DNA of 64,000 nucleotides, taken from contig OX597818.1 in NCBI GenBank assembly GCA_951406725.2, positions 53,506,001-53,570,000 of the forward strand, written 5' to 3'. Both the position numbers and the translations under genes were made by a program. This document shows, piece by piece, positions 1-64,000 of the stretch. This DNA is from Octopus vulgaris (Eukaryota). The notes beneath the pieces were generated by a model. It was given only the letters and a program-made list of their open reading frames with translations, did no database searches and was not told the DNA's origin. Every line of letters begins with the position of its first letter. Positions within the stretch are counted from its first letter, which is position 1.

Positions 1-382
1 TCACCTGGAAACTCTGAGTTTCCTGGTAACGGAGTTTTGCTTCGTGAGGTTCTTTTTTATCCTTTCCATGTTATTTCGCTTGCTTTCAATGAATGTGACA
101 TCGAAATCGCACGTAAACGGCTCCTTTCCCCAGGAAAGGAAATTTGGCTGCTATTTCTTGCACGTCCTGCTGCTACATAACAGATATTTCGGATCCTTTA
201 TCGCAAATAGCTGTTAAGTTATAGCAGGGCGTGCTGAAAATAGCAGCCAAATCTTTGCAGCTGAGATATGTTGAATGCACTCGAAAAAAGTTTTGTAATA
301 GTATTCCATTGGGGCGATCTTTCGCTTTGTCTCTCAGAACTGTCATCCAGATCAGTTGGTTTTGTTCATTAATTCCTATAAA

Positions 383-565
383 AATTATTTTATTTATTTA
401 CTTTGTTTTAAAGTGAAAGAGAGGAGAAAGTGAAAGACATATGAATGTGTATATGAAATAGACGTGTGTGTGTGAGAGAGTGAGAGAGAGACTGATAGAG
501 AGAGTGAGTAAGTTCCACTTACAAATAGATGAGAAGACACACGTTCACTCACTCACTCTCTTTCT

Positions 566-623
<58 letters not shown>

Positions 624-1140
624 CGCGTACACACAAAAAATATGTACGCATATGTATTGATGTATGTACGTATACATGACAACACCCCCCTTCTTACTCT
701 CTCTCTTTCTCTCTCTCTCACACACACACACACACGCACACTTGCACACGTACATACAAAAAAGATGTACGCATATGTATTGATGTATGTACGTATACAT
801 GACAACACCCCCCTTCTTACTCTCTCTCTTTCTCTCTCTCTCTCTCACACACACACACACGCACACTTGCACACGTACATACAAAAAAGATGTACGCATA
901 TGTATTGATGTATGTACGTATACATGACAACACCCCCTTCTTACTCTCTCTCTTTCTCTCTCACACACTCTCTCCCTCTTTTCTCACTCTCTTTTTCTCT
1001 CTCTCTTCCTTTCTCTCTCTTCCTCCCTCTTTCCTTCTCTCTCTTTCACACACACACGTCCATTTCATATACATGTACATATATCTTCCACTTTCTCCTC
1101 TCTTTCACTTTAAAACAAAAGTAAATCGATAATTATTTTT
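383..1140. mobile_element. MITE/foldback-like element with ~100 bp imperfect terminal inverted repeats around a triplicated ~120 bp unit
   Basis: TTTAAAGTGAAAGAGAGGAGAAAGTG...TATATGAAATAGACGTGTGTG (~405-475) is the reverse complement of ~1048-1115. The unit CACTTGCAC...ATGACAACACCCCC occurs three times (~615, ~740, ~865). Confidence 0.65.
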
Positions 1141-1607
1141 TACGGAAATTAAATATTGCCTGTTTAAAGAAACCTAAAATGTGAATATTTATTGTACAAA
1201 CAACTTACAGTTTTGAAATCACATTCAATTAAAATATTTCTAAATGATTAAAATATTGTGTACGTCAAAAAGTCGACTCTTTCTTTTTTCTTAGAGTGCT
1301 CGAAAACTATGTATGTGTATATATCACAGATAGCGGACGTGTGTTTGTGTTGATTGACAAGCCATGACATTCGTTGTATGTGTGGGTATTCTGTATGTGC
1401 GTATGTGGGTTGACGTCACAAAAGAAATAACATACAAAAATTGTGTTTAATAGTTTTCATTAATAAATAGAGATCCAAATATCAAAACATTTAACCTGCA
1501 ATGCCGAAAGTAAGTACGAAAATAAATATGCAAAAAAATGAAAAAACTATACTATTTCTGAGATGTTTCGGGTACACACACATCTCCAGAGTTTTAATAT
1601 TATTATG

Positions 1608-1790
1608 ATTCGCCATGATAGATGGCTAGCCACTACACATTCTTTATTTTTTCTCCTTGTTTCAGTGTTACTTTCTGTGGAAGAGCGTGGGCTCGAAACT
1701 TTAAAAACTTTTCCACTTCCCGAGAGTTATATTAATACATCTGTTTGTTGTCTACACCACCTGTCTTCCTCTTTTTTGTGAATTCTCCCT
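1608..1790 (+). repeat. Short PLE-terminus-like repeat with decayed hammerhead motif (family H1)
   Basis: Homologous to 5465-5660 and 29095-29245. Core reads CTGTGGA-AGAGCGTGGGCTC-GAAA; ends in (TA)n. Confidence 0.6.
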
Positions 1791-1808
1791 ATATATATAT
1801 ATATATAT

Positions 1809-1877
<69 letters not shown>

Positions 1878-1881
<4 letters not shown>

Positions 1882-2175
1882 GTTGCCTCTTGGAATGTTT
1901 TACGAATATCACAATGAGTAATTTATACATTTTTCTTTCAGATTCTAATTGTATTGGCCATAATCTTTAGCTATATTCGCACCCCTGTTCGTCCCATCTA
2001 AAGATCACATTAGACCTCTTACTATATGAGTTTCATAAAGGTAACAATGCAAGCACAGAAGCAAAGTCTCTTCAGAGAGTTTATGTGGATGATACAATGA
2101 GTGAAAGAAGTTGCAGGAGAGGGTTTTCTTGCTTCAGGCGTGGGGATTTGAGTTTCAAAGACGAGCCAAAAGACG
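1878..2175 (+). mobile_element. Mariner transposase N-terminal (HTH) remnant
   Basis: Translates DHIR/LLLYEFHKGNNASTEAKSLQRVYVDDTMSERSCRRGFSCFRRGDLSFKDEP with one frameshift, matching the Mos1/SETMAR-type HTH. Starts TA-TCAGGTTG after (TA)n. Confidence 0.8.
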
Positions 2176-2179
2176 AGAA

Positions 2180-2978
<799 letters not shown>

Positions 2979-3974
2979 CTTTTGTACAAGTCCAGCAATT
3001 TTGAAGGGAAGTGAAATCGATTATATCTACTCCAGTACTCAACCCGTACACATTTTATCGATCATGAAAGAGTAAAAAGTAAATTCGACATCGGTGGGAT
3101 TTGAGCTCAGAACGTCAAGAGAAAGCATTTCGAAGTTCTTTTGTCCGATGGGCTTAACAACTCTGCTAGCTAGTCGGCTGTTTGTTTACAAAATAATTTC
3201 GAAAGAAAAATAATTAACCAATATGTGCTAAGTTTCCTTTCGGATTACGTATAAGAAGTTCTAGACCATTCTGAATTCTTTGAAACAATATACTGACGTA
3301 TAAATAATTCCCACCCAGACAAATCATGACCATTATCCAATTTCCTGTTGATGTTTGATGTTAGAAAATATTCTAGAAAAGAAATCATTTTTAGCTTGAC
3401 CTGATAATTCAACCTTTGATCGCTAAAGTCTGAAAACTTACTTATATAGAATTTCTTTGCTATAGAAACCATTAACATACGCAGAACATTTCCAGCTGTT
3501 GACGTAAATGTGAGATTTTATTAGAAAACTATTCTAGGAGTTGACAATGTATGACATCATAGAAACCGTTGTTGTTGTTGTTGCTGCTGCTGCTAAGGTT
3601 GTGAGTGTAATTGTTATTGCTTACCTCCCAAGTCGAACCTAATTGAGTAACCTATGATCAAATGCATTACAGCCGTGGCCTTCCCATCTTTTATTAAAAC
3701 AGTGTATACTTTAGCTACATTAGAAAATATGTACTTCCTTTTTTTTAAGACTGTTGTGAGCAATTTTAGGGAGGTGTCCTGGGCAATTCGTACAGCTGCA
3801 TAGAGGTTCGGTTGTTGAGATCTGTTAAAATGAGTTCAGGGGTTCTTCTGGTTAAATACACACAACGATGTCGAAAAAAAAACCGGACATCTTAGGATCC
3901 ATTGTGCTAATGAATCGAATGCGCCATATAAGCTCAATCATTCTAAAATAAACGTTGTTCTCGCGCAGCGAATT

Positions 3975-4320
3975 ATAGGCGCGGTCGTGGCTGTATGTTT
4001 AAGAAGTTCACTTTACAAATGCGTGGTTTTAGGTTCAGTGCCCTGCGCGGCACCTTAGGCAAGTGTCTTTTATTTTAGCCCCTAACAGACCTGACAGATT
4101 TTGTGAGTCAGCTTGATAGACGGAAACTTCCGATAAAGATCTGTGCGTGTATGTGTATAGAGATATGTGTGTCCATGTATGTCTTTGTGTTTGGGCTTCT
4201 CACCTACACCGCTCCCGCAGGTTTGCTAATAATCCCGTGACTTAATAGTTAAGTAAATGAAACCGGTAGAATAAGTAGCAAACTTAAAACAAAAACCTAA
4301 TTACTCGTGTCGAATAGTTC
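3975..4320 (+). mobile_element. Old diverged copy of SINE family A
   Basis: GGCGCGGTCGTGGCTG...GGCACCTTAGGCAAGTGTCTT...GATAGACGGAAACT...TAGAATAAGTA aligns with younger copies. Confidence 0.7.
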
Positions 4321-4419
4321 ACAAACGTTACCTTTTGTTGGTATTTAGGATAGATATAAACTGATGATTCTTACTTTCCCCGTAACCATAGGTATAGAAA
4401 AATACTCAATAGGTATACG

Positions 4420-4740
4420 ATTAAAATCACAGTTATACCCCTAATATAAATGTCTACATCGATAAACAACCGATGACTCAGACCTGTCCAAGACGAACAT
4501 TCAGACATAATTCTAAATGTCCTCTATGGAAGGCACGCGTTATACTGGATCTGTGAAAGGAAAATTTAAATTCAGATAGCACAACCATCTTTCAAATTTT
4601 AGACAACCCGAGAAGAGACATGCAACAACCTCTCCCCATTAATCTGGAAACTTAAGGACCAGCTCGTCTGCTACAGGATCAAATGGAAGATCATTTTTAT
4701 ACAAAACTTTATAATGACGGGTCGAAAAAGATACTTGCTT
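4420..4740 (+). mobile_element. Decayed PLE GIY-YIG endonuclease fragment
   Basis: RYTGSVKGKFKFR*HNHLSNFRQPEKRHATT..IWKLKDQLVCYRIKWKII; same family as 19030-19630. Confidence 0.7.
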
Positions 4741-5291
4741 GAAATGCTATATTATTCTTTTAATTGTTTCAGTCATTTGACTGTGGCCATGATGGAGCAT
4801 CGCCTTTAAAAATAATTTAAGAATCTCTAGTGACTGTGTAAATATCAGAAGCGAGGTTTTTGCTTCATGTCCGCATCGTATAAAATATAGCTTAGCAGAA
4901 ATTAAGGATAAACCACCGAGCACACCATAGACCATTCCAGTGTTACTTTATGAATTTTTTTATATTATCAAGTTACTGGTCATATTTACGATGAAGTTGA
5001 TTATCTCTCCTGAGCTTCTCTCTCTCTTTTTTGTAAATACACGTACTCATTCAAACGACAATTGCATCTGACGCAATTACTAAACATTTTCGTTATTTTT
5101 ACCATAGTGATAAATAGCGAAATAAATCACTATTTCGGACAGAAAACCCTGGGAAATTGCATTTCACAAGGATTTTTGTGGTTTTTATATTTTGTTAATA
5201 TCTTTACTCCCTTAGCATGATTGAGTGTCTTAGTACATGCTGAAAATCATACCACACAGTAGTGTAGGGCGAGAGGGGGTATATATAAATG

Positions 5292-5410
<119 letters not shown>

Positions 5411-5464
5411 GCATATATATATATATATATATATATATAATCAAAATAAGCAACCGAAGTCAGG

Positions 5465-5660
5465 ACGCCATGATAGATCGTTAGCTCCTACACGCATTTT
5501 TGTCTCCTTGTTTTTTTCTGTGGAACTTTCTGTCGAAGAGCGTAGGCTCGAAACGTAAAAGACTTTTTCTATTTCTATTCCTGAGCGCAATACTAATACA
5601 TTTGTTTGTTTGTACTCCACCTGCTTTCGTCTTTTGTTTATTTTCGTAAACTTTCCCTTT
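5465..5660 (+). repeat. Family H1 short repeat with hammerhead-like motif (A6 mutated)
   Basis: CTTT-CTGTCGA-AGAGCGTAGGCTC-GAAA-CG-TA-AAAG at ~5526-5561; sits between (TA)n tracts. Confidence 0.65.
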
Positions 5661-5814
5661 ATATACATACATACATATATATATGTGAATTTTCTTCGAG
5701 TTTAATTTAAGTTCTTCTTGAGAGAGTTCAAATCGGTCGCTAACAAAGCGACAAGACTCTTTTGTGTTATAAATATGTGGTTGACTTGGCATGTGCATCT
5801 ATTCACATAATAAT

Positions 5815-6893
5815 CTCAAATGAGGTATGTTTGGAATGTCTCACAAGTCTTTACTGTGCCACTAATAGATTAGAATTGGAGAACTCGCATCAGTTTCTTT
5901 AGCTCTATCTCTGTGAAACCAATTGCTTCTAGGTTTTTGTGAAAATTTCTTGGTGGATAGCCTAAGGTACCAATGATGATCGATATAAGCGTTAATATGT
6001 TGGCGGCGAGCTGGCAGAAACGTTAGCACGCCGGGCGAAATGCGTAGCCATATTTTGTCTGCCGTTACGTTCTGAGTTCAAATTCCACCGAGGTTGACTA
6101 CTGTGTGTGCCTACTGGAAATTGTCTTTGTGTGTGTTTATAACTATGCATTTTTCTGCCTATTTAGATGTGTTGACTGAGTGAGTGTTCTCTTTTTCCTG
6201 ATTTTTCATTGTACATTCACATCGGCTGGGCAGCTTGTCTCTACAAGATTTTTATACTCTGCTCCTCAGAACAATATCAGCTCTGATATGCCTTTCATCC
6301 CTTCGGGGTCGATAAATTTAGCACCAGTTACGCATTGGTGTCGATGTAATCGACTTAATCCGTTTGTCTGACCTTGTTTGTCTTCTCTGTGTTTATCCCC
6401 TTGTGGGTAGTAAAGAAATAGCTATGTCGTCTGTCTTTATGTTCTGAGTTCAAATTCCGCCGAGGTCGACTTTGCCTTTCATCCTTTCGGGGTCGATAAA
6501 ATAAGTACCAGTTACGCACTGGGGTCGATATAATCGACTTAATCCCTTTGTCTGTCCTTGTTTGTCTCCTCTGTGTTTAGCCCCTTGTGGGTAGTAAAAA
6601 ATAGATATAAGCGTTAATTCATAGACACAGTACAAGAGCAGTAATTTCTGCATTAACTCGCCTTAAATGTTCTCTTTTTCATGATTTTTTATTGTACATT
6701 CACATCCGCTGTGCAGTTTGTCTCTGCAGGATTTTATACCCTGCTCCTCAGAACATTATCTGATCTGATATGCTTTCACAGAACTGACGCTTTTGTTGGG
6801 GTGTTCCACCAGTATACCTTGTTTTTTAAAAGTGCGAATACCTGCTGGTTCTGCCTTTAATCTATAGATCACGGCTGTCCTTCTTGCAGATAG
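5815..6893 (-). mobile_element. Decayed R4-like RLE non-LTR retrotransposon 3' end, split by a SINE B insertion
   Basis: Minus strand YWWNTPTKASVL*KHIRSD (cf. HNRPD)...ELMQKLLLLYCVYELTLIS / IIIGTLGY..NLEAIGFTEIELKKLMRVLQF*SISGTVKTCETF. Same family as 11720-12000. Confidence 0.75.
6001..6603 (+). mobile_element. SINE family B (multimeric) with 15-bp target-site duplication
   Basis: Head GGCGGCGAGCTGGCAGAAACGTTAGC with B-box-like GAGTTCAAATTCC. TSD GATATAAGCGTTAAT at 5982-5996 and 6604-6618. Confidence 0.9.
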
Positions 6894-6967
6894 CATGCAA
6901 AATAGTATGTTTGTCTGTCTGTCTTTCTGTCTATCTGTCTGTCTTTCTTTCTGTATGTATGTATGTA

Positions 6968-7187
6968 TACTCTTTACTCTTTTACTCTTTTACTTGTTTC
7001 AGTCATTTGACTGCGGCCATGCTGGAGCACCACCTTTAATCGAGCAACTCGACCCCGGGACTTATTCTTTTGTAAGCCCAGTACTTATTCTATCGGTCTC
7101 TTTTGCCGAACCGCTAAGTAACGGGGACATAAACACACCAGCATCGGTTGTCAAGCAATGCTAGGGGGACACACACAAATACACACA

Positions 7188-7228
<41 letters not shown>

Positions 7229-7390
7229 GACGGGCTTCTTTCAGCTTCCGTCAACCAAATCCACTCACAAGGCTTTGGTCGGCCCGAGGCTATAGTAGAA
7301 GACACTTGCCCAAGATGTCACGCAGTGGGACTGAACCCAGAAGCATGAGGTTGGTAAACAAGCTACTTACCACTTACCACACAGCCACTA
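6968..7390 (-). mobile_element. tRNA-derived SINE family A with internal microsatellite
   Basis: Reverse complement of the element at 24377-24805; (AAAGAGT)n tail. Confidence 0.9.
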
Positions 7391-7910
7391 TGTATGTATG
7401 TATGTATGTATGTATGTATGTATGTATGTATGTATGTATGTATGTATGTATGTATGTATGTATTAGGTATGTATGTATGTATGTATGTATGTATGCATGT
7501 ATGTATGTGTGTATTATGTGTGTGTGTGTATGCGTGCATGTATAAAAAATTACCAACACTGTTTCCTTATGACTCATCAGGGATGGGATTGCTCACCAAA
7601 CTTGTCAACTGCCAAAACCTGAAGAGAATATTTATTCTTTTGAATATTGCAAACAAAGTATTACTTGTTTAGGAAAATTTAATAAAGATAAATATTGACG
7701 AACAGGATTTAATATCAAAAGGACCAACACAGAGTAGTTTTAAATAAATCTGCATAAGGAAATCGTATTCGATATGCTCATTAAATACGTGATAAGTCTC
7801 ACTGCGGCAATATAAGCGATAAAAAAAAACAGAAATGCAGAAAAATTTCGGTTGTTAAAAGTGTGTGAAGCTTGATTAGTTCTGGTCTTCTTAAATCTAA
7901 TCAATATGCA

Positions 7911-7959
<49 letters not shown>

Positions 7960-8015
7960 GTTTAAATATTTGTTTATTGGCTAAACTGGCAATATGACCA
8001 TTCCGAAATATAACA

Positions 8016-8050
<35 letters not shown>

Positions 8051-8057
8051 GATAGAC

Positions 8058-8125
<68 letters not shown>

Positions 8126-9354
8126 GTATATACACATATATGTATGTATGCATATTTTTGTTATGTACGTGAGGGTATATATGGACGCATATAAACATGT
8201 ATATTTTTATGTACACGCACCCACACATATACATATATGTCTATATAAATTATTATTATTTAAAATAAAAAGATTTGTTCGTAAATATTGCTTGATATAT
8301 ATGTCTATATATATATATGAATGTGTAAATATATACAAATATATAAGTATATGTATATGTATATTCACACATACATACATGTATATATGCGTGTGTGTGC
8401 GTATGTTTATATGTATGCACACACACGCACACACATACATACGCATGGCCACAGAAATAAAAATAAATGAGTTGAGAAATAACTCAGCGGCCTGTGATGT
8501 GTATTTGAACATTGGAGATGAAGAAGGATATATTAAATAGCTCAAACGAGAACTTCTTGTTTTATTAAAAGGATTTGTGCTTCTAGAGTGTGTAGAAAAA
8601 TCGCTTAGTGGGAATTTAGACCAATACCAAATGAGAAAGGGAGATAATTTCAAACCTCAAGAATTACCCATGATTGACAAGCATTAAAGAAAATTACAGT
8701 CCACCCGAATTTTCTTAAGAGGAGAAAATTGTGGGTGTTTCTTCTTCAGCAGATGGGATATTTAGAAACATATAAAATAGAGTGGTATTTTTCTCACACT
8801 TGTCTGAGTATACCATTTCCAGGCAATCAGATTGCTTATTATTCTTTTTTGTCTTTCTTAATGGTTAGGAAGTTTATTTTGGATGCACGAGTTGCCGAGG
8901 TAGATCGCACTGCTAACAACAACAACAATACTAAAGGTGATCAAGATGAAGATAGCAGGAAAATTATCTTATTTAGGGTTAAAAGTTCTATTGCCACCAC
9001 CATCACCACTAGCAACAATAATTAAGGTGCTGACAATGATGATGATGACAATTGAAATATAAAAATCCCTGACAAAGGCTATTTACAACATTTCTAAAAA
9101 TAGCCCAACAATTGCTGCCTCGGCCAAGGTTAAGAAACAGGACTCTTGACATGTTAAACAAAGCGTGACGCCTAAACCAATCAGCTCAACCAACCAATCA
9201 GCTTAAGTAATTGAGTGATACTACACACTGATTGGTCAGAATGCAGTTTGCAAAATCCTAGCAATCTGGAGCCTACACAGGTGTATTTAAGGCACAGATT
9301 TAACCATCTCGCTACAGTCAAAAATTGTGTAGCATGACTGTCACCACTACTACA

Positions 9355-9399
9355 TGAACCTGAAGATTGCAGAATTTAATGCATGAAAGTACTAGTTCA
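9355..9399 (+). ncRNA. Minimal type I hammerhead ribozyme (intact core) near the 3' end of a PLE-like repeat
   Basis: TGAAC-CTGAAGA-T-TGCA-gaatttaa-TGCA-T-GAAA-GTAC-TA-GTTCA. Stem I TGAAC/GTTCA; palindromic stem III AGTACT. Confidence 0.8.
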
Positions 9400-9837
9400 A
9401 TCAGAATGAACATTTAACATTCTATTATTATATTATTTTATTTTATTTTATTTTATTTTATTATATTATATTATCTTATATCATTATAAGATTGTAAATA
9501 AAACGTGAAAATCAGACAAGGTTGGAATTCCTTTTATTAATATATTCTTCTATACACAATCACACACACCCGTATATACACATATATATATGTGTATGTA
9601 TGTATATATGTTTACACACACATACAAACTTGCACATACGCACGCACACACACACACATACATACATATATTTCATTTTTATTTCATTTATTTATTTCAT
9701 CTAGTTTCAACTCACGAGCCGTGGCCATGCTGGGGCACCGCCATTTAAATACATAATCATATATCTCATTCTCACTGATTCTTCGTCATGCTCTGAAGAT
9801 CACATTAACAGTTTACTGCCGCATCTTGTTTCGGAAG

Positions 9838-11300
9838 TTTGGATGATTGCTTCATACTTTGGAAAGACAGCATGGATAAACTCTTTGATTTCAAAATAAT
9901 GCTTAACATACATAGCAATATACAATTCACTATGGAACACAACAGTAAACAACTCCCTTTTCTAGACATGTTAATTAAAATAGTTAACAACCACATAGAA
10001 ACGGACATCTTTTATAAACCCACAGATTCTAAACAATACCTATTATTTAACTCTTGCCACCCCAAACACAAAAAACATAATATACCCTTTAATCTAGCGA
10101 AAAGAATCTGTACCATAGTTTCGGATACATATACTCGTAAACAAAGACTTCTTGAACTTAGATCAACACTAACTAAAAGACATTACCCAATCACATGAAT
10201 AAAGGAAGGCATTAAAAGAGCTAAAGAAATAGATAAACAAATGTTAAGGCAAATCAGCCGAAATACTAAACCAGACATAAAAATACTCCCGTAAATTTCC
10301 ACACATAACCCTAGAAACAACGAAGCCTTCAACATTATCACCCAAAATCTTCCCATCCTCACAGCAGACAAAACAATGAACGAAATTTTAAGCTCATACA
10401 AAATTATAAAAAGCAAAAAGCAACCGAAGCCACTGAAAAAAATATTAACCAGCGCAAGACTATATCCACTAACAACAGAGCCAAAAGTTAAAAAAATGTG
10501 GTCGTACTAACAGTGGAACATGCCCCCACCTTTTGGAGGGTTCAGAATTTCACTTCAAACAAAGAGAATTATTTAAGTTCAAATCAAATTTCACCTGCGC
10601 CTCGGAAAATCTAATCTATGTCATGACATGCTTAGGATGTGGTAACCGCTATATTGGACAAACAGGAATTTCGCTCCGTCGAAGAACCACCATTCACAAA
10701 GAGCAAATCCGCCACCCACAATACAGACAGTTACAGGTTAATCAACACATAGAAAGGTGTGCCAGGAATCTTAATCCTAATTTCCAAATCTTCCCCTTCT
10801 ATCAATGTTCACAGAACACCACAATGCAACAAAGGTTGAATAAAGAGGCATTTTTCATCAATAAATATCTCCCTCAACTAAATATGAACGCACAACTGAA
10901 TACAGAACACCACTAACCATTCAATTAAAACCACTAACCCCTATACACTCCCTACATCATTCACATTACAATTCTATATCTAAATCTAGAACTACTTACC
11001 TCCCTTACAAATATTCTTTTTTCTCAAGAACTATTAGACCTGACACCGTTTATTAGCCGGTGTTTATTCAAAGCAATGAATGGCTTTGACGAAACCATGG
11101 TATGCTTTGCTTTCTGACTTTTTAATCATCTCATAATAATGACTTTTATGACTTTTATTACTACCTCAGTCTATGTAAAAGTATATATCTGTCGTTACCT
11201 TTCATAAAATGACTTTTCTTTTTTTATTTACAATGTGCATTTTCGTTGATTTTTCTTATTTTCCCCTTATATTTCCACGTGCATTTTTTTTTTTTTTTTA
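9838..11300 (+). mobile_element. 5'-truncated Penelope-like retroelement: RT C-terminal half, GIY-YIG endonuclease and 3' repeat
   Basis: LDDCF...IQFTME...LPFLD...DIFYKPTDSKQYLLFNSCHP (RT/thumb); two stops and a frameshift near 10497; then NLIYVMTCLGCGNRYIGQTG...R...H...E...LN (GIY-YIG). HHR remnant at 11069-11109. Confidence 0.92.
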
Positions 11301-11312
11301 ACAAATTTATAC

Positions 11313-11400
<88 letters not shown>

Positions 11401-11634
11401 AATCTATTACCTACCTCATTTTATTAATCAAAATTGCGTGTTAGAAAAATATGAATAAAATGTTTTCATTTTATATTTTAATTTTTATCATTTTGTTTTT
11501 TTTCTTGAAGACATTCAAACATTAGTATGTAGATATTTGCTAGAGACTTAAATAATGTTTCTAAAACTGCAGCGCACCAAAATATATTTTGCATAGTACT
11601 GTATAATGACCTCTCTCTCTCTTTCTCTCTCTGT

Positions 11635-11670
<36 letters not shown>

Positions 11671-11719
11671 TCTCTCTTTATATCTATGCATACATGAAGG
11701 TGCTAGTTTCTAATAAAGA

Positions 11720-12000
11720 TACAAATATCTATCTTTGGAATGCCGGTAACGAAATCAATGTCACATTTTAACCTGAGAAAAGTTTTGCATAGTTTTACTG
11801 TTTCGCTTACAGATTGTATTTGTAATGTGCAAATCTGTTGGTTTATTTCTTTTTCTGAAAATCCAAGATTATCCAGACTGACAGGCATTTACTTACAAAA
11901 TTAAGTGCTTCAATTATTATTGGCATCAATGTAAATTTGCAATCCGGAGGTTTCGAAGCAGTTATCTTCATAGTTACCTTCTTTCTCTTTGATTTTCAAA
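11720..12000 (-). mobile_element. R4-like RLE non-LTR retrotransposon C-terminal remnant
   Basis: PDCKFTLMPIIIEALNFVSKCL / SLDNLGFSEKEINQQICTLQIQSVSETVKLCKTFLRL; homologous to 5815-5995. Confidence 0.75.
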
Positions 12001-12059
12001 AAGATGTATGTATGTATGTATGTAGTTTCAAAAAGATGTATGTATGTATGTATGTATGT

Positions 12060-12300
12060 ATATCTGTCAGGCATGTGGAAGAGAGTGTAATTTGGCAGGA
12101 GGACTTAAACGACATGCAAAGGTACATGAAGCTCAGTTACAACTACAGACGGTTATTACCGGTAAAGGTTTTAGCTGCCAATTCTGTACAAGACATTGTA
12201 TATCTTTAGCTGGGCTAAAAAGTCACATTCGATCACAGCATCAGTAACAGTTAAGCTTCGTGCAATGGCCATACTCGATAACGAGGGGGCAGCCATCATG
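12060..12300 (+). mobile_element. RTE-type LINE 3' end encoding two C2H2 zinc fingers
   Basis: CQACGRECNLAGGLKRHAKVH and CQFCTRHCISLAGLKSHIRSQH*, then a short UTR (TGGCCATACTCGATAACGAGG...CCATC). (TATG)n on both sides; no TGEKPY linker. Confidence 0.7.
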
Positions 12301-12928
12301 TATGTATTTGTATGCAAGTATGTAGTTATGTATAAATGAAAGCGCTAAGAAACTAATTCAAGATGGCCGTCATATGAATGCAGATTAGAATCAACGGGTT
12401 TCATGAATGCAGTACATGATAAATAATAAATTCATTAAGACATCCTTTGCGTTAGATGAAGGTAAATCGCAATACAAGTAGTGTCAGTAAATCTCAGAGA
12501 GAAGGGGAGATCAATTCAAGAAGTTAAGTATTTCATGGTTGAATTAACATTGGTAAAACGGACAATGATAGTTGTTTCGGTTATCGAATTGAATCATTTC
12601 TTTATTTTCGGAGAATAAATTACTTTTCAAGGCCATCTGCATGGAAAACAACAGTTGAGTCCGTATTAACATGTTTAATTCAAGGAACAAACATCAAAAT
12701 AGCACACTCGGAAAAGAAGAGAAAAACACATTCTAGGAGTGGCAGTAGTATGCATTCTTGACTAACTTGGCTATTGTTTTTTTGTTGTTTTTCTTGCAGA
12801 AGACTTCTAAGAGTGATTTATTTCCTGAAATATCTATTGATAATGCTTGCTAACTTGATCATTTGCTAACAGGCAAAAAACATTAATTTATTCTTCGAAA
12901 ATTTCTAATTTCCTACGTTAAGAAGTGT

Positions 12929-13222
12929 GGAGGCGCAATGGCCCAGTGGTTAGGGCAGCGGACTCGCGGTCGGAGGATCGCGGTTTCGATTCCCAGACCG
13001 GGCGTTGTGTGTGTTTATTGAGCGAAAACGCCTAAAAGCTCCACGAGGCTCCGGCATGGGGTACTGTTGTACTCTTTCGCCCCAACTTTTTCTCACTCTT
13101 TCTTCGTGTTTCTTGGGTGTTTCTGCGATGGACTGGCGTCCCGTCCAGCTGGGGGAACACATACGCCACAGAAACCGGGAAACCGGGCCCATGAGACTGG
13201 CTAGGCTTGAAAAGGGCGAAGT
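12929..13222 (+). mobile_element. tRNA-derived SINE family C (tail type 1) with TSD
   Basis: A box TGGCCCAGTGG, B box GGTTTCGATTCCC. TSD TACGTTAAGAAGTGT at 12914-12928 and 13227-13241. Confidence 0.92.
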
Positions 13223-13449
13223 ATCTTACGTTAAGAAGTGTACACCGTTGTACATTTACTTAGTGATTCTCTTATCACTACTTAGACATCTACAGTGAAA
13301 TCTGTGTTTCACTAATGTTGTTTGATACAACTCGAATATATCCAGAGTTGTCTCTTGTACTTGCTAAAATAGTCAAAACTATATTAGCCACTGACTAATA
13401 CTAACTTAAAGTAGGTACCAAGACACAGGGTTATTTAATTATTTAATTA

Positions 13450-13792
13450 GTGGTAGCTGTATTGGTTGCGGTGGTAGATGTAGTGGTGGTGATTGTAGTA
13501 GTAGTTGCAGTGTTGGCATTAATGGTATTTCTTGTGCAAGTGGTAGCTACTATTGGTGGTATTAGTGATAGTTGTAGTAGTAGAAGTTGTTGTAATGGTG
13601 GTGATTGTCGTAGTGGTGGTGGTAGTGGTGGTTGTGGTAGTGGTGGCGGTAGTGGTGGTGGTGGTGGTGGCGGTGCTGGTGCTGGTGGTTGTAGTGGTGG
13701 TTGTGGTGGTGGTGGTGGCGGTGCTGGTGCTGGTGCTTGTAGTGGTGGTTGTGGTGGTGGCGGCGACGACGGCGGTCGCGGTGGTGGTCGCA
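13450..13792. repeat. (GGT/GTA)n low-complexity tract
   Basis: Degenerate trinucleotide repeat; partly duplicated at 16350-16510. Confidence 0.9.
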
Positions 13793-13869
13793 ACTGCGAA
13801 TTATATAACCCTGTGATATAATGTAGCAGCTAGGAATGAACTCCTTAATGAAATTAGAAGTTATTCCTA

Positions 13870-14250
13870 CGCGGTCCAGTCCCTGTTGGAGTGATTTGTG
13901 CGTCCCAATGACTGCCAGCAGAGTGCTAGCTTCTGGTGGAGTCTCCCATGTTGGATAGGTCAAAGGACAGAGGGCAAGCTAAAATGAACCACTTCTTTCC
14001 AAAATTGAATGGTTTGCATAGGGCCAACAAACCTAACTAGTAAACTAGAATAAAAACAAGGCTGCAGAAGAAGCGATGAAGAGTCACAATGAACACGAAC
14101 TGACAGAGGAAGGCATTCTCTCAGAGGAATATTTGATTCTAAGGCAGAGCTGAAAAATCAGAGATCAAATTGAGGAGAAGTAATAAAGACAGAGCAGAAT
14201 CGTCTACGGCTTTTACCCAATAGGGGATTAAGGGCTTAAATAAGTAAGTT
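13870..14250 (+). mobile_element. Internally deleted RTE-related non-autonomous retroelement
   Basis: RTE-5'UTR-like GGTGGAGTCTCCCATGTTGGATAGGTCAAAGG joined to an RTE-like tail ...GGGCTTAAATAAGTAAGT. Family recognised from memory. Confidence 0.5.
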
Positions 14251-14887
14251 GTTATTCTCGTAATAACAAAAATATGTTGAAAAAATCAAAAAAAACTTTA
14301 TTCATGAATAATTCATCTAAAATGAAAGTATCCCCTACTCTAAGTAACAGGTAATGTTAATACAATAAGCAATAGCAGCATTATAAGAATGACGAGTGTT
14401 TTTTTTTTAATTTAAATTTTTATTTTTATTATTTTTTTTTTTTAATGTGCATGTTTGAGTTAAATATCCCATATGAAAATGAGGAAAGGAAGTCCGTTTG
14501 GGCAAGATCGTAATCGTAGCCAGGAAAAGATTTATGACATCACTTTTATGAGTTCTTGGCTCCTTATTTGAGTAATGAAAGATCTCTCCTTCTGACGTCC
14601 AACAATCAATCAAACTGGAAAATATTACTCCATCATTCGGTCATTGAACTTGTTATATCCTGTCATTTAGAGACCAACTAAAGCGACGCACCTCTTGCGA
14701 AGTTAACGAGGGTTCTTTTGCTGAACTTCTAGTATAGGCGCGTTTGTCTATTGTTTGTACCCACGGGTATGTTTATAAGTAATGTATGTATTGGAGTTTG
14801 TTAACTTGTATGTGTATGTTGAAATTTGCTTAGACATGTGTGTAGGTTAAAATTTGTTTATATATGTGTGTATGTTGAAATTTGTTG

Positions 14888-14955
<68 letters not shown>

Positions 14956-15164
14956 TAGAGTGATTCCGCTGGCGAATGTCTATTAAGCGTTTGCGTGCTA
15001 GGCTTTCATTGTCTGTATGAGCGCCTGTGTGAGCGTGTGTCAGTAAGTGTATCTGAGTATGTTAACGTGAGTACGTGTGTGTGTGAGTGTGTAAGTGTGT
15101 GTATGTGTGTGTCTCTCTCTCTCTCTTTCTCTCCCTCTTTCTCTCCCTCTCTCTCTCTCTCTCA

Positions 15165-15207
<43 letters not shown>

Positions 15208-15285
15208 AGTATAATTGAGCTGGTGTTGACTGTATGTGTGCGCTGCGGTTTAAATGTGAATTTGGTGCGCTGCGGTTTGTTTGTT

Positions 15286-15345
<60 letters not shown>

Positions 15346-15939
15346 TATATGGTGAGTAACCGCGCTGATGTGTATTTGCGCTGTGTGCATTTATACTTAG
15401 CGTGTGTGTGTATGTGTGTGTGTATGTGTGTGTGTGTGTGTCTGTGTGCCTAGTGGAAATTGTCTATGTGTGTGCTTATATGTATGCATTTTTCTGCCTA
15501 TTTAGATGTGTTGACTGCGTGAGTATATACACATGTGTGACTATGTGTATGCATGTGTGCGCGTGTATGTGTGTATGTGTGTGTGTGCACGCGTATGTGT
15601 GAGTGTGCGAGTGTGCGTGTGCGTGCTTTAAGAAAAGAAAACAGCTCTAAATGAAGTCAGCCTGAAACAATAAGATGGGTGAAGAGAGAAGGAATGGAGT
15701 GAGGGAGAGAAAGAGAGAGGGTGAGATACGGGTGGGGGGGAAGAGTGAGAGAAAGAAAGAAAAAAAGAAAGAAAGAAAGAAAGAAAGAAAGAAAAAGAAA
15801 GAGGAAGAGAGAAAAAAACGGTGATAAGGAAGACATAACAAAGACAGAACAGAGAAAAGAAAGGGTGGCGGGTAGACGGAGGAAATAATGAAGAAACGGG
15901 TATTTCGTGTAATGAGTATTAGGGGTGTTGCTGGGGGGT

Positions 15940-17065
15940 ATTGCTGGAGTGGTACTGGTTGTGGCGCAGTGCGTTGAGGATGAGATGGTGATGATGAATG
16001 GCGGGGTGGAGATGGATATGTGGGGGGGTGAGGTTCGGGGTGGGGGGGGGGGGGGGTTAGTGGTGAGGTGCGGGTGATGAATAAGTAATGTGGAGGTGGC
16101 ATGGGTGCTACGGCATGGTGGTTGTTGATATAATGGTGTTGGTGGTGGTGGTGGTGGTGGTGGTTGTGGTGGCGGTGGTGGTGTTGATGTTAGTGTTGAT
16201 TGTGGTGGTGGTGGTGATGGTGGTTCTGTTAATGTTAATGGTTGTTCTAGCGGTTGATGGTGGTGGTCGTGGTGGTGGCGGTGGTGGTGGTGGTGGAGGT
16301 AGTTGCAATGTTGGTATTAGTGATAGCTGTCATGGTTGTGGTGGTAGTTGTAGTGGTGGTGATAGTAGTAGTTGCAGTGTTGGTATTAGTGGTATTTCTT
16401 GTGCAAGTGGTAGCTACTATTGGTGTTATTAGTGATAGTTGTAGTAGTAGAAGTAGTTGTAATGGTGGTGATTGTCGTAGTGGTGGTGGTAGTGGTGGTT
16501 GTAGTAGTGGTGGTGGTAGTGGTGGTGGTAGTGGTGGTGCTGGTGCTGGTGGTGCTGGTGATGGTGGTGATGCTGATGGTGCTGGTGGTCGTCGTCGTCG
16601 TCGTTGTTGTCGTAGTAGTAGCGGTGCTGGAAGTGAGGGTAGTTGGGTAACGGTGGTGGTAGTTTTAGTCGTGATGGTGGTGTTGTTACTGGTGGTGGTA
16701 GTGGCTATAGATGTAGTGGTGGTGGTGGTGGTGGTAGTGGTGGCGGTGGTGGCGGCGGCGGTAAATTCTAAAGGACTAAAGCCGGAGTGTTAAAATTGAA
16801 AGTGCGAAAGTGGTAGTGAGTGAATGGCAAGGGTGGAACAGGCTTCGAGGTGGCGGTGATGAATGTTGTTGTGGTGTTGTTGTTGTTGTTGTTGCTGATG
16901 CAGTTGATATTGATGTTGTTATTGTTGTTGCTGCCGCTGCTGCTGTTGTTGTAATTGCTGTTGTTGTTGTTGGCGGTAGTGTTGCAGTGGTAGTGTTCTT
17001 GTGGGGTGGAGCTGGTGTTGATTTAGTATATAATGGTGGGGAGAATGGTGGGTCGTGGAGGTGAT
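15940..17065. repeat. (GGT/GTT)n low-complexity region
   Basis: Degenerate trinucleotide repeats producing spurious poly-V/G/P ORFs. Confidence 0.9.
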
Positions 17066-17237
17066 GTAGAACTAATGGAGTTGATAGGGAGTGTTAAATG
17101 AAGTTACTCACACAAGTTTTACTCCTCTTACTTCTTCAGTTGACCATATATGGAAATCGTATGCTAATTGGCCTACTTTTGTAACCCGGACGCAGCAAAT
17201 TGCCTTACCTTACTGAAAAAATAAATTTTTTATTTGT

Positions 17238-17335
<98 letters not shown>

Positions 17336-17534
17336 CATATACGCACATATACATACATATATATGTGTATATATATATATATGCATATATATGTATATAC
17401 ACATACGCACACATACGATCACACACACATTTACACACGTTAGATGTGACAAACGGAAGAAAGTGTACTCAAACCCGAAGACAGAGTTTTAATGATTTAT
17501 TGACGTGTGCTTAGTCATAAAACATACGTGTCTG

Positions 17535-17570
<36 letters not shown>

Positions 17571-17688
17571 AAGAAAAATATATGTATGTATGTGTATGTA
17601 TGTATGAATGTGTGTATATGTATATATATCCTGGTTCACACGTTAGCAACACAAAACAATATATGATACGCATACATACATACATACA

Positions 17689-17796
<108 letters not shown>

Positions 17797-18184
17797 AGAA
17801 GATTAGAGTTTGAAAACATGCTTGAATCCGAATAGAACAGATAGCATTCGATGCAAGTATTGAAAAGTACCTTTCAATCAAAAAACATAGGTTCTTCAAC
17901 ATAGGTTCTTCAGGTAAACTCTACGGTTTGCAGATATCTACCCAGATATTTCACACCTCTGAAAATATCTGGGGAATCCGCATATTGAACACTAAAGAAA
18001 TACGTGTAAAAGCACTAACCACGGCAATACTCTGTGTGTGTGTATATATGTAAGCATGTATGTATGCATATATATATGCGTGTGTGTGAGTGTGTGTATG
18101 TATGCGTGTGTATACATATATACACATACATACATATATATAGAGAGAGAGGGAGCGAGATGAACAGACAGTCAGACACATGAC

Positions 18185-18584
<400 letters not shown>

Positions 18585-19029
18585 GCTACAGGATTCATTA
18601 GAATCTGGCCATATCAACAAGTAGGACGCCAGCACTGATTGGGTGTCATAACGTTGTTTTCAGTCAGGTTAAATAATTATTAGGTGTCATTTGTTAATAG
18701 TAAGCAGCAGATGTTTATGTATGTGTATATACATATTATTTGGTAGAACTTTGACACGTAGAAAAGCACTTGATCAGCTAAGAGAATAAAGATAATTTCA
18801 AATTAAAAACCACAAATTTTGCAATTATAGGTACCCAGGGCTTCCAGGTCGAAATAATAATTTCTTCCACCTTTTATCAAGCTGAAAGCAAGATCGTTTG
18901 TCAGTTGTCTTTTAAGCAAATAACGTTTACACAAAAAAAAAAAAAAAAACGCTTGCAAATAAGACAAAAGGAAAAACACAAGGGAGATAACCAACGTTAT
19001 AATAATTCGATGTCAAGCAGGCGTTAACC

Positions 19030-19630
19030 ACTTGTTAATGGTCTAATACGTTTCCAGTGGTCTAATTTTAAGTTCCGAAAAGATGTATTTGTTGAAGTAT
19101 GGACATAAAGAGAAAATCTCATTCCTCGAATGTATATTCGTTGGAGGTTCTCAAGTGTTTTAATAGCTACAGTTGTTCAAGCGAACACACTGGGTATTTT
19201 TTAGATCGGTTAATATACGATATGGACTTTGAGAGGATTTTCCATTTGATATTTGCAATTGGCCCCTTCGTCTCCAAGTTTTTAGATTAAAGCCGAAAGC
19301 CTTGTTAAATGTCTCTTATTACAGTATCTAAAATTCGAAAGATGGTTGTTATATCTAACTTAAAATTTTCTTTCCACAGCTCCGATGTAACATTTGATAT
19401 TTGTATGACCATCGTCGTAGTTTGCTGAAACCTGTGCCTGATAAACAACAGAAGATATGTCGCACTCCTGTCCTAGAGGACATTTAGATTTGTCACTACA
19501 AGTGCATCCGGTGCAGGCTTGAGTCATCCGTTGCTTATTGATATACGACATAACATTAGGACAAGAAAAAGGAAACTTTTGTTGCGTGTTAAAGATTTTA
19601 TTGTATCTACGGGATCTAGGAAAGTTCAAG
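19030..19630 (-). mobile_element. Decayed PLE GIY-YIG region with CxCx5C linker
   Basis: CTCSDKSKCPLGQECDISSVVYQAQV...KCYIGAVERKF*VRYNNHLSNFR. Confidence 0.85.
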
Positions 19631-19702
19631 AATCTTCTACCTATATTTGTAGTAACATATATAGTGACATGGGATCAGCTGCATGTGTAAAGATAAATTT
19701 CA

Positions 19703-19923
<221 letters not shown>

Positions 19924-20656
19924 ATTTATCTTTACACATGCAGCTGATCACATGTTAATTTATTTTTCTGAATATTCTTCGAACAGTTTTTAATTTCATA
20001 GGCAGCAAATTGGATGAATTATACGAGATTTGTAAAGGATATTTTGCGGTAGTTTTGTTTCGGTACCTGACATTTTGAGATCAAATGCCACCGAAGTCAA
20101 TGTCGTCTTTCATCCTTTTGGGTTTGATAAATGAAGTGCCTGTCTAGGAAATGGGATTGGCGTCAACGTTAAAGCTTCGGATGGTACGCCTTGCAGAATG
20201 TTTTCCTCTTCTTTGGGCCTGAATCGAAATCTCACTACGAGTTATTTGCGCTGTACATTCAGTGCATCATTCGGTTAATAACCTCATCAATTTCCTCCAA
20301 CTAATCTCGAAGTTCCTGTAAAATCTCACGTATAATGCTCCTTTGCTCAGATTTTGTTTGAAAATCAGAAACGTGAAACTCAGGGAAGTACGAAATATTA
20401 GCTATTAGCCAAATAAATGTTTTCTAATTTCAATATCGAGCGCTCACTTTTAACTTTCCTGGCCATAATGAAGACTTTGCACATAACAGCACAGATTATC
20501 TACCCAGTCACAGAGTAAAGCGCAGTAAAAAAACACTTAAAATACTGAATAAAGAAAGATATCTCTTAGAATTTTCAGAATATTGCTGTTTTAAGAAGCA
20601 GTAACTAAGAGGCTTTACTTGAGTAAACAGATTTTTTTAGGTCGAGATGAAAAGTA

Positions 20657-20880
20657 TACTAAGGGGTGCTGAAAAATTCCTGGCTTTGTGTAAAAGAAAA
20701 TACAGGGGGCTCAGTTAATTATGATTCTTTTTATTCAATATATTCCTCTCTCATATTGACACACATATTGCAGCAGTCGTTCAGTTTTTCTAAGCCTTGT
20801 AGAAGAATTTGGAAGTTAGGGCCTTCAGTCAGGCCTTTCGCGATCCCCTTAAAAACCAAGAACTTTTCGTCATTCCCTCG
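20657..20880 (-). mobile_element. Mariner right end with transposase C-terminus
   Basis: LLQGLEKLNDCCNMCVNMREEYIE* (cf. KL..RW.KC....GEYVE), followed by a TIR-like end (plus strand TACTAAGGGGTGCTGAAAAATTCC). Confidence 0.7.
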
Positions 20881-21257
20881 TATTTCTGTCGAAAGGTAAA
20901 ACCTGAAACCGAATACTTTTGGTAGTGAAAAACTTTCATTTAAGACTAACAAAAGCCCACTGCAGATAAGGCATCTAGAATTATTTGAAAAGGATTTCTG
21001 CAAACTGATATGAAACATTACACTTCGTAAATTTGGCGACAAATTTCAGAGTCATCTAAAAAAAAAAAAAAAACAATCTGGATGTTTTGGCTTATCAAGA
21101 TGAGACATATTTCAATGTTGATACAGATTTAGATAAAAAAGATTTTATAAATCTTTTATAAAAGACAATTAACTAATAGTATTAACCAGTAAGTAGAAAT
21201 TCTCCCAAGTTGAGACTCATAAATTTATTGCAGGGTGTTTTTTGCATTATATCTATA

Positions 21258-21436
21258 GGTGCAGGAGTGACTGTGTGGTAAGTAGCTTGCTTACCAGCCA
21301 CATGGTTCCGGATTCAGTCTTGGACAAGTGTCTTCTACTATAGCCTTGGGCCGACCAAAAACTTGTGAGTGGATTTGGTAGACGGAAACTGAAAGAAACC
21401 CGTCGTATATATGCATATATATATATATATATGTAT

Positions 21437-21489
<53 letters not shown>

Positions 21490-21508
21490 TATATATGTGT
21501 GTGTGTGT

Positions 21509-21548
<40 letters not shown>

Positions 21549-21740
21549 TTGTGCGTCTGTGTTTGTCCCTCTACCATCACTTGACAACCAATGCTGGTAT
21601 ATTTACGTACCCGGTTCGGCAAGAGAGACCGATAGAATAAGTACTAGGCTTACAAAGAATAAGTCCTTGGGCCGATTTGCTCGAATAAAGGTGGTGCTCC
21701 AGCATGGCCGCAGTCAAATGACTGGAACAAAGAAAAACAG
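21258..21740 (+). mobile_element. SINE family A
   Basis: Head GGTGCAGGAGTGACTGTGTGGTAAG, internal (TA)/(TG) tract, tail GGTGCTCCAGCATGGCCGCAGTCAAATGACTG. Confidence 0.9.
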
Positions 21741-22273
21741 GGATTCACATCAGCGTTTAATATAAACGGCAAAGTAGAAAGCCTTAGTCTCCCGCTCAGC
21801 TCATATCACTTTCAAGAAAAAAAGTTTTGTTAGCTACCTTAAATGTAAGTTAATAAAATAAAAAATCGCTAAACAAATCCAGGTATATCTAGTATGAAAC
21901 TCCTTGATCCTAATATTTTTAGAGTTAGAGAAGTAGTGAAACTTCAGGGATGGAATTATAACTTGTTCATTACAGAATAATTCAATAGTTTAATTTAATA
22001 GACAGAAAAATCACCGGTTCTTTCAACGTGATATTGTGAGTTATTATCACTCTATTACTTAGCTATTTCTTCTTCAAACATTAGTCTCCGTTTTTATAGA
22101 CCTTTATCTTCAGTATCCTCTGATGCAAATGCATTTACAAAAGTATTTCAGTTTTACAACGATGCATTTAGTTGTAGCGGATTTTAGATAGAATAAGATA
22201 TATACCCAGACCTTTAACTCCCAAACGTAGAAACAAAAATAATAAATAATACAGTCTTTAGATTAAGTGTTAA

Positions 22274-22339
<66 letters not shown>

Positions 22340-22403
22340 TCCCGGGTTGAGTCGGGGTTAACCACAGTAGATAAGGTACTCAATACATTGCAGAGTAAAG
22401 TAA

Positions 22404-22476
22404 TTTATTTTATAGAAGGAGCTTCTACAGGACTAGAACAGTTCTAGTCCTGTAGAAGCTCCTTCTATAAAATAAT
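22404..22476. repeat. Perfect ~33-bp-arm palindrome
   Basis: TTATTTTATAGAAGGAGCTTCTACAGGACTAGAAC-A-GTTCTAGTCCTGTAGAAGCTCCTTCTATAAAATAA. Confidence 0.95.
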
Positions 22477-22544
<68 letters not shown>

Positions 22545-22803
22545 AGGATCCATACAGAAATTCTAATAAATTTTTTTTTACTCTTTTGGCAAAAATTTCA
22601 GTAGCTCCAATAAATCAATTAATGCAAACCATGTCAAATAATTATGGCATCAAAATCAAGAGTAGCGTAGTTATAGGATTTCAAGTAAAAAACTCGCTTG
22701 ATCGGAAATGGTTTATCAGTTCCTTTGTACAGTGTATAAAGTTTGAATTGAATGAATGCATGTAGCAGAAATCTAATATTGGGTTAATTGAAAAAAATAA
22801 ATA

Positions 22804-23175
22804 AACAAGAGCACTCAGAGAGCACAAACCTCCGCCAAGGCAACACCAACATCCTCCCAACGATTAGCCGGAGATGGTTTTTAAAATGAGAATATCTGAA
22901 ATAAACTCGACTGTTCTCACAAACGAGAATAGTAAAAATGAACATGACCGTTCTCAAAAATTAGGTAAAAACACAGGAAAAATAATCCAGAATCCTTGTC
23001 CGGTACCGGATCGATCACAAAAATCTAATCAGTCTGTGCCAGGCACGAGCCCAAACATCTTGAAAGTTTCATCCGAATCGATCGAGCGGTTCTTGAGATA
23101 TCTTGTCCACGGACAAACAAACAAACAAATACGACAGAAAACAATACCTCTGCCTTCACTAAAGCGGAGGTAATT
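22804..23175 (+). mobile_element. Helentron-associated (HINE/DINE-1-like) non-autonomous element
   Basis: Subterminal ACCTCCGCC near the 5' end; terminal hairpin TACCTCTGCC...GCGGAGGTA; internal (ACAA)n. Confidence 0.6.
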
Positions 23176-23544
23176 AAATTTAAGTCCAGATTTTACGCAC
23201 ACCCGCATTCGTTAGTCAACCTAAACAGTAAAATTTTCTGCTGGACTTTCAGAATATATCTGGAAATTAAGGCAAAATGGTAAGAGTATCTTTAATTCAA
23301 AATAGTTTCTCCTTACGTTCGCGTTTGATTACAAGTATAGCAAAATTAAAGAGAAATTCATTTGACATCTACGTTTAATAGAAAAGATTTTAATGTTACT
23401 GCAAAATGTGCAGAATGCCTTTTGACAATTATTAATTGTATTACTGTTTTCTGTTTAGAAGAACAGTAACATCTACAACGTTTGCAGATCTAATTTTATG
23501 GCACCAAACAAAATATTTAAGCTTAATAAAGAAATATGAAAATG

Positions 23545-24030
23545 TTCGATTAACAGTTATCGCCAAGCTAATATGGCAGTCCATAAATATAAGACTTAAG
23601 CTGCCGTTGATTAGCTCCAAGAGGCCATCGCCTCTAGCTAGCTGTATGACACACGAACTTGTGTCCATTATAACCTTCGAACAGGGGAGATCAGCCGTTT
23701 TCCCTTGCTGGTCAGACATCTGCAGACATGTTTCAGGGTATTTGCCCTTTATCAATGCAGAATAGCCAGACCCAGCAGGCGTCGCTGCCAACCGTTTGTT
23801 CGAAGGATTATTTACCTAATTTCAGTGGAATACATCCACTGGTTTTCAAAAATAGAAATATTAAAATTTCTAAGTCTCTCTAAAGGGGCGGTACAAGAAA
23901 TTAACAGCTAATCAACGGCAGATTTCGTCCTATATTTATGGACTGCCATATTAACTTGGCGATAACTATTAATATCCAGTACCGCTGCCGTAGTCTCCTT
24001 TAGAGAGACTTAGAAATTTTAATATTTCTA
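23545..24030 (-). mobile_element. PLE-terminus-like repeat with inverted segments and U3-A8 hammerhead motif
   Basis: Minus strand 23719-23761 reads TCTGCA-TTGATAA-AGGG-CAAATA-CCCT-GAAA-CATG-TC-TGCAGA. Same family as the foldback at 34208-34442. Confidence 0.7.
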
Positions 24031-24376
24031 AAATGTTCAATGAAATCCACAAAAGTGAGAGACAGCCATGTGTTTAATACAGTTGCTTCCGCATAATTGG
24101 ATACTGGATAAATACATAACCCGGCTAACTGCATAACTTTTTAAAACACCGAACTGGTTAACATCAACTGTACGTGAAACTGGTCGGTTAATTGCATATG
24201 CAGATATTAGCAATTTCAGTTCACTCCATCATACAATTCCCAACATTTGTTTAAAATATTGTTGCTTTGTAGCACAAAATTAAGCATTTATTTGATGTGA
24301 ACAAATTATTCTGGATGTTGTTCCTTTTATGTTGAATGTTAATCACGGTAGTTTATACCCCCTCTGTACAAATCAT

Positions 24377-24545
24377 AGCGCAGGAGTGGCTGTGTGGTAA
24401 GTAGCTTGCTTACCAGCCACATGGTTTCGGTTTCGGTCCCACTGCGTGGCACCTTGGGTAAGTGTCTTCTACTATAGCCTCAGGCCGACCAAAACCTTGT
24501 AAGTGGATTTGGTACGGAAACTGAAAGAAGCTCGTCGTATATGTA

Positions 24546-24594
<49 letters not shown>

Positions 24595-24805
24595 TTGTGT
24601 GTCTGTGTTTGTCCCCCAACATCGCTTGACAACCGATGCTGGTGTGTTTACGTCCCCGTAACTAAGCGGTTCGGTAAGAGAGACCGATAGAATAAGTACT
24701 AGTCTTACAAAGAATAAGTCCTGGGGTCGATTTGCTCGACTAAAGGCCGTGCTCTAGCATGGCCACAGTCAAATGACTGAAACAAATAAAAGAGTAAAAG
24801 AGTAA
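24377..24805 (+). mobile_element. SINE family A (full length)
   Basis: tRNA-like head, central (TG)n, (AAAGAGT) tail. Confidence 0.92.
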
Positions 24806-25137
24806 ATAAGTTTAATCTTACCAGTTCCATGGACTAACGTACAAAGTGGCTGGGTATCTCAGATACACGTGTGTATGTTCTACCCTGTTTAAACAATATT
24901 TTAACTGTTATCGTTTAACTTACCACTTGTGAAAACTTTCACACTTTTCTTAGAAAACTCTTCAGTTAGCGAATCTCGTCAGGAAATTATTTTCACTTAC
25001 TTTGAATTCGTCAATTTTAGTGACAAGGTTCAGGAGGATTATCTAAAATTTAATCACATTAGCTAGAGATAATGAATTCAGATATTTAAAAGAAATAAAG
25101 CAACAAAGCTTTCATTATTGATTCACCAGAATAATAT

Positions 25138-25534
25138 TTATTTATAAAAGAGAGGTTGTGTGCTGTCTGTCTCCTACGATTTAGATTCCTAACTACTCCC
25201 ACATTTTGCGGTGCAGTTTAACCAAAACCAGGTATCTTATAGTCGTGATTCATATCGAGCCCTTCTGGGAATTAGCGCGTGTCTACGATGAGTCTACGAT
25301 TTAAAAAAAAAATTACCATCATTTTTTTCCATTTTAATGCATTTTTTCGCTATTATATAAGGGAAGTAACTCTCTAAAAATGTCTACGATGAGTCTACGA
25401 TTTAAAAAAAAATTACCATCATTTTTTTTCCATTTTTAATGCATGTTTTTGTTATTTTTTGGCTATAACTCTCTAAAAATGCTTATATAGATATTTCCCT
25501 TACAAATCCGAGCAACGCCGGGCGATACTGCTAG
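25138..25534 (+). mobile_element. Non-autonomous Helitron
   Basis: 3' hairpin CCGAGCAACGCCGG followed by CTAG|T; internal duplication; second copy at 38347-38644. Confidence 0.85.
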
Positions 25535-25764
25535 TTTTATATATTTTATCTCTTATGGTTAGGATACGTTTTCATCTTGTTTAAATTCGCCACAAAATCT
25601 TGAATAAACGATTATTTATAAGAGATAAAAATATAAAATTGTTGTGGCGAATGAAACAAAAAAATCAACGCTTTATTTGTCGCTTTTATATCTGACTTCA
25701 TTAAACTTTAATTAATGCAATTAAATTTTTGATAATGTTCCAGAAACATGTCCTTAAAATTGAT

Positions 25765-26029
25765 TACTCTCTTTTTCTCTCTTTTACTTGTTTCAGTCAT
25801 TTGACTGCGGCCATGCTGGAGCACCACCGTTAGTCGAGCAAATCAACTCCAGGATTTATTCTTTGTAATCCTAGTACTTATTCTATCGGTCTCTTTTGCC
25901 GAACCGCTAAGTTACGGGGACATAAACACACCAGCATCGGTTGTCAAGCGATGTTGGGGGGACAAACAGACACACAAACATATACACACACATACATACA
26001 TACATACATACATACATACATACATACAT

Positions 26030-26075
<46 letters not shown>

Positions 26076-26237
26076 GACGGGCTTCTTTCAGTTTCCGTCT
26101 ACCAAATCCACTCAGAAAGCTTTGGTTGGCCCAAGGCTATAGTAGAAGACACTTGCTCAAGGTGCCACGCAGTGGACTGAACCCGGAACCATGTGGTTAG
26201 TAAGTAAGCTTCTTAACACACAGCCACTTCTACGCCT
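25765..26237 (-). mobile_element. SINE family A
   Basis: Reverse complement of the family A consensus. Confidence 0.92.
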
Positions 26238-26654
26238 ATTAATTCAATAGTAAGTGAAAATCATTGTTTGACGAACCTTCACAATTTAAAAAAATTCCAT
26301 AAGTGATAAGTCAAACAGTAATACTTATAAAAATAGTTTAAACATGGTCGAACATATGTAAATTAGTTTCAAAAAAGTATAGTCAAGTATATGCGTGTAT
26401 CTGAGATACTCAGCCACTTTGTACGTTGATTCAATAAGATTGACCTGTTGGTAGAAGAGTTAGCGGTTTATACGTCGAAATCGTCGTGCAAGTCTATCGT
26501 ATATGTGTATGTGTGTCCGCGCGTGTGTGTGTGTGTCCGCGCGTATGTGCGTGTGTGTATGTGTGTACGTGTGTGTGTGAGTGTGTGCGTGTTTATTTGT
26601 GAGCTAACAAAGCAACCGATAGTTTCATGTAAAGAGATCTTCACAATTTTTTAA

Positions 26655-26702
<48 letters not shown>

Positions 26703-26704
26703 AC

Positions 26705-26746
<42 letters not shown>

Positions 26747-26866
26747 GTATTATATAATTATACACATACGCACACACATATATACAAACATGAATACTCA
26801 CATACATATTCAGACACATGCACAAACACATATACTCATATACATATAAATGTGTGTGCGTGTGTG

Positions 26867-26917
<51 letters not shown>

Positions 26918-27092
26918 TTTTTTACTGAAATAAGTCAGAAACAATGGTCTAGGAACTAAATTATATGGTAAATGTTTTTAATTTTCGTTCCCTTCGAGAA
27001 TTTATCCCTAATTAGTGGTTTGAGTTGTTTACTGCTCTTTCTAGCGCAAGGCTTTCCTATGATGGAAGCCTCTTAATGTGTTTTAATGTACA

Positions 27093-27153
<61 letters not shown>

Positions 27154-27334
27154 TAGCATTTGCGCAATCTTTCTGCCTTCTGAATTCCACCCACAAAATT
27201 TTCAACTTGACATTTTAACAGTAGCTATTTTCACTTTCCAATGATTACCAGCTGTCGGATTAATCCTGGAATCACTGGGTCACGAACTGATGATGTTTTT
27301 TTCTTGTTACTCTACTATGACCCCTCGTAACATT

Positions 27335-27865
27335 ACGCAAATATTAGCTGTGACAAAGCAAATGCGTGTTCCAACGAAACAGTGTATCTTACGTAATTTT
27401 TCAAACACATCTTTCCTCAGTTTAAAAGTTGCACTGGATAACAGAAAAAACATTTACGTGATATGAAACGCCTCATTTATCTGATATGAAATGTCGTATG
27501 AATGACGCTTGTTCCCCATCAACCAATCTGGTGAGGTCTTTAGAGATCTAGCGATATTAGCCGCAGTGTGATGCAGTGACTACGTATGTAACTTTATCAG
27601 AAGCTGATCGTAAACTATTTTAAACATGCAACATTCTGGTCTTTTCTCATGCTGTAAATGATGTAATGATATACTTTTTTCAGCCAATCAGTAAATTCGG
27701 AAAGCTTTACGCCAACCAGAACGGTGATGTCATTTCTCGTCACAAAATACTCGTCATATAACTGATATTCATTCATTCTTAAAACAAAAGCATTGAACAA
27801 AAAAAAAAAGCTAATAAAAAGAGCAAACGATTGGGTTAATGTGAAGGGGGTAAATTTTGGGTCGA
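27335..27865. repeat. Old dispersed repeat; inverted paralogue of 30480-30955
   Basis: Collinear shared blocks TGCACTGGAT, TTTATCTGATAT, TGAATGACGCTTGTT, AACCAATCTG.TGA.GTCTTTAG. Confidence 0.75.
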
Positions 27866-28146
27866 CATACTCATAAGGGAAGAAGAAAAGCAAGAACAAA
27901 CAAAAATTTTATAAATATTTTCTAAGAAAAAGAACAAGTTATACCCTACGCAATGAAATAGTTAAAACAAAGGATAGGATGACAAAAGATACGAGCTTTA
28001 TTTGCCATATTAGTGAAGTTTCTTCATGGGTATTGCATAAAATTTCTATAAATAGATGCATTGCACACATGTTACAAACATACGCACATGAAAAGGAGTA
28101 ACAATCTCTCTCGTTCTCTCTCTCTTTCTCTTTCTCTCTCTCTCTT

Positions 28147-28216
<70 letters not shown>

Positions 28217-28275
28217 CATACATTTTTACATACACTTATATATATCTACATTATACATAATAAAGAAATATTTAT

Positions 28276-28347
<72 letters not shown>

Positions 28348-28629
28348 TAAATTAGAGACAAAACCACTATTAGGCAAATCATACAATGAAAAACTTAAGC
28401 CAATACATAAGATTATTTAATTTATATTATTTAAATATATAACAAAATTATTAAAAAAATATAATTAATATATCACTACGATCGTTTCATGGCTGTTAAT
28501 TTCTTTAAAATTTTTTTTTATATATATATATATATATGTGCATACAGGCACATAAATATAAATACAGATACACACATATATACTCATACACACAGATGTA
28601 CACATAGACGCTGATATATATTCATATAA

Positions 28630-28679
<50 letters not shown>

Positions 28680-29002
28680 AACATACATTCATATATATAC
28701 ATATAAATACACACATATATGTGTGTGTGCGTACAGATATAGATATAGCTATATATATATATACATATATATATATATACTCTTTATCATAAAAGCTGCA
28801 AAATATTCACAAGACTGTTATTCAAAGTTTCATGTTTCCGTTCGTCGGACAATTTTGGTGAATACTGAACTTTAAATTATATTTGCAAAACTGTGAATAA
28901 CAATTGTGTGAATATTTTGTTGCTTCTATCAATAAAGCATATTACTCTACTTTTGGTGTTCGAGTACTATTTTTACATATTATTTTGAACTTATGTGCTT
29001 AC

Positions 29003-29057
<55 letters not shown>

Positions 29058-29118
29058 TGCGCGCATGCATATATATATATATATATATATATATTCCTTC
29101 TGTTTCTTTCCTCGTGTT

Positions 29119-29156
29119 TCTTTCTGATGAAGAGCGTAGGCTCGAAATATAAAAGA
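29119..29156 (+). ncRNA. Minimal hammerhead motif, family H1 (intact core)
   Basis: TCTTT-CTGATGA-A-GAGC-GTAG-GCTC-GAAA-TA-TA-AAAGA. Confidence 0.65.
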
Positions 29157-29243
29157 CTTTCTCACCTTCCCGAGCGTCAAACTAATACACCTGCTTGTTG
29201 TTTATACACCTGTCTTCGTCTTTTGTTTTTCTGTAAATTTCAA

Positions 29244-29309
<66 letters not shown>

Positions 29310-29800
29310 TATAGGATAAAAATTTTTTCAGAAAAAAAATTTTTATCAGTGGCCAGCATATCAAAAAATGCCTTTAAAGGTAAAATTTATACATAATCTA
29401 CATGATAAGGGCAGAAGAAAAATTCTAATGCCAAATATGCCGAAACAAAAAATTTATTTTGTTGATAACCATTAAAGTTCGAATCACACGTGGCTCGAGG
29501 TGCGACGAAGTTTTTTCTATTTTGGATATATTTGGGGTACTTAAGTCTGCTCAGGACTTGGTGCTTGCTCTTTCCATGGGTATGAGTAAGTATTTCATTT
29601 ATATCTCGAGTATTTGCCGCTGAAGAGGGGAAAATTTCTTATGAATTAACCCCGAAATTGGACCAATACGGTAATAACGAATTTTTTTAGAGATTTCTAT
29701 CGGTTTGTTTCGGGACGCACAAATTGTAATGGTTATCGACAAAAAAATTTTTTGTTTCGGCATATTTGGCATTAGAATTTTTCTTCTGCCCTTATCTTGT

Positions 29801-29810
<10 letters not shown>
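29310..29810 (+). mobile_element. PLE-like inverted-terminal unit in (TA)n carrying a hammerhead
   Basis: ~90-bp inverted arms at ~29385-29475 and ~29722-29808; second copy at 45715-45980. Confidence 0.75.
29611..29676 (+). ncRNA. Type I hammerhead ribozyme (intact core)
   Basis: TGCCG-CTGAAGA-GGGG-(19 nt)-CCCC-GAAA-TTG-GAC-CAA-TA-CGGTA. Confidence 0.8.
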
Positions 29811-29855
<45 letters not shown>

Positions 29856-29861
29856 TATATA

Positions 29862-30203
29862 TATGAAATTAATATGAAAAGCAATGTTTCACTAAAAAGG
29901 AGAATTACAAATGTCACTAAATGTGACTAGGCTGTTATGAAATACCTATACTGCTAGAAATAAGAGCTAAATCACTCTAATACTGTAGTCAACACACATG
30001 AATTAAAACATATACACCAACAAGGACCATAATCGTCCGAAAAGTATACGTTTTCATTCATGTGCGTTAACTACACTTTAGAGCGATTTAGCTCTTATTT
30101 CTAGCAATGTAGGTGTTTCCTAACACCCTAGTCACATTTAGTGAAATTCATAATTCTCCTTTTTTTGTGAAACATTGCAAACTGCTATTTATATTAATTT
30201 TAT
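29862..30203. repeat. Foldback element with ~145-bp inverted arms
   Basis: GCAATGTTTCAC...AATAAGAGCTAAATC...CACATGAAT versus its reverse complement at ~30056-30200. The spacer holds a decayed GGAC-N7-GTCC-GAAA motif. Confidence 0.85.
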
Positions 30204-30259
30204 GTTTACAGATTAACGAATCGCTAAATCATCCAATCATTTCGATAGCGAAAACATAA

Positions 30260-30406
30260 ATATATATGGCGAAGCGAGTCCCGAAATAGCCGAAGCTGAG
30301 CTGTGTTAACTGATGAAGCAACGGAAATTGTCGAAACTGACGCGTCAGTATTGAGAATTCTCGATCGGCACTTTTCGAGCGACTATGGTCCCTGTTGACG
30401 TATATG
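30260..30406 (+). ncRNA. Candidate extended type I hammerhead ribozyme
   Basis: TTAA-CTGATGA-AGCAA-CGGAAA-TTGTC-GAAA-CTGACGCGTCAG-TA-TTGA (30306-30354), plus outer helices GAG/CTC, GCCGA/TCGGC, CGAAA/TTTCG, AGTC/GACT. Confidence 0.75.
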
Positions 30407-30479
30407 CTTTCATTCATGCGCATTATTTGAACTAACGCATTTCCCCTTGTGTTTGTGTGCCTACCTAACCAAAATGTTT

Positions 30480-30955
30480 TTCTTTGACCTCAACTTAACC
30501 CCCTTACATTGAAAAAAGTTTACTGTTTCTATCTTATCTTTATTACATGTATTTTGCGATAAGAAATGATACCGTTTGTTCTACTTGGTTTAAATCATTT
30601 TGTTTGCCTGTAAATAACACATTACATTACTTACAACATATCAGAATGGACCACAATGTTATAAATCTAGATAATTTACGTAAAGCTTCCGATTAAGCTA
30701 CAGACGCAGTAACTGCACCATACTTTGGCTAACATCCCCAAATTACTAAAGACTTCATCAGATTGGTTCGTGCAAAACAAGCGTCATTCACATTAGTTTT
30801 GATATCAGATAAACGATGTGTTTTATATCATGTAAATATGTCTACGTGTAATCCAGTGCAGGCTTCAAATAGAAGACTGTTGTGCTTTAAAAACTTACGA
30901 GAGATGCACAGTATAATTATAACACACATTTGACCATGACACAGATAGTGTTTTC
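30480..30955. repeat. Old dispersed repeat; inverted paralogue of 27335-27865
   Basis: See partner copy. Confidence 0.75.
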
Positions 30956-31207
30956 TCAATGCTACTAAGGGCATGACCGTGCGATTACAAGTTCACCTCC
31001 TAACTACGTCCTCCCGGGTAAGTTTCTCTGCGTGTCAGACTTAGACAAGTGTCTTCTGTTGTAACTTCCGTTTGAATACTTTGTGTGTGAAAGATGCCAG
31101 ACAGAAGGAGACTGTGCAGAAGCTGTTACTTATCTGAAAGTGCGTATGAATCTATGTATGATTGTACGTGTATAGATTGACCAATATTTTGCTAGAAAAT
31201 ACAGAAA

Positions 31208-31500
<293 letters not shown>

Positions 31501-31604
31501 TTCACTGTCCAGCTCAGCTTTATATGTCATTCCTGAAGCAACTTCTCACTGACATGGAGAGAGATAAAGAGTAATAGTTGCTAATAGAAAAGTTGAAGAA
31601 AAAA

Positions 31605-31845
31605 GCTGGTACTCCGTCGGTTACGACGACGAGTGTCACAGTTGATCCGATCAACGGAACAGCGTGACACAGAGTGTGACAAGGCTGGCCCCCTTTGAAT
31701 TACAGGTACGACTCATTTTTGCCAGCTGAGTGGACTGGAGCAACGTGAAATAAAGTGTCTTTCTCAAGGACACAACACGTCGCCAGGAGTCGAACTCATG
31801 ATCTTACTACCGTGAGCTGAATACCCCAAGCCACGCACCTTCACT
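31605..31845 (-). mobile_element. tRNA-derived SINE (head D, tail type 2)
   Basis: Core TTGCTCCAGTCCACTCAGCTGGCAAAAATGAGT; tail shared with 32600-32785. Related copy at 35690-36010. Confidence 0.8.
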
Positions 31846-31959
31846 ACGGTAGAGGAAACACTGCACACAAATATTATACAACACCCAGGTAATGTAAATA
31901 TGTACAGAAGGACCTCGGTTTTCGAACAACTCTGATCTCGAATAAATCATGCTTTATAT

Positions 31960-32325
<366 letters not shown>

Positions 32326-32368
32326 CATATATATTTCCACTCGTGCAGTATCTTACAACTTTACTTTG

Positions 32369-32418
<50 letters not shown>

Positions 32419-32419
<1 letters not shown>

Positions 32420-32785
32420 GAGGTGCAATGGCCCAGTGGTTAGGGCAGCATACTCGCGGGCGTAGGATCGCGGTTTCGATTTCCAGATCGAGCATTGTAA
32501 GTGTTTATTGATCGAAAACAGCCACGAGGGGCTGGGGTGGCGACCCTGCCGCATTCTTTCACCACAACTTTCTCTCATTCTTTCTTCCTGTTTCTGTTGT
32601 ACCTGCATTCACCAAGGGCCAGCCTTGTCACACTCTGTGTCACGCTGAATCTCCATGAGAACTACGTTAAGGGTACACGTATCTGTAGAGTGCTCAGCCA
32701 CTTGCACGTTAATTTCACGAGCAGGTTTTTTCCGTTGATCGGATCAACTGGAACCCTCGTCGTCGCAACCGACGAAGTGCCACCA
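32419..32785 (+). mobile_element. SINE family C (tail type 2)
   Basis: Head as at 12929, different 3' region. Confidence 0.85.
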
Positions 32786-32791
32786 ATATAA

Positions 32792-33440
32792 AGGCGACGA
32801 GCTGGCAGAAACGTTAGCACGCCGGGCGCAATGCTTTGCGGTATTTCGTCTATCTTTACGTTCTGAGTTCAAACTCCGCCGAGGTCGACTGTGCCTTTCA
32901 TCCTTTCGGGGTCGATGAATTGAATACCAGTTACGCACTGGGGTCGATATAATCGACTTAATCCCTTTGCCTGTCCTTGTTCGTCCCCTCTATGTTTAGC
33001 CTCTTGTGGGCAATAAAAAAAAAAAAGAAACGTTAGCACGCCGGGCGGAATGCTTTGCGATATTTCGTCTGCCGTTAAGTTCTGAGTTAAAATTCCGCCG
33101 AGGTCGACTTTGCCTTTCATCCTTTCGGGGTCGATAAATTAAGTACCAGTTACGCACTGGGGCCGATGTAATCGACTTAATCCCTTTGTCTGTCCTTGTT
33201 CGTGCCCTCTGTGTTTAGCCCCTTGTGGGCAATAAAGAAATAAGAAACATTAGCACGCCGGGCTGAATGCTTTGCGATATTTCCTCTATCTACGTTTTGA
33301 GTTCAAATTCCGCTGAGGTCGACTTTGCCTTTCTTCCTTTCGGCGTCGTTAAATTAAGTACCAGTTACGTACTGGGACCGAGCTAATCGACTGGCTTCTT
33401 CCCCAAAAATGTCGGACCTTATGCCTAGCGTAGAAAAGAA
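32792..33440 (+). mobile_element. SINE family B trimer
   Basis: Three tandem units containing GAGGTCGACTTTGCCTTTCATCCTTTCGGGGTCG. Confidence 0.9.
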
Positions 33441-33448
33441 TGTGTGTA

Positions 33449-33518
<70 letters not shown>

Positions 33519-34207
33519 GCACGATTTATTCGCGATCAGAATCGCTTCGAAACCGAGGTATGAGAATCTGTGTATGCGTATTGTTTATGTTAGTGCGTGT
33601 GTGCATATCTTCTTATGTCTGTGTGGAGGCCTATTCTTTTGTGATCGTGTATACGCGAGGCTGTTGTTATTATATTGTCTGGGTGTCTATATTTTGTTTC
33701 AATATGAATTAATGTTGCCTTTGTGCTCGTGTTTACATGAATTGCTGGCGTGCGAATCTATCTGTGTGTCTCTCGACTCCATTCCAGAGAAAAAAATAAG
33801 ACCGTTTCATGACTGACTTCTTTCACAAACATCGGTCAACACTCGCAAAGTATCTTTATGTAAGACTCCATTGTAGAAGACATTTGTTCAAGATGTTTGT
33901 CTCTGTTTGTATCCATATATATTCGTGTGCGAATCTAGGTGTGTATGTTTTCTGCGCATTGTTTGAGTAAATTGTTTGTTTGTTTGTGTTTGTGTGTGTG
34001 TGTGTGTGAGTATGTGTGATGATTGCATATTGTTTGGGTCTTTATACGTGTACGTATGTATGTGTTGATTGTGTATTGTTTGGGTCTTTATGTGTTTTTT
34101 TTATGAATCGGTGAGTAGTGTATTATTTGTGTTTTATTGGTGCGTATGCTGTTTTTGTATTGAACCATTTTTTTTTGTGTGTGAGAATATATATGTGCAT
34201 ATATATA

Positions 34208-34437
34208 ATAGAAATATTAAAATTTCTAAGTCTCTCTAAAGGAGATTACGGCAGCGTTACTGGATATTAATAGTTATCGACAAGCTAATATGGTAGTCTA
34301 TAAATATAAGACTAAAGCTGCCGCTGGTTAGCTCCAAGAGGCCATATAGCTAGCTAGAGGCGATGGCCTCTTGGAGCTAATCAGCGGCAGCTTTAGTCTT
34401 ATATTTATAGACTACCATATTAGCTTGGCGATAATTA

Positions 34438-34442
<5 letters not shown>
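34208..34442. repeat. Foldback copy of the 23545-24030 family
   Basis: ATAAGACTAAAGCTGCCGCTG.TTAGCTCCAAGAGGCCAT inverted around ~34350. Confidence 0.85.
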
Positions 34443-34481
<39 letters not shown>

Positions 34482-34483
<2 letters not shown>

Positions 34484-35152
34484 GAGAAAGTTGGTTTGTG
34501 AAAGCATGTGGTTGAATATATAGAAAATAGTAAAAAGTGAAAAAACTACAGAAGGCTTGTTTTAAAAGGTTAAAAAATATATATTTGAGTCAATATGTCT
34601 AAAGAATGTTATAAATTTTACAATGACATAATTTAGAAGAAATGACCGGTTTCGCGTTCAGCTTTTCAGATTTCTTACATCGTTATGTTTACGTTGAGAA
34701 GAGTTATCGTTATGTTTATGTTGAGTAGAGTTCCAGATAAGGGGAGGTAATAAGTGATTTCTTCTGGTGTAAGGGAGATAATCGCTTAAAATTTTTTGCC
34801 TTTCTTTTGGAGTGAATTTATCTGTAAAAGTATGTTGGAATGGTTAAGTTTGGGCTTGTATTTTTCAATGAAGAATGTTTCCTTGTTTAGTCTAATTTGT
34901 GTCGGTGTTCCGATAGCACATTGGTAAAATGGAAAGATTAAAAATTCTCAACATAAACATAACGATAACTCTTCTCAACGTAAACATAACGATGTAAGAA
35001 ATTTGAAAAGCTGAACGCGAAACCGATCATTTCTTCTAAACTATGTCATTGTATGAAAAAATTTATAACATTCTTCAGACATAATGACTCAAATATATAT
35101 TTTTTAACCTTTTAAAACAAGCCTTCTATAGTTTTTTCACTTTTTACTATTT

Positions 35153-35155
<3 letters not shown>
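34482..35155 (-). mobile_element. Highly truncated PLE: GIY-YIG C-terminus between inverted pLTR copies, each with a hammerhead motif
   Basis: Minus strand ~34830-34945 reads FLIFPFYQCAIGTPTQIRLNKETFFIEKYKPKLN (cf. 10533 ORF). Arms 34522-34725 and 34947-35155; HHR motifs at 34637-34676 (-) and 34996-35035 (+). Confidence 0.88.
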
Positions 35156-35229
<74 letters not shown>

Positions 35230-35231
<2 letters not shown>

Positions 35232-35566
35232 ACAAAGTGTAAAATTAATTAATTAAGAATTAATTAATAATATCACCAAGTAAAATTCGGCATGAAAAAA
35301 GGGTCATTTCACGGTAAACTTAAGTAATATTTAATAATTAGGGTTCAGCAATCATTTGCTTTACCACATATCGAAGTTTAGAAATAGCTGGCAAAAAACC
35401 TTAGCTATTTCTTTTACTTTAAAAAGGGACTCCCAGAGAAACTAAAATGCTTGAAAACAATTCACTTGGAAATTCACTGGGAGTCCCTTTTTAAAGTAGA
35501 AGAAATAGTTAACGTTTTTTGGCTGCTATTTCTAAACTTCGGTATGTGGTAAAGCAAATTATTAAG

Positions 35567-35567
<1 letters not shown>
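35230..35567. repeat. (TA)n-bounded unit with ~85-bp inverted arms
   Basis: ATTTGCTTTACCACATA...AAAAAGGGACTCCCAG (35354-35436) versus 35477-35560. Confidence 0.85.
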
Positions 35568-35598
<31 letters not shown>

Positions 35599-35689
35599 TT
35601 TGCGTGTCTGTGAATGCTGTGCTGCTTTTGTTTGTGCATCTACGTATTCTGCAGGTTCAGAGTATGACACTATAAGAAGATTCAATGAA

Positions 35690-36010
35690 AGAGGGTATAG
35701 CTTAGCGTTTGGGATATTCGACACGCAGTCGTAACATCCTGAGTTCGATTTCCGGCGGCGCGTTATGTCCTTGAGTATGACACTTTATTTCACGTTGATC
35801 CACTCCACTCGGTTGACAAAAAAAATGAGTTTACCTGTGATTTAAAAGGCCGGCCTTATCACACTCTGCGAAATGCTGAATTTCCCAGAGAACTACTTTA
35901 AAGGTACGCGTGTCTGTGGGGTGCTCAGCCACTTGAATGTTAATTTCACGAGCAGGCTGTTCTGTTGATCTAATCAATTAGAATTTAAATCGTCGTAACC
36001 GACGGAATGC
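35690..36010 (+). mobile_element. SINE (head D, tail type 2), diverged
   Basis: B box GAGTTCGATTTCC, core TGTCCTTGAG...CACTTTATTTCACGTTG, tail ...GTCGTAACCGACGGAATGCC. Confidence 0.75.
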
Positions 36011-36029
36011 CAGTGAGAAGACTGAGCAG

Positions 36030-36478
36030 CGAGCTGGCAGAAACGTTTAAGGTGGCGAGCTGGCAGAATCGTTAGCACTCCGGGCGAAATGCTTGGCGGT
36101 ATTTCGTCTTGCCGCTACGTACTGAGTTCAAATTCCGCCGAGGTCGACTTTGCCTTTCATCCTCTCGGGGTCGATTAAATAAGTACCGGTTACGCACTGG
36201 GGTCGATATAATCTACTTAGTCCTTTTGACTGTCCTTGTTTGTCCCCTCTGTGTTTAGCCCCTTGTGGGTAGTAAAGAAATAGGTATTTCGTCTGTCGCT
36301 ACGTTCTGAGTCCAAATTCCGCCGAATTAACAGATTAAGTCGATTAGATCGACCTCAGTGCGTAACTGGTACTTATTTAATCGACCCCGAAAGGATGAAA
36401 GGCAAAGTCGACCTCGGCGGAATTTGAGCTCAGAACGTAGCGGCAGACGAAATACCTATTTCTTTACTACCCACAAGA
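36030..36478. mobile_element. SINE family B with internal inversion
   Basis: Forward units to ~36325, then an inverted unit at 36326-36478. Confidence 0.85.
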
Positions 36479-37091
36479 ACGGCCGTATGAAAACTGGTTT
36501 CATTGAATAAAATACATTTCCGTTCGACTCACGTGCCTTTAAGCTTTCACTCGCAAGCGAGCACGAGCTGGCAGCTTGTGCCATACTTTCAATGACTGTT
36601 TTAGGTGCTCGTCTTCGTCCCGATAAGGTACGGCATAGACACCTCAGCACTCCCACTCTTAACCCACCGGGACACAGAAGAGGCTTGCACTAGTACTTAT
36701 CCGGTTGAGGGATCGAAACACAACCTTATGATCAACAGCCCAATACAGTAATCACTAAACCACAGCATTCACACACACACACACTAACTCATTCACGGGC
36801 ACGGAGTTATGTCTGTGTATGTATGAATGCGTATAGTCGTACATATACACGTACACGCGTTTAAGAAGACATACTTTATCAAGACATTGTATCGTAAACA
36901 TTTTACAATTCGTGTTGCTTGAAAGACACACAGTATCATTAATGACATCATGGGACTAGCGATCACGTCTGACCTCTCTATCAGAAACGCTATTTCTATA
37001 TTGCACATTGCACTCACTGCTTCCATGTTTGTACTGATTACTCAAAGGCTCGGCAACAGAAGACATAACATCTGGCACGATGACACATATC

Positions 37092-37126
<35 letters not shown>

Positions 37127-37239
37127 TGCATTTATACATACTTACACACACACATATACATATATACATACACGTATACATATATATTTATGTTTGTATA
37201 TATTTAATATATATATGTATATATATTATGTATATATTA

Positions 37240-37284
<45 letters not shown>

Positions 37285-37317
37285 AAAAAGGAGATGTGGA
37301 ACACGAGTTGTGATATA

Positions 37318-37562
37318 TAAAAAAGGAAATGAAGAAAATGCTGACAAAATAATTTAAGTAATTTAAGTAATTTAATTAGGTGAAAGTTCTTTTTACCGAC
37401 TGCGCATTTGTTATGCTTATCAAAATTTTTTTTTCCCCTCTTATCTGGATAAGAGGAAAAAACTTTTGATAAGCATAACAAATGCGCAACCGGTAAAAAG
37501 AACTTTCACCTAATTAAATTACTTAAATTACTTAAATTATTTTGTCAGCATTTTCTTCATTT

Positions 37563-37568
<6 letters not shown>
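37318..37568. repeat. Near-perfect foldback (~120-bp arms) in (TA)n with hammerhead-like motif
   Basis: Centre CCTCTTATC-TG-GATAAGAGG. 37464-37497 reads TT-TTGATAA-GCA-TAACAAA-TGC-GCAA-CCGG-TA-AA. Confidence 0.85.
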
Positions 37569-37617
<49 letters not shown>

Positions 37618-37838
37618 CACACACAAACACACACACATACATATATATTCTCTTATTCTTTTACTTGTTTCAGTCATTTGACTGCGACCATGCCGGAGCA
37701 CCGCAAAAGAGACCGATAGAATAAGTACAAGGCTTAGAAAGAATAAGTCCTGGGGGAGATTCGTTCGACTAAAGACAGTGCTTGAGCATGGCTACAGTCA
37801 AATGACTGAAACAATAAAAGAATTAAAGAATATATCTA

Positions 37839-38320
37839 TACGAGGGTAAGTCAAAAATTATCCGCACTTTCGCCATTACATATCTTTATTATTGTCACGC
37901 TGTCTTCTGCGAATGCATGCTTATAGTTGGTACTATTGTAATCATGTGATCAAAATTTGAGCCTGATTACATCATTTTCCTTTCTGGTTTTATAGTGTAA
38001 ACATGGCCGATCCACTACCAATGTGCATCAACGGAAAACAAAGAGCAGTGATCCGATTTCTATGGTCGGAAGGTGTGTCAGGTGCTGAAATTCATTGGAG
38101 GCTTTTAGCGCAATACAAGGACAGGGCACGACAGCGTAGAAGTGTGTGTGAGTGGATCGAGAAGTTTAAAAGTGGCTGGACACAGGTGACGCACGAAGAG
38201 GGAGCAGGACATCTGTCGACCCCCACCACTGACGAAAACGTTCAGCAAGCTCGAGAGATGGTAATGGTCAGCCGGTTCACCATTACCTTCTCCCGGATCA
38301 CTGATCTTTGTTCTGTTTGA
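37839..38320 (+). mobile_element. Mariner element left end with transposase N-terminus
   Basis: TIR-like TA-CGAGGGTAAGTCAAAAATT. QRAVIRFLWSEGVSGAEIHWRLLAQY...SVCEWIEKFKSGWTQVTHEEGAGHLST is the mariner HTH. Confidence 0.88.
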
Positions 38321-38346
38321 TATATATATATATATATATATATATA

Positions 38347-38641
38347 CTAGCAGTATCGCCCGGCGTTGCTCGGGTTTGTAAGGGAAATAACTATATAAGC
38401 ATTTTTAGAGAGTTACTTCCCTTATATAATAGCACAAAACTGCATTAAAAATGGGAAAAAATGATGGTAATTTTTTTTTTAATCGTAGACTCATCGTCGA
38501 CGTGCGCTAATACCCAGAAGGGCTCGATATGAATCACGACTATAAGATACCCGGTTTTGGTTAAACTGCACCGCAAAATGTGGGAGTAGTTAGGAATCTA
38601 AATCGTAGGAGACAGACACACAACTTCACTTTTATATATAA

Positions 38642-38644
<3 letters not shown>
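38347..38644 (-). mobile_element. Non-autonomous Helitron
   Basis: Minus strand starts TC and ends hairpin + CTAG; matches 25138-25534. Confidence 0.88.
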
Positions 38645-38699
<55 letters not shown>

Positions 38700-38702
<3 letters not shown>

Positions 38703-39000
38703 CATACATACATACATACATACATACATAGTCAATCTAAACAAGAAGAAGCAAGAAAACACAACAACGCGAGGACTTGGAACAAGTAGAGTGTTATTGG
38801 ACGCTCAGGAAAGGAAGGAAAGGAGGAGGATTTAATGTTTCGAGCGGAGCTCTTCGTCAGGAATATAGAAAAGTCCAAAGAAGGGAAGACGGAGAAAGAA
38901 AATCGCCAACGATACACACGCGGTCACACATACGTATGCATGTATGTATGTATGTATGTATGTATGTATGTATGTATGTATGTATGTATGTATGTATGTA

Positions 39001-39038
<38 letters not shown>

Positions 39039-39888
39039 CATATATATAGAGACAGGCAGACAGAGACAGACAGACACACACACACAAACCCTACACATAC
39101 ACATATTTATATATGGCACCAGTAAAGGTCAAAAAGTATCCTCACTTTCCCCAATACATTCTTTAGGTTGACTGCACTGGTTTCACTGCTCACGAAATAA
39201 CAGGTGATACTATTGTGCTTACGTAACTCAGGTTCGACGTTGATCGCTTCAGTTTTCTTCTTTGTGTTGCTGAGTAAACCAAGCTGCTCAGATTGCAGTC
39301 TGCATTAAAGAAGAATAGAAATCAGTGCTCCGATTTCTCTGGCCTGAAGGTGCGTCACAGGCACGGTTTAAATCCATGTTTTCAGTACAATACAGGGACA
39401 GTGCTTTACCGCAGAGAAGTATGTATAAGAAGACTGAGAATTTTTTCCAATGGCTGGACAAGCGTGAAGCACGAAGTGGGAGCAGTACGCCCCTTTCACC
39501 ACTGACGGGAAAATTTGACAAACTCGAGGGATGGCTCTGGCAAACCGGCGAGTGACCATCGATGAGGTGGCCTGTTCTATGCAAACTATTCATGGTTCTG
39601 CTTGCGAAATCACTAGGATGGGTACCAAAAGAGCTTACCGAAGCTCAGAAGCACATCCGTGTGCACACCTGTCAACGCTTACTTGACCACTTCAACAATA
39701 AATGCCAATTTATTTTAGGGGGAGTAGTCACAGATGAGTTATGGATTCATCACTTTGGCTTTTGAGCTGCTAGGATATCCTGCATAGAGCCCAGATCTCG
39801 CCCCTTCTGACTATCAACTCTTTAGACTGCTCAAACATCCTTTATGAGGTCGTAGTGTTGTAATAGACGTGTTATATATAGAGATTTG

Positions 39889-39958
<70 letters not shown>

Positions 39959-39975
39959 ATACATACATACATACA

Positions 39976-40007
<32 letters not shown>

Positions 40008-41432
40008 CATACATACATACATACATACATACATACATACATACATACATACATACATACATACATACATACATAGTCAATCTAAACGAGAACAAGCAAG
40101 AAAAAACAACAACGCGAGGACGTGGAACAAGTACAGTGTTATTGGACGCTCAGGAAAGGAAGGAAAGGAGGAGGATTTAACGTTTCGAGCGGAGCTCTTC
40201 GTCAGGAATATAGAAAAGTCCAATGAAGGGAAGACGGAGAAAGAAAATTGCCAACGCGCGGTCCCACATACGTATGTATGTATGTATGTATGCATGTATG
40301 TATGTATGTATGTATGTATGTATGTATGTATGTATGTATGTATGTATGTATGTATGTATGTATGCATGCATGCATGCATGTATGTATGTATGTATGTATG
40401 TATGTATGTATGCATGCATGCATGTATGCATGCATGCATGCATGCATGTATATGTATGTATGTATGGATGGATGGATGTATGCATGCATGCATGTATGTA
40501 TATATATACATACATATATATATATATATACATACATACATATATATAGAGAGAGAGACAGGCAGACAGAGACAGACAGACACACTCACACACACACACA
40601 AACCCTACACATACACATATTTATATATGCCACCAGTAAAGGTCAAAAAGTATTCTCACTTTCCCCAATACATTCTTTAGGTTGACTGCACTGGTTTCAC
40701 TGCTCACGAAATAACAGGTGATACTATTGTGCTTACGTAACTCAGGTTCGACGTTGATCGCTTCAGTTTTCTTCTTTGTGTTGCTGAGTAAACCAATCTG
40801 CTCAGATTGCAATATGCATTAAAGAAGAATAGAAATCGGTGCTCCAATTTCTCTGGCGTGAAGGTGCGTCACAGGCACGGTTTAAATCCATGTTTTCAGT
40901 ACAATACAGGGACAGTGCTTTACCGCAGAGAAGTATGTATGAGAAGATTGAGAATTTTTTCCAATGGCTGGACAAGGGTGAAGCACGAAGAGGGAGCAGT
41001 ACGGGAAAAATTGACAACTCGAGGGATGGCTCTGGCAAACCGGCGAGTGACCATCGATGAGGTGGCCTGTTCAATGCAACCTGTTCATGGTTCTGCATGC
41101 GAAATCACCCACGACAAGCTTCACTTCCATAAAGTCTGAGCGAGATGGGTACCAAGAGAACTTACCGAAGCTCAGGAACACATCCGTGTGCACACCTGTC
41201 AACGCTTACTTGACCACTTCAACAATAAATGCGAATTTATTTTAGGGGGAGTAGTCACAGATGAGTTATGGATTCATCACTTTGGCTTTTGAGCTGCTAG
41301 GATATCCTGCATAGAGCCCAGATCTCGCCCCTTCTGACTATCAACTCTTTAGACCGCTCAAACATTCTTTATGAGGTCGTAGTGTTGTAATAGACTTGTT
41401 ATATATAGAGATTTGTTATACACACACACACA

Positions 41433-41488
<56 letters not shown>

Positions 41489-41490
41489 CA
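38700..41490. repeat. Tandem duplication of a ~1.35-1.4 kb unit (HHR-bearing repeat plus decayed mariner transposase)
   Basis: 38731-39930 and 40075-41470 are collinear. Mariner motifs WVPKELT/WVPRELT, DELWIHH and SPDLAPSDYQLF occur in both. Confidence 0.92.
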
Positions 41491-41499
41491 TATATGTGA

Positions 41500-41705
41500 C
41501 CTCGTGAGTACCGCTGGCGATTTTTTTCCTCTGTCTTCCCTTCTCGGGGTCTTTCCTTCTCCTATGTTTCCGATGAAGAGCTCCGCTCGAAACGTTAAAC
41601 CCTCATTCTTCCCTTCTTTCCTGAGCGTCCAATAATACTTTATTTGTTCCACGTCCTCGCGTTGCTGTTTTTTTGTTTTTTGTGTTTTCTTGTTTGGATT
41701 AACTA
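41500..41705 (+). repeat. Family H2 short repeat with hammerhead-like motif, inverted relative to copies at 38731-38930 and 40075-40270
   Basis: GTTT-CCGATGA-A-GAGC-TCC-GCTC-GAAA-CG-TT-AAAC. The minus-strand copies have CTGACGA. Confidence 0.65.
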
Positions 41706-41900
41706 TATATATATATATGTATGTATGTATATATTTATATATCTGTAATATAATATGTGACAATTATTCGGTTGCCATAATAAAACTCTGAGTTTCGGAT
41801 GTCGGCAACCGAATAATTATCACATATTACATTTACAGATAAATTCCTCTATTTACATAATGTCGAGGTCTCATTCATTCTTTTGTTATCATACCATTAC

Positions 41901-41988
<88 letters not shown>

Positions 41989-41990
<2 letters not shown>

Positions 41991-42255
41991 GAAGCGCAAT
42001 GGCCCAGTGGTTAGGGCAGCAGACTCGCGGTCGTAGGATCGCGGTTTCGATACCCAGGCCGGGCGTTGTGAGTGTTTATTGAGCGAAAACACCTAAAAGC
42101 TCCACTGGTGGTGATCCCTGCTGTACTCTTTCACCACTCTTTCTCCCACTCTTTCTTCTGTTGGCCTGCTCGCTTAGCCAGCGGGGTGGCGTCATTCGAA
42201 CGCATTGTGACCAGCGATGTGTAACAACATCTGATGATCTGGTCGGTCACGTGAT

Positions 42256-42262
<7 letters not shown>
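41989..42262 (+). mobile_element. SINE family C (tail type 3)
   Basis: Same head; ends GGTCGGTCACGTGATCACGTGA then (TA)n. Confidence 0.85.
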
Positions 42263-42286
<24 letters not shown>

Positions 42287-43049
42287 CGACGGCTTCCACG
42301 GTTTTCTTCTGCCAGGTTCATTCACAACGTGTTAGTAGGCCCGAGACTATAGTGGGGAACACTTGTCCAAGGTGTCACGCAGTGGGATTGAACCAGAAGC
42401 TATTCAGTAGCAAAGGGCGCTTCTTAGTCGCACGGCTATCCTGCTCCTTTACATCAAAAGATGAGGTTAATGAAAGAATCGACGTCTTATGTCAGGAAAC
42501 ATTCATTGATTGAAATACAGAAGTCAATGAGGCATGTTTTCTTGCATTTAAGTAGTAATGTTAATAGTAGTAACCGTAGGGTTCTTTTTCATTCAGGTTT
42601 TAGGTGGCCAGTGATTGGATAATTTGAAATAAGGTGATTCAGCCATAATCGTGCTCTATTAACTTTATGTTAACAATGTCTGAGCTGTTCTAGTGAAGGT
42701 AAAGTAAATATGAAAAAAAAACTATAACACACACGTAGACGAACATGGACGGACACGTTCACACATATACGCACAGACACACACAGCCCAGTTTCATAAA
42801 CGTTGTATGTAGAACTACTCATATAATACATATGCAAATATTATCCTGTATATAAAATTACAGGCTCGGATTTGTTCCTATGTAAATGGGCAATCGGTTT
42901 TTGAAATATAAATAAATAAGTCAATGAAAAGGTTTCCAAGCATTTATTATCATTGATCTAAACACAGGTTTCTTTTTATTGAAAGGTCGAGCAAATCGAG
43001 GTGGGGCCTTTACTCCATAAATAATAGCCTACTTGTTGTAACACTGCCT

Positions 43050-43095
<46 letters not shown>

Positions 43096-43417
43096 CACCA
43101 CAATTACTACTACTACTACTACTACTACTACTACCACAACCACTACCAGAAACAGCTGATATCACCTGATAATGAAACGTTGTTAGTATGGACAATTGAC
43201 TGCGCAGATCTTTTCCAAAATGTTTATGCATACTAGTAGCAATAAGTAATAGTTGCGAATGGTGGTTGTGATTGTGGTGGTGATGGCGGTACTGTTCGAC
43301 GTCTTCATAATCGCGGTCATCGTGGGAAAGGGCTGACATTGGCTATAATCATTGATTTGGTGATGTAGTAGCTAACATTGCAATGTTTTCCAAATAAGCA
43401 AGAAACATTATGAATGC

Positions 43418-43479
<62 letters not shown>

Positions 43480-43527
43480 GGAAAAAAGTCAAGATAGAAA
43501 ATGCTAAAATAATTTTATAAAAAACAT

Positions 43528-43567
43528 TTCAGTACCGGTTTCAGTTATTGAGACTTTTTCAACTGTA
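43528..43567 (-). ncRNA. U3-A8 minimal hammerhead motif in a PLE-terminus-like repeat
   Basis: CAG-TTGAAAA-AGT-CTCAATA-ACT-GAAA-CCGG-TA-CTG. Confidence 0.6.
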
Positions 43568-43755
43568 ACAATTAAATAATTAAATTTAGAAAAAGTAAAA
43601 GAAAAGTTTTTTTTAACGAATATTTGCATAGTGTTCAAATACAAGTGGCATTTTCCTTGTTTCTGCCTGTCCCTGTCTCTCTTGTGGGTTCGAGGTCGTT
43701 GTGAATTCTTGGTAGGGAAGAAGAAAAGAAAAAGAAGAAGAAGGTGGAGGAGGAG

Positions 43756-43834
<79 letters not shown>

Positions 43835-44045
43835 TTAGATGTAACAAAACTACAATAGTGGCCACGAATGACCCGTCCTTTTTTTTTTTCGTGTCCCTCT
43901 ATTCCTGTTTGCCTTTGAATCATCTATCTGTCCGAATGTTTTATTGTCCTCTATTGCATTTTTGTTATATTTTTATATTTATATATACATATAGCAGTGT
44001 ACGTACACACTTGTGCTCACCTTATAATAAATATCTAAATATATA

Positions 44046-44285
44046 TCAGTGCGCTATTTCTTGTAGAATATAGGTCCGGAACCCAGACAGCTGAAGAAAT
44101 CCATCAAGAAAATAAGCATGGCAGCTGAAACTAGCTCAAGATATCTACGGTTACTAGAGACCACAAATGAACCCTTCCGTAGCTGAAGACTAAGAGTTCC
44201 TCGCTGCCCCACTCAGGCGACACGTACAGGTTAAGGAGCGAAACACTTGTGAAACCGTGGTACCAGCTGATGATTACAACAAGAT
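44046..44285 (+). mobile_element. HERO-like RLE non-LTR retrotransposon 3' end
   Basis: SVRYFL*NIGPEPRQLKKSIKKISMAAETSSRYLRL resembles the HERO C-terminus (...AAE.ASRWLW); UTR follows. Confidence 0.55.
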
Positions 44286-44588
44286 TTCCAGCATTCCAAT
44301 GGATTTAGAAGAGCTTTTAAAACCTTGCAGTATCCGCATGGGCCAAAGCATCTTCGATGTTTATTATTTCATCTATAAACAAGTAGAATAAGATGTGGAT
44401 TCAGAGAATCATGTGGCTATCACAGAAAGCTCTTCTTGCGGACTGAGGTGGCAGTCCACATAATAATTCCACACAGAGAGGAATAATGAAGAGTGTCCAT
44501 GCAACTGAAATCCAGAAGATCCGATCGTTGAAATTATCTTATGAGGTGTATGTAAACCATAAGAGTCAGGAGGTATGAGAGGTGAAAA

Positions 44589-45003
44589 GGCGGCGAGCTG
44601 CAGAAACGTTAGCACGCCGGGCGAAATGCTTACCGGTATTTTTCTGCTGTTACGTTCTGAGTTCAAATTCCGTCGAGGTCGACTTTGCCTTTCATCATTT
44701 CGCGATCGATAAATTAAGTACCAGTTACGCACTGTGGTCGATATAATCGACTTAATCCGTTTGTCTGTCCTTGTTTGTCCCCTCTATGTTTATCCCCTTG
44801 TGGGTAGTAAAGAAATAGGTATTTCGTCTGCTGTTACGTTCTGAGTTCAAATTCCGCCGAGGTCGACTTTGCCATTCATCCTTTCGCGGTCGATAAATTA
44901 AGTACCAGTTTCGCACTGGGGGCGATATAATCGACTTAATCCGTTTGTCTGTCCTTGTTTATCCTCTCTGTGTTTAGCCCCTTGTGGGTAGTAAAGAATT
45001 AGG
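44589..45003 (+). mobile_element. SINE family B dimer with TSD
   Basis: Flanks AGGTATGAGAG.TGAA at ~44571 and ~45000. Confidence 0.9.
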
Positions 45004-45542
45004 TATGAGAGATGAATATATATTTATTTAACCACGTAATATCCTTAGGATTACGGCCGTTTCGTAACGTTCAGGTAGTATTAATTTCGGTGAAGAAAGT
45101 CTGCTCACATGTTGGCTCTAATACGCATGCTCGGCATTATACAATACAATAGTATATTCCACAAATCAATGCAAATCGAGAAAAGTAGTTCACCAGACTA
45201 TCAGAATGTCATGGTTAGACCAACGATTCAACTCTAAGCTAGTTTTCTTTTGCTTTTTTTAAATTTTGCATTGGTTTGTGAATATGCAATGTATTGCATA
45301 ATGCTTAAGCATGCATAATATTGCAAAGATTTAAGCATTGTCTTCTTCACTGAAATGAAGACTATATGAAGAAGGTTGCGAAACAGCCGTAACCCTAAGG
45401 ATGTTTCATACATTCTAACTTTTATAGTTCACACACACACACACACACATATATATACACATACGCATATATATGCATATACACACCGATTTATACACAC
45501 ACACATATATATATATACTCATATATACATATATATATACAT

Positions 45543-45718
<176 letters not shown>

Positions 45719-45832
45719 ATTTACAAAATGAGGGCAGAAGAAAAATTCTAATGGCAAATATGCCGTAAAAGAGACAAAAATTGTCAAAACCATTATAATT
45801 TATGCGATAGAAATTTCTAAAAAATACGTTAT

Positions 45833-45886
45833 TACCGTATTGGTCCCAATTTCGGGGTCATAAGAGTTTTCCCTTCCTCAGCGATA
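45833..45886 (-). ncRNA. Type I hammerhead, second copy of the 29611 family
   Basis: TATCG-CTGAGGA-AGGG-(13 nt)-CCCC-GAAA-TTGG-GA-CCAA-TA-CGGTA. Confidence 0.7.
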
Positions 45887-45976
45887 AATACGTGAGTTAT
45901 AAGTACATATAAGTATTTTTTGACATGCTGGCCATTGATATAATTTTTTCCCGAAAAAAATTTTATCCTACATTAG

Positions 45977-46014
<38 letters not shown>

Positions 46015-46139
46015 GTCAGTCCTTTAAATTTTGTATGTAAAAAATATTTTGATCTTCGGATTTTTTTTAATATGCTAGGCCACTGGTTTTAATTGAGTAA
46101 TATCAATTTCTACCCTTATTCAATTTTTATATATATATA

Positions 46140-46300
46140 TGAAATGGGACAAGAAAGCAAAACATCCGGACAGCTAGGTGATACGAAAAGGGACAACAAA
46201 ACATCCAGATAGATGATACAAAGAAACAAGTACGTGTCATTCGAAGTTTTCTTTCTTCAGTCAAGCACCACACTAACCTCGCAATTTCGGCTGATTATTC
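46140..46300. repeat. Dispersed short repeat; inverted homologue at 58490-58655, diverged piece at 43860-43970
   Basis: GGGACAAGAA.GCAAAACATCCGGACA.CTAGGTGATAC. Confidence 0.8.
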
Positions 46301-46860
46301 TTCATACCTCTGTCTCATTTCTCCCTACACTCCTCAGTCGTTCAGTCGCAAATCGCATGACAAGATAGCTAAATTTCATCTGTCCACCTACCTGGACTCT
46401 CCCAGTTACAAAAAGGACAAATATTGGCCGAACCGGAACTCACAGAATAACGTGTGATCAGTATGTGAAAGTGAGTGTCATTAAGTAATCAGTGTGAAAG
46501 GAAAAAGAAGAAGAAAAAGGAAAATAGAAGGAAGTGAAAAAAAAAAAGAGTTAAAGTTTATAAATAAACAACAGAACCCCATTTGTGTTTTGAACGACTT
46601 ATTCACCTTTGACTCAAGGGGCTCCGAATTTTTCCGAAACTTTTAATTTGCAACTGAGCTGGTTTGTTTGTAAAAACTTCAGTTTTATTTAGAATCCCAT
46701 TGTGTGTACTTAGGCTCAACAATCAGGGTGTTTAATTAAATTTTTTCCCGTTAGAATGTCAGCCTAATCTTTCGTTTTATCGGATGATTTGTTAACTCTA
46801 TCAATAAATCACATCGCGTAAACTTTTCTACTCTGTGTGTTGGCATTTGTGTGTGGGGGA

Positions 46861-49800
46861 GGCGGCGGGCTGGCAGAAACGTTAGCACGCTGGGCGAAAT
46901 GCTTTGCGGTATTTAGTCTATCGTTACGTTCTGAGTTCAAATTCCGCCGAGGTCGACTTTGCCTTTCATTCTTTCGGGGTCGATAAATTAAGTACCAGTC
47001 ATGCACTGGGGTCGATGTAATCGACTTAATACCTATGTCTGTCCTTGTTTGTCCCCACTGTGTTTAGCCCCTTGTGGGTAATAAAGAAATAGGTATTTAG
47101 TCTGCCGTTACGTTCTGAGTTCAAATTCCGCCGAGGTCGACTTTGCCTTTCATCCTTTCGGGGTCGATTAAATAAATACCAGTTACACACTGGGGTCGAT
47201 ATAATCGACTTAATCCGTTTGTCTGTCCTTGTTTGTCCCTTCTGTGTGTAGCCCCTTGTGGGCAGTAAAGAAATGGGTATTTGCGTGGGGTTGTGGGGAG
47301 AGAGTGGGAGAAAGAGAGGGAGAGTGTAAGTATACACGCATAAAGAACCGCAGGCTTGGCTGTAATTCGTAACTATAGAGGTGTGGCTACACAAGCATGT
47401 GGTTCCATGTTTGATCCAGCTGTGGGGCAAATTGGATAAGTGTCTTGTATTATAGCATGGAGTTGACCAATAGTTTGGCAGTAAAATTTTATAGATAAAA
47501 ACGCGTGTTTGGGCTCGACGAAGAGAGCATCCTGTTTAACAGCTTTGCAGCAATCTCGTTGTCTAAAGACAGTGTTCAAGCAACTTACAGATACGACAAT
47601 GTCACGTAGTGGCACTCACTACGTGACAAAACGAGTGAGAGATATCAACAAAATCTTTCGTAAATTACACCTCTAGCCGAAAGGAACCAAAAGAATGACA
47701 CACCAGATATTGTAGTCCGGTATACTCTAAACCATCGGCGAGCTGGCAGAAACGTTAGCACGCCGGGTGAAATGCGTGGCCGTATTTCGTCTGCCGTTAC
47801 GTTCTGAGTTCGAATTCCGCCGAGGTCGACTTTGCCTTTCATCCTTTCGGGGTCGATAAATTAAGTACCAGTTACTCACTGGGGTCGATGTAATCGACTT
47901 AATCTGTTTGTCTGTCCTTGTTTGTCCCTTCTATGTTTAGCCCCTTGTGAGTAGTAAAGAAATAGGTATTTTGTCTGCCGCTACGTTCTGAGTTCAAATT
48001 CCGCCGAGGTCGACTTTGCCTTTCATCCTTTCGGGGTCGATAAATTATGTACCAGTTTCGCACTGGGGTTGATGTTATTAATCGACTTAATCCCTTTGTC
48101 TGCCCTTGTTTGTCCCTTCTATGTTTAGTCCCTTGTGAGTTGTAAAGAAATAGGTATTTCGTCTGCCGCTACGTTCTGAGTTCAAATTCCGCCGAGGTCG
48201 ACTTTGCCTTTCATCCTTTCGTGGTCGATAAATTAAGTACCAGTTTCGCACTGGGGTCGATGTAATTAATCGACTTAATCCCTTTGTCTGTCTTTGTTTG
48301 TCCCCTCTATGTTTAGCCCCTTGTGGGCAATAAAGAAATAAGAAACGTTAGGACTCGAGAATGTAATGTCAGTCTGTTGAAGCTGGGACGACTTGGTATT
48401 TATTAATCGAAAACAACAATAATAACAATAAGCGTACAGTCAAGTCATAAAGTAACCGTAGAAGAAAGAGGGAGCAGCAACAAAGAAATTCACACACGAA
48501 CATGCGTAGCAACACAAGCTCAAATATATACAATATACACCCACGCAGGGACATAAATTCTCATATAAATATTGCATTGATATATATACAAAACATAAAA
48601 ACTAACAGTACAAACATACACACAACAGGTTCACATGCCCAAAAAGTGTTGAAAAGAACTGTGTAGAAATCAAGAGAGGAGTGTAACAGGGAGTGGTAGT
48701 GTGCGATTTTGATATTGAAGGTGAGGAGAGACGAAATTGAAGGTGAAGAGAGGAAGGTAAAGAGAGGAAATTCTTTTCTACTCTAGGCACAGGACCCGAA
48801 ATCTTTGGAGAGGGGGGTCAGTCGATTAGATCGACTCCAGTACGCAACTGGTACATAATTTATCGACTCGAAAAGAATGAAAGGAAAAGTCGGCCTCGGC
48901 GGAATTTGGACTCAACGTAAAGACAGACGAAATACTGGTAAGCATTTTGCCCGGTGTGCTAACATTTCTTATTTCTTTATTGCCCACAAGATGCTAAACA
49001 TAGAGCGGACAAACAAGGACAGACAAAGGGATTAAGTTGATTACATCGATCCCAGTGCGTAACTGGTACTTAATTAATCGACCCGGAAAGGATGAAAGAC
49101 AAAGTCAACCTCGGCGGAGTTTGAACACAGAACGTAACGGCAGGCGAAATACATATTTTGTTACTGCCCACAAGGGGCTACATACAGAGGGGACAAGCAA
49201 GCACAGACAAACATATTAAGTCGATTATATCGACCCCAGTGCGTAACTGGTACTTATTTAATCGACCCTGAAAGGATGAAAGGCAAAGACGACCTCGGCG
49301 GAATTTGAACTCGGAATGCAGTGACAGGTGAAATACTTATTTCTTTACTACCCACAAGGGGCTAAACACAGAGGAAACAAACGTATTAAGTCGATTATAT
49401 CGACCCCAGTACGTAACTGGTACTTAATTTATCGACCCCGAAAGGATGAAAGGCAAAGTCGACCTCGGCAGAATTTGAACTCAGAACGCAGCGACAGGCG
49501 AAATACTGCCAAGCATTTCGCAGTAACGATTTTGCCAGTTCCCCGCCTTCGTTTGTCACCGAAATAATGAACCAGGCAAGTACTTCTGTCGAATACTTTG
49601 ATAAGCTCAACCAAATAATTCCTGACCTTGCACCTAAATTAGATATCGTAATAAAAATAAATCTCCACGTGTAGACACAGGCGTTAGGGCATCGGAGACA
49701 ATACTTTGTGATATATCATCCGAATCCTGCTTCCAGAGTTCAAATCCTTCCTGGATCGATAAATAAAGTATTATTATATAGCAAGAGGATTGGCGGAATT

Positions 49801-50380
49801 GTCAGAGTCGTCAGGGGTGACAACCTTCTGTATGTGTTCCGGATTTTTGTAATCTGAGTCCAAATTCTGTCTCAGAATCGAAACCTCGCTGTTATCTATG
49901 TTTTTCTCTCAAATACCAACGGACGAATTCAAGACGGACCACAACACAATATGTGTAGTCGAACAAGGCGGCGAGGTGGCAGAAACGTTAGCACGCCGGG
50001 CGAAATGCGTAGCCGTATTTCGTCTGTCGTTACGTTCTGAGTTCAAATTCCGCCGAGGTCGACTTTGCTTTTCATCCTTTCGGGATCGATGAATAAAGTA
50101 CCAGTTTCGCACTGGCGTCGATGTAATCGACGTAATCCCTTTGTCTGTCCTTGTTTGTCCCCTCTATGTTTAGCCCCTTGTGGGTAGTAAAGAAATAGGT
50201 ATTTCGTCTGCTGTTACGTTCTGAGTTCAAATTCCGCCAAGGTCTACTTTGCCTTTCATCCTTTCGGGGTCGATAAATAAAGTACCAGATTCGCACTGGG
50301 GTCGATGTAATCGACTTAATCCGTTTGTCTGTCCTTGTTTGTCCCCTCTGTGTTTAGCCCCTTGTGGGTAGTAAAGAAAT
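46861..50380. mobile_element. Cluster of multimeric SINE B elements: 46861-47280 (+), 47735-48350 (+), 48790-49547 (-), 49967-50380 (+)
   Basis: Repeated ~180-bp units, 2-4 per element. Confidence 0.9.
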
Positions 50381-50906
50381 ATGTTCGGCCGAACTATCAA
50401 ACATTACGAAACAGTTGTGACATGGGTACAGATTTACTGATCAATGATTGTGAGGTTAGAATTCCCGACTCTTTCTTCACACTGACCAAACCTATTAGGG
50501 AATGGCATCACGGTTTCAGTTTCAGGGTCTTTGATAACAGAGAAACGCTGCCAAGATGGTAATTCATAAGAAATTAATTTCTATAAAACGTCATGCACGC
50601 TTTAACATAGTCACGTGTATTTAAATGACACACATAAATCTAAAGTACCCTCACACACACAAACACACACACATGTGTGTGTGTGTGTGAGTGTGTGTGT
50701 GCGCGCGCGTGAGCGTGTGTGTGTGTGTGTGCGTGCGAGTAAGTGTGTGTGTCTATGTCAAGTTACTTACAAAAAACAAATTAACATTGGAATGAAGGAG
50801 TAATTTTTAGTAAAATACATATTTAATAACTTTGACAAGGAAAAACTTGACACTGATTTCGAAGTAGATCTATCTATCTATTTATCTATTTATCTATCTA
50901 TCTATG

Positions 50907-50942
<36 letters not shown>

Positions 50943-51119
50943 CATATCTCTCTCTATATATATATATATACATATATATGTGGCAAAGTAAATTATTTTA
51001 CTGAGCCCTTAATTATATAAAGTAATATTTTGAATACGCCTTGAATGGTCCTTTTACATACTGAACACTACTTGGTGAAATTAATTAATAACTAATTGAT
51101 TTTACCCTTAATTATTGAT

Positions 51120-51198
<79 letters not shown>

Positions 51199-51258
51199 CC
51201 ATGCATACATTGATATATAATATATATGTGTGTGTGTGTGTGCCTATACATGCATACA

Positions 51259-51301
<43 letters not shown>

Positions 51302-51952
51302 AAACATACGTTTCATCTCTGCTTTCCTTTCTCAATCTTTCTCCCTCTCTCTCTCTTTCTCTCACACATACACACACTCATACATACATACATACATACA
51401 TACATACACAGATGCACGCGCATGCGCACGTACACAAGTAACTACTTTAGTTATTTTGTGTAATTGCTTACGGTAAGATCTCCCACAAAAAAAAAAAACA
51501 TAAACGTTTTAAAAGCTGAAAGAAACATGAAGACATTTCTGGTTTGTCTTGAGAGTAATATCTGAATTGAATGGCTTATCTACTTGAAAGATTATTATCT
51601 AAAGCTGTTATCTGTCACTTAGCTTCATTGACAATAGGGCACTGGGTGGTGGCAGTGCATTAAAGGTGACATAAGTAGGTAGGAGGGCCAAATGGTTTTG
51701 CTGTAGTTCTTATGGGCGACTATTTCCGTCTTCATTTCAAATCTAGCTGAATCCGAATGGGTTTTCTTCCCCTTTTCTTTTTATTTTTTTCTTTATCTTT
51801 GCAGAGAATGGGAAAAATAAATCTTACTAAAATAACCTGTTTAATTTAATGGGCTATAACCAACATCCCATTTGTTGAAATTGGTTAGCCATTAGTTTGT
51901 GTTAGATAACGGCGTGCTGACAGGATCGTTAGCTCTTCGGAAAAAAAAGGGC

Positions 51953-52172
51953 TTTACTCTTTTACTCTTTTACTTGTTTCAATCATTTGACTGCGGCCAT
52001 GCTGGGGCACCGCCTTTAATCATCGAACAACTCGACCCCGGGACTTATTCTTTTGTAAGCCCAGTACTTATTCTATCGGTCTCTTTTGCCGAACCGCTAA
52101 GTAACGGGGACATAAACATACCAGCATCGGTTGTCAAGCAATGCTGGGGGGGGGGCAAACACAGACACACAA

Positions 52173-52215
<43 letters not shown>

Positions 52216-52375
52216 TACGACGGGCTTCTTTCAGTTTTCCGTCTACCAAATCCACTCACAAGGCTTTGGTCGGCCCGAGGCTATAGTAGAAGACACTTAC
52301 CCAAGGTGCCACGCAGTGGGACTGAACCCGGAACCATGTGGTTGGTAAAGCTACTTACCACACAGCCACTCCTGC
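51953..52375 (-). mobile_element. SINE family A
   Basis: Shares the TTTAAT..CGA.CAACTCGACCCCGGGACTT variant with 6968-7390. Confidence 0.92.
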
Positions 52376-52641
52376 GGCATTTCTTGCGGATCTTTACGTT
52401 CTTATTGAGTTCAAATTTCGCTGAAGCTAAATTTACCTTCCATGCTTTTGGGGTCGATAAGATAAAGCACCAGTCAAATATGGGAGTCAATGTAATCGAC
52501 ATTCTTTCTCCTCAAATTTGATGCCTTCTGCCATACTGAGAAAGAAATATATCTGAATAAGAAAAATGCCGGTGGTCACAGCTCGAATACTTTTGGTTAT
52601 AGATCTGCTCAAAGTGTAACAGCCACAGCAGCAACAATAGT

Positions 52642-53010
52642 GGAGGCGCAATGGTCCAATGGTTAGGGCAGCGGACTCGCGGTCGGAGGATCGCGGTTTC
52701 GATTCCCAGACCGTACGTTGTGTGTGTTTATTGAGTTAAAACACCTAAAGCTCCACGAGGCTCTGGCAGGGGGTGGTGGCGACCCCTGTTGTACTCTTTC
52801 GCTCCAACTTTCTCTCACTCTTTCTTCCTCATCTTCCTACGCAACCGCTGAGCCTGGATGCGCATTGATCCGTCGATGCTCTCGGTGTCGGGGGTTGACC
52901 TGCTTTCTCTTCTGCGGGTCTTACGAATAGCAAAGGACCACGTTTCGGACTTCTCCCACTACAGAGGCACGAGCTTGCGAGCTCTGGGACGAAGACAACT
53001 TCGCTCAACA
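52642..53010 (+). mobile_element. SINE family C (tail type 4) with TSD
   Basis: AACAGCCACAGCAGCAACAATAG flanks both sides (~52618-52640 and ~53019-53041). Confidence 0.88.
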
Positions 53011-53986
53011 GCAACAGCAACAGCCACAGCAGCAACAATAGCAGTAATCTGTGTTCTTGAGATTTTATTTGAAATTAATGTGATTTATTATAGTTGTTGA
53101 CGTTGCTGCTACTGGTCTTCACTGTAAACTGTCGTGTTCCCCAAATATCTTCGTGAATTTTGTTTTTACTAACAAAGACCTTCGGAACATTTGAATATCT
53201 ACTCTGAAGCTGGAGAAAAATTTTGTCTCTCAGCTCATTCCAAGCAGTTTTAGCTTTCACAGACATCCATTTTCGATTTGTTTCAGTTTTTGTTTTCCAA
53301 CTTAACAAACTCCGAGGTAGCGATAGCGGCCTTAAAGAAACCTTACGAAAAGAAACCCAAACCAATGAAGTGCTTGAAATTCACAGTACTTCAAAATGGC
53401 AGCCCTAGCCTAGTCGCTTTAACGCCGGCCCTAAAAGAGGACAAATGAAATGCTGTGTTGATTTTCGGAATGAACAAGTACCAGGCATTCTTTGCTAATA
53501 CACACCCAAACCACGCCAGTAGTCTATCAAAAGTGAAAGGGTTACGAGCCAAAGAATGCTCACGACAGCACAAACATTACTGAAAATGCTTAGGGGCAAC
53601 TTCAGAACACTCTGTTTCCAGAAGATGATCAGAGCGGAAAGTGGTCAGACGCCCGGGTTGCTCTGATCTTGAGTTGAAATATTTGCCCTACTTGCACTTC
53701 TTACATATAGCATACTTTTAACCTATCTCAATATTTTCTATTAGATTTCTTCTCTTCTTACATATATATATATATATATATATTAATAATGAAGTAGTAG
53801 TACCAGCATGCTAAAAATAACAGTCAAAACGACTTAAAACTATAGTTTTTAAATCGTTTGACTGTTATTTTCACCATGTTGGTACTTCTAGTAGTACCCT
53901 TCATTATTATCGAATAAGTTTTACCTTTATGGTTTTTACACATGCTAGCCACTGATATTATTGTAAATTAAAAACAATAATACTCT

Positions 53987-54072
<86 letters not shown>

Positions 54073-54078
54073 TATACA

Positions 54079-54150
<72 letters not shown>

Positions 54151-54286
54151 GGCGCAGGCGCGGCTGTGTGGTAAGGAGCTTGCTTACCAACCACATGGTT
54201 GGTAATATAGTCGATTACCTCGACTAAAGGTTGTGCTCCAGCATGACCGCATGACTGAAACAATTAAGAGTAAAAGAGAGTAAGAG

Positions 54287-54325
<39 letters not shown>

Positions 54326-54439
54326 GGAGTTGAACGAAGATGTTAACAAAATTCCTTTACTCTCGACATATGTTTCGAAGACAACATGGTTTTATTCCAA
54401 AGGAATAATCGGTGCTAGATGCAATCTTCTCATCATTCA

Positions 54440-54486
<47 letters not shown>

Positions 54487-54489
54487 TCT

Positions 54490-54557
<68 letters not shown>

Positions 54558-54571
54558 CACATATATATACA

Positions 54572-54635
<64 letters not shown>

Positions 54636-54704
54636 CATATATATAGGCGCAGGCGTGGCTGTGTGGTAAGGAGCTTGCTTACCAACCACATGGTTGGTAA
54701 TATA

Positions 54705-54763
<59 letters not shown>

Positions 54764-55660
54764 ATGTGTTGCGCAAGGACATAACGCTCCGCCAATAATC
54801 GAACTCACGATCTTATGATCGTTAGCTGAATACCCTAACCACTAAGACACGAACCCTTCGCAACATATATATACATACATACATACATACATACATACAT
54901 ACATACATGCAATCATACATACATACATACATACATACATACATGCATACATACATGCATGCATACATACATACACACATACATACATACATACATACAT
55001 ACATACATACATACATACATACATACATTTTCATTTCATCTAGTTTCAGCTCACGAACTGTGGCCTTGCTGGGGCACCGCCATTTGGTGTTGCTACATAA
55101 TTTTACTTCATACATACATACATACATACATACATACATACATACACACATACATACATACATACATACATATCTACATACATACATACATACATACATA
55201 CATACATACATACATACATACATACATACATGCATACATATGTACATACATGTATATGTATTTGTGATTTTTGTGAGTGTAGATTCTCCACGCTTTTTAA
55301 AATCCTTTTTTTTTGGGGGGGGCACGTTTTGTATTGTACATCAGGCCCCAGTGACTAAGAAAAGAAAGAATTGTTGTCATTACAAGTGAAACTTTAAGAA
55401 AAGTCCGAGGTACCTTTTAAAGAAAGAACAAAAACAATAACAACAACAACAACAACAACAGTAACCAGATCTACAGCAGACTCGAGAACTGTTATTCGAT
55501 AGCTTTCCAAATTAACTTTGTTGTTTACATATTTGACTTAACGTCGATCAGTGAGAACGAGTTGGGAGGCTTTTTGGAGAAAACAGCCTAGAAAGAAGAA
55601 AGACGATTTATCACCACTCGTAAAGGAAAAAAATAAAATAAAATAAAATAAAATAAAATA

Positions 55661-55730
<70 letters not shown>

Positions 55731-55739
55731 TTCCAAGGC

Positions 55740-56070
55740 CTGAAATTTGGGAGAGGGTCTCGAGTTTTTCACTGATACTTAATTTATCGACCCTGAAAGG
55801 ATGAAAGGCAAAGTCGACCTTGGCAGAATTTGAAACCAGAACATAAAGACAGACGAAATGTCTATTTCTTTACTACCCACAAGGGACTAAACACAGAGAG
55901 GACAAACAAGGACAGACAAACGAATTAAGTCGATTATATCGGCCCCAGTGCGTAACTGGTACTTTCTTAATCGACCCCGAAAGGATGAATTTGAACTCAG
56001 AACGTAACTGCAGACGAAATACGACTACGCATTTCGCCCGGCGTGCTAACGATTCTGCCAGCTCGCCGCT
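55740..56070 (-). mobile_element. SINE family B between TAA arrays
   Basis: Reverse-complement consensus; (TAA)n at 55660-55729. Confidence 0.88.
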
Positions 56071-56082
56071 TTAATAATAATG

Positions 56083-56314
56083 AGAAGAAGAAGAAGAAGA
56101 AGAAGAAGAAGAAGAAGAAGAAGAAGAAGAAGAAGAAGAAGAAGAAGAAGAGGAGGAGGAGGAGGAGGAAAATTAAGAAGAAGAAGAAGGTGGTGGAGGA
56201 GGAGGAGGAGGAGGAGGAGGAGGAGGAGAAGGAGGAAAATGAAGAAGAAGAAGAAGAAGAAGAAGAAGAAGAAGAAGAAGAAGAAGAAGAAGAGGAAAAA
56301 GAAGAAGAAGAAGA
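56083..56314. repeat. (GAA)n/(GGA)n polypurine tract
   Basis: Directly visible. Confidence 0.98.
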
Positions 56315-56680
56315 ATGCCACACTAGGACAGAGTCACTCTTTATTCAGGAAACGGCCCCGGCTGGAGCAGTATTGATACTTGTGTTGACACAGTTCTTAT
56401 CGTGTTTAAACCAGTAGAGAAGACGACGACGGGAGATTTCCAGTCTATTTCTCTCTCGCTAGTAACATATAAATTACTTTACACCAACAGAAATAGTGTA
56501 AACACAGAAAAGTCATTCACTAACGTGGAAAAATGGCGTGAAAAAAACAATGATAAAAAATAGAAAAAAATATTTGAGAAAATGGTAAAATAAATGAAGA
56601 GACAAAAAACGAAAAAAAGAGAGAAGTTAAAACTCCGTGTCAAAAGACCTACGTTGATGAAATGAGGAGAATGTTTACAT

Positions 56681-57415
<735 letters not shown>

Positions 57416-58719
57416 TATACGCATATAGATACAATGATACACACACATACAGAGTGACACATGCGTTCATATACAAACACACATTCAAAAAGGGACAATG
57501 CATCTCTCTCTCTCCCTCTCCCTCTCTCTCTCTCTCTCCATTTCTTAATCTTTTTCTCTCCCTCCCTTTCTCACTCTTTCTCTCTTTCCCTGTCTATAAC
57601 TTTTTTTACTTAAATTTCTTCGTATGAATTTATTCGAGGCTTTTTTTCTTCCCGTTTAATTTCTTTCGCTTGACATTTAGTTATCGAGTACACTCATTAA
57701 AAAAAAAAAAGTCTATATTAATTAATACATTTCCTGTGAAGTACACTATCATCTATTATCGATATAAATCTTTTCTGTGCGATTTTAAGGTCTAGATTTT
57801 AAATCACTTCCGACTGAGCAGAATTAGAATGTTTTTCTAATAAAACAGAATTTAGATTTACACACAAATTGCGGTGTGTGAATCCATTCACATCGCCGAA
57901 GAAATTATGGTTATTAATAACATATAAGTTATAATAAGTCTGTTGTGGAACCATATGGACAACTGTTGTGTTAATAAATCTTATTAAATATATTATATTA
58001 ATTAAATATATCATATTACTCTGCGGATATGAAATTATTTACTAGAAAAAAAATGGTTTCTTAATAATCTACATCATTTCGCCATATTAAGTTTATAAGT
58101 TACGGGTAATTGTTTGTGACTTAAAACATGTTCATACATTTTCTCGTCGAAATTTATTTATATACATATATGCACAAACACACACACGCGCGCGCGCGCG
58201 CATGCATATACACACAGACAGACACACACGCGCGCGCGCGCGCGAATATTTCATTATATATTGCAAGCGGGAAGATAACTCGCTACTTTCTAGCTCGAAG
58301 ACCACTAAATCATGTGATTTCGACCTCATATTGACCATACTCAGTGAACGATACGCATCTGTCGAGTTTAGATGTAGTTTACTTTATATATATATATATA
58401 TATATTAGAGCATATATATATATATATATATATGCTCTAATGCTCTTAGGTTAATTTTTCCTTGGGGCTGGCCAGATTGTAGCAATCTCAAGATTAATCA
58501 GCCGAAATTGCGAGGATGATCCGGTTCTTGACTGAAGATAAAAGGCTTCGAATGACCCGTCCGTGTTTTTTGTATTGCCTATCTGGATGTTTTCTTGTCC
58601 TTTTTTGTATCACCTAGTTGTCCGGATGTTTTGCGTTCTTGTCCCATTTTGTATTTCATTATATATATATAACGTATATATAATGAACACGGGCACAAAC
58701 ACGTACGCATACACGCACT

Positions 58720-59060
58720 TTGTCTTGAAAGTAATGCAAAAGTGGGACTAACTTTTTATTGACTGACGTAGGCCGTTCAAAATAAACAAATTGGTTGAGT
58801 ATCTCTTCCTCTGTTCAAAGTACAACTGAACATAATCTCCATAACATGGGATGCATTTGCTCCGTCATTGAATCCAACTCTCTTATCCGCTCCGAAAAAA
58901 CATTCAGCCATGCGCTTTTGTACCCACTTCTTCACAACCGTTTTCTCTATGTCCGTCAAATCGTTATCTTCAAAAATTGTCGTTTATTGGATTGATCAAG
59001 TAGAAGTCGGAGGACCCCAATCTAGGCTATGCAGGGGATGGGGTCCGCTGGTAGCCCCAG
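58720..59060 (-). mobile_element. Decayed mariner transposase C-terminal remnant
   Basis: HPLHSLDWG.SDFYL (cf. HPPYSPDLAPSDF), FEDND...VVKKWV...FF, KCIPCYGDYVQ. Confidence 0.7.
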
Positions 59061-59264
59061 TCTGCCGATGGCGTCTAGTCTCTTGTTAAATCTGCCCTGA
59101 TCAATGTAGACCGTTTTCTGATTACTGCGTCGTCTCTATCTTTTCTATCTCATAATGGCCGCTCAAGTACCTTTTCTCTTCCGCTCTCTCCCGCCTTCAC
59201 TCACTCACTCACTCTCCCTCCCTCCCTCCCCACTCTCTCTTTCTGTATAAAAAATAAATATATG

Positions 59265-59510
59265 CGCCCTTTTAAAGCCTAGCCAGGCTCAAGTGTCCGG
59301 TTTTCTGGTTTCTATGGCGTATGTGTTCCCCAGCAGGACGGGACGCCAGTCCATCACAGCATTACTCATTTTTGCCAGCTGAGTGGACTGGAGCAACGGG
59401 AAATGAAGTGTTTTGCTCAAGAACACAACGTGTCGCCCAGTTCAGGAATCGAAACCACAATCTTACAATCATGGTGCTGACTCCCTAACCACTAAGCTAC
59501 ACGCTTCCAC
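59265..59510 (-). mobile_element. SINE (head D-type core, tail type 1)
   Basis: Core as at 31605-31845; tail GATGGACTGGCGTCCCGTCC...GGCTAGGCTTTAAAAGGGCG as at 13127-13220. Confidence 0.85.
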
Positions 59511-60622
59511 CTTTCTCTGTATATATCTGTATATGTGAGTTTGTGTGAGTGCCTATGTGTGTATGTATATATAGGCAAATCAAAAAAATAAGAAAAACAG
59601 GAAAGGCAACAAAAATCAATTAGACGTGCACAGTTAATATATTACATTGACGTTCAATGAAAGATTTAGATGGGATAAATAGGAGTTGAAATGAACGTTT
59701 CAAGCATGACAATTCGTCAGGAAAAGGAAATAGTCCAGAGAGGAGGAAAACGGGGAAAGAACAGACAGTCCGTACATACACACACACATATGCTCTCACA
59801 GAGTCACATACACACACATATACATGTGTGTGTGTGTGTGTCTGTCTCTCTGTCTGTGTGTGTTGCAGAACAAGGCAAAAGTGGAGAGAGATGTAGAGAT
59901 TTTATTGTTGCCGATATTTAGGCAACCCACGTAACGTACAGGCCGATGATCAAAGACACTCCTGCAGTGATCATCCTGTTGAAATCTACGGCCACATTCA
60001 TTCAGTATCGCCTATATTCTAAAATGTCAGGGTACGATAAGAGGAAGATTTCGCTTCTGTTTGCAGGCAGGTTCGCTATCACGTGGTCGACTCTCAAAAA
60101 CAAAACAAAAAAAAAACAAAAGATAGAAATTAAACAAAGAGTCTGTGTGCAACAGATTTAAGTTCACAGATTCACTGTTCATTTAAATTCTCTTATCCTT
60201 TCTATAGAGGCCTCAGTTTCATTGAACCAGAAAATTGTTGTGACACTTCCGCATGATTCCTGACGATACCTCTCCACTCCTTTCTCTTATGATGCAATAT
60301 CTTTTGCAATAACCCCCAATCCTAACTTCTCACAGAGTTCATCGCTGCAGTCCTTGCCCTGTCTACGTGATGTCTACGTGCAACGAAATGCTGACCCGCC
60401 ATTTAGACACCAACCATATGCTCAGAGAGAGAGAGGGGGGCGAGAGAGAGAGATAAGAAAGAGAAAGATGGAGTGGAAGATGGGGAGGTTGCAAACGTCA
60501 TGCGTACTGCCAACCTGCACATCCTCATTCTCTTCGTATCTCCTTATCTATGTATCAAAGAGGGGAAAAGTGAAAAATAAAAGGCATGCCACGATATGCA
60601 TACATTTACACACGTATACACG

Positions 60623-60623
<1 letters not shown>

Positions 60624-60682
<59 letters not shown>

Positions 60683-60699
60683 CAGATAGACAGATAGAC

Positions 60700-60786
<87 letters not shown>

Positions 60787-61053
60787 CAGACAGAGAAAGA
60801 GAGCAACAAGACACATACCAATCTGTCTGCTGCAAAGTATGGTTGAACCTGGAATCTTCTGAAGAGAAACCAAATCCTTAATTCATATGCTACAAATGAT
60901 CACGATATTTGGAACCGTAAATATCTGCAAAACCTTCTCAAGATTTCAAGGATGATGGTTAAAACGGGATGCTTTTCTTCACAACATTGCTACCAAGTCG
61001 GTGGCCGGTCAAAATTTACTCTAAATTAAAAAGTGAAAAAGAACATACATACA

Positions 61054-61086
<33 letters not shown>

Positions 61087-61264
61087 GGATAGATAAATAT
61101 CAATTTTCTATGAGATAAAGTTTGCCAAATTTCGGTTTACTAGCCATCATCAGGGTTTTTCTTGGTAAAAGTTTATTAAATATGGTACTCAATTAAAATG
61201 AACTGAGTGATCATTTAAGTTAGCGTTCGTTCGACTGTTATTATATAGATAGATAGGTAGATAT

Positions 61265-61325
<61 letters not shown>

Positions 61326-61461
61326 AGACAGACAGACGGACAGACGGGCGAACGGACAGACAGACAGTCAGGCAGGCAGGCAGACAGGCGGGCAGATAGG
61401 CAGACATGCAGGCAGACAGATAGATATATACATACATGCATAGACAGACAGACAGACAGAC

Positions 61462-61538
<77 letters not shown>

Positions 61539-61607
61539 TAGACAGTCAGACAGACAGACAGACAGACAGACAGTCAGACAGATAGATAGTGAGAGAGAGA
61601 AACAGAG

Positions 61608-61672
<65 letters not shown>
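60624..61672. repeat. Two (AGAT)/(AGAC)n compound microsatellites (60624-60795, 61245-61672)
   Basis: Directly visible. Confidence 0.95.
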
Positions 61673-61677
<5 letters not shown>

Positions 61678-62117
61678 TGATGGACGGTACGTATGGAAAA
61701 TGTCACAGAAAGAAGAGAGTCGACTGTGTGTTTTGAGTAAAGAATCAATGATAAAGAAAGGGGAAAGAAAAGAAAGAAGTGTATATAGAATTCACACTTA
61801 AGCTAACAAGAGCTGGCTATGTAATATGGCGGATATAAACAGTGGGAAATGTTGACTGTCAAACTGTGTGTGATAAATAGACAGTGGAAGGGGAAACAAG
61901 AAAATGTTTATTTGGCTTTGCTGAAGGTGTCACCATCACGTCAGTTTGTATCGGTTTATAGAAGAGAACAGTAATTAAATGGGTGTCACTTTATTTATCA
62001 TTAAGATCACCGATGCTTCCAGAATATATCTTAATAAACGCGAGCTAACCAATAAGAGCGTGTAGGCCGGGGGTTTTCAAACCGATGCGTCGTTGATTGC
62101 TGTTGTACTGCGATATA

Positions 62118-62717
62118 TCTATTCCTTTACTACCCACAAGGGACTAAACACAGAGGGAACGAACAAGGACAGATAAACGATTAAATCGATTACATCGACC
62201 CCAGTGCGTAACTGGTACTTATTTAATCGACCCCGAAAGGATGAAAGGCAAAGTCGACTTCGGCGGAATTTGAACTCAGAACGTAACGACAAACGAAATA
62301 CCTATTTCTTTACTATCCACAAGGGGCTAAACATAGAGGGGACAAACAAGGACAGACAAACGGATTAAGTCGATTACATCGACCCCAGTGCGTAACTGGT
62401 ACTTAATTTATCGACCCCGAAAGGATGAAAGGCAAAGTCGACCTCGGCGGAATTTGAACTCAGAACGTAACGACAGACGAAATGCCTATTTCTTTACTGC
62501 CCACAAGGGGCTAAACACAGAGAGGACAAACAAGGGCAGACACACGGATTAAGTCGATTACATCGACCCCAGTGCGTAACTGGTACTTAATTTATCGACC
62601 CCGAAAGGATGAAAGGCAAAGTCGACCTCGGTGGAATTTGAACTCAGAACGTAACGGCAGACGAAATACCGCTAAGCATTTCGCCCGGCGCCCTAACGTT
62701 TTTGCGAGAACGCCGCC
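62118..62717 (-). mobile_element. SINE family B trimer with TSD
   Basis: TTGTACTGCGAT at 62103-62114 and 62718-62729. Confidence 0.92.
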
Positions 62718-63063
62718 TTGTACTGCGATGTATCGTCAAGTCTGTCAGGAGACGTGACTATCTATACTGCTGATGTAACAAAAGCTCTAAGAAAACAATC
62801 ATGTATTTTTAAAAGTATTAAAAAGAAAAAGCAGAAAATGAAATCCTCTTTTATAGATCTTGATAAGCTCCTCACCTTTTCAATGAGAAAGTAATAAATT
62901 TCTTGTAGATTAAATCAGGGGCCTCAGCCGCCAGGTTACATACGAGTATTTGGCCGTAGATCATTTGGTGCTGTGCCGCACAGGGAGAGAATAAGTTTTC
63001 AAATTTTATTTCTATTTCATTGATAATCACAGTCTGCAGGATATTTTTTGCATTATATGTATG

Positions 63064-63223
63064 GGCGCAGGGTTGGCTGTGTAGTAAATAGCTTGCTTAC
63101 CAACCACATGGTTCCAGGTTCAGTCCCACTGCATGACACTTTGGGCAAGTGTCTTCTACTATAGCCTCGGGCCGACCAAAGCCTTGTGAGTGGATTTGGT
63201 AGACGGAAACTGAAAGAAACCAG

Positions 63224-63269
<46 letters not shown>

Positions 63270-63482
63270 ATGTGTGTGTGCGTGTGAGCGTGCGTGTGTG
63301 TGTTTGTCCCCCAACATCGCTTGATAACCAATACTGGTGTGTTTACGTCCCTGTTCAGCAAACGAGATCGATAGAATAAGTACCAGGCTTACAAAGAATA
63401 CATCCTGGGGTCGATTTGTTCGACTAAAGGTGGTGTTCCAGTATGGCCGCAGTCAAATGACTGAAACAAATAAAAGAATGAA
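63064..63482 (+). mobile_element. SINE family A
   Basis: Full head, microsatellite centre and tail. Confidence 0.9.
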
Positions 63483-63506
63483 AAAGAAAATTACAAACAG
63501 ACAGAC

Positions 63507-63561
<55 letters not shown>

Positions 63562-64000
63562 AAGGCGTGTATGTGTGTATGTATGTATGCATGCATGTGT
63601 GTGTTTTATATTCGTAATAATTAAATTATGTCTTATGCATTTTTATGGTGTCTTGTTATGTACATGATCCCGCAATCTTTGAAACAATTTTTGTGTTGCA
63701 TGAAACAGGTCCGTAGAGCAAAAACGTTTGGGGTCGCTTAAAGTAATCATTGGTGCTCAAGGAAGTGTTTATGTGTCGATAAGTATCACCAGTTAACGTT
63801 GTTCACTCGACACACACAGAGACAAAGTTTGCCAGACATGTTATTTGATTCTTCCTTCCATCATTTCTTTCTTCCTCTCCTCTCTTCGTTTTACCGTTTT
63901 GCGCTTACTGCTTTCTCTCTTTCTTTCTCTCTCTCTCTCTCACTCGCTTGTTTTCACTCTCTCTCTCTCTGTCTATATAGGTCTCTCTGTCTGTCTATCC

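Follow-up and report, generated by a model that had tools for sequence, protein, structure and literature searches.

Amniote introns contain the hammerhead ribozymes HH9 and HH10, which are of type I with an extended stem I, occur in few copies and are highly conserved. Other animal hammerheads are known from retrozymes and Penelope-like elements (PLEs). The integration route of animal retrozymes was a hypothesis in 2020 (PMC7229834, Discussion, in excerpt), and a 2026 preprint (bioRxiv 10.64898/2026.07.22.740005), in its excerpted part, presents retrozymes as non-autonomous PLE derivatives, with a Xenopus phylogeny and many dispersed monomers. PLE insertions are described in the excerpted text of PMC8557442 as 5'-truncated, with partial tandems, an adjacent inverted copy and a bias towards microsatellites. 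The excerpts of PMC4209133 give a palindromic loop III and dimeric folding as known traits of animal hammerheads and term the G10.1–C11.1 pair highly conserved.

A preliminary description of the window (the whole 64,000-nt stretch of Octopus vulgaris DNA that was analysed) had proposed an extended type I hammerhead at 30260–30406 and suggested that it may be a retrozyme, the terminus of a Naiad-type PLE or a domesticated cephalopod ribozyme. Our analysis makes it highly probable that the element is a decayed copy of a dispersed repeat of about 359 nt, likely a non-LTR retrozyme family that has died out and that PLEs likely mobilised in trans. The retrozyme option is supported at the level of the family.

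Both parts of the catalytic core are intact in the window sequence (CTGATGA at 30310–30316 and GAAA at 30333–30336), and with the GUA triplet the copy carries the CUGANGA, GAAA and NUH letters of a hammerhead. All letters previously given for the core, the 14-nt palindrome at 30336–30349 and the triplet ending at 30350 were re-read as described; stem II (GCAA/TTGT around CGGAAA), stem I (TTAA/TTGA) and the GAG/CTC and GCCGA/TCGGC helices are also present. So is the reported A–C mismatch at 10.1–11.1, where the G10.1–C11.1 pair of type I hammerheads is expected. The predicted parts of the ribozyme are as follows.

30289–30300, + strand: 5' strand of distal stem I, whose helices pair with 30360–30369; a U–A to C–G swap occurs in subfamily D
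30305–30309, + strand: 5' strand of proximal stem I; G30305 against C in the family, one pair broken
30310–30316, + strand: catalytic core C3-U-G-A-U-G-A9, intact
30317–30332, + strand: stem II and loop II, damaged by A–C at 10.1–11.1 and G–U at 10.2–11.2
30333–30336, + strand: catalytic core G12-A-A-A15.1, intact
30336–30349, + strand: palindromic stem III, a weak hairpin (-2.8 kcal/mol) or a strong self-duplex (-25.1)
30348–30350, + strand: GUA triplet, predicted cut after 30350
30351–30369, + strand: 3' strands of stem I and internal loop; G30353 against A in the family

A type I descriptor matched the window twice, once at this hammerhead and once at a site that the script did not identify, and found nothing in 100 simulated 64-kb sequences; the motif is therefore beyond chance. 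No Rfam hammerhead model matched, either at the gathering score over the whole window or even at E≤10 in the search of 29000–31200, and the region folds no better than shuffled sequence (z -0.59). As reported before, the window holds no second copy of this ribozyme (profile/model search of the 64 kb). Compensatory changes among five subfamilies support the type I call at the family level, where three helices with an open stem I are found together with covariation.

The element extends over 29865–30426, and the order is (TA)n tract, inverted arm, 3' half-unit and 5' part-unit with the ribozyme. Three segments were detected in the profile search of the window, one inverted (30045–29881) and two direct (30042–30199 and 30208–30426).

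29805–29864, no strand: (TA)n tract next to the outer, 3' end of the inverted arm, likely the target of insertion
29865–30045, - strand: inverted, 5'-truncated 3' half of the unit, profile 164–328 and then a degenerate unit end
30042–30199, + strand: direct, 5'-truncated 3' half of the unit, profile 192–349
30200–30207, + strand: AT-rich end-to-start junction between units, conserved across tandem copies (42 of 54 tandem junctions are end-to-start, 36 printed)
30208–30426, + strand: second unit with the hammerhead, profile 2–220, stopping inside the unit against single-copy DNA

The inverted arm and the direct 3' half (30042–30199) differ at 18 of 136 shared columns. Moreover, 29997–30045 is an 84% inverted copy of 30370–30418, and 30044–30069 is repeated at 30400–30425. 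The preliminary description had seen neither a (TA)n tract nor an inverted arm belonging to the element; the inverted copy at 29997–30045 and the (TA)n at 29805–29864 contradict this. The right flank (30430–30760) has a single genomic match. No frame of at least 110 aa lies over the element, and no host exon was recognised among the 69 long frames of the window, which were read by eye (4 of them domain-scanned).

Several other repeats were observed in the window. A distinct family of PLE type, with 75-nt inverted arms and a minimal hammerhead whose core lies at 29620 and 45881, occupies 29385–29815 and ~45881 (-); its minimal motif is also found downstream of a 781-aa PLE frame in locus L133, and the (TA)n tract at 29805–29864 is common to this family and to the retrozyme copy. 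At 9809–10916 (+) lies a broken remnant of a Penelope-like RT and GIY-YIG, 53–59% identical to the 781-aa PLE protein. A SINE-like repeat of 184–219 bp forms tandem arrays at 32807–33392, 44635–45006, 46908–48340, 48970–49506 and 50015–50381, and 37967–38320 holds a remnant of a Mariner-type transposase HTH (PF17906, slightly below cut-off).

The sequence around the ribozyme, which had been called unique-looking, is repeated: at least 40 full-length matches, at 80–87% identity, were found in the genome (2.8 Gb, 227 contigs; 40 scored of 485 candidates). For the 167-nt region there are at least 42 matches, the best of them other than the copy itself at 80–88%. The unit is non-coding, dispersed and about 359 nt long. 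Exact genomic matches number 142 for an 18-mer of the ribozyme and 796 for a 20-mer of the 3' half; neither reversed-pattern control has any. Copy numbers rest on these exact-pattern counts. Corrected for how many of the sampled copies retain each motif (12 of 35 for the ribozyme and 21 of 99 for the 3' half), they correspond to about 400 ribozyme-bearing pieces in subfamilies A–D, likely an underestimate, and to about 3,700 pieces of the 3' half.

A profile of about 350 positions, built after the duplicates L027, L029, L031 and L035 had been left out, gave 229 segments in 117 loci once 17 of 246 hits that overlapped a stronger hit on the opposite strand had been dropped. Two outlying rows were left out before subfamily grouping and 8 of 89 rows before alignment, which retained 81 copies; the duplicate L186 and 2 of 29 subfamily E rows were also left out. 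The tree resolves four subfamilies, A to D, with 50, 35, 18 and 18 copies. A fifth subfamily, E, shares about 60% identity with A, and a model built from A–D recovers 12 of 13 tested E loci at E<0.05.

Copies differ from their subfamily majority by 11–13% on average (range 5–21%), and the closest separate insertions in A–D, among the matches listed, differ by 10–16%. In a search for a young subfamily, a 49-nt core pattern had one exact match in the genome. The pattern matches behind this search were 100 of the 142 and 100 of the 796, the latter read in 30 cases, and no young copy was found among the copies examined. The best subfamily E match to locus L171 is 84%, apart from a segmental duplicate: L171 and L172 (C1:67.41 and 67.47 Mb) form a near-identical inverted segmental duplication, about 58 kb apart, which carries a subfamily E partial tandem. 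The family thus looks extinct, all copies examined being diverged and none young.

In order to evaluate the stems, base pairs were compared over 131 copies. Pair 2 of stem I is A–U in 84 copies and U–A in 18; pair 4 is U–A in 84 and C–G in 15. Subfamily E keeps the core and G10.1–C11.1; its remaining stem II pairs are swapped, as are two pairs of stem III and two or three of stem I. At position 17, 107 copies have A, 15 have C, 5 have U and 1 has G, and 3 have a gap; the base is A or C according to subfamily, with G in 2 of 29 subfamily E copies. Subfamily D (for example L055:1441–1577) has an extra U between A9 and G10.1 together with a GUC triplet, and an extra U after A9 was seen in 12 of the 131 copies, C17 in 15. 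When the named structure was imposed on 81 copies, it was 87% paired, with 55 two-sided changes against 27±5 in shuffles. This control ignores relatedness, and structures slid along the alignment still give 26–47 such cells with 25–46% paired. RNAalifold returned neither a consensus structure nor any pairs for the 81 copies. It is the pair swaps between subfamilies, and not the shuffle statistic, that are real evidence for the predicted stems.

Five sequence variants of stem III are perfect palindromes, and their predicted self-duplexes are 12–20 kcal/mol more stable than two hairpins; one subfamily E variant is an imperfect palindrome with no predicted hairpin. Such a palindrome is already known in animal hammerheads, hence it was expected here and is not new. 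Since stems I–III carry compensatory changes and stem III is palindromic in five subfamilies, the ancestral ribozyme was likely functional, probably aided by dimer formation.

Loss of the 10.1–11.1 pair lowers hammerhead activity. This pair is G–C in 101 of the 131 family copies and A–C in 10; the window copy has A–C. There are 27 departures from the subfamily A majority among the 219 columns of the window copy; 17 of them fall within 30260–30406, and 10.1, 11.2 and two positions of stem I are among these. The hammerhead fold of this copy has a predicted energy 8.1 kcal/mol higher than the minimum (rank 40 of 81), with a pairing probability of 0.01 for stems I and II. These values make it doubtful that the copy could fold as a monomer, as had been proposed, and the palindromic stem III of the family points to dimer use as well. 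The outer stems previously drawn (CGAAA/TTTCG, AGTC/GACT and ATATATG/CGTATAT) rely on positions at which the copy and its subfamily differ (30263–65, 30282, 30383 and 30399); the family pairs the outer stem I region in another register. Retention of many CpGs is ordinary: the copy still has 11 of 13, a number also retained by 28% of 47 sister copies. An intact core was found in 78 of 131 copies, and an intact core together with all stems in 17. The window copy is predicted to misfold and to cleave poorly or not at all; as judged from its sequence, the locus is an average damaged, dead copy.

The seven core columns outside the search motif have 44 mismatches in A–D against 71–99 expected, depending on the control, and the 23 copies that were not chosen by the search motif have 8 against 17.7 expected. 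No excess conservation of the core was found in subfamily E (27 observed, 28.5 expected). The A–D signal might reflect ascertainment or hidden sub-lineages and is reported as a lead only. Hammerhead regions are more conserved also in cricket satellites (PMC2837043, in excerpt). Pieces of one insertion differ by 19.5%, as much as separate insertions do (19–23%); the value is the same for inverted and for tandem pairs, and dating did not tell these two apart. The best-conserved stretch outside the ribozyme, 30093–30112 and its homologues, is common to the five subfamilies and is a candidate protein-recognition site.

The arrangement of the pieces was analysed over all loci. Head-to-tail joins to the next segment involve 54 of 229 segments, 42 of them end-to-start through the conserved AT-rich junction with a period of about 359 nt. 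Among the 117 loci, 49 have tandem pieces, 51 have neither tandem nor inversion, and 41 have a head-to-head inversion, although some inversion calls with large overlaps may reflect the self-complementarity of the rod. The longest run is of three segments; two whole hammerheads are present in 7 of the 117 loci, and the window locus has one. Truncation at the 5' side is seen in most of the 30 loci that were selected with the 3' motif. Free 3' ends lie at the unit end in 72 of 173 cases and at positions 281–320 in 55. They abut TA-type (alternating purine-pyrimidine) repeats in 122 of 173 cases; the corresponding figures are 37 of 99 for free 5' ends and 420 of 1911 for background stretches. The four features of PLE-mobilised sequences (5' truncation, partial tandem, inverted 5' copy and microsatellite target) were all found in the family. 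We infer mobilisation by PLEs from these footprints, not from a partner that was found.

The cleavage site is spanned by 150 of 229 segments, and only three 5' ends and one 3' end lie within 6 nt of it. Because segments span the site and ends avoid it, the template was not a cut linear monomer; it would have been a circular RNA or an uncut multimer, and these data fit either alike.

Autonomous elements with RT and GIY-YIG exist in the genome. GIY-YIG matches were scored in 148 cases, 16 of them in 781-aa frames, and one GIY-YIG element has RT followed by GIY-YIG and a terminal repeat 99% identical. None of the GIY-YIG elements shares sequence with the unit, which adjoins 1 of 30 GIY-YIG loci merely as a neighbour. 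PLE protein matches were found in 1 of 117, 0 of 30 and 0 of 30 family loci (1 of 177). A young autonomous PLE (L128/L153, C16:20835000–20842000) has RT, a CxxC-type linker, a C-terminal GIY-YIG and a 385-bp terminal repeat, 99% identical, with (TA)n at its end; the 3' region of this PLE yielded no CUGANGA core. At L028:1411–2055 a full unit stands head-to-head with a truncated PLE GIY-YIG fragment, with (TA)n between them, probably two insertions into one target. This locus and L143/L152 were considered as linkages of unit and PLE and are read as separate neighbouring insertions. Family pieces occur in contigs of four runs, two of which are only guessed to be RNA; none spans the stretch, and they are not evidence for expression.

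The unit could also be the solo pseudo-LTR (pLTR) of an extinct autonomous PLE, the copies being its short 5'-truncated insertions. The PLE-type anatomy of the insertions fits this explanation, as do the hammerheads carried by PLE pLTRs (PMC4209133, in excerpt) and the pLTR relationship reported for Xenopus retrozymes (excerpt of bioRxiv 10.64898/2026.07.22.740005). However, the sequence before the unit start is the unit's own end (the 42 of 54 tandem junctions), unrelated DNA or a piece in inverted orientation, none of the 177 sampled loci shows an ORF joined to the unit, and in none of these does the unit flank an RT and GIY-YIG ORF as an autonomous PLE pseudo-LTR does. We regard this explanation as unlikely. 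It is rejected only as the immediate origin of the copies, and pLTR ancestry of the unit is still likely. A Naiad terminus is not supported either: in the sampled loci neither an N-terminal GIY-YIG ORF nor any other is attached to the unit, which has a canonical hammerhead, whereas Naiads have no canonical hammerheads according to the excerpted part of PMC8557442.

A SINE-like repeat that carried a hammerhead and was mobilised by a LINE, with a linear transcript as template, would likewise be short, non-coding and 5'-truncated with a preferred 3' end, but no poly(A) tail is present at the printed 3' ends and the conserved end-to-start junction and overlapping inverted arms fit PLE insertion better, which makes such an origin very improbable. 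Selection of the window copy by the host as a domesticated ribozyme similar to HH9/HH10 has practically no probability left, in spite of its intact core, its single-copy right flank and the more-than-expected conservation of the core across A–D copies, since it is an average damaged member of hundreds to thousands of decaying copies (the finding that the preliminary description had itself set against domestication), has 17 departures at 30260–30406 (10.1, 11.2 and stem I among them), an unexceptional fold and a core kept equally well in 78 of 131 copies, and shows neither the few copies and strong conservation of HH9/HH10 nor an Rfam hammerhead match.

The retrozyme-type reading agrees with the properties of the unit, which is non-coding, falls within 150–400 nt, has a low GC content and carries one type I hammerhead. 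Circular folds have z of -0.8 to -4.4 in 14 of the 20 near-full units tested. The tandem organisation of retrozymes is seen only in part in the 117 loci, where the long arrays typical of them are missing. Under this reading, tandem copies would have been transcribed and cut by their hammerheads, probably helped by pairing of the palindromic stems III of neighbours, as covariation and known chemistry suggest. Unit-length RNAs may then have been circularised by a host ligase, or left as uncut multimers, by analogy with known retrozymes. A GIY-YIG endonuclease, presumably, would have cut (TA)n DNA, and the nicked strand would have paired with the AU-rich stretch of the RNA. Reverse transcription would have run back through the unit, past the cleavage site and sometimes into a second unit, as seen in the positions of the ends. 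A second priming or a fold-back may have produced the inverted arm that is observed, and the copies have since decayed by about 10% each.

A more specific version, which we consider rather doubtful, is that the family records, in fossil form, how retrozyme circles were copied into DNA by Penelope-like enzymes, primed at the AU-rich stretch against (TA)n, the pieces of one insertion each coming from a different molecule of a varied RNA pool that had been selected for cleavage. Mixed templates and selection before insertion would explain the approximately twofold conservation of the core in A–D alongside the large differences within insertions.

No description of a cephalopod retrozyme was found in the literature searched; repeat libraries (Repbase, Dfam) and supplements may already hold the repeat. 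The window locus is ordinary, and the modest value of these data lies in the family, whose five subfamilies offer natural covariation data on a type I hammerhead of full size, with a palindromic stem III, which the Rfam models miss.

Compared with amniote HH9/HH10, the type I topology and the extended stem I are the same, but the octopus unit is multicopy, decaying and without an Rfam match. Hammerhead satellites (pDo500 of Dolichopoda, PMC2837043, in excerpt; newt, axolotl) share with it a conserved hammerhead region, compensatory changes and single or double folds, but the octopus family, with at most three consecutive segments, is not a satellite. With PLE pseudo-LTRs (excerpts of PMC4209133 and PMC8557442) it has in common the 5' truncation, partial tandems, inverted 5' copy, microsatellite target and palindromic stem III, as well as the extra nucleotide after A9, found here in one subfamily; it differs in that the unit has no ORF and its hammerhead is of full size, with a long stem I and a stem III of 3–4 bp, instead of a minimal motif. 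The retrozymes of Mytilus galloprovincialis (350–390 bp; PMC7229834, in excerpt) have the same non-coding unit of about 350 nt with a GC content below 45% and one canonical type I hammerhead, a likeness of size, composition and hammerhead. High self-pairing, head-to-tail joins and co-occurrence with autonomous PLEs are further traits that the octopus unit has in common with non-LTR animal retrozymes. Unlike these, the octopus family consists of dispersed fragments and partial tandems instead of long arrays, has frequent inverted arms and (TA)n ends, and is apparently extinct. Together, these comparisons identify it as an additional, old family of the non-LTR retrozyme type, a kind that is already known, in which the PLE signature is visible in the insertion footprints themselves, with (TA)n ends, partial tandems and inverted arms and with copies that continue past the cleavage site.
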